DNA of 64,000 bases, taken from contig CAWDJJ010000003.1 of NCBI GenBank assembly GCA_963802635.1, positions 636,553-700,552 on the forward strand, given 5' to 3'. Numbering within the stretch: the stretch's first letter is position 1; every line of letters begins with the position of its first letter. The notes under the pieces are model-generated. The model worked only from the letters and a program-made list of their open reading frames with translations. It was not told the origin of the DNA and made no database searches. Positions 1 to 64,000 of this stretch are shown one piece after another. The DNA comes from an uncultured Chloroflexia bacterium (GTDB lineage: Bacteria; Chloroflexota; Ktedonobacteria; Ktedonobacterales; Ktedonobacteraceae). Both the position numbers and the translations under genes were made by a program.

Positions 1-97
1 TTAAGCAAACAAAGAAAATAGTGCTCATCTTAAACACATTCTCAGAGTCCAGCCAAAAACAGGCCCATCCAGCCGGGTCGGAACACACGGGGGAAAC

Positions 98-1363
98 ATG
101 AACACAGACAGCGTTTTGTCCGGTAATCTGAAAGACTTTGGCCTGGTAGAAATTCTGCAAATAGTAGAAATGGGAGCGATGACTGGTGCCATTCACCTGA
201 AGGGTATAAATGGACGCCTGGGTATCCTCTACTTCAACGAAGGAAAACTCGCGAACTGTTCCGAGGTCTACCTCGGCGCACTGACCTTAGGGGATGTGCT
301 CCAGCAATTGGGCATGACAACTTACCAACAGATCGAGGAAGCCTTCGCGCGACAATTGCAAGATCCACTGGGCAAACGCATCGGTGAACGCCTGATAATG
401 ATGGGGGCCATTAGCGATCAGCAGTTGCACGAGGCACTACGTACGAAAGCGCTCTGGACAGCACGCGAATTGTCATTGTGGCAAGAGGGGACATACGAAT
501 TCATCGCCAGCCCAAATCTACAGAAGCTCATCCCTTATGGCGAGGCATCACTGGATATTGAGGTGGTACGGGCAACAATGGAAATGGTACGCTACGGTGA
601 TGAGTGGCAAGCAATGGGAAAATTTCTTCCAGAGGGTGTCCATACGACATTACGCCTATCGCCTGCTATTCCTTATACTATGCGTTTTGATATGCGCACG
701 CTGGAATTGTTCACCCACATAAATTTATATCGCAAAATACGACGCATTGCGACCGCGTTGCGGCAGCCAGAAATCGAAGTGGCACGTAACATAGCACAGC
801 TAGTGCAGCAGAAATTCCTCCTGCCAGTTTTTCAGGAAATAACGCCGAACATAAATGGACACAAAATGCGCCTTCCCGATCCTGCTGAGCGATTACGCAT
901 GGAGAACTTTGAGTTATTAGACTTGATCAGCCGCATGGAGCAGGAATGGGAAAAGCGGCACACGCCCATGGAACAGTTACCAGCCCTGGTCGATTTTATC
1001 AATTGGACGATGGATGCACTACATGAAACCTGCTGCAACAATGGTATCGCGCTGGACGCCAATACCCTGCACTCGCTGATGGTAAACGAAAATCTCTGGC
1101 ACATGGGCAATTATGAGTTCCGCGTTGATCAGAATCATATCGATGTCACCAGTTTCACTGCGCTCTGTAATGATGTCTTAAGTGGCAACATCAAAGAGGC
1201 AGCAGGCTTTTATGATGAAGCCTCAATGGTACTTCAGCGTTTGCTCTGCTGCATTTTTGAGATGATCAATGCACGCATCGCTAATCCTCGCGAACGCCTG
1301 GAAAACCAGGAGGTGTGGGAGGCCATGTTCGAGCAATTTGCCTTACAGCGTAGCGAAGCCTGA
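98..1363 (+). CDS. DUF4388 (PATAN-like) domain protein
   Basis: 421-aa ORF; N-terminal 'GNLKDFGLVEILQIVEMGAMTGAIHL' resembles the DUF4388 signature; hairpin terminator follows. Confidence 0.55.
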   Translation: MNTDSVLSGNLKDFGLVEILQIVEMGAMTGAIHLKGINGRLGILYFNEGKLANCSEVYLGALTLGDVLQQLGMTTYQQIEEAFARQLQDPLGKRIGERLIMMGAISDQQLHEALRTKALWTARELSLWQEGTYEFIASPNLQKLIPYGEASLDIEVVRATMEMVRYGDEWQAMGKFLPEGVHTTLRLSPAIPYTMRFDMRTLELFTHINLYRKIRRIATALRQPEIEVARNIAQLVQQKFLLPVFQEITPNINGHKMRLPDPAERLRMENFELLDLISRMEQEWEKRHTPMEQLPALVDFINWTMDALHETCCNNGIALDANTLHSLMVNENLWHMGNYEFRVDQNHIDVTSFTALCNDVLSGNIKEAAGFYDEASMVLQRLLCCIFEMINARIANPRERLENQEVWEAMFEQFALQRSEA

Positions 1364-1384
1364 CACCCATATGCATGCAGACAG

Positions 1385-1419
1385 AAAAGAGATACGTTCG
1401 CGTGGGACGTATCTCTTTT
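1385..1419. terminator. bidirectional hairpin terminator (13-bp perfect stem aaaagagatacgt/acgtatctctttt)
   Basis: perfect inverted repeat between convergent genes ending at 1363 (+) and 1440 (-). Confidence 0.5.
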
Positions 1420-1439
1420 CTGTGATTAAAGAATGTCGA

Positions 1440-1733
1440 TCAAGCTGATTCTATAGTCGGATCACTACTTGGAACGGGAGCCTCCTGGCTAGTCGCCGGA
1501 GGAGTGGCCTCCGCGTAATCACCCTCTTGCGCTGGACGCTTGAAGGTGTAATATGCCGAGTTAGCGGTCAGCGGCTGGACCGTCACCAGCTCCCAACCGT
1601 CATGGCCTAGGCCATTTAGATAACGACGCGCAAAAGTGCTGCGTCGTTCGTTGCCAATCAGGGTCTCAACGCCTTCACAAGAGATGCGCCCGCGAAAATC
1701 AATGTAGACAACCTTGTATGCCCACTGCCCCAT
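1440..1733 (-). CDS. DUF4177-like small protein
   Basis: 97-aa ORF starting 'MGQWAYKVVYIDF', typical of the DUF4177 family; Pro/Ser-rich tail. Confidence 0.5.
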   Translation of the reverse strand: MGQWAYKVVYIDFRGRISCEGVETLIGNERRSTFARRYLNGLGHDGWELVTVQPLTANSAYYTFKRPAQEGDYAEATPPATSQEAPVPSSDPTIESA

Positions 1734-2094
1734 GGCGTACTCCTTCCTGGTGCATGATCAATTGATCTTTTTCTCATTTGTGCCACGCGAGTTCCCACCA
1801 GTATAGTACCATCAACGCCATATCCGATAGCGTCTCACGCTGAGCAGTCTTTCTCCGAGTAGCTGAGAGCACCTGACCTCGCTTACAGGCGCTGCCCCCG
1901 AGAACAAAACGCTACACGCACAACTGATTCGACACCGGGTTCCACAATCGGTGTCCTCCAGTTGCAGGTACCATACTGGCAGTTCCTCTGCACAAGTAGA
2001 GTATAGTCGCCAGCACGACGAATAGTACCGCTATTTCCAACAGTTTTTGCAACAGCAGAAACTACCTGGAACATACCTGTCTATTTCTACAGGT

Positions 2095-2131
2095 TATACC
2101 CATATTTCTCATCTGAATGCAAGGTAATATA
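2095..2131. repeat. MITE-family minimal copy (ends fused: tataccc|atatttctcatctgaatgcaaggtaatata)
   Basis: shares both terminal motifs with the full copies at 12.9, 21.4, 47.96 and 55.55 kb. Confidence 0.6.
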
Positions 2132-2133
2132 AG

Positions 2134-2637
2134 TTATTTCTGCTTCGCCTGCCGCTCCTGTGCTTCATCAATCAAACTTACCAGATACTGGAGTTTCTTG
2201 ATGGTATGCTCCACATTGCGCTTGTTGCGCTCGTAGCCATCAGGGGCAAGTTGCTGAAACCAGGAATGGATATCTTCTTCAGAGATATCAAACCATTTAG
2301 CATCAGCTTGTAAACGCAAATAGACGCGCATCTGTGGGTCTTGTTTTTTGCGTAGCGGCTCCGGCTGCGTTTGAACCTCGCTAGCACTCTCACGCTCATC
2401 GACGGCAACCGCCTCTGCGATTTCAGTTGTCGGGTGCAATTCGTTATATAAAGCTTCGACATCTCCCGTACGGAAGAAAGCTTCACGACCAACGCCGCGA
2501 TGTGTCTTGATACGTCCTTCTTTGACCCAGGTATCAAGCGTCACACGGTCCACTCCTAAGCGCCGCGCCGTTTCTCCCGCATCCAAAAAAGCGAAGCGTC
2601 CCGCTGGCTTATTCAGCATTGTTTTTATCTCTTTCAC
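2134..2637 (-). CDS. helix-turn-helix (MerR/excisionase-type) DNA-binding protein
   Basis: 'RRLGVDRVTLDTWVKEGRI' HTH near the N-terminus; 167 aa. Confidence 0.5.
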   Translation of the reverse strand: MKEIKTMLNKPAGRFAFLDAGETARRLGVDRVTLDTWVKEGRIKTHRGVGREAFFRTGDVEALYNELHPTTEIAEAVAVDERESASEVQTQPEPLRKKQDPQMRVYLRLQADAKWFDISEEDIHSWFQQLAPDGYERNKRNVEHTIKKLQYLVSLIDEAQERQAKQK

Positions 2638-3165
2638 ACACGTTTCTTTCTGGAAGCCCCGCGTTTTTAAAGCGGGGATGAAAGAAAGACTGCCCGCAGG
2701 CAGCTTCTTCCATTCTTGTCAATAGGACCTCTTTCCTTTCTTTTGCATCCATACACGCATTCTGCTATCCTCCTTATGAGGCTTAGGCACTCTGGTTCGC
2801 CAGAGAGAGACAGTTCGCCTCAGAGTCCCTCTTCAACAGAAGAGAGGCGTTCCAGGCAAGAACCGATGCCTGGGGAACATGGTCGACGTCACAAGAACGC
2901 TCGTTATCCGGTATATCTGGATGACGACGGGGCAGTTGCCCCATTGCCCCTCAAGAGCATGGATGTATCGGTCGTTGAAGCCAAAGCTGCACGCCTGAAA
3001 CGGTTTGCAGAGTTGCGGTGGAGGCCAGATACAAGCCTCTGGTCTTCAGACCAAGAGGTAACTGACTCAATAGTAACGCACTTAGCATCTGTGTGTCTGC
3101 TCACGCAGGGAGGACCCTACGCGATCATCTATGTTAGCTTCGCTCTATTATTCTGCACTCCCATG

Positions 3166-3747
3166 CTAGTGGCGACGATAAAAGAGCAAGAGCGTGCTGC
3201 CATAGCGCCGCTCGTCGGTGAGTTCCAGTTGCTGGCAAGCCACAGCCAGTAGACCGGAGCGCTCTTTCGGATGAATCTGTACAATGACCAGCGCATCCTC
3301 CGTCATCAAAGCAGAACTATCCACCAGAGCCAGCGCACGGGCAGCCAATTCTTCGTACTGTGGTGGTGCAATATAGATGATATGGTATATGCTGCCTGCG
3401 TTATCCACGAGAACTGGTGCACCCTGGCGCGCCTGTAAGAACTTAAAAGAGTCGCCGTGGATGACATCTGCGCGCTCGGTGAGGCCAGTAATGTGCAGAT
3501 TTTCGCGCACCAACTTCACGATCTTATGGTTCATCTCAATAAAAGTTGCATGCTGTGCTCCACGGCTCAAAGCCTCAATACCAACACCCCCCGTACCCGC
3601 GAACAGATCCAGGAAACGCGCAGCATCTACCTCAGCCGAGATAATATCAAAGAGCGCAGTCTTCACACGGTCCATAATCGGACGCGTGCCTACGGTCTTG
3701 GGCGACTTTAAGCGACGCCCCTTCGCCTCACCTGTTACCACGCGCAT
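3166..3747 (-). CDS. rsmD: 16S rRNA (guanine966-N2)-methyltransferase RsmD
   Basis: 'LDLFAGTGGVGIEALSRGA' SAM-binding motif and 'IIYIAPPQY' (D/N-PP-Y) motif; start set at MRVVTGEAKGRR rather than the upstream track M. Confidence 0.8.
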   Translation of the reverse strand: MRVVTGEAKGRRLKSPKTVGTRPIMDRVKTALFDIISAEVDAARFLDLFAGTGGVGIEALSRGAQHATFIEMNHKIVKLVRENLHITGLTERADVIHGDSFKFLQARQGAPVLVDNAGSIYHIIYIAPPQYEELAARALALVDSSALMTEDALVIVQIHPKERSGLLAVACQQLELTDERRYGSTLLLFYRRH

Positions 3748-4930
3748 AGTGTTCCTCCTCCAGAACAACCAGTACAGCATCTACTTCTTCAACAAAGTAG
3801 TCCTGCTTAGCCCAGGAGATCAATGCCTCTACCTGATCAACTTTGAGCTTTTTCAGTGCCGAAATGCCCCATATGCCCTGAGCAACTGCTTGCAATTGCT
3901 CTTCAGAGATCTGCGAAATCGCCACCGTATTCAGCACTTGCAAACGCTTCGGACTAGCAATGGCAGCACCCTGAGATTCGCGCAAGGCATTGATCATGGT
4001 CCGCGCCTGCTCCAATAATTGTGGACTCACATTATCAGCCAGTCGAGCAAAATCTTCCACCTCTTCCAGGGCATCGTCCTCATCCGGGCTGATCTCTTCA
4101 TTGAAGCCATAGGCAGGACGTGCCTCCCGCATGCGCCCGGCATCTGTTCCAGGCTCATGTACTGCCTCCGCCTGGAAAGCCGAATCGTTCGCATGCACCA
4201 CTACAGCATTAGAGATGGGAATAGGCGCTGGCGGAGTTTCCTCAGCGCTCGGATCTGTTGGCACCGTAGCAGTACCGTCCCTGGGAGCAAGAGACATCAG
4301 ATGCTCCAACGCTTCACGCAGATTAATGCCAGTCGAGAGAGACTTGACCTTCAAGAGTTCCATCGCCTGCTTGGGAGTCAGATCCAGATTTTCTTTGATG
4401 TACTGAATGAATTCAGGGAGCGAAAGAGTGCTACTCGTATCGCCACTCGTTGGACCCAGAGTAAGGGGCATGCTAGCACCAACATTCGGACGGGTCGGAG
4501 GCAGTGTAGCGGCGGCACTACCCGCCGTGGCTTGCTCAAGTTCACCAGCATCGCCTCCAGCCGTAGATGGCTGAGGAGCAGTCAACGGTGCAGGTGTAGA
4601 AGCAGGTCTGGTATGCGTGTTTGCCGACCGCTGTGGCGGGGCTGGTCTTGTCCCTGGTACAGGAACTGGAGCAGTCTGAGCATTGTGCGCCAATTGCGGC
4701 ACACGCTGCTCCACGTGGTTTACCAACTGACGCATACCAACTTCAGCCTCGCAGAAGAGCTGCTCACGCGTCTCTGCAGTCGCCCCCAATGGTACAGGGA
4801 TACTCATTTCAATCGTATGAGTACGACCATCTTTTGTATATTGAGTCGCGTAGCGCAACCAGATATATGGACCGGTCTCACTCAAATTATTCACCTTCCC
4901 TATGAAATGACGTGACCTGATTTCTTGCAA
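3728..4930 (-). CDS. hypothetical protein with Pro/Thr/Ala-rich central linker
   Basis: 400-aa ORF with plausible N- and C-terminal halves joined by a low-complexity 'PAPPQRSANTHTRPASTPAPLTAPQPS' stretch; overlaps the rsmD start by about 20 bp. Confidence 0.5.
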   Translation of the reverse strand: MQEIRSRHFIGKVNNLSETGPYIWLRYATQYTKDGRTHTIEMSIPVPLGATAETREQLFCEAEVGMRQLVNHVEQRVPQLAHNAQTAPVPVPGTRPAPPQRSANTHTRPASTPAPLTAPQPSTAGGDAGELEQATAGSAAATLPPTRPNVGASMPLTLGPTSGDTSSTLSLPEFIQYIKENLDLTPKQAMELLKVKSLSTGINLREALEHLMSLAPRDGTATVPTDPSAEETPPAPIPISNAVVVHANDSAFQAEAVHEPGTDAGRMREARPAYGFNEEISPDEDDALEEVEDFARLADNVSPQLLEQARTMINALRESQGAAIASPKRLQVLNTVAISQISEEQLQAVAQGIWGISALKKLKVDQVEALISWAKQDYFVEEVDAVLVVLEEEHYARGNR

Positions 4931-5328
4931 CCAACGCCACCTGCGCTTGAAGTATGAGTATGTCGATTATGTAATAGCAAATCTTGCTACCCATATGCAT
5001 TTATTTAGAAGAGATGTGCTCACAGCAGCGTCCAGCTAAAGAAACAACGCTGCAAAGGCAAGGACACTACATGCGAATGGTTGCGCTAGCAACTACGCCC
5101 CCTATTATACCAAATTGGGTGCACCCCTGTCTGGTTAATTGAAGTAAAATATCTTGCCAAACGATGATATCTAGTGTATGGTAGAAGAATAAGAATATTG
5201 ACCTACTGAAATTACCTGTATCGGATTGTAACCGCTTACCCGTTGTAAAACATGAGCAATACATACAAACAAGATCCGTTTTGTTATTAGCCAGCTATTC
5301 TGTTCGAGAAAGTTGAGATGAGAGACTG

Positions 5329-5985
5329 ATGATTAGCCCTTCACCTACTCGACCACCAGCGACACAACCGCCAGAGGAAGTCAAAATAGTACGGACAGCA
5401 ACCACAAGAGTCAGACCCGGGCAAACGCCAACAGCCCTTACGATTAAAGCTATTTTCCGTCCTATCATTAAAGTGTTTTACTATATCATTACGGCAATCA
5501 AGAAGTACAAACTCATCACGTTGGGGGTAATTGTACTCCTTCTGGCGAGTATCGCAGCTACAACTTTTCTCACCACTGGCCAGCTTCCGCTAGGCATCGC
5601 CAGTGATCCCTTCAATTTCCACATCAATGGTGGCGATGGAGGCGGTAGCACGGTCAAAAACTGGCTGTATGCGTTGCGCTCGGGGAATGTGACTCAGTTA
5701 GAGTACCTGGATAAAAATATCTCATCGCCACCAGATGTCAGTACACTCGTTAGCACCTATAGCCAGGCAAAATCGAACTTCACCTGGAAAGCTATACATG
5801 TCGTGGGAGCCTATCAAGAGTCTGATACGACGGTGGACAGCTTCATACAGGTTGATCTCTCTGCCGATGGACCAGGCGGACCCACGACAGGATACCTGTT
5901 GTGGCATTTCGTTACCTACACGTCGGGAACAAACAATATTCTCGTAGAAGTGGCGCTTGTAGATAATCGCCCTAATGAGTCATAG
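5329..5985 (+). CDS. hypothetical membrane-anchored protein
   Basis: 218 aa; single TM 'LITLGVIVLLLASIAATTFL' after a Pro-rich N-terminus. Confidence 0.45.
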   Translation: MISPSPTRPPATQPPEEVKIVRTATTRVRPGQTPTALTIKAIFRPIIKVFYYIITAIKKYKLITLGVIVLLLASIAATTFLTTGQLPLGIASDPFNFHINGGDGGGSTVKNWLYALRSGNVTQLEYLDKNISSPPDVSTLVSTYSQAKSNFTWKAIHVVGAYQESDTTVDSFIQVDLSADGPGGPTTGYLLWHFVTYTSGTNNILVEVALVDNRPNES

Positions 5986-5993
5986 CTGCACGT

Positions 5994-6026
5994 TATATTG
6001 CCTTGCATTCAGATGCATATGGGTAT
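5994..6026. repeat. MITE-family minimal copy (reverse orientation)
   Basis: tatattgccttgcattcagatgcatatgggtat. Confidence 0.55.
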
Positions 6027-6063
6027 CTAGGAACAACGCAGCGCAAGATATTTCCCTCTGCTA

Positions 6064-7962
6064 GTGGAAGGAACAAGTACCATGCCACAACAAGCAAGCA
6101 TGAAAGATAGGAACGAACTGGATAGATCCATAGATCAGGGTATGGACCAGTTCGGGCGCTTTCTCAGGAGCTTCTGGATCTGGATCGTCCTGGTTATCTT
6201 CCTGATCCTTTTCTTTACATCAACCATCCATATAGGCAATCTCAACCCAGGCACCATTCTGGCTTACGCCTTCGAGATAGTCTTCGCCATTTTGTTTGCC
6301 ATCATGCAATTCGTGGCTATCTTCTGGTTCATGGGTCGTCCGCGACTCTACTGGGTAATGCCGGGCGAAACCGGTGTCAAGTTTGAAGACTACAAAGGCA
6401 ACCCGGAAGTCCTTGAGGCAGCGCGGCGTATCGTGACACTCCTCCAGGGCAACGAAAACTTTAAAGAGATGGGCGGTCAGCCGGTCCGTGGTTTGCTGCT
6501 TTCCGGCCCTCCAGGCACAGGTAAGAGCTACCTGGCACAATGCATGAGTACAGAGGCCGGTGTGCCTTTCGCGTATGCCAGCGCAGCCAGCTTCCGCGCG
6601 ATGTTTGTGGGTATGGACGTGTTGATGATGAAGAGGCTGTACGGGAAAGCACGCAAGCTCGCTCGTGAATACGGCGCGTGCGTCATATTCATGGACGAAA
6701 TCGATGCTATTGGCGGCTCACGCGGCGGACGCAATGGCACAATGGGCATGGGTATGGGTATGGGTATGGGCATGATGGGCGGCGGCACCGGTGGGCTGAA
6801 CGAATTGCTGATGCAGATGGACCCACCAAATATTGAGACCGGATGGTTCAAGAAGATCTTGCGCACACTCGGCCTCGTACATAGCCGTGTACAGTCCCAA
6901 CCGGTGCTCACCGTTGGCGCAACCAACTTGCCCGAAGCGCTCGACCCCGCACTGCTGCGTCCAGGACGCTTTGACCGCCAGATCAAGGTTGCAGCACCAA
7001 CCGATAAATATCGTCCCGAGGTTATCGAGTACTACCTCAACAAGGTCGAACACGAGCCAAATATCTCTATCGCCACATTGTCCGCACGCCTGGTACGATA
7101 TACACCAGTCGCTATCAAACACGTTGTCAATGAAGCTGTGATCATCGCCCACTTCGATAATCGCGAAAAGATCACCTATCGCGATCTGGTCGAAGCGCAG
7201 GACGTGCACGAATATGGCATGCGCCAGTTAAGTGAGTTGACCGCAGTCGACCGTCGTCGCCTCGCTTACCATGAAGCTGGACATGCAGTAGCCTGTTACT
7301 ACCTGATGGACCGCTACTTCCCAGCTTTTGTGACCATCCACCAGCATGGTGAATTGGAAGGTGCAGCAGGCTTTGCCTCCTGGAGACAAAAAGAGGCTAT
7401 CAAGACGTTGTCCCGGGAAGATATTCTCGCGCGCATCCAGGTTGGATTAGCCTCACGTGCCGCTGAAGAGATTTTCCTCAACTTACAAATGAGCGGCGTC
7501 TCCGGCGACTTTGAGGGTGCAACTCAGCAAGCGGCTGCCTATATCGGCATCTATGGCATGGATGGTACACTTACGTCCATCGCAGCCTTTAGCAATGGCC
7601 TTGGCGGTGGCAGCATACCCAGATTCACAGAACGCGTGGAAGAATTGCTGCAATCTCAAATGCGAGCTGTCAAGCAACTCTTGCTGGAACACTACGAGGC
7701 AGTTATAGCGCTGGCTGAAGCATTGATCGAGCGAGATGAACTGGTGACAGAGGAGATTAAACAACTCATCGACGAGGCCGATGCTAGAACGGCTGCTAAA
7801 AAGATCTTCAGCGAGTTTACTCCACTCCTGGAAGCTGGCAACCACGGCAACGGACACAATGGTGGCTCAGGCTATCTACCAGAGCCACGGGTCGATACAC
7901 CAACGTTTAATAGCGATGTGCCCAACCAGGATTTCCCACTGAACTCCAAAGACACATACTAA
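6064..7962 (+). CDS. ftsH: FtsH-family AAA+ zinc metalloprotease paralog
   Basis: two N-terminal TM segments; Walker A 'GPPGTGKS', Walker B 'VIFMDEIDA', SRH 'ATNLPEALDPALLRPGRFDRQI', zinc motif 'HEAGH'; Gly/Met-repeat insertion in the AAA loop. Confidence 0.8.
   Translation: MEGTSTMPQQASMKDRNELDRSIDQGMDQFGRFLRSFWIWIVLVIFLILFFTSTIHIGNLNPGTILAYAFEIVFAILFAIMQFVAIFWFMGRPRLYWVMPGETGVKFEDYKGNPEVLEAARRIVTLLQGNENFKEMGGQPVRGLLLSGPPGTGKSYLAQCMSTEAGVPFAYASAASFRAMFVGMDVLMMKRLYGKARKLAREYGACVIFMDEIDAIGGSRGGRNGTMGMGMGMGMGMMGGGTGGLNELLMQMDPPNIETGWFKKILRTLGLVHSRVQSQPVLTVGATNLPEALDPALLRPGRFDRQIKVAAPTDKYRPEVIEYYLNKVEHEPNISIATLSARLVRYTPVAIKHVVNEAVIIAHFDNREKITYRDLVEAQDVHEYGMRQLSELTAVDRRRLAYHEAGHAVACYYLMDRYFPAFVTIHQHGELEGAAGFASWRQKEAIKTLSREDILARIQVGLASRAAEEIFLNLQMSGVSGDFEGATQQAAAYIGIYGMDGTLTSIAAFSNGLGGGSIPRFTERVEELLQSQMRAVKQLLLEHYEAVIALAEALIERDELVTEEIKQLIDEADARTAAKKIFSEFTPLLEAGNHGNGHNGGSGYLPEPRVDTPTFNSDVPNQDFPLNSKDTY
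6742..6780 (+). repeat. coding microsatellite (ATGGGY)n, giving GMGMGMGMGMGMMGG in the FtsH paralog
   Basis: atgggcatgggtatgggtatgggtatgggcatgatgggc, in frame. Confidence 0.8.
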
Positions 7963-7985
7963 ATAAGCCATATATGTGAGATTGA

Positions 7986-8016
7986 GAGGCATCCGTTTCC
8001 TGGATGCCTCTTTTTA
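7986..8016 (+). terminator. rho-independent terminator (gaggcatcc-N7-ggatgcctc + TTTTT)
   Basis: 9-bp perfect stem then T-run right after the FtsH stop; shows the next ORF's track start is too far upstream. Confidence 0.7.
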
Positions 8017-8029
8017 TAGAGAAAGACAT

Positions 8030-9589
8030 ATGAGTTCTACGACAACCGAAACAAACACATCTCATAATAGCAATACACATAGAGCATTCATCACGCAAAA
8101 TCCTCGCAGGTACATTATACTGGTATACGTTGTCGCGCTAGCGTTGCTGGTCGCCGCAATCTGGATGCGCCTCCACACACTATATGTGCTATTTGACCGT
8201 GACTCTTATGACGAGGGCGTCTACTGGCAATCGCTGCGAGCAATGAGTACGGGAGATGGACTCTATCAGCAGATCTTCTACTCGCAGCCCCCGTTTTTTC
8301 TGTTATCAATCTTTCCTATCTACCAGTTCTTCGGTCAGAGTATCTGGGCTGCCCGTCTGGGGATTGTGATCATTTCACTCGTCGGCCTGCCAGGGGCATT
8401 TTTGCTGGGGAAAGCGTTACGTGGATACAGCGGGGCTATCACCGCGCTCCTTTTGCTCATAGTTGCACCAATCTATCTGGCAGAATCACAGATCTTGCAA
8501 GCGGACGCACCTTCTGCCGCCTTATCGATGTTAGCAGTAGCGCTGGCCTATTTGTGGTGGGAACACCCGGAAGGTCTGACTGGATGCGGTCTGGCCGCTT
8601 CGACAACCTTTACCCTGGCGTTGGGTATCTTTAGCAAGCTGCTAGTTGTCACAGCGATAGTGCCAGTTGGCCTGCTGGCGCTAGTCCATCTCTGGAGGAT
8701 TACCCATCAGCCAGCAGGCACACGTCTGAAAGCTGCACGTTCTCTACTAGTTGGTAGCGCAATCTTTATTATTGTTACAGTGCTCATTTTCTTGCCCTTC
8801 ATAGGCAGCTTCTCAGCGCTGTGGAGCGACATGGTCACATTTCATACCGTTGCCAGCAGCGTCTTCCGTGCAGAACACACTGGCAATACCGCGACACTAC
8901 GACATTTTCTCTTCACTACACCACTTACCTATCTCGCATGTTTCTCCAGCATTGTCGCGCTCTTACGCAGAGACTGGCGAGTTATTCCATTGTTTGCCTG
9001 GCTGATCGCAACGGCCATCCTGGTCTGGCAACAGACACCACTCTTCCAACACCATCTGGTAGCTCTTTTGCCACCATTGGTGGCCCTCGCGATCATGGGG
9101 ATTGGACCTATCACATGGACGAGACAGCGCAGTGCCATGCTCCAGAATAGTATCGTCGCACTCACCGTTGTATTGATGCTAGCCACCACGCTCATCAATA
9201 TCGAGCAAATACGCATCTTTTATAGAGGCATTGAGGCGCAAGCCAACTCAGTAAACACACAAGTAGAGCTACAAGTGGTGCGTGACCTGCAACAGAGCAT
9301 CCAGCCCCAGCAGCAGGTGATTACCGATGCGCAATTCCTGGCAGCACAGGCTGGACGCGCTACACCGCCCTCTCTGGTCGATACATCAACGGTGCGCATC
9401 GATTCTGGCTATGTGACCAGCGCACAACTGATTCAGGCCGCCGAGCAGCCACAGGTACAGGCCGTGCTCTTTTATACAGATCGCCTCGTTACCCAGAAAG
9501 CATTCTATACCTGGGTAAGTCAACATTTTCGTCTTGTCCATACGTATGGCAAAGACCAGGGGCTATGGGTTAAAGTGGACCACCGCTGA
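8030..9589 (+). CDS. GT-C family glycosyltransferase (PMT_2/ArnT-like, GT39/GT83-type) membrane protein
   Basis: multi-pass membrane protein; the N-terminal 'YDEGVYWQSLRAMS...QPPFF' region resembles dolichyl-phosphate-mannose/ArnT-type transferases; start moved to the ATG after the terminator. Confidence 0.55.
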   Translation: MSSTTTETNTSHNSNTHRAFITQNPRRYIILVYVVALALLVAAIWMRLHTLYVLFDRDSYDEGVYWQSLRAMSTGDGLYQQIFYSQPPFFLLSIFPIYQFFGQSIWAARLGIVIISLVGLPGAFLLGKALRGYSGAITALLLLIVAPIYLAESQILQADAPSAALSMLAVALAYLWWEHPEGLTGCGLAASTTFTLALGIFSKLLVVTAIVPVGLLALVHLWRITHQPAGTRLKAARSLLVGSAIFIIVTVLIFLPFIGSFSALWSDMVTFHTVASSVFRAEHTGNTATLRHFLFTTPLTYLACFSSIVALLRRDWRVIPLFAWLIATAILVWQQTPLFQHHLVALLPPLVALAIMGIGPITWTRQRSAMLQNSIVALTVVLMLATTLINIEQIRIFYRGIEAQANSVNTQVELQVVRDLQQSIQPQQQVITDAQFLAAQAGRATPPSLVDTSTVRIDSGYVTSAQLIQAAEQPQVQAVLFYTDRLVTQKAFYTWVSQHFRLVHTYGKDQGLWVKVDHR

Positions 9590-9811
9590 GCTGAAAGACT
9601 CAAAAGATGATAACTCACTTCCAGGATCTACTGCCCTCTATCATTTTTCTACCCTTTTCATTTGCATTATGCTATGATGTGTTTGGAAACATGAACACAG
9701 TAGACTCCAATGAAATTTTAACTGATACAGACTGAAAAGCCGTCACTTTTCATGGAGAAGCGGTGCAGAAATCATGCAGAAGTCAGGCGGAATGTGTGAA
9801 GGAGTAGAGCA

Positions 9812-11209
9812 ATGACCAACGCCCACCAGAAATATCCGAATCGTTTAAGACGAACAATCAAGCAATCAGGCTTTACCATTGAGCAGATAGCAGAAGAAAC
9901 AGAAATCCCGCTACGGACGTTATTTGACTATTGCGCCGGGCGTGTGCCTATCCCTAGAAATCGCCTGGAGGTGCTCGCAAGTGCGCTGGGTTATCCAACC
10001 GAATATTTGGTACCGACCTATCCTGACCGTGATACTATCGAACAACCAATTCGTGATTTACTTGTGTGGGTAGATAGCGAAATATCAGTAGCTAGTAAGC
10101 AAGCGAAAGATATTACGGATCAACTGCGTCCTGTCTCCAGGAGTATAATTGCGGAGGAGCAAGAGCTAGGAGCTAATCTTGATATGGATACCTTACGTCG
10201 CCAGCTGCTTAAACAACTGTTAGAAGCTGGAGGTCTTGTTATCCTCTCGCCAGCAGAAATAGAGCGTGTTGATGCACAGCCAAGATATCCTATATCTATT
10301 TCAATCGAAGAGTTCTTATCTCACTGTGAAGCAAGCGTACAAACTTGTTGGCAACTCTACTATAATGGGGGAAGTTTGCCGGAACTTCATAAGAAAACGA
10401 CTACGTACATTACGCAACTAGACCCTCTGGTAAACACATCTGTGCATCAAGCAACTGCAGCTAGCCTGGCCTCACAAACCTACCAACTTGCATCTATGGT
10501 TTCCCTGGAAAATGAGGACTATAGCGCTGCACTATCACAAGCTAACCATGCAGTAGAATACGCGCAACTCACACACGATCCAAATATGGAAGTTGCTGCA
10601 TTGATGCGAAAAGTCACTGTCCTTTTTTACCATAAGCGTTACAGGCAGGCAAGTAGTGTACTTCAACTAACTCTCCAACACATTCATCATGTTAGTCCAC
10701 TTATGCAAGCTCGTATCTACTCTGAACTGGCAGCAGATACCGCCTCAAATGAACAGATGCAAGATATTGTCCGTCATATTAAGATGGGAGTTGACACTTG
10801 CCCACAAGATGCCGCAAAAGATCCTGCTTTTAACTATACACACACCTCTCCATATTTGATTCATTTTAATGAGGGAATAGCATATACAAATCTAAGCTTA
10901 TATAAAGATGCCTGGAGGGCGCTAGAACAAGCTGAAAAATACGTACTAAATGCGTCAAGTACGCGGCGCATGGAATTACTTACGTATCAAGTTTCAGTTG
11001 CTACAAATCTTGGTGATCTAGATTTAAGTAGTGAAAAAATGAAGGAAACCATCGTACTGGGTAAAGTTCTCAACTCAAATTTGTGGTTTAGTGATATTGA
11101 AACCATCTACGAAAAACTACAATGCAAGTGGAGAGGTGAACCAACAATAGAGGATTTAGGAGAGATGATAAAATATGAAGGATACTACAAAGATGCAGAT
11201 AAGAAATAA
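9812..11209 (+). CDS. XRE-family HTH transcriptional regulator with C-terminal TPR-like domain
   Basis: 'FTIEQIAEETEIPLRTLFDYCAG' HTH; long helical C-terminal region; RBS gaaggag upstream. Confidence 0.55.
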   Translation: MTNAHQKYPNRLRRTIKQSGFTIEQIAEETEIPLRTLFDYCAGRVPIPRNRLEVLASALGYPTEYLVPTYPDRDTIEQPIRDLLVWVDSEISVASKQAKDITDQLRPVSRSIIAEEQELGANLDMDTLRRQLLKQLLEAGGLVILSPAEIERVDAQPRYPISISIEEFLSHCEASVQTCWQLYYNGGSLPELHKKTTTYITQLDPLVNTSVHQATAASLASQTYQLASMVSLENEDYSAALSQANHAVEYAQLTHDPNMEVAALMRKVTVLFYHKRYRQASSVLQLTLQHIHHVSPLMQARIYSELAADTASNEQMQDIVRHIKMGVDTCPQDAAKDPAFNYTHTSPYLIHFNEGIAYTNLSLYKDAWRALEQAEKYVLNASSTRRMELLTYQVSVATNLGDLDLSSEKMKETIVLGKVLNSNLWFSDIETIYEKLQCKWRGEPTIEDLGEMIKYEGYYKDADKK

Positions 11210-11462
11210 GCAAAATAAGCAAAATAAGCAGAGCAATTGTTTTATAGTTGCTTCGAAGGATACCAGTTTTATAGTGTATAGGGTACTTGCAGATGACATC
11301 TCCACCCATAGGCCATTAAAAACAGAACAGGTAGAGACGCACATCTATGCAGAGAGGTGGTTAGCGTTGAATATATGCGAACAACTAGAAAAAGAGTTAC
11401 ACCGTCTCAATAAGTATGGGTTCACCGATTTGGAGATTGTCCTCCGACGGCATATAAAATAG
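11175..11462 (+). CDS. doubtful small ORF (NKQ-repeat N-terminus)
   Basis: 95 aa; overlaps the end of the regulator gene and reads through the 9-bp tandem repeat; no clear RBS. Confidence 0.2.
   Translation: MKDTTKMQIRNKQNKQNKQSNCFIVASKDTSFIVYRVLADDISTHRPLKTEQVETHIYAERWLALNICEQLEKELHRLNKYGFTDLEIVLRRHIK
11207..11236 (+). repeat. 9-bp tandem repeat (gcaaaataa)x3 creating three in-frame TAA stops
   Basis: aag aaa TAA gca aaa TAA gca aaa TAA gcagag. Confidence 0.7.
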
Positions 11463-11505
11463 CATAATGACAGCCAGCAGTTGTTAAGAGAGAAGGAGGT
11501 AAATC

Positions 11506-11829
11506 ATGGCAGAATTTATCGAGGTGCGTACAACGATAGATAGTAGAGAAGGTGCAAGAAAGATTGCTGATGCGGTCGTGGAAAGCCGCCTTGCGGCATG
11601 TGCTCAGATATCAGGGCCAATTACCAGCGTCTATTGGTGGAAAGGCCAAAGAGAAGTCGCGCAAGAATGGATATGTACAGTAAAGACAAGAGGTGATCTC
11701 TATGTCAATCTCGAAAAGGCCATTCGTGATGCACATTCTTATGAAGAACCTGAGATCATCGCTACTGCGGTTACTGCCGGAAGTCAAGGATACCTTGATT
11801 GGATTGCGAATGAAACGGTAAAAAAGTAG
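11506..11829 (+). CDS. cutA: divalent-cation tolerance protein CutA
   Basis: 107 aa; 'RLAACAQISGPITSVYWWKG...EEPEIIA' matches the CutA1 fold signature; RBS aggagg. Confidence 0.8.
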   Translation: MAEFIEVRTTIDSREGARKIADAVVESRLAACAQISGPITSVYWWKGQREVAQEWICTVKTRGDLYVNLEKAIRDAHSYEEPEIIATAVTAGSQGYLDWIANETVKK

Positions 11830-11856
11830 CAGATTACATACGAAGGAGTAGCTAAC

Positions 11857-11967
11857 ATGCAAAAGAAGAAAACATTCAGCACCATGGAGATCATCCTGGT
11901 CGGTGTCCTGGTCGGCTCACTTATCCTCTCGTTTTTGCAGACCCGGCGTGAGGAACAGGAGAAGTAA
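11857..11967 (+). CDS. small membrane peptide (36 aa), not in the ORF track
   Basis: MQKKKTFSTMEIILVGVLVGSLILSFLQTRREEQEK; RBS gaaggag 8 nt upstream; one TM helix; hairpin follows. Confidence 0.3.
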   Translation: MQKKKTFSTMEIILVGVLVGSLILSFLQTRREEQEK

Positions 11968-11977
11968 TTAAGTAAGA

Positions 11978-12004
11978 GAGCGTCACTTTGAGCCGGTGAC
12001 GCTC
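11978..12004. terminator. hairpin (gagcgtcac-N9-gtgacgctc) between convergent genes
   Basis: 9-bp stem; weak T-tract. Confidence 0.35.
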
Positions 12005-12056
12005 GCTCTGCAGATCTTATATTGCATCGAGCTGAAACCAAACACTATCGTAGCAT

Positions 12057-12401
12057 TTATTCTTCGCGCAGACTTTTTTTCAGCTCTTTGACGAAACCAA
12101 CAACGCCCTCAGTCCAGGTCATCCTGGGCTGGCGTTGCGCCTGTTCGCGCTGACGCAGGATCACATCCAACAAAATCGCACGCCTCAGTTCCTCCAGGCG
12201 TTGGATATCATAGGCCGTGCGCCGTGCGACATCGCTCAGCACGGTATAGGCTTCGTTCAATTGCTTAATGCGACTATCCTCTGCCTGTTTGTTCAGATCG
12301 GGATGATAGCGACGCGCCAGGCGACGATACGCCTGTTTGATCTGCTCAGGTGTTGCCCGCGAAGACACTTCGAGAATCGCATAGTAATCTGGTAGCGTCA
12401 T
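12057..12401 (-). CDS. J-domain (DnaJ-like) protein
   Basis: 'DYYAILEVSSRATPEQIKQAYRRLARRYHPDLN' with HPD motif; 114 aa; translationally coupled to dut. Confidence 0.7.
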   Translation of the reverse strand: MTLPDYYAILEVSSRATPEQIKQAYRRLARRYHPDLNKQAEDSRIKQLNEAYTVLSDVARRTAYDIQRLEELRRAILLDVILRQREQAQRQPRMTWTEGVVGFVKELKKSLREE

Positions 12402-12403
12402 AA

Positions 12404-12853
12404 TTATACACCTGTACTTCCGAAGCCCCCACGGCCCGCTCCCATCTGCTCCACCTCGTTCCAGACAACGCGTGCGATAGGGACAAATAGCCCTTGCGCA
12501 ATACGCTCACCACGTAGCACGGTGACTACTTCATCACGAAAATTATAGACAGATAACAACAACTCATCACCCTCGCCAGCGTAATCCTGGTCGATAACTC
12601 CGACCCCATTGGGCATCAATAGTCCCTTACGGCGCGCAGTACTACTACGCATCGTCAACAACAACATATAACCCACTGGCGTTTGTACAATCAGGTTAGC
12701 AGGAATCAGCCCGAGTTCGCGCGCAGCAATCTCAGTATCCTCGCGGCACAACAAGTCAAAACCAACCGACCCAGCAGTGGCATAGACAGGCAAGGGTAAG
12801 CTTGTATCAATTCGCTTGATATGTACGTTTAAAACTTGTACAAAAGTGTCCAT
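12404..12853 (-). CDS. dut: dUTP diphosphatase
   Basis: 'AGSVGFDL', 'GLLMPNGVGVIDQDYAGE' dUTPase motifs. Confidence 0.8.
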   Translation of the reverse strand: MDTFVQVLNVHIKRIDTSLPLPVYATAGSVGFDLLCREDTEIAARELGLIPANLIVQTPVGYMLLLTMRSSTARRKGLLMPNGVGVIDQDYAGEGDELLLSVYNFRDEVVTVLRGERIAQGLFVPIARVVWNEVEQMGAGRGGFGSTGV

Positions 12854-12898
12854 ATGCGTTATTCTAGAGAATAGAAAACGTCACGTCAAGGGATTTCG

Positions 12899-13050
12899 TA
12901 ATACCCATAGGCATTCAGAAACGCAACTTTCGTTCCTCTTGGACTGTCAGAAACGCCACTGCCGTGGCTAGCCTTCGGCTCATCTGACAGAGCGGAGGTT
13001 GCTAGAACTGTGCTGAGGCACATTTCTCATCTGAATGCAAGGCAATATAA
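12899..13050 (+). repeat. MITE-family full copy (~150 bp)
   Basis: tacccataggcattcagaaacgc...ctcatctgacagagcg...catttctcatctgaatgcaaggcaatata with internal palindromes. Confidence 0.7.
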
Positions 13051-13072
13051 GTTGGAGTGTGTTCTTTTGAGT

Positions 13073-13486
13073 ATGCGTAGTCGCTTCATCGCTACCTGCA
13101 CCTTACTTTTAATTGCCCTCGGTGGAACGGCACTAGCAGCAAATGCGACCGTAAGAGCAATACAAAGTTTTCACCAACAACAATCTCAGGCCCAGGCTGG
13201 CGATGTTCATCTGCTACAATCCTGGATGACCATCCCCTACATCGCTCACACATATCATATACCCGAGAGCGTATTGTACCAATCATTGCAACAAGACCCA
13301 CATACAGCACATCACAAAACCCTGGCGATGCTTGCCGCAAAAAGCAAGCTTCCGGTTAAAGTGATCATTCAAGATGTGCAAAACACGATTTTACAGTATC
13401 GCAAGCAACACCCATTCAAACCACAAAGCAGACCGCCACTGTCGCCTATGCCATCCCAAATGACAGCGAAAGGGAGAGAATATTGA
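13073..13486 (+). CDS. hypothetical secreted protein
   Basis: signal peptide 'MRSRFIATCTLLLIALGGTALAANA'; the track start at 13010 lies inside the MITE copy and is rejected. Confidence 0.45.
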   Translation: MRSRFIATCTLLLIALGGTALAANATVRAIQSFHQQQSQAQAGDVHLLQSWMTIPYIAHTYHIPESVLYQSLQQDPHTAHHKTLAMLAAKSKLPVKVIIQDVQNTILQYRKQHPFKPQSRPPLSPMPSQMTAKGREY

Positions 13487-14190
13487 GTATTATCTTACCT
13501 TATCTGGTCAATGGTCTACAAACATATGGCTACCCGGCGCTCTGGCTCAGTATTTTTATAGCTGCATTGGGAGCACCACTGCCAATAGGGCTGATGATGC
13601 TGGCAGCAGGCGCGTTCGCCGCACTTGGCGACTTTAATATCATTCTACTCGCCCTCATCTCCATCACAGCCTCTATATGCGGCGATAATGCAGGCTACTG
13701 GATCGGACGCCGCATAGGTAGCAAGGTCTTGCTCTGGTTAGCACAGAAGCCCCGCTTCGGCATTATCTCACCACAGGTCATTGCACGCTCACAAAGCTAC
13801 TTTCAGAAACGCGGCGCATGGGCCATACTGCTCAGTCGCTGTCTGGTGACTGCACTAGGAGGCAGCACAAATATCGTCGCAGGCGCAGAAGTCTATCCCT
13901 ATCACCGCTTCCTGATCTTTGATGCCATTGGAGAAACCATTGGCTCAATGATTCCACTCGTGCTCGGTTATATCTTTGGAGCAAGCCTGGAAGCTGTTGG
14001 TGATATGCTCACCACCATATCACTCCTGATTATTGCATTACTCTTGCTCATCTATTGTGCTTTCACGCTTGCAAAACTACTTCGACGTATGAAAGCAACA
14101 CAAAAAAGCACTGAAGCACGAGGTATGAAAAAAAATCGGCAGGTAAAATTAAAGATAAAGCAAAATGGGTGGGATTCTTTGCCACTTTGA
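13483..14190 (+). CDS. DedA/VTT-family membrane protein
   Basis: 'GDNAGYWIGRRIG' core motif of DedA (SNARE-associated) proteins; multi-TM. Confidence 0.7.
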   Translation: MSIILPYLVNGLQTYGYPALWLSIFIAALGAPLPIGLMMLAAGAFAALGDFNIILLALISITASICGDNAGYWIGRRIGSKVLLWLAQKPRFGIISPQVIARSQSYFQKRGAWAILLSRCLVTALGGSTNIVAGAEVYPYHRFLIFDAIGETIGSMIPLVLGYIFGASLEAVGDMLTTISLLIIALLLLIYCAFTLAKLLRRMKATQKSTEARGMKKNRQVKLKIKQNGWDSLPL

Positions 14191-14496
14191 AGGGGGGTCA
14201 AACGTATAAGAAAAAGACGGAAAACACCCTGGTTATAGGTTTCCCGACGAAATTCCGTCAAAAAAACGCCGTAGGTACTGGAATGAAAGGGGGACTTGCG
14301 TTATAATTAGAACAGGAATAATTTCCGGCCTGGCAATGTTTCTACTAGTAGAGACAAAAAGGCATGTCATTGATTTCCTCCCACTCGGCGCGCGGACATA
14401 TGGGTCCGTTGAAGGCTCGCTTTCCCTGAGTGTAGGACCAGACTGACATCTATATCTTGCTGCTTAGGATATACTACTTTTCATGGAGGGCGCACA

Positions 14497-15738
14497 ATGA
14501 TAGATACCAAGCGTGCCATGACGGGAACAACGCTTACATTACATAAATCAACAGAGCAAGTCAATTCTGAGAAGCCATTCGACATTGTCGAGCAACTCCT
14601 TTCCAAGGAGCTTGATTATACACCCGAGGATGACGTGGAAACAGACGAGGATAAGGGTGAGCCAGAGCTGGAGGAGGATCTCGGCACGCTAGAAACGGGA
14701 CCACTTGAGTTAGAGACAGGGCCGCTTGAGATGGAAGAGGCAGGCAATGTACACGAAGAAATAACTCCATTAGCTAGCGTAGCGGATCTGGAAGATGCCA
14801 TCGCGGCATTACCAACGATACCCAGCGGGGGAGAGCATCCTACACGTCGTCCTGCTGCTGTACGCCGTCGGCGTTCAGAAGACCAGGACGAGCACGCGGT
14901 CAATCCCGCAGATGTAGGTGAGTCTGATGCGGTAATGACGTATTTACGCGAAATTGGCCGCGTTCCGATGATTACACATGAGCGGGAAGTTGAACTGGCG
15001 AAGCGTATTGAAAATGGCGACCGCGACGCTATGAAACAGTTTATTCTGGCAAACCTGCGCCTCGTTGTGAGCATTGCGAAACGCTATGTCGGACGTGGCC
15101 TGACTTTACTGGACCTGATCCAGGAAGGCAATATCGGTTTGATCCGCGCGGTGCAACGCTACGACTGGCGGCGTGGGCATCGGTTCTCTACTCATGCTAC
15201 CTGGTGGATTCGCCAGGCCATTAGCCGCGCCGTGGCAGACAAGGGCCGCACGATCCGTCTACCTGTTTACGTCAATACGGCCTTGAACCGTATTCGCCGC
15301 GAACGTCAGCGTCTGTTGCAGGAACTTGGACGTGAGCCAACAGAAGTAGAATTGGCGGAGGCAACTGGCCTTGATCCGCTACGCATGATCGAGTTACAAT
15401 CAGCACCCGGCGCGCCTGTTTCTCTGGAGTTGCCCGTTGGCGAGGACGAAGAGCAGGAACTGGGCGATGTGCTGGCCGACACAGAATCAGCCTCACCCGA
15501 GGAGCTAGCAACGACCCAGACCCTCAAAGATGAAGTACAGAGCGTGCTGGAATCGGTGCTTACACCACGTGAGCAACTGGTTTTACAGTTGCGTTTTGGT
15601 TTGGGCAATGGTCAGGCACATCCGCTCGAACAGGTAGGACGTGAACTGGGTATTACGCGCGAGCGGGTCCGCCAGATTGAAGCCGGTGCCCTGGCAAAAC
15701 TACGTCAGCCACCCGTGCTTGATCGCTTACGTGGCTAA
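14497..15738 (+). CDS. sigA: RNA polymerase sigma-70 factor (principal-type)
   Basis: acidic region 1.1; region 2 'LIQEGNIGLIRAVQRYD...FSTHATWWIRQAI'; region 4 'LTPREQLVLQLRFGL...ELGITRERVRQIE'. Confidence 0.85.
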   Translation: MIDTKRAMTGTTLTLHKSTEQVNSEKPFDIVEQLLSKELDYTPEDDVETDEDKGEPELEEDLGTLETGPLELETGPLEMEEAGNVHEEITPLASVADLEDAIAALPTIPSGGEHPTRRPAAVRRRRSEDQDEHAVNPADVGESDAVMTYLREIGRVPMITHEREVELAKRIENGDRDAMKQFILANLRLVVSIAKRYVGRGLTLLDLIQEGNIGLIRAVQRYDWRRGHRFSTHATWWIRQAISRAVADKGRTIRLPVYVNTALNRIRRERQRLLQELGREPTEVELAEATGLDPLRMIELQSAPGAPVSLELPVGEDEEQELGDVLADTESASPEELATTQTLKDEVQSVLESVLTPREQLVLQLRFGLGNGQAHPLEQVGRELGITRERVRQIEAGALAKLRQPPVLDRLRG

Positions 15739-15763
15739 TTCAAACATGTAAACATAACCGATC

Positions 15764-15820
15764 AAAGTCCCCCAGGAGGGCGTACTCATCCTAAGCAAGT
15801 ACATCCTCCTGGGGGACTTT
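15764..15820. terminator. long bidirectional hairpin (16-bp perfect stem aaagtcccccaggagg/cctcctgggggacttt)
   Basis: between convergent sigA and rel; inner loop holds the gtact...agtacatcctcc sub-hairpin. Confidence 0.6.
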
Positions 15821-15830
15821 GTTTCCACAG

Positions 15831-18314
15831 CTATCTGGATCTTTTTTGCCTGCCTAGATCACGTTCGATATGCTGGACATCTTTGACTCTCTCAAGGCGC
15901 GTAAAGAGGCGCTGCAGTTGTTCCTGGTCGCTAATTTCCACTGTGACATTCACTACAATCGTCTCTTTATTGCCGCCGATATGGAAATTCACGGACATCA
16001 AGTTTGCCCCGGTATCAGAAACGACGGTCGCCAAGTCACGGATCAAGCCACTACGATCACGAGCCGTAATCACAATCGGCGCGTGGTATGTTTGCTGCTG
16101 CATGCCATGCCAGCTCACAGGAACCAGCCGTTCACTATCACGTTCGCGGAAGCGGGCCAGGTTGCGGCAATCAACACGATGCACAATGACCCCTTTCCCG
16201 CGACTGACAAAGCCCACAATCTCATCTCCCGGCAGAGGACAACAACAATTCGCCAGCTTCGTCAGCAAGCCGCTCACCCCGGCAACTTCCATTTGCCCAC
16301 TACTGACCTGCTTCGCACTGGTCGTAGGCAACGAGATTGGCTCCTCACTCTCCTTTGTATCCTTGCTCTCTTTGCCCTCACGGAGTTGCCAGTATTCAGC
16401 GAGCTTGACAATAGCCGCACGCGGACGCACATCATCAGCACCAATAGCCGCCAACAGGTCATCTAACGACTCCACATTTAGCTCTTTGCACAGCCAATCC
16501 GCAGCGTCCTCAGTCACACTATCCAGACTGCGCTGGCTCATCGCCTTCAACTCACGATCCAGCCGCTCACGCCCAATCTGGATATTGATAGGGCGTTCAT
16601 AGGTTTTGAGATAACGCCGAATCTTGTTGCGAGCTGCCGCCGTCCGCGCAAAATTTAACCAATCGCGCGTAGGATGCGCCGTACGGTTCGTCACAATATC
16701 GACGATGTCCCCGCTCTTCAATTCATAGTCCAGCGGCACCATACGCGTGACCAGGCGTTCCCCATCGTTATTGCCCACCTGCGTGATAATACGCGCGCCC
16801 GCACATCTATCACCAACCATCGTATGGATACGATAGGCAAAATCGAGCGGCGTCGAACCAACCGGCAGATCTTTCACCTCACCCTTAGGCGTAAAGACAA
16901 AAATCTGCTCCTGGAAGATATCCCCTTTGACGGCTTCAACAAACTCAGCGTCACTCGCATTGGCAGTGCGCAGATCATGCTGCCAATCAGCCAATTGGTG
17001 CAACCAAGTCAACAGTTCTTTGGCAGACGCCGAAGCATGATCACCAACGTCCTTGTAGTGCCAGTGCATGGCGACACCGTACTCGGCCATCTCATGCATC
17101 GCGTGCGTACGAATCTGGATCTCTACCAATTGATCATCCAGGCAGAAAACAGTCGTATGGAGCGCACTATATCCATTGGGCTTAGGATTGGCAATAAAAT
17201 CCTTGATACGCCCTTCTTTCGGCTTCCAGAGACTGTGTACATGTCCCAGCGCAATATAGCAATCAGTTGTGGTATCCACCAGAATACGGAAGGCAATCAG
17301 ATCGTGGATCTGGCTGATATCAGCCGCAGCTTTCAAATGCTCCAGGTCTTCAGTATCACCCATGTTGCGCGCCAGCTTGCGATAGAAACTATACGCGTGC
17401 TTCACACGTCCAGATATCTCCGCATTGACACCGACTGCAGCCATCTCTGTGCGCAACACACCACACACACGCTCAACGTAAGAACGCCAGTGCTCGCTCT
17501 CCATTTCGACGATATCGCTGACCCAGCTATATTTATCTGGCTCAAGCACCTGAAAAGCGAGATCCTGCAATTCACTCTCCACCTTCGACATACCCAGACG
17601 TCCAGCTAGCGGCGCATAAATCTCGCGCGTCTCCTCTGCCATCATCAGCATCTCTTGACGATCACCTTGATAGAAAGGCACACACACAAGGCGCATCGCA
17701 TGCAAACGATAAGCGAGCTTAAGCAAGACAACGCGTGGATCATCAGCCATCGCCATAAACATCTTACGCACTGTTTCTGCCTGCTGACGACGCATAGCTT
17801 CACGGATGCGTGGCTTCTTGCTTTCAACAGACTGAGGCATACCCGTACTCTCGCGCTCATCATATACTTTTTTGGAAGTTATAGCTGGCAGGCTCTGAAT
17901 AGCGAGCATAGCACCTGTCGCAACATTCTGCTTCTTGCGCTCCAGGATATTAAGACGTGCCATGCTCCCGACGACGCGCGCAGTAGGAGCACCTAGCACC
18001 TGTTCGACCCGCTCAAGCAAGAGGAGATCGGCATCGACGGCCTCGAAGACCAGGCCAGCAGAGATACCAATCGCATCAACATGCATGACCTGCGCAAGAA
18101 TAGTTGTGACCGCTAGCGCATGTTCCAACGGAGGAATTGGACGCGTTGCCATAGCAGGAACATCCTGACAGGTCTCTTGCGCAAGATTGAAGGCCAGCAA
18201 CACCCTATCAACGTCACCAGGAGTCATATAGGAACTCACAAGTGAGAGCAGGTGTGCCATAGCATCCGGGTAGGTATGGCCTACATAATGTTGTTCTACA
18301 GACCTATCTATCAT
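15831..18314 (-). CDS. relA: RelA/SpoT-homolog (p)ppGpp synthetase with degenerate hydrolase domain
   Basis: 827 aa; synthetase motifs 'RVKHAYSFYRK', 'NGYSALHTTV', 'EIQIRTHAMHEMAEYGVAMHWHYK'; TGS and ACT present; HD motif replaced ('LVFEAVDAD' instead of 'LLHDVVEDT', 'RLHAMR' instead of 'RLHNMR'). Confidence 0.85.
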   Translation of the reverse strand: MIDRSVEQHYVGHTYPDAMAHLLSLVSSYMTPGDVDRVLLAFNLAQETCQDVPAMATRPIPPLEHALAVTTILAQVMHVDAIGISAGLVFEAVDADLLLLERVEQVLGAPTARVVGSMARLNILERKKQNVATGAMLAIQSLPAITSKKVYDERESTGMPQSVESKKPRIREAMRRQQAETVRKMFMAMADDPRVVLLKLAYRLHAMRLVCVPFYQGDRQEMLMMAEETREIYAPLAGRLGMSKVESELQDLAFQVLEPDKYSWVSDIVEMESEHWRSYVERVCGVLRTEMAAVGVNAEISGRVKHAYSFYRKLARNMGDTEDLEHLKAAADISQIHDLIAFRILVDTTTDCYIALGHVHSLWKPKEGRIKDFIANPKPNGYSALHTTVFCLDDQLVEIQIRTHAMHEMAEYGVAMHWHYKDVGDHASASAKELLTWLHQLADWQHDLRTANASDAEFVEAVKGDIFQEQIFVFTPKGEVKDLPVGSTPLDFAYRIHTMVGDRCAGARIITQVGNNDGERLVTRMVPLDYELKSGDIVDIVTNRTAHPTRDWLNFARTAAARNKIRRYLKTYERPINIQIGRERLDRELKAMSQRSLDSVTEDAADWLCKELNVESLDDLLAAIGADDVRPRAAIVKLAEYWQLREGKESKDTKESEEPISLPTTSAKQVSSGQMEVAGVSGLLTKLANCCCPLPGDEIVGFVSRGKGVIVHRVDCRNLARFRERDSERLVPVSWHGMQQQTYHAPIVITARDRSGLIRDLATVVSDTGANLMSVNFHIGGNKETIVVNVTVEISDQEQLQRLFTRLERVKDVQHIERDLGRQKRSR

Positions 18315-18538
18315 AAATCATCTATAACTATCTGGCGATCCAGAGTACCTTGAACAAATAACAACTCCACTGACCAATATACACTATACGATATACGCCG
18401 CCTGCTAATTTACAAGAACATCTTTTAAAATATACGTATCATGCCACTACTAGTTAGATTGACGCAGGTCAACATACAGAACAAAAAAATAGGGTAACGC
18501 TAACGCACAACATTGCGGATATGCCTGGGATTGGGAGA

Positions 18539-18571
18539 GGATACCCGGGTCCTGATTTAATCAGGGTATCT
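18539..18571. repeat. nested palindrome ggataccc-gggt-cctgatttaatcagg-gtatc
   Basis: near-perfect 15-bp palindrome cctgatttaatcagg flanked by gataccc/gggtatc arms, about 37 bp downstream of the second rel gene. Confidence 0.5.
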
Positions 18572-18607
18572 ACAATAGATTGAGAGCACCCACAAGCAAA
18601 GCTAGCC

Positions 18608-21064
18608 CTATTTTCCTATTGCACGCTCTACATTGACAACATTTTTCACCTGGCGCAGACGACGTAAAATACGTTCAATCTGGTCGATGACACCCGTCTC
18701 CGCCGCAATTTCCAGCGTGGCTGTAATCACGGCTTTCTGTAAAGAAGCATTGGTGGTAGAGGTAACAGCCGCCATATTGATACTCGAATCAGCGACCACA
18801 GCCGCCACATCGCGCAACAAGCCCGCACGATCATGCGCAACCAGCGTTATCGGCACCAGATAGTACTCCGGCTTTATACGTAACCAGTCGAGGTCTACCA
18901 GCGCACTGGTGTTATCACGGTAACGGCGTAATGTACGACAGTCGGCGCGATGTACCAGCATACCCTTGCCCGGTGAAAAAAAGCCCACTATCGCATCCCC
19001 CAGGATAGGACAACAACATTGCGCCAGTTTCACCAGACGCACAATCGCGCCATCTTTGTCCTGAAGATAATCATTTTCATACTCATCAGGATGGTTGTCA
19101 TTTTCGGCGTTGACCTCATCTCGTTTTGGCAAGAGCGGAAGCAGATGCTCTAGCACCTGCTCGATGAGCAAATCTTCACGACCAAGTGCGATGTAGATGT
19201 CGTCACGCGTGGCATACTTTTTGAAGGTTGTACTGGCCGCCACGCTGTCCGTGCAGAGATGTAGCAGTAGATCCTCAACAACATCACAGATACCACCCTG
19301 ACCAGTAGCCTTCAAAGCCAGATCCAGCCGCTCACGGCCCAATTGCAAATTGATCTCACGTTCATAGGTTTTAAGATAACGCCGAATTTTGTTACGAGCC
19401 GCCGCCGTCCGCGCAAAAGAGAGCCAGTCACGCGTCGGATGCACCGTACGATTCACCATGATATCGACAATCTCGCCGCCTTTCAATTCATAGTCGAGTG
19501 GCACGAGACGAGTGACCAAGCGGCCACTCTCATCCTGATTGGTAATAATACGCGCACCGGCACAATGATCACCCAGATCGGTATGAATACGGTAAGCCAT
19601 ATCCAATGGCGTCGAACCACGCGGCAGATCCTTTACATCACCTTTCGGCGTAAACACAAAGATCTGCTCTTGAAAGATATCCCCTTTGACTGCCTCAACA
19701 AATTCATCTGCACTGCGCTGTGGCAATTCACGCTGCCACTCGCGTAGCTGCTCGATCCAGGCCACCATCTCACGATACGAGAGACGCCAACTGCTCGGCA
19801 CAGGCTCTTTTTTGCTACTCCCCGCCTTTTCGTCCTTGCCCACTCGCTCCTTCAGATACCAGTAGCTGGCAATGCCATAATCAGCAGTGCGCTGCATATC
19901 ATAGGTGCGGATCTGGATCTCTGCCAGACGGTCCTGCAAACAAAAAACAGTCGTATGCAACGACTGATAGCCATTTAATTTAGGAGTGGCAATAAAATCT
20001 TTAATCCGACCGTCCTTCGGTCGCCACAACGCGTGGATATGTCCTAAAGACAGGTAGCATTCATAATCGCTATCAACCAGGATACGGAAGGAAACAAGAT
20101 CGTGGATCTGGCTGAGTTCGTTGCTACTTGCCAGCGGCATATCCTCCAACTTGCGATTGATGCTAGCCAGGTGCTTACGCCACGCCAGCACATCGGCATG
20201 AATACCGGCTCGCTCCATCTCCTCACGCAGAATATGACACACCTCGTCCACAAACGGCTGGCGTTTCTGTACTTCATCCTCAACTTGCCGGGCCAGGCGC
20301 GTATATTTTTCAGGTTCGAGATAGCTAAAGACGAGATCCTCTAACTCAGCCTGCGCAATATACATACCCAGACGACAGGCCAACGGAGCATAAATCTCAC
20401 TGGTCTCACGCGACGTATTTTGTTGCTGGGCAGGCGACATAGCACTGAGCGTTCGCATATTATGCAAGCGATCAGCAATCTTGAGCACAACCACACGCGG
20501 ATCTTCAGCCATCGCCAGTAGCATTTTACGCACAGTTTCAATGCGCTGACGTCGCTTGTCAACCAGGGACGGCGGCGCGGGGAGTAGTGGGTCTGCACAC
20601 TGTGCTTCGGAGGAGGCAGCTTTTCTCGCTGTCGTAGCAGGCTTGCCAGCCAACGCATCAAACTTCGTCACCCCATCAACAATGTTAGCAACCACCGCAC
20701 CAAACTGCTCGCGTAAGTTGTCAAGGGAAAAATCAGTATCTTCAACCACATCATGCAACAGCGCTGCGACGATACCGTCCGCATCAATGCGCATGACAGC
20801 TAGCAGGAAGGCTACCTCTAAGGGATGCTGGATGTATGGCTCACCAGAACGGCGCACAACCCCAACATGTGCCTGATCGGCCAGATCATAGGCACACTGA
20901 ATTTTCTCCATATCGTGCGGAGCAAGATACTGACCTGTTTCGGCCAGCAGGTCCTCAAGAGTCATTTGCGAAGGAGACAAGTTCGCCTCCGATGCTGTCG
21001 CCGTTCTCATCAAAGGTATAGCGGACCCAGACTGATCAGCAACTTTTTCGAAATTGGTAGCCAT
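18608..21064 (-). CDS. rel: bifunctional Rel/SpoT-type (p)ppGpp synthetase/hydrolase
   Basis: intact HD motifs 'QHPLEVA...LLHDVVEDT', 'RLHNMRT'; synthetase 'NGYQSLHTTV', 'EIQIRTYDMQ'; TGS, ACT; track start is a TTG at 21079, first ATG at 21064. Confidence 0.85.
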   Translation of the reverse strand: MATNFEKVADQSGSAIPLMRTATASEANLSPSQMTLEDLLAETGQYLAPHDMEKIQCAYDLADQAHVGVVRRSGEPYIQHPLEVAFLLAVMRIDADGIVAALLHDVVEDTDFSLDNLREQFGAVVANIVDGVTKFDALAGKPATTARKAASSEAQCADPLLPAPPSLVDKRRQRIETVRKMLLAMAEDPRVVVLKIADRLHNMRTLSAMSPAQQQNTSRETSEIYAPLACRLGMYIAQAELEDLVFSYLEPEKYTRLARQVEDEVQKRQPFVDEVCHILREEMERAGIHADVLAWRKHLASINRKLEDMPLASSNELSQIHDLVSFRILVDSDYECYLSLGHIHALWRPKDGRIKDFIATPKLNGYQSLHTTVFCLQDRLAEIQIRTYDMQRTADYGIASYWYLKERVGKDEKAGSSKKEPVPSSWRLSYREMVAWIEQLREWQRELPQRSADEFVEAVKGDIFQEQIFVFTPKGDVKDLPRGSTPLDMAYRIHTDLGDHCAGARIITNQDESGRLVTRLVPLDYELKGGEIVDIMVNRTVHPTRDWLSFARTAAARNKIRRYLKTYEREINLQLGRERLDLALKATGQGGICDVVEDLLLHLCTDSVAASTTFKKYATRDDIYIALGREDLLIEQVLEHLLPLLPKRDEVNAENDNHPDEYENDYLQDKDGAIVRLVKLAQCCCPILGDAIVGFFSPGKGMLVHRADCRTLRRYRDNTSALVDLDWLRIKPEYYLVPITLVAHDRAGLLRDVAAVVADSSINMAAVTSTTNASLQKAVITATLEIAAETGVIDQIERILRRLRQVKNVVNVERAIGK

Positions 21065-21370
21065 ACTGAATACCTGCAACTACATTCTGTACCATCTGTC
21101 CGCGCCTGATCGGTTCTCCCCACGCTTTCGGCACTACAATTACAAGTATATACCCATCCTGGACAAAACAAATGTTACCACTCTATTATAAAGAGCAAAA
21201 TTTGACTGTCAAGCGGATACTGTTTGCCATCCCAAATCCCAAAATGCTTGAGGAAGATAAAACCAGGTACGCAATGGAGGTACATACCATGTACATTCGT
21301 CTATAAGAGGAAACGCAAACGCAGCCTGCATTATTCCACGAGAGAAAGCAACCAGGCTGGCTCCATAATA

Positions 21371-21600
21371 TACCCATAGGCATTCAGAAACGCGTGCTTA
21401 ATTCCGCCTGGCAACGAAGCTGACGCTTCTACTGCTGCGCAGTCAGCCAGGCGGATCAGCAACTGCCGTGGCTCCTCGTAGGCTGTCAGAAACGAGGCTG
21501 TCGCCGCTAGCTTCGCTCATGTGGCGGAGCGGCGTGCGCCCTGACGGCTCATCTGACAGAGCGGCGTGCGCTTCGCTCATCTGAATGTAAGGCAATATAT
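21371..21600 (+). repeat. MITE-family full copy (~230 bp)
   Basis: same termini as the 12.9 kb copy with a longer internal palindromic region. Confidence 0.7.
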
Positions 21601-21751
21601 ACGACAAAGGCAAAGCCAAGAACACACCATGGCTTAGCCTCTTTTTTTGTTCTGATGGGAAATTCCTGTAGGCGCTCCCTGTTATTGAACTGGGTATATG
21701 CTCGTAGGAAAAGCACAACTCAACACAGCAGACAAACGCGAACAGACCATG

Positions 21752-22060
21752 TTAACTGCGCGCGACGCTGCGTACCTTATCATAGCAAGGACTACAGTAG
21801 ACCGGGCGGTCATTCTTAGGCAAGAATGGGACCTGAGTCTCAGTACCACATTCAGCACAAATCACTGTATGCATTTCTCGCGGTGCACGCTCTCGACTAC
21901 CGGAACCACCAGCCGAATTACGGCGATTGGCTCGGCAGGAAGGGCAGCGACCAGGCTGATTCATCAGACCTTTTTGCTGGTAGAACTCTTGTTCTCCGGC
22001 AGTGAACACGAAGTCAACTCCGCACTCACGGCACTTTAGGGTTTTGTCATCGAAGCTCAA
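21752..22060 (-). CDS. zinc-ribbon (zf-trcl-type) protein
   Basis: two CxxC...CxxC units ('CRECG...CPSCR', 'CAECG...CSPCY'); 'FVFTAGEQEFYQQKG' matches the probable zinc-binding domain family. Confidence 0.6.
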   Translation of the reverse strand: MSFDDKTLKCRECGVDFVFTAGEQEFYQQKGLMNQPGRCPSCRANRRNSAGGSGSRERAPREMHTVICAECGTETQVPFLPKNDRPVYCSPCYDKVRSVARS

Positions 22061-22265
22061 CTAGGGACCTCCTTGTGATATGTTGGTAATCCTCAGGGCC
22101 ATATCCTAGCAGATGTCACCAGTTTTTTCCCCTACCAGCGTGGGATTTTATACCCTGGACGAGCACTGTATGCGAGACCGAGATTGGATACCGGTGGAAA
22201 GCATACACTATCTTTTAAGGATTTGCAAGCGTTCTTATGACAATTTCCGACTATGCTACATATTT

Positions 22266-22604
22266 TTATGTATCTTTTATATTATCTTTATACGATTCTG
22301 ACTTGACGTTTATGAGACAATAACCAAAAGGAATAATGGGCTGTAAAAATCTGGTAGCTCTCCACTTCAATCGCTCAATAAAAGCCGTATTGAACTCGGT
22401 ACATCCTTTTGTCTTCAAGAGAAGCTCTTTTGCTTTCTCACTTGTGCCCTTTGTCAGTTTTCTTGTGATCTCCACGACCCGCTTTTCCTTGCTATGCTTG
22501 ATGACCGTGGTAATGCAGAGATACAGCAGGTCTCTGGACGCTGGCTTTTTTTCAAGCTCCCCCTCCTTTTTCACCAGTTCGTGGAGAGCTACCGAAGTCG
22601 GCAC
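22266..22604 (-). pseudogene. transposase C-terminal remnant (DDE 'ER' region)
   Basis: 'NTAFIERLKWRATRFLQPIIPFGYCLINVKS' resembles IS1-like transposase C-termini; no N-terminal catalytic part. Confidence 0.3.
22300..22356. repeat. 57-bp IS-end-like sequence, copy A
   Basis: gacttgacgtttatgagacaataaccaaaaggaataatgggctgtaaaaatctggta, about 90% identical to copy B. Confidence 0.7.
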
Positions 22605-22620
22605 TCCGCTTTTTTAGCTG

Positions 22621-23595
22621 CTACTTTGCCGCTGGTGACAGCAACCTTAACTCCACCCCTGATTGGGGTCCGACGGTGGATTTCCTTCTGTCGGCGGCGG
22701 CGCTCCCCCTGGCTGCGGCCCGTAGTTCGGATGCAGCGGCACTCCCCCTGGCTGCGGCCCGTAGTTCGGATACTGCCCATAGTTCGGATGCTGCTGCACT
22801 CCCCCTTGCTGTTGCACGTAGTTCGGATGCTGCTGCACTCCCCCTTGCAATATCTGCTTTTGGTCGTAATTCATATTTTGCCTCCTCTGCACTTCTAGCT
22901 GATACGGCGCGTTGTGCTGATTTTGCTGCAATTGTATATTTTGATTTTTTTTGCATCTTTCGTAGCTCTCGTAACGCTTGGAGCGCTGCTTTTTGCTCCG
23001 GCGTTCCCCTGTGCCCTATGGCTCTGATTTGCTGGGAAAGCCTAGCCTCCTCAGGATGTTCCCTCTTCATCCGCTCTACGCCTCCTTTCCCTGAGTAGGA
23101 GGACATGTACAAGGCTTCAGCCGCCAGGTGCGCTTCCGCCAGTTGGATACCATCGATCTGTATAGGCAAAACTGCTGGCCTACTTCGTAGCTCTCGTAAC
23201 GCTTGGAACGCTGCTTTTTGCTCCGGTGTTCCCCTGTGCCCTACGGCTTTGAGTTCCTGGAAACGCCTGGCCTCCACAGGATAGTCCCTCTCCATCTGAT
23301 CTACGCCTCCTTTCCCTGAGTAGGAGACGTTGTACAAGTTTTCAGCGAGCAGATGATCTTCCGTTAGTTGGACATTTGTGATGTCTATTTTTGGTCTTCT
23401 CCCCGATCCAGAGGAAGTCTGGCCCGGTGCAGGGCCTGATGGGAGGTCTCCGGACCTCACCGCTTGCGTCACATCCAAACCACCAGCAGAACTCCACCCA
23501 GCGTTCGGCGAGGTTTCTCCCTCTACGTATTCTGGACCCCAATATGGGTTCCACGGCAGCGATTGGTTCCCCGGCGAGTCGCCGCGTCCTGACAT
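22621..23595 (-). CDS. hypothetical protein with internal duplications (frame uncertain in 3' repeats)
   Basis: RBS aaaggag before ATG 23595; two ~75-aa repeats ('YSGKGGV...HRGTPEQKAA(F/L)QALRELR'); an alternative frame gives a PNYGPQPGG tail. Confidence 0.35.
   Translation of the reverse strand: MSGRGDSPGNQSLPWNPYWGPEYVEGETSPNAGWSSAGGLDVTQAVRSGDLPSGPAPGQTSSGSGRRPKIDITNVQLTEDHLLAENLYNVSYSGKGGVDQMERDYPVEARRFQELKAVGHRGTPEQKAAFQALRELRSRPAVLPIQIDGIQLAEAHLAAEALYMSSYSGKGGVERMKREHPEEARLSQQIRAIGHRGTPEQKAALQALRELRKMQKKSKYTIAAKSAQRAVSARSAEEAKYELRPKADIARGSAAASELRATARGSAAASELWAVSELRAAARGSAAASELRAAARGSAAADRRKSTVGPQSGVELRLLSPAAK
22700..22860. repeat. about 40-bp imperfect tandem repeats (about 4 units)
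   Basis: ctccccctggctgcggcccgtagttcggatgc(a/t)gc... repeated. Confidence 0.65.
22961..23410. repeat. 225-bp tandem duplication (2 units)
   Basis: units begin cgtagctctcgtaacgcttgga at 22961 and 23186. Confidence 0.7.
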
Positions 23596-23609
23596 CTTGT
23601 GCTCCTTTC

Positions 23610-24185
23610 TCAATGACCTTGTTCATCCTGAGTGGTGTTCCACCTGATGGTCTCCTTTTCCGATCCTCCTCTTCTTCTCATATTATACCAGCTCTTTCTT
23701 GCATCAACGGCTGCTGAGCGCTTCTTCTCCGAAAACTGACCCTCCCTTGCCCATTTTCTCCCACAACTGCTCTTCGGCATCTCCGCCACGCACCCGCCTC
23801 GTATCATCTCTTCTCCGGCGACAGGAATGCGGCTCTTCTGGGCCGGTCCCCTTGAGGTCGGCACGCACGCGCACCAAGCGCAAAGAGATGGACTCTTTTT
23901 TCGTCGCTGTCCAGCCCAGGATAATGCCAGACTTGCCACACCATGGTGGATACCCCCATATCCGTAGTCTTGGCTGCCCCATCGGTCGCCCAAGCGCTCC
24001 ACCCAATGCTTCGCAGAGTCGTAGGACCATCCATCAGCCGCATCATCCGTCGGCAACACCCTGGATGCTACCGGAGCCACTGGCTCCTCGATCACGCCTG
24101 CCGTGGCTGGCTCCTCGGCAACCCTATGCTTGGAGCCAGGAACATCGCTGGCTTCCTCCTCTGGCTCCTGGTGATGCTTCACCAT
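23610..24185 (-). CDS. hypothetical protein (possibly decayed; 3' half may be UTR)
   Basis: acidic plausible N-terminal half; C-terminal half is purine-rich basic sequence that looks like the 5'UTR/RBS of the downstream gene; alternative frames also open. Confidence 0.25.
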   Translation of the reverse strand: MVKHHQEPEEEASDVPGSKHRVAEEPATAGVIEEPVAPVASRVLPTDDAADGWSYDSAKHWVERLGDRWGSQDYGYGGIHHGVASLALSWAGQRRKKSPSLCAWCACVPTSRGPAQKSRIPVAGEEMIRGGCVAEMPKSSCGRKWAREGQFSEKKRSAAVDARKSWYNMRRRGGSEKETIRWNTTQDEQGH

Positions 24186-24365
24186 AAACAGCCTCCGACG
24201 ATCTTCGGCGGCGGCGATATCTCGTGCCAGGTGCTCATCTCCCCAAAGGGTCCTGCGGCCCTGTCAGCCACGAAGCGGCTCAACATCGTACAGAAGAGGG
24301 GCATCTTGTTATCGCCGTCTGGGTGCCGCCGCTCTGGCCCAATCACCTTCGTCTCCTGCGCGACC

Positions 24366-24422
24366 GACTTGACGTTTATGAGATAATAACCAATAAGAAT
24401 AATGGGCTGTAAAAATCTAGTA
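24366..24422. repeat. 57-bp IS-end-like sequence, copy B
   Basis: direct repeat of copy A just upstream of tgt; minus-strand translation '...RFLQPIILIGYYLINVKS'. Confidence 0.7.
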
Positions 24423-24476
24423 AAACGCTTTCTACAGGCCCATTGCACATTTTTAGTGAACATATGTTTGGGGTTC

Positions 24477-25658
24477 ATGTCAACATTTTCCTTTACCATC
24501 GACGCCGATAGCTCGACGAGCTGGGCACGAGCGGGCACTATCCAGACCCCTCATGGCACGATTCAGACGCCCATTTTCATGCCGGTAGGGACGCAAGCAA
24601 CAGTCAAGAGTGTCGCGCCTGAAGAGCTACACGCGGCAGGGGTACAGATTATCCTTGCCAATACCTATCATCTCATGCTCAGACCAGGTTCTGAACTGAT
24701 TGCGTCCTTTGGCGGACTGCACTCATTTATGCACTGGGACGGTCCTATCCTCACCGATAGCGGGGGCTTCCAGGTCTGGAGCCTGGGACATCTACGCAAG
24801 CTAAGCAAGGAAGGCGTAGTCTTCAAATCACATCTTGACGGCTCACAACACATCTTGACACCCGAGCGTGTGATGCAAATCGAAGCAGAACTGGGCGCAG
24901 ATATTATCCTGCCGCTCGACATTTGCGCGCCTTATCCCTGTAGCACACATGAGGCTCAGCAAGCCATGGAGTGGACCCATCATTGGGAAGAACGCGCCCT
25001 GCTAGCCAAAGAACAGTATAATCCTTCTCAGAGCTTATTCGGGATCATTCAAGGAGCCTTTGAGCCAGCACTGCGCCAGCAAAGTGCGCAAGTCATCGCC
25101 AGTATGCCATTTCCAGGGCTTTCCATCGGCGGACTCTCAGTGGGCGAACCAAAAGAAATGATGTGGGAGATGCTGCGCGCTGTCACGCCAGTACTGCCAC
25201 GCCACAAGCCACGTCATTTACTAGGAGTTGGCTCACCCGAAGATCTGGTAGAGGGTGTGGGCCTGGGTATGGATATGTTTGATTGTGTTTTACCAACACG
25301 CGTGGCACGTCACGGCGGACTCTTCACCGCCAATGGACGCGTCAGCATCAAAAACGCTCGTTTTCGCAGCGAGCATGGACCCATAGAGGCAGGCTGTGAT
25401 TGCTACACGTGCCAGCATTACAGCGCCGCGTACGTCCACCATCTCGCGCGCACAGAAGAGCAGCTGTATTATCGTCTAGGTAGCATTCATAATATTCGCT
25501 TCATGTTGCGCCTCGCCAGTCAGTTGCGGGAAGCGATTATCGCAGATCGCTACAGTGACTTCCGCAGCGAATTTCAGGCCCGCTATGTTCCGGCATCGGA
25601 GCAGGTACGCGAAGCACAACGCGAGAAGTGGAAAGCAGCGAGAGAACGTCCAACATAG
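24477..25658 (+). CDS. tgt: queuine tRNA-ribosyltransferase
   Basis: 'TPIFMPVGTQATVK', 'LGVGSPEDL', zinc site 'CDCYTCQHYS...H'; the track N-terminus (MGCKNLV...) is the repeat and is rejected. Confidence 0.85.
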   Translation: MSTFSFTIDADSSTSWARAGTIQTPHGTIQTPIFMPVGTQATVKSVAPEELHAAGVQIILANTYHLMLRPGSELIASFGGLHSFMHWDGPILTDSGGFQVWSLGHLRKLSKEGVVFKSHLDGSQHILTPERVMQIEAELGADIILPLDICAPYPCSTHEAQQAMEWTHHWEERALLAKEQYNPSQSLFGIIQGAFEPALRQQSAQVIASMPFPGLSIGGLSVGEPKEMMWEMLRAVTPVLPRHKPRHLLGVGSPEDLVEGVGLGMDMFDCVLPTRVARHGGLFTANGRVSIKNARFRSEHGPIEAGCDCYTCQHYSAAYVHHLARTEEQLYYRLGSIHNIRFMLRLASQLREAIIADRYSDFRSEFQARYVPASEQVREAQREKWKAARERPT

Positions 25659-25681
25659 CAAGCATATCGCAAGGAACAAGT

Positions 25682-26503
25682 ATGCAAAAGGCACCATACC
25701 GCTTTATCAACACAGGAGTACAAGACGCAGCCCTCAATATGGCTATCGATGAAGCTATACTCCGTCACCACCTCAAAGACGCAGTTCCACCAACTTTGCG
25801 GGTATTCCGCTGGTCGCAACCGGCGATCTCGCTGGGACGATTTCAAAACGTCAAGCGCGAAATCGCCGTCGATGTCTGCCAACAACAAGGCATCGCGCTT
25901 GTACGCCGTCCCACTGGAGGAAGAGCTGTCTATCACCGAGACGAATTTACCTACAGCATCGTCATTAGCAAGCACAATGGCATCCCCTCAGGAGTCGTCG
26001 CCGCATACGCCTACCTCTGCCAGGGATTGCTTGTCGCGCTTGCCAGCCTGGGAATACAGGCCGAAATCAGTGATGAACATGTAAGTAAAAATCCCTCAGC
26101 AGCTTGCTTCGCATCATCAACGCAGGCTGACGTGATCAGCAATAATTTTAAGCTGGTAGGTAGCGCTCAGGTATGGAAGCAAGATGGACTGCTCCAACAA
26201 GGATCATTGCCGCTAGATGATTGCTCAGCAGAATTCTTTAGCATGCTGCGCTTTGCTAGCACAGAAGAGCGCCAGGCGGCCCTGAGCCTCTACCAGCAGA
26301 AAACCGCCCCATTACATGCCTTTGCCCCGACAGCCACATGGGATACAGCAGCTCAGGCATTTCAAAATGGCTTTAGCACACTTCTGCAAAGGCAATTTGC
26401 GCCGGGCGAATTGAGTACATCAGAGTGGGAACTGGCCCGGCAACTTGTGGAGCAGAAATACAGCGAGCTAACGTGGAGTAAAGAACATATCACATTAGCC
26501 TGA
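25682..26503 (+). CDS. lipoate-protein ligase / octanoyltransferase family protein (LplA/LipM-like catalytic domain)
   Basis: 'RRPTGGRAVYHRDEFTYSIV' BPL_LplA_LipB motif; RBS aaggaacaag. Confidence 0.7.
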   Translation: MQKAPYRFINTGVQDAALNMAIDEAILRHHLKDAVPPTLRVFRWSQPAISLGRFQNVKREIAVDVCQQQGIALVRRPTGGRAVYHRDEFTYSIVISKHNGIPSGVVAAYAYLCQGLLVALASLGIQAEISDEHVSKNPSAACFASSTQADVISNNFKLVGSAQVWKQDGLLQQGSLPLDDCSAEFFSMLRFASTEERQAALSLYQQKTAPLHAFAPTATWDTAAQAFQNGFSTLLQRQFAPGELSTSEWELARQLVEQKYSELTWSKEHITLA

Positions 26504-26697
26504 TGTGCTTATACCCACATTGCATGCAGGCAATCAGTGCGGTACAATAGGCCCGATAGAGATACATCATAGCAGCAGAAGAGGGTGAAAGCAATGGATA
26601 TAAGAAAATCTATCACGCTCTCCCTGCGAAACGTCTTTTGCGGTCCTGATAAGCAAGGAAGCAGCATTTATAGCATTGAGTTAAGGAGTATCTGGGC

Positions 26698-27329
26698 GTG
26701 AGCATATCTGTCGAAATGGCACGAAGTATCCTGGAAGCCAGCAAACAACGTGCCAGAGAACTACGCAGCCCCGTAAGCATCGCCATCGTAGACGCAGGAG
26801 GGCATCTGGTCCTTTTCGAGCGCATGATGGCCCCCTATGGTTGGGCAACAGGCAATATCAGCCTTGCCAAAGCAAGTACAGTGTGATGTTTAACCAGTCC
26901 ACAGACGCAGTTGCGCAATGGGGTGCGGGTATCCCAGGCTTCGCCGCCAGTCTGGCGGCGATGACCAACGGACAATTCATCATGGCGGCTGGCGGCTGGC
27001 CCATTCGCGTCAACGGTATCACCATTGGCGGTATTGGAGTAAGTGGAGGCAACGCACCTGGCCGCGATGATGAGATCGCATGTGCAGGACTTGCCGTGGT
27101 AGAAGCATTGAGCGCACCCATCCCAACACAACCAGCACAAGTAGCTGTCAGAGCAGGCTATGAGCAGAACAGTGCATCACTCGCGGGCAATAACGATAGG
27201 GTTTCACGCCCGCAGGATCTTCCCCCCATGACCCAGCACTTGCCAGTAGATAATAATGATCCTTACAGTGCTTTTGGTATGCCTACCTCTAGCCAATCAA
27301 ACGAGAACCGTTCAGGAGACCAACTATGA
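26698..27329 (+). pseudogene. DUF336 (GlcG/HbpS-like) protein with apparent frameshift near 26880
   Basis: GTG start with RBS aaggag; 'PVSIAIVDAGGHLVLFERM...ISLAKASTV*' then continues in another frame 'MFNQSTDAV...GGWPIRVNGITIGGIGVSGG'. Confidence 0.45.
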
Positions 27330-28126
27330 GTCAGGAATATAGCACAACACCAAGCAAAAAGATACGGCGTACACGCTCACAGCGCAATCGTCCCGTACTC
27401 GTCACCGACGAGGAAAACAAAACACTTGCACAGACTAGCCCCGCAGTAGACACAACGGCAGTAGAAACGCCGCCAGCAGTAGAGGAAGATCCTGTAGAAG
27501 TAGTTGCAGAAACACCAAAACGGCAGTCGCGACTCCCCAATTTCTTCTCACGCGTTGATAAAAGCGAGCAAGAGACAAACCCTAACCAGGAAGATGTTGT
27601 GCAAGCACGCCTCGCACGAGCCACGCGAAAGCAAGCTGGCAATAATGCAGCAGCCGTAGCAAAGGAAGAGACAGCGACCAGTGATGGAAAAGTCACAAAG
27701 GCCAGGGCTACGCAACCGCCGAAGCTGTTTAAGTCCCGCCATTTTCTCGGCTTTGCAATTTACCTGCTCGGCGCGGAATTCCTCTTGCCCTACGAGACCA
27801 ACGCTCTCGCCAAGTTGGGATTAAACAAACCGTTATTCACCCTCCCACTTTTTGGCGCGACGGCCACGGTTAGTACATCATTTCTGTTCAATATTTTTAC
27901 GCTGATCCTCTTACTGTATATTCTGGTCAAAATGGACCTGCTGCCAAGCAGCCTTGCTGGAAGCGGTGCCGCGCAGAGGAACGCTAAAGCCACGCAGAGC
28001 AGGAATAATCAGCAAGAGCCAGGAGTGAAACAAACTCCACCGTCAACGAGACAGGGCGTACAGGGCACAGACGATGATCTCTACCAGGAGTATCGCGCCA
28101 ACCAGAGACGCGACAAGAAACGCTAA
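27326..28126 (+). CDS. hypothetical membrane protein
   Basis: 266 aa; disordered basic N-terminus, two or three TM helices, Gln/Arg-rich tail. Confidence 0.45.
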   Translation: MSQEYSTTPSKKIRRTRSQRNRPVLVTDEENKTLAQTSPAVDTTAVETPPAVEEDPVEVVAETPKRQSRLPNFFSRVDKSEQETNPNQEDVVQARLARATRKQAGNNAAAVAKEETATSDGKVTKARATQPPKLFKSRHFLGFAIYLLGAEFLLPYETNALAKLGLNKPLFTLPLFGATATVSTSFLFNIFTLILLLYILVKMDLLPSSLAGSGAAQRNAKATQSRNNQQEPGVKQTPPSTRQGVQGTDDDLYQEYRANQRRDKKR

Positions 28127-28146
28127 TGCCCGATAACCATTCCCTC

Positions 28147-28176
28147 TTGACAGAGGTAGCATCAACCCTTTATAAT
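28147..28176 (+). promoter_or_regulatory. sigma-70-type promoter (TTGACA-18 bp-TATAAT)
   Basis: ttgaca at 28147-52, tataat at 28171-76; about 250 bp upstream of DAHP synthase. Confidence 0.45.
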
Positions 28177-28231
28177 TACTCACACAGGCTGGAGTAAGGC
28201 TCCAGTAATACGACACTTATGGAAAATATCA

Positions 28232-28306
28232 ATGCTCAGCGACCAGACAGACAAACAAATTAGTTTCCAATATAGCTTTTATTATTGGTTTAGCCCTCCA
28301 GCATGA
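28232..28306 (+). CDS. aromatic-rich leader peptide (MLSDQTDKQISFQYSFYYWFSPPA)
   Basis: 24-aa ORF between the promoter and an intrinsic terminator; 7 of 9 consecutive codons are Phe/Tyr/Trp; weak SD gga. Confidence 0.4.
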   Translation: MLSDQTDKQISFQYSFYYWFSPPA

Positions 28307-28356
28307 TGGTGGGCCCTTTGGGCTGAGCAAAATTTGACCACCAGCGTGCTGGAGAG

Positions 28357-28388
28357 AGCAGAGGACAAATCCTCTGCTTTTTTGTTTC
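28357..28388 (+). terminator. leader (attenuator) terminator agcagagg-acaaat-cctctgct + TTTTTTGTTT
   Basis: 8-bp stem and T-run inside the 5' leader of the DAHP synthase gene, before its RBS. Confidence 0.5.
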
Positions 28389-28423
28389 CCCAAATTGAGT
28401 CAACAGTAGAGAGGATGACGTTC

Positions 28424-29482
28424 ATGATTATCACACTTCACAACCAGGCGACCAGCGACGAACGAGCGCAATTGATGACACTACTCTGCCGCATCACCGG
28501 CAGTCAATGTCCAATCACCACGACTGTCATAAGCGAGCGCGAAGTAATTGCGCTCGATAGCAACCTGATTAATAGCCAGGCACAAAGCGCATTAGAAGCG
28601 TTAAACGCCGTTGATAGCATCCTTAGCATCAAAACTGCCTACCAGCTAGTCAGCCGCACGTTCCAGGCAAGCACAAGTAGCATTGCCGTAGGTAATGCGC
28701 GCGACTGTAATCCGGTGACTATTGGCAGTGGGGCACCTGTGATGATGGCAGGACCTTGCGCCGTCGAGAGCCGGGAACAGTTGCTTGCCACTGCACGCGC
28801 CGTCAAACAGGCTGGCGCGCAAATCTTGCGCGGAGGAGCCTTCAAACCTCGTACATCGCCCTACCAGTTCCAGGGACTCGGCGTTGAAGGGCTGCACATG
28901 CTGGCGGAAGCACGCGAGATTACGGGACTACCCGTGATTACCGAAGTCATGGAACCCGCTATGGTAGAGCCTGTAGCGCAGTTCGCGGACATATTACAGA
29001 TCGGTTCGCGCAATATGCAGAATTTCCCGCTGCTATCGACGGTAGGTAGACATAGTAAGCAGCTTCCAGTGCTACTCAAGCGTGGATTGTCAGCCACCAT
29101 CGACGAATGGTTATTGGCGGCTGAATACATTGCCGCGGCAGGCAACCCTAACATCATCCTCTGCGAACGCGGCATACGCAGCTATGATCCCCAGACGCGC
29201 AATGTGCTTGACCTGACCTGTGTGCCATTGCTCCACGAATTAACCCACTTGCCGATTATTGTTGACCCAAGCCATGCTACTGGTCGCCGCGAATTAGTGC
29301 CAGCCATGTCGCGCGCCAGCATTGCCGCTGAAGCCGATGGCCTGATCATCGAGACCCATCTTGATCCCAACACAGCCTTATGCGACGGGCGACAATCGAT
29401 TACGCCCGAGCAACTAGCAAAAATCGTGCGCGAAACCAGGCTTTTCACACGCATGATGCACGAGGAGACACGTGTGGCATAA
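28424..29482 (+). CDS. aroG: 3-deoxy-7-phosphoheptulonate (DAHP) synthase, type I-beta with N-terminal ferredoxin-like regulatory domain
   Basis: collinear with Thermotoga-type DAH7PS: 'MIITLH' N-domain, 'AGPCAVES', '[19 protein letters not shown]', 'KRG', 'ILCERGIR', 'VDPSH'; the track TTG start at 28334 is rejected. Confidence 0.8.
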
Positions 29483-29605
29483 GCGCTGTAAGATTCCCAG
29501 GCAACAGCTATCGACTCACAACACACACTTATGCTATACTCTGCGTAGGTAGAAAGAGTATTTTCTATGACGGTGGGGGATAGACCAAGGCTTTGAGGAG
29601 ACACT

Positions 29606-30179
29606 ATGCCAACACGAATTATTATTGCCGATGACGAAGCCATTCAGCGCATGGACTTAAAAGATGTGCTGACCAAGCAGGGATACCTCGTAATTGGGGA
29701 GGCGGGCGACGGCCAAAGTGCCATCAATCTGGCCCGCGAACTGCGACCGGATCTGCTTATTATGGACATTCGTATGCCCGATATGGATGGCATTGCCGCC
29801 GCCGAAACACTTACGCAGGAAAAGATCGCACCAGTATTGTTGCTCACGGCCTTCGGGGACCAGCAACTCGTGGAACGAGCAAAAGAGGCAGGCGTGGTTA
29901 ATTACATTGTGAAACCACTGCGTGAGAGCGAAGTTACGCCTGCTATCGAAGTTACACTGGCTCGCTACAGCGAGTTCCGCGCTCTGGAGGAAGAGAATCG
30001 CAGCCTCTCAGATGAAACTCGAGACACGCAAAGTCGTCGAACGAGCAAAAGGACTCTTGATGGAAAAGCAAGGACTCAGCGAACAGGAAGCTTTCCGTAA
30101 GATCCAGAAGGCAAGCATGAACAATCGTAAGTCTATGCGCGAGGTAGCTGAAGCTATCTTGTTGACGAACGAAATGTAA
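29606..30179 (+). CDS. two-component response regulator with ANTAR RNA-binding output domain (apparent +1 frameshift between REC and ANTAR)
   Basis: REC 'IIIADDE...DLLIMDIRMPDMDG...LLLTAF'; ANTAR 'LETRKVVERAKGLLMEKQGLSEQEAFRKIQKASMNNRKSMREVAEAIL' lies in the next frame from about 30030. Confidence 0.55.
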
Positions 30180-30238
30180 CCGTAAAAGGATAGGGCAAAT
30201 GGAGCAACGCTGCTACACACTGCCCTCATCTAGTAAAG

Positions 30239-31162
30239 ATGGAAATACTCATGTCATTGACAACGAGCATAGCACAAACTGTTGTTGTCGTAGGCATTCG
30301 TTTTCGTCCTGCCGGTCGTATCTATTACTTTGACCCTGTAGAGCACACGTTTACGACAGGCCAGTACGTCATTGTGGAAACCGTGCGTGGGGTTGAGGCA
30401 GGGCGCGTGGTGATTGCCTCTAAGAAGATCGCAGAGAGTGATCTGAGTGATCCACTGAAACCCGTCTTGCATTTGGCAACCGAAGACGAATTGCGCATGA
30501 TGCTTGCATACAAAAGTAAAGAGAAAGAAGCGCTGACGCGCTGCCACGAACGTATCGTGCAACATCGTCTGCCCATGAAGCTCGTGGAGGCTGAATATAC
30601 GTTTGATGGTAGTCGGCTGACTTTTTACTTTACAGCGGATGAACGCGTTGATTTCCGCGCACTCGTACGTGATCTGGCCGCGACATTTCGCACACGCATC
30701 GAATTGCGCCAGATCGGCGCACGAGATCAAGCGAAGCTGCAGGGGGGCGTTGGCCCATGTGGCAAAACTCTCTGTTGTAGTTCCTGGATCACTGACTTTG
30801 GTATTGTTTCGATCAAGATGGCGAAAGAGCAAGGACTACCGCTCAATCCTTCAAAAATATCTGGTGTCTGTGGCCGTCTGATGTGTTGTCTCTCGTACGA
30901 AAACGACAACTACATTCAGGCCAAAAGACAGATGCCACAGATCGGAACCTTTCTCGACACACTCAGTGGTCCCGGTAAAGTAGTCTCGGTGAATGTGCCG
31001 CAAAATTCAGTCGAAGTCATGCTAGAGAGCGGTGTCACCATTCACATCCCTGTTGATATACCAGAAGAGCAGCCACGCAGTTGCGGTAGCGGCGGCTGTG
31101 GGAGCTGTGGAAACACCAGGAGCAGCGGCGGCTGTGGTTCTTGTAACATCAAAAAGAAATAA
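30239..31162 (+). CDS. ricT: PSP1-domain protein RicT (YaaT)
   Basis: collinear with B. subtilis YaaT: 'VVGIRF..AGRIYYFDP', 'VIVETVRGVE', 'MKLVEAEYTFDGSRLTFYFTADERVDFRALVRDLAATFRTRIELRQIG', 'GPCGKTLCC', 'CGRLMCCLSYEN'; Cys/Gly-rich tail. Confidence 0.8.
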   Translation: MEILMSLTTSIAQTVVVVGIRFRPAGRIYYFDPVEHTFTTGQYVIVETVRGVEAGRVVIASKKIAESDLSDPLKPVLHLATEDELRMMLAYKSKEKEALTRCHERIVQHRLPMKLVEAEYTFDGSRLTFYFTADERVDFRALVRDLAATFRTRIELRQIGARDQAKLQGGVGPCGKTLCCSSWITDFGIVSIKMAKEQGLPLNPSKISGVCGRLMCCLSYENDNYIQAKRQMPQIGTFLDTLSGPGKVVSVNVPQNSVEVMLESGVTIHIPVDIPEEQPRSCGSGGCGSCGNTRSSGGCGSCNIKKK

Positions 31163-31211
31163 TTACGCTTGAAGCATCCTGGTGCAGAGATGAGAGGAAG
31201 GTGTGTAATAT

Positions 31212-32789
31212 ATGTCGTCAGACGGGCAAGACCCAGGGGCCATCTGGCACGGTCCCGCAAATGCTAATTTGAACCAGCCATCTGAGCAAGTTCCAGGATC
31301 AGACCTCGAAGAACTGCCACTTTCTCCTCATCAGAAGCAAGCTAGCGCATTTTATGCTGGCACACCGCTTCCTGCCGATAGCATAGACGATCAGCATAAT
31401 ATGGGTCCAGATGACGATATCGATGCAACTGACCAGAGAGCAGACGCATCGCCCAGAGGGCTACTCGACCGACTTAAACAATACCTCACGTCGATGATTG
31501 CGCCCTTGCTTTTTGGCGGCATTACCGGCCTGATCGTGCTTTCAGAGATCGCGCTCAGGCACGCAGCAACCCCACCAGCAGCTTTCTGGCCTGTCACTAT
31601 CGTCCTCATCGCCATTGCTATCGCACAAGGGATAGCGATCTACCATGCGGGTGACGATAACGGCCTATGGGCACTCAGTATGCTAGGCGGGTTTTTCCTC
31701 TTCCTGCTTGTTGCATGTTTTGCACTATTTGGACCAATTCCAGGCTTTCTGCTGCTCGTAGTCCTGACTATCGTAGCTATCTTCACGGCAAGACGCAGCA
31801 TTCATCCGGTCCCCGAAGGCTTTGCCGATATCGTATTTAGCGCCAAAAAGTATAGCCGCACCCTTTATCCTGGCTTCAACGTCCTGCTGCCCTGGGAAGA
31901 GATCGCCGCGCAACTCAACACAGCCGAGACACAGTGGATATGCCCAGCTCAAACAGTCCAATTATCGCGAGACGAAGACGTGGTTTTGCGTGCAGTCATT
32001 GCCTACCAATTATTGCCAGAAGATGCGCACCTGGCGATCACACAGGTCAACAACTGGGAAGAGAGTGTGCGCAACCTGTTTATCGTCACTTTACAAACGA
32101 TTGCGACGCTCTTTCAGCCAGAGGACTTTCTCAGTTGGCCCAATGGGCTGCAAGCGCGTCATAGCTACCAACCTGAGCAGCAGAGCGAAGACGATTTCAA
32201 AGGTGGTATAGCACGACGAGAGCGCATCAACACCTACCTGTTCCAGCGTATGCGCGATAAAGTAGCCCTCTGGGGTGTGCAAATCAACTGGGTCAGTATC
32301 CGCGACGTTGAACTTGCACCACATGGTGTCATTGTTGTCGATACACAACAAGCTGAGCCGGAGCCACAAGCACAGCCACAGCCTGCAGCACAACCCGCAC
32401 AGGTGGTGCTACCAGCGGCCCCAGCGAAACAAGCAACACCTGCAGTTACGGCACAAAAGAGCACGACCGTACCCAAACCATCAGAAACAACAATTGTCAG
32501 CTCACCGCCTGCAGCAGCAACACCCACGCAACTGCCCAAAGAGGAGTTCCTGATCAAAATATATAAAGAAGTGCAAAATGGTCACATCACCGACTCAGAT
32601 ACGATTCGCGGCTTCGCAGCGAAATTCGAGCAGGTTGCGCAAGATCCCCAGGCAAGCCAGACCGTCAGCTTTGATGCCGCGCGCGCCGCGCTGAACTTAT
32701 ATGAGCAAGCCAGGAAGTATGAAGAACGACAGTCCCACACCTATAACGACGCCACAAAGCCTGATTGGAAGGTTGCTCCACCGCACTAA
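31212..32789 (+). CDS. membrane protein with SPFH/band-7-like domain and Pro/Gln-rich C-terminus
   Basis: two TM helices then a region resembling SPFH ('FNVLLPWEEIAAQLNTAETQW...VQLSRDEDVVLRAVIAYQL'); low-complexity 'EPEPQAQPQPAAQPAQ'. Confidence 0.5.
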   Translation: MSSDGQDPGAIWHGPANANLNQPSEQVPGSDLEELPLSPHQKQASAFYAGTPLPADSIDDQHNMGPDDDIDATDQRADASPRGLLDRLKQYLTSMIAPLLFGGITGLIVLSEIALRHAATPPAAFWPVTIVLIAIAIAQGIAIYHAGDDNGLWALSMLGGFFLFLLVACFALFGPIPGFLLLVVLTIVAIFTARRSIHPVPEGFADIVFSAKKYSRTLYPGFNVLLPWEEIAAQLNTAETQWICPAQTVQLSRDEDVVLRAVIAYQLLPEDAHLAITQVNNWEESVRNLFIVTLQTIATLFQPEDFLSWPNGLQARHSYQPEQQSEDDFKGGIARRERINTYLFQRMRDKVALWGVQINWVSIRDVELAPHGVIVVDTQQAEPEPQAQPQPAAQPAQVVLPAAPAKQATPAVTAQKSTTVPKPSETTIVSSPPAAATPTQLPKEEFLIKIYKEVQNGHITDSDTIRGFAAKFEQVAQDPQASQTVSFDAARAALNLYEQARKYEERQSHTYNDATKPDWKVAPPH

Positions 32790-32934
32790 ATAAAACGGCA
32801 TATGTCATGCGGATAATTCACGTTCTTTTGAGCTTGAGACGGTGAGCATTTCCCGTGTGTGTTTCGCCGTTTTATTTAGTAGAACAAATAGCTGCCCTCA
32901 TTTGCTCTACAAGGGTAGCATCCTAATAAGATAA

Positions 32935-33912
32935 TTAGCGCACGGCAGTCCCGGCAAACTCACGAATAAGGTTGTTTATCTGAGCCGCTTGCTCATCTTG
33001 CAATTGTAGACTGCTCTTGTCAATAATGCGCACATCTACACGAGCGTTCGCGCGCTTGAAAGTGGCACTGGCTTCGGACGGCGTCAACAGCCCCTCGCGT
33101 CCCCACACAGCAAGTACTGGTACCTGCAAATGGGTGAAAGGCTCATGGACATCCAGATCCAGATAACCACTGAGCAAAGCAGCTAGCGCATAGTGACTAT
33201 TGGGTTGATGCGCGCTGGTGTAGATGTATTCAACCAGTTCATCTGTGATCAGACCCGGATTGTGATAGCCTTGTCGATCATAATAGCTACGAACGGCCTG
33301 GCGCGAGGTCAGGATATTGTAGATGAACTGACCAACAATCGGCGCACGCAGGACGAACTTTAACAGCCCATTGAGAGGCCCCAGATAAGATTCCTGCAAC
33401 AGAGTTGGCGGTGGAGCAAGCAGCACCAACCGCTCAAATAATTGTGGCTGGCGATAAGCGCCAGCGATAGCATAAGCACAGGTCAGACCATGTGCAACCA
33501 CAACCGCTGGTTTGCCAACCACCTCCGCAACGAAGTCGCTGAGCAGGTCCGCAAAGATTTCGGCTTCATACTCAATTGCCGGACGATCAGAGAGGCCAAA
33601 ACCGAGCAAGTCCAGTGTATAGACGCGAAACTGTTCTGATAGTGCGGAAATATTCTTGCGCCACTCATAGGACGAAGCGCCTGGACTAAAACCATGAATG
33701 AGGACAAGCGGTTTTGCCGCAGACTCGCCCTGTACAGTATAAAACGCATCTCCATATTTCCAAGGATAGCGGCGCTCCTCACCGCTCAATACCGTATCAA
33801 GCTCACCGGCCATCGCCTCTGTTACTTTATTAAAAAGAGCAAGTACCCCTAAAGTACCGCCAACAAGCAAACCTGTAGTAAATACTTTTTTTGCAAATGC
33901 CATGGACAACAC
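32935..33912 (-). CDS. alpha/beta-hydrolase fold protein
   Basis: signal/TM N-terminus; 'LVLIHGFSPGASSYEW' core; the expected GxSxG nucleophile elbow reads 'HGLTCAY'. Confidence 0.65.
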   Translation of the reverse strand: MLSMAFAKKVFTTGLLVGGTLGVLALFNKVTEAMAGELDTVLSGEERRYPWKYGDAFYTVQGESAAKPLVLIHGFSPGASSYEWRKNISALSEQFRVYTLDLLGFGLSDRPAIEYEAEIFADLLSDFVAEVVGKPAVVVAHGLTCAYAIAGAYRQPQLFERLVLLAPPPTLLQESYLGPLNGLLKFVLRAPIVGQFIYNILTSRQAVRSYYDRQGYHNPGLITDELVEYIYTSAHQPNSHYALAALLSGYLDLDVHEPFTHLQVPVLAVWGREGLLTPSEASATFKRANARVDVRIIDKSSLQLQDEQAAQINNLIREFAGTAVR

Positions 33913-34025
33913 TCCTACTTTGTTCCTAAGGAAATTTCAATCCCCTTCAGCGGGCCACAAAAGAACAGACATTCCCGCCACTCCGTCAGGAAGAAAGTAT
34001 AACACGAAACCCTGAGAGATCAAGT

Positions 34026-34412
34026 ATATTGCCTTGCATGGGTGAGCGTCAGATTTTTGCAAACGGGTAGGGGCGGCGCTTGCCTCCGCCCCACAGGCCG
34101 TCCCAGGCACATCCAGGGCGCACGCGAGGTCCGCCCCTACCCGTTTGCTCCTGCCTCTACTCAACCGGTCAGGTGCTCCAGTGCAAAAAATTGACGGCCA
34201 CCCGCCTTGCATTCAGATGAGAACTGTGCTGCCGCACATTTCTAGCAACCTCCGCTCTGTCAGATGAGTCGAAGGCTAGAGGCGGTAGCCTCGTTTCTGA
34301 CAGACCAAGAGGGACGAGAGTTGCTGATCCGCCTGACTGACTGCGCAGCAGTAGCTGCGTCAGCAGCGTTGTCAGGTGGAACAAGAACGCATTTCTGAAT
34401 GCATATGGGTAT
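34026..34412 (-). repeat. compound MITE-family region (reverse orientation) with embedded 16-bp perfect inverted repeat
   Basis: tatattgccttgcat... ; aaacgggtaggggcgg (34061-76) / ccgcccctacccgttt (34131-46); then ccttgcattcagatgag...ctgtcagatgag...gcatatgggtat. Confidence 0.6.
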
Positions 34413-34573
34413 GAAGATACATTAAGCAGTAATATAGCATGTGCAATGAGATGGCGCAAACATCTGCACTAGCCTTTCAGGGCTTTGCAACGTATCATAT
34501 GTAGGCTATAGTTCTTAATTATGGAAGCAGGCTTCCTTCACTGAAGAGAGGTCCAAGGACAAAGTGAGGAAAC

Positions 34574-35491
34574 ATGTCAGACCTATCATCATTCCTGCAT
34601 ATTTCACCCGAAGTACAGACCGCATTGAACGAGCAACAGCCAGTTATTGCCCTCGAATTGACGGTTATTTCTCACGGCCTACCTTTTCCGGCTAATCTGG
34701 AGATAGCGCAAACCATGGAAGAGACAATTAGAGCAGAAGGAGCAATTCCAGCAACTATCGGCATTCATGATGGGAAGATTGTGATCGGTCTATCCCAGAA
34801 AGAGATTACGTACCTGGCAACCGCATCACCTATCCAAAAAGTCAGTCGACGCGATCTTGCGATCACGCTAGCGGCAGGCACCTGGGGAGCAACAACCGTC
34901 GCAGGTACCATGCTATGCGCCAGCCTGGTTGGCATTCACTTTTTCGCCACTGGAGGTATCGGCGGAGTCCACCGTGGAGCAGAGAAGAGTATGGATATTT
35001 CCGCCGATTTACAAGAGTTGAGCCGCACACCCGTGCTGGTAACGTGCGCTGGAGCAAAATCTATTCTTGATCTCGACCTCACCCTTGAGTATCTTGAGAC
35101 CCAGGGAGTACCGGTGATCGGTTGGCAAACCGACAAGTTTCCCGCCTTCTATATACGGCAGAGTGGACGCTACATTCCGCATCGTGTCGATGCAGTCAAT
35201 ACTATCGCTGACATTGCACACGCCCAATGGACATGCGGCTTACATGGGCTGGTTGTAGGCTGTCCACTACCAGAAGAGTATGCGTTGGAAGCTGGCGCAC
35301 TAGAAACCGCCATTAGCGAGGCGCTCATAGCCGCAGAGATACAGAGTATACGCGGCGCAGAGATTACGCCATTTCTCATGGCACGTGTAGCAGAAGCGAC
35401 AACAGGCAAAAGCGTTGCCGCGAACAAAGCACTCTTACTCAACAATGCTCAATGGGCTGCTCGTTTTGCGTGCGCATATTACCAGCGCTAA
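34574..35491 (+). CDS. psuG: pseudouridine-5'-phosphate glycosidase
   Basis: 'FFATGGIGGVHRGAEKSMDISADLQEL', 'VTCAGAKSILDL' match YeiN/PsuG. Confidence 0.85.
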   Translation: MSDLSSFLHISPEVQTALNEQQPVIALELTVISHGLPFPANLEIAQTMEETIRAEGAIPATIGIHDGKIVIGLSQKEITYLATASPIQKVSRRDLAITLAAGTWGATTVAGTMLCASLVGIHFFATGGIGGVHRGAEKSMDISADLQELSRTPVLVTCAGAKSILDLDLTLEYLETQGVPVIGWQTDKFPAFYIRQSGRYIPHRVDAVNTIADIAHAQWTCGLHGLVVGCPLPEEYALEAGALETAISEALIAAEIQSIRGAEITPFLMARVAEATTGKSVAANKALLLNNAQWAARFACAYYQR

Positions 35492-35512
35492 GGCATGGTT
35501 TTGAACCATGCC
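35492..35512 (+). terminator. hairpin ggcatggtt-ttg-aaccatgcc after psuG
   Basis: 9-bp stem, short loop, T-rich tail. Confidence 0.45.
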
Positions 35513-35589
35513 AGATGTTGATTTATTCAGGCGTAAGGACTACAATATGAAACGCGCAGAGATTTCATGCATGCGTACTGGACAGTTCA

Positions 35590-36021
35590 TTGCATACTGA
35601 ATGGCATAGGGTAAATCCTCCTCGAAAGGAGCCATATACTGTGAATCACGTGATAGATAAGCGTAAGGTGATGTGGGGTGTGATCCTCACCTTTCTATGG
35701 ATGCTCATTTTCATATTTATCAAAAGCAGCATTGTCATAGACTGGAACGACAATTACCAAAACCTCACCTCCCTCAAGCCTATCCTCGAAGTAGTCGGCC
35801 TGCTGGTCATCGTTTTCTTTAACATCTTCTATAGGTCCAACGACGAGACCACAAAACTCAGCCTGACTGCAACGCTTACCATTTCCTGGCTTGCACTCAT
35901 TATCTTCTACCCCTTTAAAACTGACATTAGCGGCGGCGCTGTCGGTTTCTTTGCGCTGATTGGCGGCCTGGCCGTCTGCGTACTATGGGTGCATTTCTTC
36001 TCTGATGAAATAGTGGCGTAA
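35590..36021 (+). CDS. hypothetical membrane protein
   Basis: 3-4 TM helices; start uncertain (alternative MWGVILTF). Confidence 0.4.
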   Translation: MHTEWHRVNPPRKEPYTVNHVIDKRKVMWGVILTFLWMLIFIFIKSSIVIDWNDNYQNLTSLKPILEVVGLLVIVFFNIFYRSNDETTKLSLTATLTISWLALIIFYPFKTDISGGAVGFFALIGGLAVCVLWVHFFSDEIVA

Positions 36022-36207
36022 GCTCATAAGCAGACACATGGAGGAGAGCATTGAGTCTGGTGCTATGCAGTACTCAGTACATCCTCCATACAGCCTGCCT
36101 GCCTGCTATGAGCTTCCGCAGCAAACGCCATACAACAGGAAAATCTATTTATAATTCCACTTTCCTAATAAAAGTCTTGTTTCTCTACGTACACAGAGGA
36201 GTATTAG

Positions 36208-36216
36208 TGTTATAAT
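36208..36216 (+). promoter_or_regulatory. extended -10 element TGtTATAAT
   Basis: tgttataat about 75 bp upstream of the response-regulator gene. Confidence 0.25.
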
Positions 36217-36290
36217 ACACTTACGCCTGAGCGGGGTACTGTGTTGACTGCTAGTGCCTTGCCCGTGCCATGTTGTTTTTGAGATAAGGG

Positions 36291-36686
36291 ATGGCTTCTA
36301 TGGCAAAAAAAATACTTATTATGGATGATGATCCAACCATTGCTGATCTGCTGACCGAAGCTCTGGCGGATGAAGGCTACGAAACGCATATGACGACACA
36401 GAGCTTGCGCTTTTACGATTCTGTCCGCGAACACCAGCCAGATCTCGTGTTACTCGATCTGATGATGCCTTACCTGGACGGACGTGACGAATTGAAACTG
36501 ATGGCAATGAACATCGATTACCAGATCCCTGTGATCGTGGTTACAGCTTTCCTGGGTGCCGCGAGCGAAGAGCAAGAGTTCCGTGAAGCTGGCGTCGTCC
36601 ACATCGTCTACAAGCCCTTCGACCTGGACAAGCTAGTTGATCTGGTCAAAAGAACGATTGGAGAACCTGGGGGTTGGGAAGCATGA
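36291..36686 (+). CDS. single-domain response regulator (CheY-like receiver)
   Basis: 'KKILIMDDD...DLVLLDLMMPYLDG...PVIVVTAF...K' receiver motifs. Confidence 0.7.
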   Translation: MASMAKKILIMDDDPTIADLLTEALADEGYETHMTTQSLRFYDSVREHQPDLVLLDLMMPYLDGRDELKLMAMNIDYQIPVIVVTAFLGAASEEQEFREAGVVHIVYKPFDLDKLVDLVKRTIGEPGGWEA

Positions 36687-37741
36687 GTGCTAGCGCTTCT
36701 GCTCCTGTGCGCGTTGCCCTTGATGTTATGGGCGGTGACAATGCACCCGCTGAAACCGTGCTAGGCGCAGTACAGGCAGCTCGTGAATATGGCATCGGCG
36801 TCTACCTCGTTGGGTACGAGGATGTTATTCGCAGCGAACTAGCGAAACACGATTGCAGTGGTCTTGATCTGCCCATCGTCCACACCGACGAAGTCATAGA
36901 GATGGACGAGCATCCAGCCAATGCGGTGCGCCGTAAGAAAAATGCATCGATGATCCTTACCTTACAACTGGTACGCGATAGTGCGGCACTTGGAGCGGTC
37001 TCGGCTGGCAATAGCGGAGCCATGATGGCGGCTTCACTTTTCACGCTCAAACGTCTCCCGGGAGTCGACCGTCCCGCACTGGGCGGTGTTTTCCCGGCCC
37101 AAAATGGTGTTTGTCTGATTGTTGACATGGGCGCAAACACCGATTGCAAACCTGAGTACCTGCAACAATTTGCACTGATGGGTTCCATCTACATGCAGCG
37201 CATCTTTCACATTGCTGCACCACGGGTTGGACTCCTCGCCAATGGCGAAGAAGAGAGCAAGGGCAATCAGCAGGTCATTGAAACCCACCATTTGCTTAAA
37301 GCGAACGCTGGCACGCTGGATATCAACTTCATCGGTAACATCGAAGGTCGCGACATTGCCACAAATGGTGCAGACGTCGTCGTGTGCGACGGCTTCGTAG
37401 GCAATGTCGTGTTGAAGCTCAGCGAAGGGCTAGCAGAGACATTGATCAGCTTGTTGCACACACAGATGACCAGTTCTTTCGTTAATAAACTTGCTGCTGC
37501 CGTACTCCAACCAGGCTTGCGCAAAACCTTTAAGCGTCTCGATTATGCTGAATATGGCGGTGTACCACTGCTTGGCGTCAACGGTTCGGCGATTATCGCA
37601 CACGGTCGCTCCAATGCAAAGGCCATCAAAAATGCATTACGTGTGGCACGTCAAACGGCAGAAACAGGCGTAGCAAGCGCCATCGCCGAGGGACTGGCCC
37701 GGCTCGGAGCGTCTGAAGATAAGCAACAAGCAGAGGTTTAG
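36674..37741 (+). CDS. plsX: phosphate acyltransferase PlsX
   Basis: 'VALDVMGGDNAP', 'AVSAGNSGAMMA', 'VCDGFVGNVVLK' PlsX motifs. Confidence 0.85.
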   Translation: MGSMSASASAPVRVALDVMGGDNAPAETVLGAVQAAREYGIGVYLVGYEDVIRSELAKHDCSGLDLPIVHTDEVIEMDEHPANAVRRKKNASMILTLQLVRDSAALGAVSAGNSGAMMAASLFTLKRLPGVDRPALGGVFPAQNGVCLIVDMGANTDCKPEYLQQFALMGSIYMQRIFHIAAPRVGLLANGEEESKGNQQVIETHHLLKANAGTLDINFIGNIEGRDIATNGADVVVCDGFVGNVVLKLSEGLAETLISLLHTQMTSSFVNKLAAAVLQPGLRKTFKRLDYAEYGGVPLLGVNGSAIIAHGRSNAKAIKNALRVARQTAETGVASAIAEGLARLGASEDKQQAEV

Positions 37742-37810
37742 TACTCGTGCCAATTCTTTGCGCTGCTTCTAGCTTGATCAGGTACAGTGAATTGGCAGGC
37801 GCTCTCGTCT

Positions 37811-37877
37811 ATACCCATATGCATTCAGATGAGAAATATGGTCTGGCACATTTCTCATCTGAGTGCATGGCAATATA
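37811..37877 (+). repeat. MITE-family short copy
   Basis: tacccatatgcattcagatgagaaatatggtctggcacatttctcatctgagtgcatggcaatatat. Confidence 0.6.
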
Positions 37878-37963
37878 TGCGTTATTCCGATGCCGTTGAA
37901 ATGTAGATACTCTCTTGCTGAAACACAAAGCTGGCTTTCTACGCCGCGCGCAATACCAGCAGG

Positions 37964-38302
37964 TTATTCTGAGGATTTCTTCTGGCGCTTCGCGGCTCCC
38001 CCCAACCTCCCAATACGACTATAGAAGCCCGGGTCCTGACGAGATTTCGTCGTATTGCCACCTTTCTTCCCCATTTCTGAGAAATGGTCCGGGCCATACT
38101 TACTAACATTCGCCTGACCGCCTTTCTGCGCAATGGTGCGGTAATATTCACTACCTCGCTTCTCCTTCAACGTCGTTCCACCTTTTTTACCGATACGACG
38201 ATAGTAATCCTCGCCATATTTATCACGTACCGTACTCCCACCTTTGCGTCCCGCCTCCGCAGTGGACATATGCACGGGTTTCTCTTCATCTTCAGACAAC
38301 AT
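37964..38302 (-). CDS. KGG-repeat general stress protein
   Basis: repeats 'RKGGSTVRDKYG', 'GKKGGTTLKEKRGSEYY', 'AQKGGQANVSKYG', 'GKKGGNTTK'; start set at MLSEDEE; AT-rich 450-bp upstream region. Confidence 0.65.
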   Translation of the reverse strand: MLSEDEEKPVHMSTAEAGRKGGSTVRDKYGEDYYRRIGKKGGTTLKEKRGSEYYRTIAQKGGQANVSKYGPDHFSEMGKKGGNTTKSRQDPGFYSRIGRLGGAAKRQKKSSE

Positions 38303-38710
38303 AACTAACCCCTTTCCCCGATCTAATATCGAACCGTCGGAAGTGCTTACTACATGTTCGTGAAATGTTCTCTCAACACATTTCTGTCCATGTATTTGCA
38401 TAATGTAAAATAGGACATCCTCTAAAGATGCATCTATGATACAATTCAAACTTCTTTTAGATTATACTAGATAATTTCTCTTTTTGTCAATGAATGATTT
38501 GTTAGATCATTGAGTATATTACAAATATATACTAAATTTTAAGAATAACAAAAGAAATCAATATAGCAAAAAGTACGTATAACTGGTACGTCGCCCGTTA
38601 CAGTGGGAGTAATCGTGCAGTACAGGAGATAAAAAAATTGCGAAGATACATTTTTGTTGAGGGGATATTCATTGCGATGTTTGCCCAACATTTTTTTAGC
38701 CGCTACGATT

Positions 38711-38752
38711 GCCTTGCATTCATACCCATAGGCATTCAGATGAGAAGTGTGA
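38711..38752. repeat. MITE-family fragment
   Basis: gccttgcattcatacccataggcattcagatgagaagtgtgag. Confidence 0.5.
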
Positions 38753-38762
38753 GTTTCTCGTA

Positions 38763-40064
38763 TCAACTTTTACCGGGCTGATCAAAGAACAAATCTCCGG
38801 TACGCCTGATGCGTGGGAGATGTGTCCTTTGTGGCGATCTCTGGCGTAGAGCTTCGGGATATTTACGCGCTAAACGTGCCTGCTGCCGATGCTCTTTCAA
38901 CTCCCTGAACTCAGCCGCCAGACGACGATAAAGCAGCTCCCACTGATCCAGGACCTTTACGCGGTCATGTGCAGCGATAATATTGAGACTCTGCGCTCCC
39001 ATGCGAGCACGCAGTTCTTCATCGGACAGCAGTTGATCAAGGTAGTGAGCCAACTCCTCACTATTACCTGGCTGAAACAAGAAACCGTTTTTACCGTGAT
39101 GTATCAGTTCGGGTAACGCGTATGCATTAGCTGCCACTACAGGCAAGCCACAGGCCATAGCCTCCATAGTGGACAGACTCTGCAAATCGGCTTCAGAGGG
39201 AATCGCAAATATAGCCGCTGCACGGCGCAACTGCAACAAATCAACATCACGCACGAAGCCCAGAAAGCTGACGCGATCAGCGATCTGCAAGCGCTCCACC
39301 TGAGCACGCAACTCGGCTTCAGCAGGACCAGAACCCACCAGCACTACGTGCGCCCTGCCCGGTAGCTTGACCATGGCATCCAGCAGCACATCAATGCGCT
39401 TCTCCTCACTTAGTCGGTTGACATGGATGATCAGTGGACGATCTTCGGGGAGCCTAAAACGGCGCAACACCTGTAGATCAGGCTTGCCAGGAGAAAACTT
39501 CGTCAAATCGATACCATTGGAGATAGCAGCCGCCGGAGCGCGCAAACCGTGCTCATAGAGCAAATTCAGGGCTGTGCTCGTCGGTGCCGTCACATATTCG
39601 CAGCGATTACAGAAATGTACCAGATACGAATATGTAATAGTACTGAATGGCTTGCCAATCAGCGGGTCATTCATCAGCGAGCGGCTAATATTAACCGGCA
39701 GATAGTGGTTCGTCGCGATGATTGGTTTACGTAAACCACCAGCTAGGATCTGCGCAATATTGCCCAGTACAATAGGCGAGTGGATATGAATAATATCCGG
39801 GTCACAGCGCTTGATTAAATTACGAACAGGCATAAAGGGCAGAAACGGAATGCGCAGATCTTTATATGTAGGCCATTCAAAAGAAGAATAGCGATAGACA
39901 CGCACTTTGTGTTCCACGCGATGCACGTCACGTACCCCATAGCTTGGTGCTGCAACCCAGACCTGATGTCCTCGCTCTGCGAAGTCAACAGCCAGGCCAC
40001 AGGTTACGGTGGGCACACCACCCACCATCGGCGGATACTGGTCAGTTACGATCATTATGCGCAT
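38763..40064 (-). CDS. GT4-family (GT-B) glycosyltransferase
   Basis: 'MRIMIVTDQYPPMVGGV' N-terminus; C-terminal 'EAMACGLPVVAANAYALPELIHHGKNGFLF'; Arg-rich tail. Confidence 0.75.
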   Translation of the reverse strand: MRIMIVTDQYPPMVGGVPTVTCGLAVDFAERGHQVWVAAPSYGVRDVHRVEHKVRVYRYSSFEWPTYKDLRIPFLPFMPVRNLIKRCDPDIIHIHSPIVLGNIAQILAGGLRKPIIATNHYLPVNISRSLMNDPLIGKPFSTITYSYLVHFCNRCEYVTAPTSTALNLLYEHGLRAPAAAISNGIDLTKFSPGKPDLQVLRRFRLPEDRPLIIHVNRLSEEKRIDVLLDAMVKLPGRAHVVLVGSGPAEAELRAQVERLQIADRVSFLGFVRDVDLLQLRRAAAIFAIPSEADLQSLSTMEAMACGLPVVAANAYALPELIHHGKNGFLFQPGNSEELAHYLDQLLSDEELRARMGAQSLNIIAAHDRVKVLDQWELLYRRLAAEFRELKEHRQQARLARKYPEALRQRSPQRTHLPRIRRTGDLFFDQPGKS

Positions 40065-40166
40065 GTTTATCGCTCACTTCTTGTTGGCTGCCTCTTCCAC
40101 ACGAACATCCCCTCCAAACACAATATTCTTTATGTATTACCGTTTAGTGATCCTAATGTATTAGCG

Positions 40167-40811
40167 CTATGCCTCCGCATTCTCAGCATTACCAGCCACT
40201 GGAGCAGTTCCAGTCTCCGCTGGAACGGTAGCCGTTGCTCCAGGAAGTTCGGTCCTGGGAGCGATCACTTTTACAATTGGCTCCTCCGCGTCGATAGCGA
40301 GAGCGTAATGCGCAGGTAGTTTGATATCGCGTGCATAGATGGTTGCATCAATATCTTCCAGAAGCGCGAGGTCCACTACAATATTCTCGACGATATCTGA
40401 TGCCCGACATTCGACTGGCAATGCGTCAATCAGATGTAACAGCACACCACCTAGATTCTTTACTGCTAAGGAAACACCCACAAAGTTTAGTGGAACCTTG
40501 ACTTCAATACTCTCATCCAAACTGACACGGGAAAAGTCTACGTGCAGTACCTTGCCCGCAATCGGGTCACGCTGCACATGACGGATCAATGCCATCTGAG
40601 CTGGTGCATTGGGCAAATGCAGCGAGAGTACACTTCTTGCTCCATGTGCACGCTGCAAACGCTCGAATGCAAGTGCATCAACCTGCACCGCCAATGATGC
40701 TTCATGGTATCCATAGATGTTCGCTGGAATAATACCGGCTCTACGTAGACGCTTTGTCGCCTTCCCTGCTATTTCACGCGGTGTAACTTCTAACACAGTT
40801 TGTCTTGCCAT
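40167..40811 (-). CDS. rplY: 50S ribosomal protein L25 / general stress protein Ctc
   Basis: 'GKATKRLRRAGIIPANIYG' and beta-barrel domains; start at MARQTVLEV with RBS aggag (track start upstream rejected). Confidence 0.8.
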   Translation of the reverse strand: MARQTVLEVTPREIAGKATKRLRRAGIIPANIYGYHEASLAVQVDALAFERLQRAHGARSVLSLHLPNAPAQMALIRHVQRDPIAGKVLHVDFSRVSLDESIEVKVPLNFVGVSLAVKNLGGVLLHLIDALPVECRASDIVENIVVDLALLEDIDATIYARDIKLPAHYALAIDAEEPIVKVIAPRTELPGATATVPAETGTAPVAGNAENAEA

Positions 40812-40894
40812 CCTACTTTTCTCCTCTTTCTCTAGACAGTGTGCACAATGATCATGGCCTATCCAAGATCTATGTGGAATGCCACGCCTATACA

Positions 40895-42688
40895 TCATTG
40901 CATAGGTACACTGCCCTTACTTCTTCTTGTGCGAAAGAAGGTCTGTAGCGCTTCAAAATTCATGGTGTTGAGGACATCAGTCGCACGCAACCAACCTTTG
41001 CGCGCGACCCCTATACCATAGCGCATATCGTCTATTCCGGCAAGTGTATGAGCATCAGGGTCCACTGGAATCTTGATGCCCTTATTGCGGACCTTATGCA
41101 CCAGCCGCCAGTCCAGATCTAGTCGCGATGGGTGCGCATTAATTTCAATGCAGACACCATGCTGTGCAGCGGCTTCAATGACAGCGTCCATATCCAGCGT
41201 ATAGCCTGCTCTTCCCAACAGGATACGCCCCGTCGGGTGCCCAATAATATCCACAAAAGGGTTGGCAAGCGCATGCAGCATACGCTGTGTTTGCTCTTCA
41301 GATGACAGTGTGAAATTGCTGTGGATTGAAGCCACCACAAAATCCAGCCGAGCCAACACTTCATCGGCGAAATCAAGTGAACCATTGCGCAAAATATCAC
41401 ACTCGGTCCCCTTGAGAATATGGAAGCGACCAGCAAACTCTGCGTTCAACTGATCAATCTCTTCTCCCTGACGCAACAGATCGTCCTGGCTCAGTCCATG
41501 CGCATAAGCCGCTACTTTGCTGTGATCGGTAATACCGAGATAGGAGTAACCACGCGCGATACAAGCCTCCGCCATTTCGCGAATGGTATTATGTCCATCG
41601 CTCCAGGTCGAGTGAGCATGCAAGACACCACGCAAATCGCTCTCCTGTACCAGCACAGGCAGGTTATGCTGGACGGCGGCTTCAATCTCGCCCATATCTT
41701 CGCGCAACTCAGGCTCGACATAATCCATAGCGAGCGCAGCATAGATATCCGCCTCTGTTTTGCAGGGAATGAGTTCTTCCTGCGCACCACTGGTCTTAAA
41801 CAATCCATAATCATTGATCGTCATACCCATACTCAGCGCACGCCGCCGCAGCGGAATATGATGCTCACGCGAGCCGCTAAAATGGTGCAAGATATAAGGA
41901 AACTGACTGTCTCTCACCAGGCGTAGATCCATGGCGATACCGCCACTCAAAATCACACTCGATTTTGTCTCACCCTGACCGGTAATGGCTCTTACCGATG
42001 GCTGGCTGGTGAAAAATTCCATGATTGAGCGGCGCACCTCGTCGCTGGCATCATCCGCGACGCTTGCCACCATATCGATATCTTTTACCGTCTCAAGCCG
42101 CCGTCGCAGGCTCCCCGCGACCTGCAAACGCACAAGCTCCGGCAATGTTGAGAGTGCTGCACGAATACGCTCAGCCTTTTGCTCAGCGACAGGATACAGG
42201 AAACGCTCGGCATGTTGCTGTAGAAATGTAATACCCAGTATAATCTTATCCTGGGTCTTCTTGCCAAATCCCGCTAGATGCGCTACACGATCATTTTTGC
42301 ATGCCTGCTCTAATTCGGCAATACTTGTTACATGCAGTTGATCATAAATAGTATTAATGCGCTTGGGACCCAGCCCCACGATACGCAGCATATCCAGCTT
42401 GACTGCAGGCGTGTTGGCAACCAGTTCATCATAGAAAGCAATATGCTCTGTTTCGACGGCTTCCTCGATACGTTTGATGATCGTCGGACCCAGGCCGGTT
42501 GTCCCTTTTAGCTTCCCTTCTCTCGTCAACTGAACCAGATCTCCATCCAGAGCGTTCACCGTGCGAGCCGCGTTCTCATACGCTCGCACCTCGAAGGCAT
42601 TGCTGCCTTCCTTAAGCGCCAGCAGAGTACCAATACCTTCCAATAACTGGACAACTTGATTTTTATCCATGCTATCAACCTTTAACAC
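40895..42688 (-). CDS. polX: DNA polymerase/3'-5' exonuclease PolX (Pol-beta-like + PHP domain)
   Basis: HhH-rich N-domain, 'GSLRRRLETVKDIDMV' nucleotidyltransferase, PHP 'LHAHSTWSDG...GITDHS'. Confidence 0.85.
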   Translation of the reverse strand: MLKVDSMDKNQVVQLLEGIGTLLALKEGSNAFEVRAYENAARTVNALDGDLVQLTREGKLKGTTGLGPTIIKRIEEAVETEHIAFYDELVANTPAVKLDMLRIVGLGPKRINTIYDQLHVTSIAELEQACKNDRVAHLAGFGKKTQDKIILGITFLQQHAERFLYPVAEQKAERIRAALSTLPELVRLQVAGSLRRRLETVKDIDMVASVADDASDEVRRSIMEFFTSQPSVRAITGQGETKSSVILSGGIAMDLRLVRDSQFPYILHHFSGSREHHIPLRRRALSMGMTINDYGLFKTSGAQEELIPCKTEADIYAALAMDYVEPELREDMGEIEAAVQHNLPVLVQESDLRGVLHAHSTWSDGHNTIREMAEACIARGYSYLGITDHSKVAAYAHGLSQDDLLRQGEEIDQLNAEFAGRFHILKGTECDILRNGSLDFADEVLARLDFVVASIHSNFTLSSEEQTQRMLHALANPFVDIIGHPTGRILLGRAGYTLDMDAVIEAAAQHGVCIEINAHPSRLDLDWRLVHKVRNKGIKIPVDPDAHTLAGIDDMRYGIGVARKGWLRATDVLNTMNFEALQTFFRTRRSKGSVPMQ

Positions 42689-42727
42689 AATATAGATAGG
42701 AAAAACACGAATTATGTCTGTAATATA

Positions 42728-43195
42728 CTAAATTAAACGCAAATCAAAAAATTCAGGCTGATACGCCGTCACTTCAAAAGGGTTACGCCCCTTGAGATCA
42801 CGGTTGAGGTAGCGTTTACAGTCGAAGTGCACCAGCAACCAGCAGTAAATCTCGGTTGTGACAAAAACTGCGTCCCAGGGTTTCTCGTCGCTCATATCCA
42901 GCAACTGATTACACACAAAACAGCGCCCCATACTGGCCTCGATGGCCTTCTCCAACCACGTGAAGACAAACTGGTGCATATCATCCATGACCATCATATC
43001 CAGGGACGCCTCGGGATAGCCGAACACGATGGGATCTGGACACTCACGGAAATCATGGTTGGCTCGACTGAGTGCCACAATGGGAGCCTTTATGGCTATT
43101 TTAATTTCATCATGCTCTGGATCATCTGACGCCAGCGTGGCAGTGCTCAGAACCAGCCCTTCACGCATAAACCAGGACAATAACTCATTGCGCAT
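42728..43195 (-). CDS. hypothetical protein
   Basis: 155-aa ORF upstream of polX on the same strand. Confidence 0.4.
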   Translation of the reverse strand: MRNELLSWFMREGLVLSTATLASDDPEHDEIKIAIKAPIVALSRANHDFRECPDPIVFGYPEASLDMMVMDDMHQFVFTWLEKAIEASMGRCFVCNQLLDMSDEKPWDAVFVTTEIYCWLLVHFDCKRYLNRDLKGRNPFEVTAYQPEFFDLRLI

Positions 43196-43329
43196 ACCCT
43201 ATTTTACAACATCATGATCTGAATGATTGAGATTGCGCTGCTTCGTTTGCAGCGTTGACAGAACGTAATGTATAAAAAAGGAGAGAAGATAATGCTATTT
43301 GTCCTCAATTAACACAAAGGCTTCACACA

Positions 43330-43935
43330 ATGCAAATGCTACAGCAAGATCTCAGGCCCGGTACATGGCGATTGTTCTGTATATGGGCAGGTATTGGACT
43401 GCAATCATTTGGCGGTGGCGCGTCCACTATCTTCCTAATCCAACGCACGTTCATCGAAAAATACCACTGGCTAAGCATGGAAGAATTTCTGCATCTCTGG
43501 AATTTGTGCCTTTTTGCTCCCGGTATCAACCTGATCGCAATTACCATCCTCATCGGGCGCAAGCTGGGTGGCGCATGGGGTATCATCAGTTCATTGGCAG
43601 GTATGTTGCTACCAAGCGCAACGATCACCTGCCTGCTTACTGCGGGCTTTACACATATAGAACACCTGCCAGCAGTACAAGCAGTGCTGAGTGGTGTCAT
43701 CCCGGCGACCGCAGGCATTATGTTCCTGGTTTCGCTACGCTTCATGCAGCCGCAGATCAAAATCGCGCGCCAGGAAGGACCAGTCAGCCTGGCTACCAGT
43801 ATCATTGTCATCCTGGCCTGTACGCTAGCTATCCTGCTGCTCCGGGTGTCAGTGTTCGTCATCTTGCCAACAGTAGCGCTGCTCGGTATTGTCCTCTTCA
43901 CGCGCCCTCTCAGACTGAAACGAGAAGAGAGCTAG
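43330..43935 (+). CDS. chromate transporter, short-chain CHR family (N-type half)
   Basis: 'FLIQRTFIEKYHWLSMEEF', multi-TM; paired with a second half-size CHR gene. Confidence 0.7.
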   Translation: MQMLQQDLRPGTWRLFCIWAGIGLQSFGGGASTIFLIQRTFIEKYHWLSMEEFLHLWNLCLFAPGINLIAITILIGRKLGGAWGIISSLAGMLLPSATITCLLTAGFTHIEHLPAVQAVLSGVIPATAGIMFLVSLRFMQPQIKIARQEGPVSLATSIIVILACTLAILLLRVSVFVILPTVALLGIVLFTRPLRLKREES

Positions 43936-43939
43936 TAGC

Positions 43940-44452
43940 ATGATTGACCCTCTAATCTATTTTCTGCTCTTCCTCAAAGCTACCCTATTCTCATCAGGCG
44001 GTTTTGGCAATTTTGCCAGTCTGCACCAGGACCTGATCGGCAATGGCTGGGCCACAGAAACAGACTTCGGCCAGTCTCTCGCTATTGGACAGATTAGTCC
44101 CGGCCCGAATGGCTTATGGGTTATTTGCCTGGGCTACCTGACATATGGATATTTAGGTGCTTTGCTTGTTTTACTAGCGATTACCGTCCCTCCACTGTTT
44201 GTGCTGGCCATCTCTGCTATCTATGGTAGCATCGAACATCAGCGCTGGATGCCTGGTCTCATGCGTGGTATCTCCCTGGCAGTCGTTGGCATCTCTCTGA
44301 CCGTGGTCTGGACGATCATGAGTCGTTCCATCGCAGATTGGAGAAGCTGGCTGATCGCTGTCGCCGCATGCATCCTGGGATTGAACCGTCACATAAATAT
44401 ACTTGTTCTACTAGCATTATCGGCTATAGCTGGTTATTTGCTTTATCGCTGA
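43940..44452 (+). CDS. chromate transporter, short-chain CHR family (C-type half)
   Basis: 'FSSGGFGNFASLHQDLIGNGW...ISPGPNGLWVI' CHR motifs. Confidence 0.7.
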   Translation: MIDPLIYFLLFLKATLFSSGGFGNFASLHQDLIGNGWATETDFGQSLAIGQISPGPNGLWVICLGYLTYGYLGALLVLLAITVPPLFVLAISAIYGSIEHQRWMPGLMRGISLAVVGISLTVVWTIMSRSIADWRSWLIAVAACILGLNRHINILVLLALSAIAGYLLYR

Positions 44453-44684
44453 TTTTTCTCTCCTGCTCAACCTGCATTATCCCGTATGCAGGTTGAGTAC
44501 TTTTACGCAAAGCAGAAATAGACCCTAGAATTGACTAGTCAAATAGCCTTTATTCTTTCATACTTCTTTATAAGAGCTCTTTTGACATATACATCTATGC
44601 CCGAAGTGACACATATTTCTGTCACTCCTTACGACAACATTCTTAGGAACAAGGAGGTAGTACACAGTTTTTTCTGTCCCTGTT

Positions 44685-44848
44685 GCCTTGCATTCAGATG
44701 AGCCAAAGGCTAACCACCTCCGCTCTGTCAAATGAACCGAAGGTTAGAACGAGTAGAGTTTCCTGATCCTCCTGACCGATTGACTGATCGATCACGCAAC
44801 ATTGTTGTTGGGTGGAACAAGAACACGCTTCTGAATGTCTATGGCTAT
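44685..44848 (-). repeat. MITE-family full copy (reverse orientation)
   Basis: gccttgcattcagatgag...ctgtcaaatgaacc...cttctgaatgtctatggctat. Confidence 0.65.
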
Positions 44849-44877
44849 TACTAACCCGACAGAGAAATCTGTGTCCA

Positions 44878-45618
44878 ATGAGCATGAAGGAAGTTCAAAA
44901 TAAGCGGCATACACTCATACCACGGTCGCGTATTGCCCACGCAACCTTGTTGGTTGTGTGTCTCAGTTGCGTCATCGCATTCTTTATGAGTCCTTTTTCT
45001 CCGATTCACGCAGATTCTTCGGCTCCTGCATGGAATGGAAATTACGTCTCTTATAATGTAGGCGACGTTGTTAGCTATAATGGTAACACGTATGTATGCA
45101 CCACAGCTCATACATCCGAGCCTAACTGGGACCCGGCTGATAGTACTGATTTATGGCAGCCACAAACCAGCGGTGCACCGGTTACAAACCCGACACCGGC
45201 ACCACCGGCACCGGCACCACCGGCGGCACCACCGGCAGCGGCAGCCGCACCGCCTAGCGGGATGACTTCTGTTGCAGTGACCATCTATACAGACATTGGC
45301 TATATGGCAGACGGTAATCAGACTTACCAGGGAGCTTGTTCGGTCTGGACTCCGCAATTTCCATTTGGCACAACGTTCAATCTCTATTACCCTAATGATC
45401 TCAGCCAGGTGGTATTTAGTTGTACCGCCGAAGATACTGGTGTCCATATCTGCCAAAACGATGTTGACGTTGCGCTGCCAGGACAAGTTCAAGAAGCCAT
45501 CCAGTTCGGCGTCCAAACCATGGAACTGCAGACCACAGGATTTAACCAGACTGTGGCTAATGAAGCAGCAGCAAACCATGCGACTAGCCAGGGATGTGAG
45601 GGAGGTTCAACGCATTAA
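44878..45618 (+). CDS. secreted CBM5/12 (chitin-binding-type) plus 3D-domain protein
   Basis: signal peptide; 'AWNGNYVSYNVGDVVSYNGNTYVCTTAHTSEPNWDPADSTDLWQP' CBM5/12 signature; PA-rich linker; C-terminal 3D-like domain 'VAVTIYTD...AEDTGVHICQNDVDVA'. Confidence 0.6.
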   Translation: MSMKEVQNKRHTLIPRSRIAHATLLVVCLSCVIAFFMSPFSPIHADSSAPAWNGNYVSYNVGDVVSYNGNTYVCTTAHTSEPNWDPADSTDLWQPQTSGAPVTNPTPAPPAPAPPAAPPAAAAAPPSGMTSVAVTIYTDIGYMADGNQTYQGACSVWTPQFPFGTTFNLYYPNDLSQVVFSCTAEDTGVHICQNDVDVALPGQVQEAIQFGVQTMELQTTGFNQTVANEAAANHATSQGCEGGSTH

Positions 45619-45645
45619 TACCCTTTGAGGAAACAACCCGGTTGC

Positions 45646-46941
45646 TTACCTACTCGGCAAGACTTGCGTAATAGCATCACAGATATCTTCTGGTGCAATG
45701 CGATTAATCAGAGCAGTGTTGCCCCAGGTCACAGCGGCAACCAGTTGTTGATAGCTAAAAGGGTTAGGCTCTAGCGTCACCCCGTGATGCCAGAGACTCG
45801 ATGACCAGATATGCTGCGCGTAGATATTGCCTGGTAGGTAGATAGTTACGGTGGGTATGCCTAGCGCACCAGCGATATGGCTCCCACCGGTATCATCAGA
45901 GAGCGCCAGCGCAGCATGACTGGTCAAGAGCGCCAGATCTCGCAACGAGGAGGTACTGCGCACCAGGACACGCGTATTGCCATTGACACCGGTAAAATCT
46001 TGTAACCACTCTGCCATGTCCGCTTTTTTGAAACCCTCCGGCAGATCAGCATCGGGACCACAGGCGAGCAAGAAATCGATTTTTTGACCAGGATCGTGAG
46101 CAGCTACGTAGGTACAAAATAGTTGCAAAACCTCGTCCCAGCGCTCATAGCATTTCGCCAATACGACCGATTGGAAGAAGCACATGATCTGCAAAGCTGC
46201 TGGATCAAGCGCAAAATCGGTAGCTAAAAACTGATAACGCACGTTTTCTGCGTCTGTGAGCAAGATACACGGCTGCACCAACGCACCATCTATGCTAGCA
46301 GCAGGCAAAGCAAACAGGTCTTCGATGAAGTCTGCATACCTGCGCACAGGACCCCGTTGAGCATAATCGCGCACAGCCACGCGAAATAGTTGAGTGACGA
46401 GGGTCACTTTGCTCATATCCTCTGTAGAGAGCATATCGCCCTCCTCTATCTGAAGTGTAGGTAGACCGTCGTTTGCACCATGAAAATCCAGCACCAGTAT
46501 ATGCTGATTGATAACCTCACTTACGAGAGTTGCCTGGATACTTGAAGACTGATCTGAGAATGTAATGGTAATCTCAGGCCAATATTTCTCTTGATAGAGT
46601 TGCTCATCAAATAGTGCTGCCAGCCCTGCATCAATAATGATATGTACAAAAGTTCCCACTTTGCCTGCAAAGCTGAGCGCTTGCAGCGTACCCTCTAGTA
46701 GAGCTGTGCTCACTACGCCTTCACCCAATCGGCCAGCTTTGCCTCCCAGATGAACAACAACACAATCTGCCTGCAACAGAGCTTCGTGGACAATATGCGT
46801 TGTGAGCAATTCGTGCTCAGCTCTGTGATTACGGTCGGATGCCCAGGTCTGCAAAAAGGACATGGAGCAGGTTGTACTGGTTGAATGATGTGCTTCCACG
46901 TATGCCTTCCCATTTATTTCGAACGTACCATCACCTGGCAA
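45646..46941 (-). CDS. GT9-family glycosyltransferase (ADP-heptose:LPS heptosyltransferase-like)
   Basis: C-terminal 'LALSDDTGGSHIAGALGIPTVTIY' GT9 motif; start may be the internal MSFLQ at 46863. Confidence 0.65.
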   Translation of the reverse strand: MPGDGTFEINGKAYVEAHHSTSTTCSMSFLQTWASDRNHRAEHELLTTHIVHEALLQADCVVVHLGGKAGRLGEGVVSTALLEGTLQALSFAGKVGTFVHIIIDAGLAALFDEQLYQEKYWPEITITFSDQSSSIQATLVSEVINQHILVLDFHGANDGLPTLQIEEGDMLSTEDMSKVTLVTQLFRVAVRDYAQRGPVRRYADFIEDLFALPAASIDGALVQPCILLTDAENVRYQFLATDFALDPAALQIMCFFQSVVLAKCYERWDEVLQLFCTYVAAHDPGQKIDFLLACGPDADLPEGFKKADMAEWLQDFTGVNGNTRVLVRSTSSLRDLALLTSHAALALSDDTGGSHIAGALGIPTVTIYLPGNIYAQHIWSSSLWHHGVTLEPNPFSYQQLVAAVTWGNTALINRIAPEDICDAITQVLPSR

Positions 46942-47054
46942 ACGTCACAAAAGGTGTTATCACCTGGCAATATAAGCAGACAAAGCAGCAAAGAAAAAGC
47001 AAACCAGAGCGACCAGTTTGATGGCTCCGGTTTGCTTTACCAATGCAACAATGG

Positions 47055-47666
47055 TTATCTGTGCGCACGAGCGTAGCGTTTGGCGACCTCATCCCAGTTC
47101 ACCACATTCCACCAGGCGGCAAGATACTCGGGACGACGGTTCTGATATTTCAGATAATAGGCGTGCTCCCATACATCATTGCCCAGCACCGGGAAGCTCC
47201 CATCGCTGAGCGGGCTATCCTGGTTAGCCGTTGAGACGACTGCCAGTCCACCGCTCCTATCAACAATCAGCCAGGCCCAGCCAGAGCCAAAGCGCTTGAC
47301 ACCAGCATCGTTAAACGCAGTTTTGAAGGCGTCAAACGAACCAAATTTGGCATTGATGGCGTTTGCCAGTTCGCCAGTAGGCTGTTTGCTACCGCCGGGA
47401 GTCATAATTTCCCAGAACATCGTATGGTTAGAATGACCACCACCATTGTTACGTACAGCAGTACGGGCGCTCTCTGGCACCTCGTTGAGGCGGCGAAGCA
47501 CTTCATCCACAGCTAGATTGGCGAAAGGATGTCCCTGTAAAGCGTTATTCAAGTTAGTAACATAGGCTTGATGATGTTTGTCATGATGCAAGTGCATCGT
47601 CTCAGTATCGATGTACGGCTCAAGCGCAGCATAGTCGTAGGGCAACGCAGGAACTTCAAAAGCCAT
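47055..47666 (-). CDS. sodA: Fe/Mn-family superoxide dismutase
   Basis: '[29 protein letters not shown]', 'DVWEHAYY'; RBS gaaggag. Confidence 0.85.
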
Positions 47667-47957
47667 TGTAAATACTCCTTCATAACTCATATAGTAGCGA
47701 GTTGCCTCCCTTGCGTCTTGTCTAGCGGAGTAGCAAACTCACTAAGATCGAAACATCTTCAGGTATAGCGTTCTTGAGAGGACACTATCCCCACGATTAG
47801 TTGTATGCGATGAAGCATGACAATGTCAAGCAGAAGCGTAAATCTGTATCAAAAAGGCTGGACAGTTGCTTGTTTTCGCCGCTCCATGTAGTCAGTATAG
47901 CTCAATGGAGCAAGGTATGGCCTGTCCTTTGTGCCAGATTTCTATAGATTATTGATA

Positions 47958-48040
47958 ATACCCATAGGCATTCAGAAACGCCACTCTCGTGGCTAGCACT
48001 GTGCTGCGGCACATTGCTCATCTGAATGCAAGGCAATATA
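47958..48040 (+). repeat. MITE-family copy (~83 bp)
   Basis: atacccataggcattcagaaacgccactctcgtggctagcactgtgctgcggcacattgctcatctgaatgcaaggcaatata. Confidence 0.7.
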
Positions 48041-48090
48041 GCTATCGGATAGCATGAAGATGTATCAAGATAGATTGTACACAACGACAT

Positions 48091-48651
48091 TTACTGATGA
48101 ACGTGCGCGAAGATATTACTTGCGTCGGGAAGCAAGCCAAAATTATTCACGTTGAAGGGCCAGTAGATGGCAATGGCCTTGCCGAGGATGTTGCTACGTG
48201 GTACAAGACCCCACACGCGCGAGTCTGAGCTATTACCTCGATTGTCTCCCATCACGAAATATTGGTTCGGGCCGATAATATGCTTGATAATTGGAGCATA
48301 AGGATTATCTGCATCAGCTTTGTTGACGTATGTTTCGTGCAAGGTAATATCATCGACAATCACCTTCTGACCGACGATGCTGATGATGTCACCAGGAGTA
48401 GCAATAATGCGCTTGACAAAAGTTTCTCGTCGGTTCAGAGGATTTTGAAACACAATCACGTCTCCGCGGGCTGGTGGTTGAAAGAAGTAGGCAGCTTTAT
48501 TGATCATAATGAACTCCTGATCATGGAGTGTCGGTTCCATGCTATGACCCAGGATATGAAAATCCTGGAACGGCACCTGCATGAGCAGGAGCAGTATGAG
48601 TATCAGCGTCATTGATGCTGAAATTCGGCGTAGTGATGGGCGTCGTCGCAT
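48091..48651 (-). CDS. lepB: signal peptidase I
   Basis: 'GHSMEPTL' (SMxP box), 'VKRIIATPGD', 'GDNRGNSSDSR' boxes; start chosen at MRRRPSL before the TM. Confidence 0.75.
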   Translation of the reverse strand: MRRRPSLRRISASMTLILILLLLMQVPFQDFHILGHSMEPTLHDQEFIMINKAAYFFQPPARGDVIVFQNPLNRRETFVKRIIATPGDIISIVGQKVIVDDITLHETYVNKADADNPYAPIIKHIIGPNQYFVMGDNRGNSSDSRVWGLVPRSNILGKAIAIYWPFNVNNFGLLPDASNIFAHVHQ

Positions 48652-48762
48652 AGCACGCACTTCCTGGTTCACGTTCCATTCCTCCCAACAGCTATGGTGA
48701 TTGATCATGTCATCGGGACGAGAGCAGCATCCTGCGGTTTGATCCTGCTCGTCCGCTTGCAG

Positions 48763-49647
48763 TTATTTTTCCTCAATCGGCGCTGGCAATGTAAAATCAG
48801 GCGGAGTTTTCCCTTTCCGTCCGGCAGCTTCAGCTTTCAGACGCTCGACAGCTTCGTAGGGAACGTAGCGACCGCCCAATGGCGTTGGATGGATGCCTGG
48901 TCCGTGGTAGTCGCTACCACCGGTAGGAATGAGTTGATACTCGTCGGCAAGGTGGCGAATTTGCTGTTCTTCTTCAGTTGTGTAAGAACCATAGTATGTC
49001 TCTACGCCTACCAGACCAGCGACGCGTAATGCTGGCAGCCAGTTGCGTAGTTCGGTCAGCCCCGGTAATCCGATGGGATGAGCAATGACCGGCAAGCCAT
49101 TAGCACTGGCAATCAAGCGAATGGCATCTTCTGGCATGAGCTTATAGCGCGGCACGTAGGCCGGGCAGCCAGTACCGATATATTTCTCAAATGCTTCCCC
49201 GTTACTCTGCACATAGCCTGCTTCCAACAGCGCCTTAGCGATATGCGGACGACCGACTGCCCCCTGTGCTATCTCGCGAACACGCTCCCATGAGATGTGA
49301 ACACCCTGCTCGTTGAGCCGTTCTACCATGCGCTGTCCTCGTAACACCCGAGCATCTCGTAGCACTTGTAATATGTTTTGAAATGCCGGACGTTGATACT
49401 CAAGAAAGTAGCCCAGTACATGGATTTCGTCTTTGCCCACGTCGGTGTTCAACTCGACGCCTGGAATGAAATCGATACTTAGTTGTTGAGCTGCTGTTGC
49501 TGCTTCCTCAATACCCCCTGTGGTGTCGTGATCGGTCAATGCCAGTGCTTGTAAGCCTGCCTCGTGGGCAAGTTGCAACAATCTAGCTGGTGAGTAGATA
49601 CCATCAGAAGCGGTAGAATGTGTATGAAGATCAACAAAATTAGCCAT
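48763..49647 (-). CDS. PHP-domain phosphoesterase (TrpH/YciV-like)
   Basis: 'VDLHTHSTASDG...ALTDHDT' PHP motifs. Confidence 0.7.
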   Translation of the reverse strand: MANFVDLHTHSTASDGIYSPARLLQLAHEAGLQALALTDHDTTGGIEEAATAAQQLSIDFIPGVELNTDVGKDEIHVLGYFLEYQRPAFQNILQVLRDARVLRGQRMVERLNEQGVHISWERVREIAQGAVGRPHIAKALLEAGYVQSNGEAFEKYIGTGCPAYVPRYKLMPEDAIRLIASANGLPVIAHPIGLPGLTELRNWLPALRVAGLVGVETYYGSYTTEEEQQIRHLADEYQLIPTGGSDYHGPGIHPTPLGGRYVPYEAVERLKAEAAGRKGKTPPDFTLPAPIEEK

Positions 49648-49742
49648 GTTGTGCTCTGTTTCCCCTTGAGACGAACCAGATGAACGTAGTGATAACGGAA
49701 GTCATAACGTTCACCGGGTTTGTATACTATGCCATTCAGCGG

Positions 49743-51299
49743 CTAGCGAGCGTAATCAACGGCGCGCGTTTCGCGCACGACGCAAACCTTAATCTGCCCT
49801 GGATAATCAAGGCTCTCCTCAATCCTATGCGCAATATCGCTAGCCAGCCGCGAAGCCGTGTATTCATCGATCTCCTCTGGCTTGACGATAATGCGCACCT
49901 CGCGTCCAGCCTGGATGGCGAAGGATTTCTCTACACCGGTAAATGAGTTCGCGATACGTTCCAGTGCCTCTAAACGTTTAATATAGAGGTCTATCGTTTC
50001 GCGCCTGGCTCCGGGTCTGGCTGCCGAGATTGCATCTGCTGCCTGTACGACAGCTGATTTCAATGACTGAGGTTCAGTTTCGGACGCGTGATGAGCGACA
50101 ATAGCATGGATAACTCTTGGTGATTTGCCGAATCTGCGTGCCACTTCTCCACCGATGATCGCATGGGGTCCTTCGACCTCCTGGTCAATAGCTTTGCCCA
50201 TATCATGGAGCAGCGCGGCGGTCTTGCAGATGGTAACATCTGCGCCTAGCTCGTGTGCGATTGTGGCGGCCAGAATAGATACTTCGACGGAATGGGCCAG
50301 CACGTTCTGCCCATAGCTGGTACGAAAATGTAATCGCCCAAGGATCTTGAGCAATTCTGGTTGGAAGCCATGGACATTCGCTTCGAGCGCGGCATTTTCG
50401 CCCGCTTCGCGTACGATGATGTCAACCTCCTGACGTGCTTTGGCAACAACATCTTCAATACGTGCAGGATGAATACGTCCATCCAGGATTAACTTTGTCA
50501 ATGCAACACGAGCAACTTCGCGCCGTACTGGATCGAAGCCAGAGAGAATCACGGCTTCCGGCGTATCATCGATGATCAGATCAACGCCCGTTGCAGCCTC
50601 CAGTGCGCGGATATTGCGACCTTCGCGACCAATGATGCGTCCTTTCATCTCGTCGTTGGGTAGTGGCACAACTGAGACAACTGCTTCAGCAACTTGATCG
50701 GATGCACAGCGTTGAATCGCCAGGGTGATGATCTCGCGTGCACGCGCATCGGCCTCTTCTCGCACTTGCTCTTCGATCCTGCGCACGCGCTGTGCGGCCT
50801 CTTTGCGTACTTGACTTTCGATGTGCTCTAACAGCAGATCTTTCGCTTGCTCCTCAGTGAGTTGCGCGATGTGCTCAAGCTCAGCCAACTGCTGTTGCTT
50901 GATGGCTTCAATTTCATCATGAGCCTGCTCCAAGGCGCGCTCTTTGTTATTCAGCTTGTGCTCACGCTGTTCCAGGGTATCAATCTTTCTTTCGAGGTTT
51001 TCCTCCTTTTGTTGTATACGGCGTTCCTGACGTTGCAATTCCGCGCGGCGTTCGGCATTTTCGTGCTCGATACTCGTGCGAAAGCGAGCTGTTTCGTCGT
51101 AGGCATCACGTAATGCTTCGTTTTGTTGCTCCTGGGCAAGCATAAGACGTTGCTCACTGGCTTCCTTTTGCGCGCGCAGGTTCTCCTCAAATCGTACTTT
51201 ATTGCGCGTCGACCCTATGTAATATCCGGCAAAAAGAGCGATAATAGCTCCCAGGGGTATTGCGATAATGAGGGCTACGACGATGATGATATTTGACAC
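49743..51299 (-). CDS. rny: ribonuclease Y
   Basis: N-terminal TM, coiled coil, KH domain, HD domain '[10 protein letters not shown]...HHA'. Confidence 0.85.
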
Positions 51300-51580
51300 G
51301 TCGACTTACCTCCAATGTAAGGCGAACAGGCCTGATAAAGGCTCGAAAATGACAACAAATGACAACATATGGATTATATATGTTTGCACTCGCTGGGCAA
51401 TGTGCAAAAGTGTACTATGCGCCAAGCATACTATATAAGAGTGTTAACAATACGTCAAGAAGAAAAATGGGAAACGGCTCAAAATATAGAGCAGGAATGT
51501 TTATCTGATGAGGTTTTTGGACAGCTATTTTGCAGAGAGGTGCGCTCTATCCAGCAGCGAACTGATGTGTTGTTACTAGA

Positions 51581-52855
51581 CTAAAAGCTCCAGTGGTCTG
51601 TAAATAGCTGCAATACCAGAAATGTGAGTATGGGCAGCACAATCAGCAGATAGCTGTAGTGGAACCAGGAACGCCGTCCGATCTTTGCCAGTAGTATAAA
51701 AACGACAAAAACGGTCAAAATATTATATTGTATGGCAGGTAAGGGATCATACGCAGAGTAAATCCCTGCAGGTAGATTAGGCAGGAATAACGTGTAGACA
51801 AGGACGAGCAGTCCAAATAAGGGGAACGCCCATTGACTTTTGTCCAATTGCAGTGGACCGACGTAGCATAGCACAAGCGCCGTACAGAAAAGAGCAAGGA
51901 TCAATAGCTCTACAAGACTATGGGTCGCTGCGAAGGTGTATATCCCTCCACTCAGCATGTTATGGATAGCTGTGAACACAGCGCTCCAGGGAGTGCTCAG
52001 AAGTGCGCCTCCTTGCGGATGAAGAAAGGCCAATGCATCGTGAAATTTCTTTTCCAGCGTATACATATAGATGCCAAGACCCAACGGAATCAGCAGTGCA
52101 GCCAGCATGGGCATGAGTAAGCGCAGCGTTTGCGTGATCTGCTTAGCTTGCCATGTCAAGCGCAGTTCGGTTCTGTTCTGACCCAGGAATTCATACAGGA
52201 AGACGACAAATAATAGAAAACCTGATGCATGCGTCAGAGCCGCCAATCCCCCAAAAAGCCCCGCCAGCCACCATGAACCTTGTCGCAGTGTATAGAAGCA
52301 AAGCAGAATGAAGAGGAGGAACAGAGAGACATCATACGCAGTAAAGAAGAACAGCGAAGTGGGAAAAATCGCCAGATAGAGGATGCTGCGCCGCGCGGTT
52401 TCAGTATCAAATTCTTGCTCTGCCAGCCGAAAGAAAACAATCAATGTAGCGAGAAACGCTAGATTAGCGATGAGCATGCCAACCAGCAGCGCATCCTGGT
52501 GTGTAAGCGCACTGACTGTATGGACAACTGCTGGATATAACGGAAAGAAGCCAGTATCGCTCTGATCCAGGTAACTTTGTGTGGCGATAGTCAGATAATG
52601 AGTGGCGTCCCAATGGTACCAGCTATACAATACGCTCTTAAATGTTAAGGCAAACGATGAATAGTTGGGAACATTGAAAAGAACTCCCCCCAGATATGTC
52701 AGCATGAGCATGAGCAGGCGCGTGATAAGAAAGATAGGCAGGACTGCTAGTGTTGTTTTCCACCAGGGTTCAACAATTTTGTGCCAATCCTGTAATATTC
52801 CATGAAGGGGAGCGGTCTCTTCTGTCGACGTGAGCGATTGATTGCGTGCTTGCAT
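51581..52855 (-). CDS. integral-membrane mannosyltransferase-like protein (PIG-V/Gpi18-like, COG5542-type)
   Basis: 'WYHWDATHYLTIA...GFFPLYP' motif typical of GPI-mannosyltransferase-2-like GT-C enzymes; about 10 TM helices. Confidence 0.5.
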   Translation of the reverse strand: MQARNQSLTSTEETAPLHGILQDWHKIVEPWWKTTLAVLPIFLITRLLMLMLTYLGGVLFNVPNYSSFALTFKSVLYSWYHWDATHYLTIATQSYLDQSDTGFFPLYPAVVHTVSALTHQDALLVGMLIANLAFLATLIVFFRLAEQEFDTETARRSILYLAIFPTSLFFFTAYDVSLFLLFILLCFYTLRQGSWWLAGLFGGLAALTHASGFLLFVVFLYEFLGQNRTELRLTWQAKQITQTLRLLMPMLAALLIPLGLGIYMYTLEKKFHDALAFLHPQGGALLSTPWSAVFTAIHNMLSGGIYTFAATHSLVELLILALFCTALVLCYVGPLQLDKSQWAFPLFGLLVLVYTLFLPNLPAGIYSAYDPLPAIQYNILTVFVVFILLAKIGRRSWFHYSYLLIVLPILTFLVLQLFTDHWSF

Positions 52856-53011
52856 ACTAGCTACCTTGCCTCTCTCTCTTCTTTGTGAGGCAGAGTATAC
52901 ATGAATAAGCTGAAATGGTCAATTGACTATGCACCGAGATACGCTCATATATAAGTTTCGGTTTATCAGCACCAATTGTTTTGTTTACCAACGTTAACGT
53001 TGATAACGACA

Positions 53012-54424
53012 TTAGTAATCAGGCGGCTCATTATTGAAGCCCGCAGCGATATCTACCACCCTGTTTGCCTCCACCTGAATCTTTTTTACTGCTGATCTAG
53101 CATCATCATGTTCTGTTTCTAAGGCTTCTAACGCTTCCCTTGTAGAAGACAAAAGCCCTGTGCTCTTTACCATTTTGTTTAGATAATTCTGCTCCACAAA
53201 GTTCTTTGCACGTTCCTCTGCATTCTGTTGAACTTCGGAGTATTTCAAGGGACTTGAGGATCTGGCATTTTCCACTAAATCCTCCGCAAAAAATTCGGAA
53301 GTTATTATATCAAGTGCTTTGTTGTTTATATTATTAAATATTTCGTCTTCTCTCCTTTTTATTACTTTTTTTATTGCATATCTTACTATTTTAGCATGTT
53401 GTTCATTAATGCGTTCACCTCTTGGAACTCCATCTAATTCAGCATTCACTTGTCTTTGTGTTGCAACCTTTATATCATCATTCCTTCTTATCGCAGATTC
53501 AACCGCCTCATTCTGTTCTTCACGGTAATGCTCTAGCAATTCTGATCTCAATATAGGCGTTTCAGAACGACCTTCACGAGCTTCATATGCTCGTTGCTGT
53601 TCCATGAGGTCATTTAGAGAAAGACCAGATCGTGCTCCATCATCTGTCCCGAGATGCTCTGTTACACGAGATGGACCTGCACCGGCATCCTGAAAAGCTT
53701 CATATGCTCGTTGTTGTGCCTGGAGGTCCTCTGGAGAAAGTTCTAGTTGTCGTGCTATGTCATCAAGGCCTGTTCTAGCGTCCTGAAGAGCTTTATATGC
53801 TTGTCGTTGTTCCAGGAGGTCCTCTGAAGAAAGATCCAGTTGTTGCATTAGATCACTAAGGCCTTTCTCCGTGTTACCTAACCCGGAATACTCTGTTAAA
53901 CGAGATGAACTTGGAACGGGAGGATCTGTTAAGGAACGCGGCGGCAACTCACGTTTAGAATCATCGAGATTCCGACCTGGTTGGCGAGGACCCATTGGTC
54001 TCTTTGGATCTGCATCCAGTTGGTGCGGATTAAATTCACCTGATGGCCGATTACCAGACCCATCTGGAGGATGACCCTCCCGCATATCAGATCCATCACT
54101 TGAAGAACCTGCCAGAGAAGCTCTCATTTGTCGCATTTGACGTAGCCGCTGCTGGAGTGTCGATGGCCGATCACCGGAATCACCTGATATATCGGAGCCA
54201 CCACCTGAAGAATTTGTTAAGGAACGCGGCGGTCGCCCACGGCTAGACTCATTAGAGCGAGGTCCCATCCGTCGCCTTCCTAGATTTGCTTGCTCTCGGA
54301 GCACGTTAGCACCATCTGATGGCTGATTACCAGACCCATCTGGAAGACCGGATTCATTGCCTTCTAAAGGATGACCTCTACCTGGCATACCAATTTTCTC
54401 CGCTATTATAGCAGTATATAACAC
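53012..54424 (-). CDS. low-complexity hypothetical protein with nested internal repeats
   Basis: 470 aa; DNA repeats of about 80 bp (x3, 53570-53830) and about 140 bp (x2, 53925/54216); protein repeats 'SPEDLQAQQRAYEAFQDA'; AT-rich segment. Confidence 0.5.
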   Translation of the reverse strand: MLYTAIIAEKIGMPGRGHPLEGNESGLPDGSGNQPSDGANVLREQANLGRRRMGPRSNESSRGRPPRSLTNSSGGGSDISGDSGDRPSTLQQRLRQMRQMRASLAGSSSDGSDMREGHPPDGSGNRPSGEFNPHQLDADPKRPMGPRQPGRNLDDSKRELPPRSLTDPPVPSSSRLTEYSGLGNTEKGLSDLMQQLDLSSEDLLEQRQAYKALQDARTGLDDIARQLELSPEDLQAQQRAYEAFQDAGAGPSRVTEHLGTDDGARSGLSLNDLMEQQRAYEAREGRSETPILRSELLEHYREEQNEAVESAIRRNDDIKVATQRQVNAELDGVPRGERINEQHAKIVRYAIKKVIKRREDEIFNNINNKALDIITSEFFAEDLVENARSSSPLKYSEVQQNAEERAKNFVEQNYLNKMVKSTGLLSSTREALEALETEHDDARSAVKKIQVEANRVVDIAAGFNNEPPDY

Positions 54425-54933
54425 TAACTAGAGTGCAATAATTGATGCACATTATTGGCTACCTACTAATAGTAGCCTATGGCAGATACAACAAATAGTT
54501 CAGCGTGACAGCCCCTTCAGAGACGATATGGGCGTTCAATACCTTTGCCTATTGCGCGGAATTCTTATCCAAGGGTTTCTCTTTCATTCTTGTGTCCATG
54601 CTTATCCTGAGCACGCACTCTCTGAGAGAGTGTTTGGTTTCGGCTCAATCCTGACAAAAAGTGCGCGCTCTAAACACTAGCTGAGAGAAGCAGGAGGCGC
54701 GATGAACTTTAGCAAAATCATCGAGAGAGTCCGCGATGTCTCTGGTGACTGATGCAGAGTCGGTCGCCTCCCCACCTCCTGCTCCTCGACCTTACAGGAA
54801 TAAGTGTATTGGTTAACGTATGTATTGACAAGTACGCACAATTTTGTGGCATAGTATCAAAAATGATACCACATCAGGCCCGTTTTACCCCTTCCGCATA
54901 GTATCCCACCGAAGGAAATAAGGACAATTTTCT

Positions 54934-55527
54934 ATGTTCACCGTACGAGAAGAATTGGTCAAACGGTGCCATCATGGTCTCTTCCAGGAATCTTCTGGCT
55001 ATAGTATTATTAATACAGGAAATTTAGCTTGCTGTCACTTGAAATCTAAAGGAGGAATAGCCGTGAGTTTATCGAACGTTCCACTGCGTCCGACGCATGT
55101 CGTTACCAGTTTCCTGGAACGTACAGATGAAAAAACGCCTGCTATACTACTTGTTCGACGGAGTCAGCGTGTGGGAAGCTATCATGGGCACTGGGCAGGC
55201 ATAAGTGGCTTCGTGGAACAAAATGTGACACCGGATGAGCAGGCGTTTACAGAAATTCGTGAGGAGACTGGCTTGCAGCATGATCAGGTACGTATACTCA
55301 AGCAAGGAAAGGTCGTTGAGCACGTTGATGAAGGGTTGGGACGGCACTTCTACATCCATCCCTTTCTCTTCAAGGTGTTGACTCCCGAACAGATTCAGAC
55401 TGATTGGGAAGCAACTGAGATGCGCTGGGTTGATCCTGCTGCCTTGCACGATTATACGACGGTACCTAAATTGCAAGAGGCATATGCTTCGGCCATATCT
55501 GGCGAGCCGGTGGCTGATAGCCTTTGA
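54934..55527 (+). CDS. NUDIX hydrolase
   Basis: Nudix box 'GFVEQNVTPDEQAFTEIREETGL'. Confidence 0.65.
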   Translation: MFTVREELVKRCHHGLFQESSGYSIINTGNLACCHLKSKGGIAVSLSNVPLRPTHVVTSFLERTDEKTPAILLVRRSQRVGSYHGHWAGISGFVEQNVTPDEQAFTEIREETGLQHDQVRILKQGKVVEHVDEGLGRHFYIHPFLFKVLTPEQIQTDWEATEMRWVDPAALHDYTTVPKLQEAYASAISGEPVADSL

Positions 55528-55550
55528 AAAAATGGCCTGGCGATGTGAAA

Positions 55551-55629
55551 TACCCACAGACATTCAGAAACGCAACTCTCGTTGCTAGAAATATGCTGTG
55601 GCATATTTCTCATCTGAATGCAAGGCAAC
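55551..55629 (+). repeat. MITE-family copy (~80 bp)
   Basis: tacccacagacattcagaaacgcaactctcgttgctagaaatatgctgtggcatatttctcatctgaatgcaaggcaaca. Confidence 0.7.
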
Positions 55630-55721
55630 AAAACATCCAGACGCTAAGCCCTCGTGTGAGCAGGAAAAGAGTCGGGGGCAGCAACTCGTCATTCCATTGT
55701 GCCCCCGTAGTCGTGCTGCTT

Positions 55722-56498
55722 TTACTTGCCTTTAAACTGAGCTTTTCGCTTCTCAATAAAGGCCCGCATGCCTTCACGCATATCTTCTGTGGCAAAGAGC
55801 AAGAAGAAGTTTTTGCGCTCACTATCTAGTCCTTCGCTCAATGAGGTTTCGAACGCTGTCAGTACGGCTTCTTTCGCCAGGCGAACTGCGATGGGAGGCT
55901 GTGCAGCCACCGTCCTCGCCAGCTTGAGTGCTTCGGTGAGATGTTCACCTTTGGGCACAACGTGATTGACTAATCCCAGGCTTGCCAGTTCTTGCGCGCT
56001 CACTGGTATGCCAGTGAGCACCATCTCCATGGTCCGATATTTGCCTAAGGTGCGAGCCAGACGTTGTGTGCCACCTGCGCCAGGTATCACACCGATATTG
56101 ATCTCTGGTTGTCCGAAGCGCGCATTCTCGGAAGCAATTATCATATCGCAGTGCATCACCAGTTCGCATCCGCCGCCCAGTGCATAGCCATTGACGGCAG
56201 CAATCATTGGTGTACGAATACGTCGAATGCGCTCCCAGGACTCAAAGCCGCCCGTCAGCATATCGATGGGTGACTTATCCGCCATCTCTTTAATATCTGC
56301 ACCCGCAGCGAATGCCTTCTCGCCAGTTCCGGTGATGATGATACAGCCAACCGCCTCATTGCGGTCAAACTCCTCTAGTGCGTTAGCTAGTTCGCCGACG
56401 AGCTGAAAATTGAGCGCATTCAGCTCCTTTGGTCGGTTCAGCGTCACAATGCCCACACGCTCGTTCTGCTCGACAAGGATGTATTGGTAATCTTTCAT
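55722..56498 (-). CDS. enoyl-CoA hydratase/isomerase (crotonase)
   Basis: 'VGIVTLNRPKELNAL', 'FAAGADIKEM', 'AAVNGYALGGGCELVMHCD'. Confidence 0.8.
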   Translation of the reverse strand: MKDYQYILVEQNERVGIVTLNRPKELNALNFQLVGELANALEEFDRNEAVGCIIITGTGEKAFAAGADIKEMADKSPIDMLTGGFESWERIRRIRTPMIAAVNGYALGGGCELVMHCDMIIASENARFGQPEINIGVIPGAGGTQRLARTLGKYRTMEMVLTGIPVSAQELASLGLVNHVVPKGEHLTEALKLARTVAAQPPIAVRLAKEAVLTAFETSLSEGLDSERKNFFLLFATEDMREGMRAFIEKRKAQFKGK

Positions 56499-56535
56499 GC
56501 TGCTCCTTTACATGCATATATGCTCATTTATAACT

Positions 56536-56577
56536 CTTCAGGTCCAGCGCAAACCCGCAAGGGATCGTCTCTACGCG
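56536..56577. repeat. solo end of a second palindromic element family (ttcaggtc...aagggatcgtctctacgcg)
   Basis: matches the reverse complement of the 3' end of the 56696-56815 element. Confidence 0.5.
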
Positions 56578-56695
56578 ATTCACGTTTTAGCTAGCTCGAA
56601 GAGTTACGAAATCTTAACCACGAAGCTCCTGGAACATGTAGCAACTAAGACTTATGGTTCTTCTACACGAAACTCCTTACGCCAATTTTTGCTAA

Positions 56696-56815
56696 CTATT
56701 CAGGTCTGCTGGAGGTCGGCAGAGGCAAGCCCCGCCGCTACGCCATGGTGCGTCCCATCGGCCTGAACCCCGCGTAGCGACAATCCCTTGTGGTTGTCGT
56801 TTCCGACCTGAATAG
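56696..56815. repeat. 120-bp palindromic element with 11-bp perfect terminal inverted repeats (ctattcaggtc/gacctgaatag)
   Basis: nested internal inverted repeats (cgctacgc/gcgtagcg); abuts the M20 peptidase stop codon. Confidence 0.6.
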
Positions 56816-58177
56816 TTACAATTTTTGTAAGAAGCGTACGACTGTCCGAATGCCATTATAGAATTGGTCGAGTGAATATTTCTCATTTGGTGCGTGCAAA
56901 TTATCATCGGGCAGACCAAAACCCATCAGCACGACCGGTACCTGCAAGATCTCATGAAATAGTGCCGCGATGGGAATCGAACCACCTTCACGCAAGAAAA
57001 CTGGGGATTTTCCGTAGACTTCCTGCAAGGCTTCAGCGGCTGCTTGCATTGGCGGAGTATCGGGCGAGACCAGCACGCCCTCGCCGCCGTGTACGGACTG
57101 GACTTTCACGGTTACGTTTGCTGGTGCTGCCTCGTGTACAGCTTGCTCAAATAATCTAAACACCTCTGCTGATTGTAAATCTGGTGGGAGACGCAGGCTA
57201 ATCTTGGCTTTGGCTGAAGCTGGAATAACTGTTTTTGCGCCTTCACCGACGAAGCCGCCGCTGATGCCGTGAACTTCTAAGGTGGGACGTGCCGAGGCGC
57301 GTTCGAGTGCTGGATATTCCTGCTCCCCTGATAGCTGCGAGACGCCCATTTCATCACGTAGCGCTTTGCTCATATGCAGCGGATCTTCATGCCAGAATTG
57401 TTCCTCTGCGCGCGTTGGTTTGCGTAGTTTGTCGTAAAGTCCAGGAATATGTATATGTCCGTCAGCATCCTTTAGACGGCTGATAATAATCGCCAGGGCA
57501 TGCAGTGGATTGGGTGCAACCCCTCCATAGGTACCCGAGTGGAGGTCCTGCCTGGCACCCTGTACTTCAACCTCTGTATAGATGAGGCCGCGTAGGCCAT
57601 AGATCAGGGCTGGAATATCTTTCGCTGGCATATGGGTGTCACAGATAAAGGCGGCATCACAGCCCAGACGCTCTGGGTGGTCTTTGACGTATTGCTCAAT
57701 TGATACGCCACCTTCTTCCTCTTCTCCTTCGAGCAGCACTTTTACATTGATGGGCAAAGCTCCGTCGACGTTGACGAGCGTTTCAAGCGCTTTGAGGATC
57801 ACCATCACCTGTCCCTTATCGTCTGCTGCACCACGGCTGTAGAGGTTGCCATTGCGCTCTGTTGGCTCGAACGGGGGCGATTCCCATAGCTCAATCGGAT
57901 CGACTGGCTGGACGTCATAGTGCCCATAGACCAACAAAGTTGCTTTGCCGCTGGCCTTAAGCCATTCTGCATAGACCAGGGGATGCCTGGCAGTCTGGAT
58001 CAATGCGGCCTGCTCGAAGCCTATATGTTTGAGTTGCTCAACAGCATATGCCGCTGCCCTCTTTACATCTTCTGCATACTCTGGCTGCGTGCTGATACTG
58101 GGAATACGCAGCCAATCTTTAAGTTCGTCGAGGAAGCGTTGCTTATTTTCTGCAATGTATGTTTCTTGCCGGGTCAT
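56816..58177 (-). CDS. M20-family peptidase (dipeptidase/ArgE-DapE-like)
   Basis: 'LLVYGHYDVQPVD', 'GAADDKG' metal-binding motifs; start at MTRQETY. Confidence 0.8.
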   Translation of the reverse strand: MTRQETYIAENKQRFLDELKDWLRIPSISTQPEYAEDVKRAAAYAVEQLKHIGFEQAALIQTARHPLVYAEWLKASGKATLLVYGHYDVQPVDPIELWESPPFEPTERNGNLYSRGAADDKGQVMVILKALETLVNVDGALPINVKVLLEGEEEEGGVSIEQYVKDHPERLGCDAAFICDTHMPAKDIPALIYGLRGLIYTEVEVQGARQDLHSGTYGGVAPNPLHALAIIISRLKDADGHIHIPGLYDKLRKPTRAEEQFWHEDPLHMSKALRDEMGVSQLSGEQEYPALERASARPTLEVHGISGGFVGEGAKTVIPASAKAKISLRLPPDLQSAEVFRLFEQAVHEAAPANVTVKVQSVHGGEGVLVSPDTPPMQAAAEALQEVYGKSPVFLREGGSIPIAALFHEILQVPVVLMGFGLPDDNLHAPNEKYSLDQFYNGIRTVVRFLQKL

Positions 58178-58477
58178 ATGCGGTCCTTTCTTTACTGTGT
58201 CATTGTGAGTTATGGTAGCAGGAGAAACGAGGAATGTCCAGTGGGTATAGGTGTATATCAGAACCCTTTCTTTTCGTCCCTCATTTCCCCTGTTATAAAT
58301 GTGCACTGACCTCTATAATAATAATAACGCAAATGTATATTTGTTCTTTGCTAATTTTCAATAGATTTCAAAGAGCAACTATATAAATATTGGCTTGATA
58401 CTATCAGATATGGCCCATATGATTACAATTTCTTGCTATATTGGTAGTAGCACCAATTGCAAATCAAGGAGTAAAAT

Positions 58478-59374
58478 GTGCAAAAGAAAAGCCCTAAGCC
58501 CTTCGTTTTATTAAGTTTACTCGTGTCAGTCGTGCTCTCGATAACATTTACAGGGGTCGTAGCGGCCCATGGAGCCAGCACACCATTGCAATACGTAGCG
58601 CTGGGAGACTCATTGCCCTTTGGTTATCAACCAAATAATGACTTTACCCATGGCTACACAACTGATCTTTTCCAGGCTCTTCAAGCCCATAATAATTATA
58701 GTACTCTCGTTAACCTGAGTTGTACTGATGATACCACTACAACCTTTATCAATGGCGATCCACAGGCTCTCAATAGTAAGCGTGGCTGTTTGGTTCCGCA
58801 GGTGCAAAGTTCTAATCAACTCTCTGCCGCTGTAGCCTATATACAGCAACATGCGAGCGCAACAGGACTTGTGACATTACAGATTGGCGTTGACAATTTT
58901 TTGAACAATGGTGCGATTAACTCTGCCAACTGTGCGGTCGATACAGCTATATTTAATATAGAACTAGTTATAGTTGATCAGGATCTGACGAAAACGATCT
59001 TGCCACAATTAAAGCAAGCACTCAGTGCTGCTCCAGCTCATCAGGCCCAACTGGCTCTGATTGGGTATTACAACCCGCTCCAGCAGCTCTGTCCCAACAC
59101 TGAAGCTTATCTTAGGACATTCAATCGGCACTTAGAGCAAGATGCAAGAGGCTTCGCGTCCTTTGTCCCCATCGATAGACTCTTTACTAAGGCGAATCTG
59201 TGCCAGACAACCTGGATTTGCACCGCTGGTAATATTCACCCGACCGATCAGGGTTATACCTTGATTGCTGATCGCATCTATCGACTCCTTTTTCTTTATC
59301 ATCGTGACTCCAACCAATCCAATTGGTTTACCGCGGTGTCAGGCATTTTTTCTTCTTGCTTGTCAAAATTGTGA
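58478..59374 (+). CDS. secreted SGNH/GDSL-family hydrolase
   Basis: signal peptide; 'YVALGDSLPFGY' GDS(L) block I. Confidence 0.65.
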   Translation: MQKKSPKPFVLLSLLVSVVLSITFTGVVAAHGASTPLQYVALGDSLPFGYQPNNDFTHGYTTDLFQALQAHNNYSTLVNLSCTDDTTTTFINGDPQALNSKRGCLVPQVQSSNQLSAAVAYIQQHASATGLVTLQIGVDNFLNNGAINSANCAVDTAIFNIELVIVDQDLTKTILPQLKQALSAAPAHQAQLALIGYYNPLQQLCPNTEAYLRTFNRHLEQDARGFASFVPIDRLFTKANLCQTTWICTAGNIHPTDQGYTLIADRIYRLLFLYHRDSNQSNWFTAVSGIFSSCLSKL

Positions 59375-59460
59375 AGTTAGAATGCATTTTGAGCACTAAT
59401 CACAGCTCCTTATCGGAAATGCCGGAGACCCTGTACCAGGAATAACTGGTACACAAATGC

Positions 59461-59493
59461 TAGCCGCCATGTTAACGTGGCGGCTATTTTTTT
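59461..59493 (+). terminator. rho-independent terminator tagccgcca-N8-tggcggcta + TTTTTTT
   Basis: 9-bp stem followed by a 7-T run. Confidence 0.7.
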
Positions 59494-59663
59494 AGCCTAT
59501 CTTCCCGGAATCTAGGGATCAAAAGAGTGCGATTTGTAGTGACCGTGCTAAAAAAATACATGCTAGCTCATCGGCCTTTAACTGTGTTATAATGCGCCAG
59601 GAACACTCGTTCTTATTGATCGAACATTGTTGTATCGCTGTGGATGGGGGGAGTAGATACTTT

Positions 59664-61790
59664 ATGTCCATACGCCAACTTGCACCCGATGTGGCCGCTA
59701 AAATTGCTGCCGGTGAAGTGGTCGAGCGACCGGCTTCTGTAGTCAAAGAATTGATAGAAAATAGTATTGATGCCGGTGCAACGCAGATCCGCATAGATCT
59801 GGTGCATGGCGGCTTGCAGCTTATCCGTATCACCGACAATGGCTCTGGTATTCCTGTCGAAGAACTTACCCTGGCTCTAGCTCGTCATGCTACCAGCAAG
59901 GTGACACGCATCAATGATCTGGAGCATATCCGCTCACTTGGTTTTCGTGGTGAAGCTCTTGCCAGCATCGCTGCTGTGGCAGAAGTCAATTTGCTGAGTC
60001 GGCAGCGCGGTGCTGCTCAAGGTGCGCTGATTAGTGCTAGCGGTGGGCAACTCTCCACAATCACGCTTGCAGCATCTCCAGAGGGAACGACTATCACTGT
60101 ACGTGATCTTTTTAGCTCGGTGCCTGCGCGCCTCAAGTTCCTCAAGAGCCGCAATACTGAAGTGAGCCACTGTCATCATCTGCTCGAACAATATGCATTA
60201 GCCTACCCAGAAATCCATTTTAGCGTCTTCAGTGAAAACCGCCAGATCTTTGCGACGCCTGGGGATGGGCAGCTTTCGAGTGTGTTGGTCGAAGTGTATG
60301 GCTTGCCTGTTGTTGAGCAGATGGTACCTATCAGCAGCAGTGAGCGTTCTGCTACTAATGAATATCCGCTTGTCAATGGCTATGTCAGTCGCCCGAGTTG
60401 TTACAAGAGTACGCGCCAGTATATCTCCTTCTTTGTCAATCGACGTTGGGTTTTGAGTCGTATGCTCACCGCAGCCGTAGAAGGTGCGTATCATTCGCTG
60501 TTGCTGACCGGGCGACATCCTATTGCGGTTGTCAACATTGAACTTGATCCGGCATTGTTAGATGTTAACGTGCATCCTGCCAAGACAGAGATTCGCTTTC
60601 TCAAAGAGCGGCGTGTCTTTGCTGCTGTGCTACGCGCTACGCGTGCGGCTCTGTTAGAAGAGCCTGAAGTTCCTCAGTGGCGACCAAAGCAGGAGCAATC
60701 CGCTCGTTTTGCCACTTCTGTTTCAAAAACACAGATTACGCATACTGAAGAGAATCTGGATGAAGATATCTTTGCCGATGACGAAACCAATCAGCAGACA
60801 GAGACTTCAGCAACGACAGCATCGCATGTAGAGACACAGCAGTCATTCCCCATGGACAGTCCCTGGATTACTGTGACTGAGGAAGAAACGGGCACAAAAC
60901 CACCCCTGTCATCCCGTTTGTGGCAGAGTCATATACGCCCTTCTGAGCGTAGCCGTGATGATCGCTCTGACTCGCCACCATTCCCAGGCACTCAACGTCG
61001 CACGCCAGAGAACGCTCCTGACTATAAGCAACGAGAAGTACAGGATACTGCGCGGTTATCTCACACTGAAACTGCGCCACATAATGAGGCACTGTCATCG
61101 GCTAAGCCTGAAGGTTTGCCACAAAGGCAGGATAGAGAACAGCTTGCACCCACTACTGGAGCGGGTGAAGCGCCGCGCGGGGAGGTGGTTGACACACAGC
61201 AAAACCGTCATCTGCCGCGTTTACGTGTGGTTGGACAGGTTGCTCAGAGCTATATTGTTACTGAGAGCAACGATGGCATGTATCTGATCGACCAGCATGC
61301 TGCTCACGAGCGCATCTTATTAGAGCGCATGGTGGCAACGTTGAAAGCCCGCACGCCTATGTCACAGCTTCTGCTTACGCCGATCAAGCTTGAACTGGCT
61401 CCTCGCGAACTGGAAGCTATTGAGGAACATATGTCACAGCTTGAGCATATTGGCTTCGCCCTGGAGATTGCTGATGATGGTGCACTGGATGTGAAAGCGG
61501 TCCCTGGTGTGCTGGTCAAACAGATGAATGTGCGTTCGCTGCACGAACTATTGCTAGATCTGACGGCAGAGGAGAGCCTGGGTCATACGGAAACCTGGGA
61601 GGAGCGGGCGCTGGCAAATGTTGCTTGCAAGGCTGCGATCAAAGCAAATTACTTTTTGACCGTCAGTGAAATGCGCGAGATGCTCGAACAGTTGGAGCAG
61701 ACCAGGGCACCATATAGTTGTTGTCACGGTCGCCCCACAATGGTCCATTTTGACTTATCTACATTGGCGCATGCATTTGAGAGGCGTTAA
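59664..61790 (+). CDS. mutL: DNA mismatch repair protein MutL
   Basis: GHKL ATPase 'IAAGEVVERPASVVKELIENSIDAGAT', 'ITDNGSGI'; C-terminal dimerisation domain; RBS gggggag. Confidence 0.9.
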   Translation: MSIRQLAPDVAAKIAAGEVVERPASVVKELIENSIDAGATQIRIDLVHGGLQLIRITDNGSGIPVEELTLALARHATSKVTRINDLEHIRSLGFRGEALASIAAVAEVNLLSRQRGAAQGALISASGGQLSTITLAASPEGTTITVRDLFSSVPARLKFLKSRNTEVSHCHHLLEQYALAYPEIHFSVFSENRQIFATPGDGQLSSVLVEVYGLPVVEQMVPISSSERSATNEYPLVNGYVSRPSCYKSTRQYISFFVNRRWVLSRMLTAAVEGAYHSLLLTGRHPIAVVNIELDPALLDVNVHPAKTEIRFLKERRVFAAVLRATRAALLEEPEVPQWRPKQEQSARFATSVSKTQITHTEENLDEDIFADDETNQQTETSATTASHVETQQSFPMDSPWITVTEEETGTKPPLSSRLWQSHIRPSERSRDDRSDSPPFPGTQRRTPENAPDYKQREVQDTARLSHTETAPHNEALSSAKPEGLPQRQDREQLAPTTGAGEAPRGEVVDTQQNRHLPRLRVVGQVAQSYIVTESNDGMYLIDQHAAHERILLERMVATLKARTPMSQLLLTPIKLELAPRELEAIEEHMSQLEHIGFALEIADDGALDVKAVPGVLVKQMNVRSLHELLLDLTAEESLGHTETWEERALANVACKAAIKANYFLTVSEMREMLEQLEQTRAPYSCCHGRPTMVHFDLSTLAHAFERR

Positions 61791-61793
61791 CAC

Positions 61794-64000
61794 ATGCTTG
61801 TGACTGTGCTGACTTCTGCTGCTCGCTGGCATAGCGAGCATCCTCTGCTCAGCTATCTTGTGCCGAACGAGTTAGAGGCGGAAGTGTGCATTGGGCAGCT
61901 CGTGGCTGTACCTTATGGAGAGCGTCTTGTTGAGGGCATTATTTGGGATATGCCAGCGGAGCACGAAGTGCACGCTTTGCTGCTTGAAATTGAAAATGCC
62001 GACGAGGGATTGCGTCCCATACGTTCTATTCTGGATCTTGAACCTGCTTTGTTGCCTTATCAAATGGCACTGGCGCAATGGATCGCCGAGTATTACGTAA
62101 CGCCACTGGCTCAGGTTGCTTTGATGATGCTGCCTCCCGGCCTGGTACAGCGTTCGCGTTTCGTCTTGCGCCTGACCGAAAGTGATCCGCTGGTGGTAGA
62201 TGCCGCTATGCAAGACACATCTTTGCAGTTGCGCGCATTGATCGGTCTGTTGCTCTCGGAAGGTGAAATCAACGTTGAGCGCCTGAAAGAGATGCTAGGA
62301 GAGAAGCGCGCCAGGGAGATCGTCAAAGAAGCACGCGCACATGAGCTTATTACGCATGAAGCCATTCTGGACACTCCGCGTGCAAAAGCTCGTGTAAAGC
62401 GTGTTGTACGCATCGTCGCATCCGGGAAGACACTGGAGGCGTGGCGACACAAGCACGAGGCTATAGTACAACATGCTCTGATGGCCGCTGAACCTGTTAG
62501 TCTGGCTCCTGACAATGTGCTGCGACGTCCTGCACAAGGTAAAAAGGGTCACGAGCTGATCAGCCCGTGGACCAGTTCAGCGACGCTGACACTTACGGCG
62601 CAGGATAAAGAGAGTCTCCTGGCACAGCACAGGCTAGCGGCTATCGATCTATTACAACAGAGTACCGGATTGAGCACACCCTGGACGCCGCATGCGCTCT
62701 GTCGTGCCAGTGGGCTGACTGCAGCACAGTTACAGCAACTGGTGCGAGACGATATTATCCGTATCGAGGAGTCTGAAGTACGACGAGATCCCTTAGCGGG
62801 ACGTAACCCGCTTGCCAGTGTCCCGCTGCAGCTCACAACGGACCAGCAATGGGCGCTAGATTGTATTGTTGGGGATGATTATCAACCACAACCGATACTC
62901 CTGCATGGCGTAACTGGTAGTGGCAAAACCGAGGTCTACCTCCAGGCACTGGCGAAGATTATCGCGCAAGGCAAGCGTGGTATAGTCCTGGTGCCGGAGA
63001 TAGCGCTCACCACACAGGCCGTATTGCGTGTTGCGGGACGTTTCCCTAATCGTGTGGCGATCATGCATGGGGAGCTTGGGACTGGTGAGCGCTATGATGA
63101 GTGGCGACGTATCCGTGCTGGCGAGATCGACGTAGTGATTGGTTCGCGCTCCGCTCTCTTTGCGCCTGTACCTGACCTGGGCATTATTATTGTGGATGAA
63201 GAGCATGAAGCCGCTTATAAACAAAACGAGCGCAGGCCGACCTATCACGCTCGTGATGCTGCGCTTGCCCTGGGCACGATCTTGCATATTCCGGTCGTGT
63301 TAGGAAGTGCGACGCCAGCCGTCGAAAGCTTCTATAGGGCGATGCAGAACGACTACCGTATTGTCGAGTTACCGAGTCGTATCGGTGCATCTTTGCCGCC
63401 TGTAGAGATTGTGGACCTGCGTACCGAACTGCATGAGGGCAATACCAGTATTATCAGTCGTCGTTTATTCGCAGAACTTGAGCGCGTTTTACAGCAGAAG
63501 CAGCAGGCCATCCTCTTTCTCAACCGGCGTGGAGCGGCAAGTTGTGTGCTCTGCCGCGATTGTGGCTATGTGGCTATGTGTGATCGCTGTGACATTCCCT
63601 TCACATATCATTCAACTGAACGTATTTTGCTCTGCCATTATTGTGGACAGCGCAGCAAAGTGCTACATTTTTGTCCCAATTGTAAAAGTTCGGGCATGCG
63701 CTACTTTGGTCTGGGGACTGAGAAAGTGCAAGATACCATTCAGCGCAGTTTCCCCACGGCACGCCTCTTGCGCTGGGACCGCGATACGGCGCGCAATCGC
63801 CGTGCTCACGAGCAACTATTAGATCGTTTCGCCAATCGCGAAGCCGACATACTCATCGGTACACAAATGATCGCCAAGGGATTGGACCTGCCGGGTGTCA
63901 CACTGGTTGGTGTTGTTTCTGCAGATATTGCGCTCAACCTGCCCGACTATGCTGCCCCTGAGCGTGCATTCACGTTGTTAACACAAGTTGCCGGGCGCGC
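61794..64000 (+). CDS. priA: primosomal protein N' (replication-restart helicase PriA), 3'-truncated by the window edge
   Basis: open frame from ATG 61794 to the window end, so it is absent from the ORF track; Walker A 'GVTGSGKTEVY', 'IIIVDEEHE' (DEEH), Cys4 zinc cluster 'CRDCG...CDRCD...CHYCG...CPNCKS'. Confidence 0.85.
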   Translation, partial: MLVTVLTSAARWHSEHPLLSYLVPNELEAEVCIGQLVAVPYGERLVEGIIWDMPAEHEVHALLLEIENADEGLRPIRSILDLEPALLPYQMALAQWIAEYYVTPLAQVALMMLPPGLVQRSRFVLRLTESDPLVVDAAMQDTSLQLRALIGLLLSEGEINVERLKEMLGEKRAREIVKEARAHELITHEAILDTPRAKARVKRVVRIVASGKTLEAWRHKHEAIVQHALMAAEPVSLAPDNVLRRPAQGKKGHELISPWTSSATLTLTAQDKESLLAQHRLAAIDLLQQSTGLSTPWTPHALCRASGLTAAQLQQLVRDDIIRIEESEVRRDPLAGRNPLASVPLQLTTDQQWALDCIVGDDYQPQPILLHGVTGSGKTEVYLQALAKIIAQGKRGIVLVPEIALTTQAVLRVAGRFPNRVAIMHGELGTGERYDEWRRIRAGEIDVVIGSRSALFAPVPDLGIIIVDEEHEAAYKQNERRPTYHARDAALALGTILHIPVVLGSATPAVESFYRAMQNDYRIVELPSRIGASLPPVEIVDLRTELHEGNTSIISRRLFAELERVLQQKQQAILFLNRRGAASCVLCRDCGYVAMCDRCDIPFTYHSTERILLCHYCGQRSKVLHFCPNCKSSGMRYFGLGTEKVQDTIQRSFPTARLLRWDRDTARNRRAHEQLLDRFANREADILIGTQMIAKGLDLPGVTLVGVVSADIALNLPDYAAPERAFTLLTQVAGR

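Follow-up and report, generated by a model that had tools for sequence, protein, structure and literature searches.

A gene for a type I-beta DAHP synthase was found in the 64-kb window (the whole stretch of DNA that was analyzed), preceded by a promoter, a short ORF, an RNA hairpin and an intrinsic terminator (Table 1). PF00793 covered residues 97–336 of the protein, and the T. maritima DAHPS (1RZM/3PG9) was aligned over residues 27–339 (E = 4e-84). Since this alignment ran from residue 27, the Thermotoga-type N-terminal domain was confirmed; the enzyme had the DAHP_synth_1 barrel and the ~90-aa N-terminal ferredoxin-like extension of the T. maritima type, in agreement with the type I-beta assignment of the first-pass annotation. 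Its orthologues were annotated as 3-deoxy-7-phosphoheptulonate synthase. The ATG at 28424 was more likely than 28425 to be the start codon. The conserved downstream neighbor was a REC-ANTAR gene.

Table 1. Features of the leader region and the DAHP synthase gene, in positions of the window.
Feature	Position	Strand	Evidence or remark
Sigma-70-type promoter TTGACA/TATAAT	28147–28176	+	12/12 consensus match; TTGACA at 28147–28152, TATAAT at 28171–28176, spacer 18 nt
5'-UTR stem-loop	28188–28206	+	RNA fold
Weak Shine-Dalgarno-like GGA, 8 nt 5' of the ORF1 AUG	28221–28223	+	Motif count, 45 leaders
ORF1, leader peptide MLSDQTDKQISFQYSFYYWFSPPA and stop	28232–28306	+	Translation; conserved as ...FYYWFSPPA-stop in Ktedonobacteria
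Segment A (UGCUCAG: start codon and codons 2–3)	28233–28239	+	Helix 1; pairs with A'
Regulatory codon run F-Q-Y-S-F-Y-Y-W-F, proposed ribosome stall sites	28265–28291	+	Aromatic identity kept, codons vary
Hairpin B, 5' strand, holding the ORF1 stop	28296–28312	+	RNAalifold consensus; lower helix 28296–28305, upper helix 28307–28312
ORF2 (MMVGPLG and stop)	28303–28326	+	AUG overlaps the ORF1 stop (AUGA); UGA stop within A', at the hairpin B apex
Apical hairpin C (GCCC-UUU-GGGC)	28313–28323	+	Covariation: pair 131/135 is CG 31, UA 8, AU 3
Segment A' (CUGAGCA)	28323–28329	+	Pairs with A, crossing hairpin B to give a pseudoknot topology
A-rich linker, A' to the hairpin B 3' strand	28330–28338	+	A run nearly invariant in alignment A2
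Hairpin B, 3' strand (B')	28339–28354	+	RNAalifold consensus, covariation; 28345–28354 pairs with the lower and 28339–28344 with the upper 5' segment
Intrinsic terminator T (AGCAGAGGA, loop CAAA, UCCUCUGCU, U6-G-U3)	28357–28387	+	Fold, terminator scan; stem 28357–28365/28370–28378 (8–9 bp), U6-G-U3 at 28378–28387
Shine-Dalgarno GAGAGGA of the DAHP synthase gene	28408–28414	+	Sequence
Type I-beta DAHP synthase with N-terminal regulatory domain	28424–29482	+	PF00793; PDB 1RZM/3PG9

The TTGACA-18-TATAAT promoter proposed in the first-pass annotation was recovered, and a 12/12 consensus match was unique within positions 26000–31000; the transcription start was predicted near 28183. The pattern TTGACN-16..19-TANNNT was present 5' of 60/60 Ktedonobacteria-type leaders. 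In the short-type leaders the -10 hexamer lay just 7–13 nt ahead of the ORF1 AUG, so that ORF1 of these leaders was effectively leaderless. The sequence of the 5'-UTR stem-loop was not conserved, and hairpins of differing sequence occurred at other loci. GGA was found within -17 to -6 of the ORF1 AUG in 31 of 45 leaders, compared with 5 of 45 in a control window, and its position was 7–9 nt 5' of the AUG in 29 of the 45.

Codons 12–20 of ORF1 encoded seven aromatic residues out of nine (three Phe, three Tyr and one Trp), as had been described for this small ORF. An aromatic-rich small ORF was conserved in more than 90 leaders. ORF1 was kept at the amino acid level through synonymous and aromatic-to-aromatic substitutions: UAU alternated with UAC and UUU with UUC, Y, W and F were interchanged, and the run remained aromatic across the leaders. 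On this sequence evidence, the aromatic run is under selection for its encoded residues. UUU made up 91% of the leader Phe codons versus 55% in the genes of the window, and U-ending codons were preferred in the leaders, high-GC genomes included. The leader of the chorismate mutase gene (FSFYYFSPPA) contained no Trp.

The stop of ORF1 lay four codons past the aromatic run, within the 5' strand of hairpin B, and the base of hairpin B was 4–5 nt past the last aromatic codon in most leaders. The lower helix of hairpin B contained four covarying pairs. The pairing of ccctccagca (28294–28303) with tgctggag (28347–28354), which had been pointed out in the first-pass annotation, proved to be real and part of this covarying hairpin, but it did not compete with the terminator. 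The helix A:A' was paired in 98%, with compensatory changes at three pairs (e.g., L to H with A to U). Judged from these letters, the conserved "MLS" start in Ktedonobacteria reflects the RNA pairing A:A', which gives a pseudoknot; the A-rich linker would be the pseudoknot loop. An ORF2 of 6–8 codons was present in 47 of 56 Ktedonobacteria-type leaders (8.5 expected from shuffles) and in 22 of 23 short-type leaders (1.6 expected). In leaders without AUGA, ORF1 itself often reached the apex of hairpin B, and both AUGA and an extended ORF1 were absent in about eight leaders.

The intrinsic terminator of the first-pass annotation (an 8-bp stem plus a U tract) was confirmed. It was skipped by a simple scanner because the stem runs into the U tract; a stricter scan gave four perfect terminators in the 64 kb, compared with 0.05 in shuffles. 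Terminator T started 0–3 nt past the 3' strand of hairpin B and shared no bases with it. The motif GCAGAGG-N3-14-CCTCTGCTTTT was exact in 75 of 80 orthologous loci. Two other readings of T, as a repeat of general occurrence or as a form of terminator that the lineage requires, were rejected on the differing terminators in the window and on the non-leader matches in metagenomes, which were ordinary gene-end terminators.

In comparative analysis, 75 of 80 related genomes had the unit of promoter, ORF, hairpin and terminator 5' of DAHP synthase, which answered the question of whether the small ORF is kept upstream of orthologous genes. Its hosts were Ktedonobacteria, Limnocylindrales-like and other Chloroflexota, and Dormibacterota. 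A metagenome scan added about 45 examples. Besides type I-beta DAHPS, the unit preceded type I-alpha DAHPS, aroK-aroB, tyrA-DAHPS and AroH chorismate mutase genes in metagenomes. In many genomes the unit was located 36–200 nt 5' of aromatic-pathway genes, where a second promoter would not fit. Among type I-alpha DAHPS relatives, no leader was found at 70–75% identity (Rokubacteria and Methylomirabilota included), and closer relatives had the identical terminator stem. Rfam covariance models gave no matches in the 64-kb window, only chance-level matches (E > 1) in 28050–28500, and no leader match at eight related loci; the leader thus did not fall into Trp_leader, Phe_leader, Leu/phe leader, T-box or other leader and riboswitch families of Rfam.

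Mutually exclusive antiterminator and terminator folds, the check suggested with the original proposal, were not obtained: hairpin B was clear of T. Partition functions of 93 leaders gave a T5:T3 pairing probability of ~0.99 at every modelled ribosome position (no ribosome, or one placed on the first aromatic codon, the last one, the ORF1 stop or the apex). When T5 and T3 were searched for duplexes with every segment upstream, loops included, the scores equalled those of shuffled controls in both leader types. No antiterminator was found by folding with ribosome-masked segments before T3 emerges, by duplex folding of the 5' flank of hairpin B with the linker and T5, or by testing T5 and T3 for pairing with hairpin B relative to shuffles. 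Given the ~0.99 probability and the lack of a competing pairing, the terminator would always be formed as far as RNA secondary structure alone is concerned. Two candidate pairings were rejected: CCUUUG:CAGAGG (hairpin C with T5) was weak, lost where hairpin C covaries and absent from high-GC leaders, and UGCU:AGCA (A with T5) was weak and not conserved. A third ORF, from A/GUG in B' through T, was also discarded, with an inconsistent frame and stop and 13 copies that stop before T.

The leader is probably a ribosome-mediated attenuator that senses charged tRNA-Phe, tRNA-Tyr and tRNA-Trp and gates read-through from the strong promoter into the DAHP synthase gene. The conserved unit, the retention of aromatic residues and the Trp-less chorismate mutase leader support this reading. 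As in classical attenuators, codons of the pathway end products appear clustered in a short translatable ORF, the structural gene is separated from the leader ORF by an intrinsic terminator, and the placement is such that a stalled ribosome spares the helix and a ribosome at the stop covers its 5' arm; an antiterminator helix sharing bases with the terminator was absent from the modelled folds. The attenuator first proposed for this locus therefore stood in its conserved leader-peptide and terminator unit with aromatic-sensing signatures, but not in its mutually exclusive RNA folds.

The following course of events can be envisaged. When aromatic aminoacyl-tRNAs are plentiful, the ribosome would finish ORF1, reinitiate at AUGA and translate to the apex of hairpin B, where it would keep the hairpin open as RNA polymerase transcribes T; B' would then be unpaired, T would fold and transcription would stop. 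Under shortage of an aromatic amino acid, the ribosome would halt within the aromatic run, and its leading edge would lie at the base of hairpin B; the hairpin, left intact, would persist, and the polymerase would read through. Since no RNA structure competed with T, a steric, non-overlapping antiterminator is proposed: hairpin B, clamped to the stalled ribosome and flush with T, might sterically hinder the lower part of T from folding within the polymerase's RNA exit channel. This step is speculative, conceivable rather than probable, and we know of no direct precedent for it. In Ktedonobacteria, the A:A' pairing probably restricts leader translation to one ribosome and stabilizes hairpin B. 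This attenuator model offers no explanation for the invariance of the terminator stem across phyla.

The 8-bp terminator stem AGCAGAGG/CCUCUGCU was identical in 75 of 80 genomes, which represent two or more phyla, and across three leader types with unrelated hairpin B sequences; covariation was limited to the ninth, apical pair, and the other terminators of the 64-kb window had different stems. Together with the lack of an RNA partner for the terminator within the leader, these observations would suit a factor-dependent attenuation, in which a conserved trans-acting partner (for instance a protein, a segment of rRNA or tRNA, or polymerase acting with NusA/NusG) reads the invariant hairpin sequence-specifically and sets the termination efficiency, leader translation only modulating access. 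We consider this unlikely: no candidate factor was identified, and the terminator loop was free to vary in length and sequence (3–14 nt). The REC-ANTAR neighbor was syntenic in Ktedonobacteria only, and the loops were unlike ANTAR targets. An ANTAR-regulated terminator, which has two short tandem hexaloop hairpins with A at position 1 and G at position 4, the second of them overlapping the terminator, was rejected on the same loops, which showed no dual hexaloop motif. Pairing of UGGUGG with a tRNA acceptor, as in a T-box, was rejected as well (UGGUGG absent from high-GC leaders, Rfam negative), as was a terminator mimicking a tRNA anticodon arm (variable loops, Rfam negative). The 64-kb window contained no tRNA genes.

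The geometry of regulatory codons, stop and hairpin B fits the 2:3 helix of trp-type attenuators, the crossing helix A:A' does form in Ktedonobacteria leaders, and pseudoknots are beyond ViennaRNA modelling. A classical attenuator may have had its antiterminator missed: the 5' arm of the terminator might be sequestered at the stall by a tertiary contact, by a pseudoknot or by a fold trapped kinetically during transcription. The shuffled-control level of the T5 and T3 duplex energies and the loss of the hairpin C pairing described above make this quite improbable.

Pro-Ala-UGA ended most leaders, Ktedonobacteria and short types alike, which would suit a TnaC-type arrest peptide whose conserved C-terminus (aromatic run, x-P-A, UGA) stalls the ribosome at the stop when free aromatics are high. 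However, the P-A-stop codons double as the 5' strand of hairpin B, and A to T and A to V changes accompanied compensatory changes in B'. The stop was shifted in Thermogemmatispora and in leaders L013, L020, L071, L080 and L128, a third leader type ended in FSGGTxELLxTQ without P-A, and peptide length and N-terminus varied. An arrest peptide needs a conserved sequence with a fixed stop, independently of RNA pairing, and with C-terminal codons that covary with B' and a stop and C-terminus that differ by lineage, it was rejected as very improbable. Least probable of all is a non-regulatory reading, with an incidental small ORF and with a hairpin and terminator that end an upstream transcript or make a small RNA, as the ordinary gene-end terminators resembling T and known attenuator-derived small RNAs such as rnTrpL (PMC7968998) might suggest, against which stand the conserved promoter of the unit, its tight spacing to aromatic-pathway genes and the selection on the residues of the aromatic run.

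For the ribosome-mediated attenuator, it is tentatively suggested, as a doubtful possibility, that a new attenuation mode is involved, in which no strand is common to the "on" and "off" folds. Hairpin B would span the distance from the polymerase to a ribosome stalled ~70 nt upstream, and T would be blocked either sterically or through sequence-specific recognition of AGCAGAGG/CCUCUGCU, be it by a factor, by the polymerase or by the ribosome; the termination-reinitiation relay from AUGA through ORF2 to the apex would be the off switch. The leader is a natural case without the textbook overlapping antiterminator and terminator helices, in which geometry, coupled mini-ORF and invariant terminator are still kept over very large distances; its explanation would reveal how ribosome position reaches RNA polymerase. 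The attenuator would add transcriptional control to the allosteric control via the N-terminal domain of the enzyme, and leader-peptide attenuation would extend to Chloroflexota and Dormibacterota. With DAHPS I-alpha and I-beta, aroK-aroB, aroH and tyrA among the genes that it precedes, the leader constitutes a cis element of aromatic biosynthesis at the level of a regulon, and it would offer a compact, portable sensor of aromatic amino acids.

The leader resembles E. coli trpL, pheL and pheM (Rfam Trp_leader and Phe_leader) in its short ORF, where regulatory codons stand in tandem and the stop follows a few codons on, within a hairpin's 5' arm, and in the intrinsic terminator that separates this ORF from the structural gene. 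In these E. coli leaders the 2:3 antiterminator and the 3:4 terminator share bases, whereas hairpin B and T share none. As in tnaC-tnaA, a short leader ends in Pro-x/UGA and the ribosome position at the stop would decide downstream transcription. TnaC, however, senses free Trp, controls Rho-dependent termination and needs a fixed peptide, while the P-A-stop of the present leader is constrained by an RNA helix and variable in position. In E. coli pyrBI and pyrE, a ribosome close to the polymerase prevents termination without an alternative RNA structure; there, the leader ORF crosses the terminator, and polymerase pausing that depends on UTP provides the signal. The antitermination proposed here would likewise be based on proximity without an alternative RNA fold, but translation stops about 30–50 nt ahead of T, a gap that hairpin B would need to bridge.

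The literature searched yielded no attenuators of Chloroflexi or Ktedonobacter and no leader-peptide control of a type I-beta DAHP synthase, so that the novelty claimed for the lineage and for a type I-beta aro gene held within that literature. For DAHP synthase generally, novelty was overstated, as C. glutamicum aroR-aroF precedes it. According to the accounts cited here, a leader peptide with Phe-Tyr-Phe lies 5' of that DAHP synthase operon, and Phe limitation stalls the ribosome and increases read-through (PMC11802643, PMC4046766, citing Neshat et al. 2014). On this description, aroR-aroF is the closest known case, with consecutive aromatic residues in a leader peptide ahead of a DAHP synthase. 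Compared by description and not by sequence, the aroR-aroF system belongs to Actinobacteria, controls another DAHPS gene and has been presented as an attenuator of the conventional kind. The present element differs in that its terminator is invariant, its leader ORF is coupled to ORF2, its codons cover Phe, Tyr and Trp, and an antiterminator overlapping the terminator is lacking.

The leader upstream of the type I-beta DAHP synthase (DAHPS) gene contained the promoter, aromatic ORF, pairing and terminator exactly as listed by the first-pass annotation. The promoter was the only 12/12 match in 26–31 kb. Of codons 12–20 of the leader-peptide ORF (ORF1), seven were aromatic. A strict scan found only four perfect terminators in the 64 kb, compared with 0.05 in shuffled sequences. 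The downstream gene encoded a PF00793 DAHP synthase with its closest named orthologues in Tengunoibacter and Dictyobacter (76% identity); the host was a member of the Ktedonobacteria (Chloroflexota). The Thermotoga-type N-terminal regulatory domain claimed for this enzyme was real, since its alignment with the T. maritima DAHPS (1RZM/3PG9) began at residue 27. ORF1 and the DAHPS gene shared one reading frame, so read-through of the ORF1 UGA would fuse both; the shared frame looks accidental, as linker lengths varied among other genomes.

Positions of the features in the window
Feature	Position	Strand	Remark
Promoter (TTGACA, 18-nt spacer, TATAAT)	28147-28152, 28171-28176		12/12 consensus match
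ORF1	28232-28306	+	encodes MLSDQTDKQISFQYSFYYWFSPPA, then stop
Long-range helix (UGCUCAG with CUGAGCA)	28233-28239 with 28323-28329		first strand at ORF1 start
Hairpin B	28296-28354		large hairpin
Partner of ORF1 stop region	28345-28354		base-pairs with region around ORF1 stop
Stop-free stretch	28304-28424	+	between ORF1 UGA and DAHPS ATG
Hairpin C	28313-28323		apical hairpin
Terminator	28357-28387		8-9-bp stem, then U6-G-U3
DAHPS start	28424	+	ATG, more likely start
REC-ANTAR gene	29606-30179	+	directly 3' of DAHPS
Long overlapping ORFs	22494-23613	both	repeated AAARGSAAASELR-like units
Low G+C	10001-12000		0.42 vs about 0.50 elsewhere

When genomes were scanned with aligned Ktedonobacteria DAHPS sequences, 80 loci were obtained. 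The small ORF with an aromatic run, whose conservation upstream of orthologous genes had been proposed as a check, was found in almost all of them, its stop lying about 90–200 nt before the DAHPS start. In Ktedonobacteria the leader peptide ended in ...(S)FYYWFSPPA; that of the high-GC Chloroflexota (Limnocylindrales-like) and the Dormibacterota had 11–12 residues, e.g., MNRTFYFRTPA (short type). The exact string GCAGAGG-N3-14-CCTCTGCTTTT was present in 75 of the 80 loci. Among the other five, L028 was a truncated contig with just the U-tract end of the motif visible, L061 and L062 were second DAHPS copies (about 60% identity) from genomes already in the list, and no aromatic leader was seen in L070 and L072. 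Such second copies, found in some Ktedonobacteria genomes, had neither the aromatic leader nor the terminator motif upstream. In three loci the leader unit lay upstream of a tyrA-like gene, itself preceding the DAHPS gene.

Scanning metagenomes for the terminator string returned 120 loci, of which about 45 had an aromatic leader; the remainder were unrelated gene-end terminators. Since this set was selected by the string, the terminator invariance described below refers to the 80 homology-chosen loci, whose sequences are related, not independent. The leader unit also preceded an aroK-aroB fusion (L139), an AroH chorismate mutase (L182), and type I-alpha DAHP synthases of Chloroflexota (L141, L177, L207–209), the last with a third leader type, M..FYYFSGGTxELLxTQ (SGGT type). 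Neither the window nor eight related loci matched an Rfam family.

The gene following DAHPS codes for a REC-ANTAR response regulator resembling PdtaR. It was the conserved neighbour in about 50 of the 80 loci, at 85–95% identity, above DAHPS conservation. L001 has an intact orthologue; against it, the window copy has one additional T near 30013 that divides the gene between two frames, so that it is a pseudogene unless the T is a sequencing error. Two tRNA genes (73 and 89 nt) lay divergently, on the opposite strand, 100–700 nt upstream of the leader in L068, L074, L079, and L080, which are high-GC loci from Chloroflexota and Dormibacterota with leaders of the short type. Elsewhere in the window, the overlapping repeat-bearing ORFs point to a tandem-repeat coding region, and the low-G+C segment may be of foreign origin or may not be coding.

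The evidence that ORF1 is read as codons was as follows. Within Ktedonobacteria-type leaders UAU/UAC and UUU/UUC alternated and Y, W, and F interchanged; in short-type leaders the run varied freely (FYF, FFFY, WYFY, FYWF), always aromatic. Chorismate mutase opens the Phe/Tyr branch, and its leader contained no Trp codon. Aromatic codons in leaders were biased to U-ending (UUU in 91% of Phe codons vs 55% in window genes), in high-GC genomes too. Promoters were found for 60/60 Ktedonobacteria-type leaders and 23/31 of other types; in most of those 23 the -10 hexamer ended 7–13 nt before the AUG, so that ORF1 is essentially leaderless there. GGA occurred within -17 to -6 of the AUG in 31 of 45 leaders (29 at 7–9 nt), compared with 5 of 45 in a control window.

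From the last aromatic codon it was 4–5 nt to the base of hairpin B and four codons to the ORF1 stop, which lay within the 5' strand of B; the gap from the end of the 3' strand (B') to AGCAGAGG was 0–3 nt. The stop was nearly always AUGA, and the overlapping AUG opened a mini-ORF of 6–7 codons (ORF2) ending in the apical loop, found in 22/23 short-type (1.6 expected) and 47/56 Ktedonobacteria-type leaders (8.5 expected). Other frames had almost no stops, and the apical loops had nothing in common except UAG or UGA. In several leaders that lack AUGA (Thermogemmatispora, L020, L128, SGGT type) ORF1 itself ran to the apex, so what is conserved is that translation ends at the top of B. Eight terminator base pairs were identical across the three leader types, whose hairpin B sequences were unrelated. 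In the type I-alpha leader L209 (820–860) the invariant stem was combined with a degenerate U tract (CUUCUUGCAUUU); this leader may be a naturally occurring variant that terminates less strongly.

RNAalifold analysis of 48 aligned Ktedonobacteria leaders predicted hairpin B, hairpin C, and the terminator. Pair counting showed 98.6% paired cells, compared with 33–52% with partners slid, and compensatory changes at nine pairs, a number reached by no shuffle. Four lay in the lower helix of B, including peptide-altering changes (GCA to ACA with UGC to UGU; CCA to CCG with UGG to CGG), two in hairpin C, and three in the long-range helix, which crosses B in a pseudoknot topology and is followed by an A-rich loop. 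Because this helix covaried and the MHS, MFS, and MLN variants were all compensated, the conserved MLS N-terminus of ORF1 is an RNA constraint. As the terminator of these leaders is invariable, it showed no covariation; among aligned short-type leaders, covariation was confined to its ninth, apical pair (UA 9, CG 5), confirming its hairpin nature. In one high-GC subgroup (L069, L073, L074, L076, L077), G(U/C)CCCGG, identical to the start of the B 5' strand, recurred 10–20 nt after the U tract and could pair with B' in read-through transcripts.

The pairing reported around the ORF1 stop was real, but it is not an antiterminator or an anti-antiterminator as these are usually understood, since the terminator helix had a mean probability of 0.986–0.997 in all five states computed by nested-only equilibrium partition functions for 93 leaders (no ribosome; ribosome on the first or last aromatic codon, at the ORF1 stop, or at the apex). 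The folding proposed by the first-pass annotation for mutually exclusive structures gave no competitor above shuffled controls, whether as duplexes that either arm of the terminator could form with any part of the upstream RNA, nascent-transcript folds with ribosome-covered segments, or extensions of B into the terminator; no competing candidate was conserved between leader types. By these computations the classical attenuator model fails at one defining point, the overlapping helices.

Comparative and computational evidence together indicate that the element is probably an attenuator. The positions of its elements imply two states. If stalled on the aromatic run, the ribosome would reach with its front edge to the base of an intact B; if not stalled, it would fully unwind B and keep it open through ORF2. 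Physiology requires the stalled state to lead to read-through. As no RNA alternative exists, a steric block can tentatively be proposed, although we consider it somewhat doubtful. Hairpin B lies flush against the terminator and, gripped at its base by the stalled ribosome, would block the lower terminator pairs in the RNA exit channel; these pairs would need ribosome, hairpin, and polymerase at one junction. With B' single-stranded, the constraint would be gone. Such a block would account for the 0–3-nt linker, the codon placement, and the relay through ORF2. The invariance of the terminator stem is not explained by it. The main rival is that a conserved factor recognises the terminator hairpin sequence-specifically. 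We know of no direct precedent for the steric step; the nearest idea is pyrBI-type ribosome proximity.

Leader-peptide attenuation of a DAHP synthase is described for C. glutamicum aroR-aroF (PMC11802643, PMC4046766). The literature searched contained no such attenuation for Chloroflexota or Ktedonobacteria. The element probably works in the manner of trp/phe-type attenuators, but it lacks their defining overlapping helices. It has in addition a second, coupled mini-ORF, a pseudoknot at the start codon, and a terminator that does not vary.
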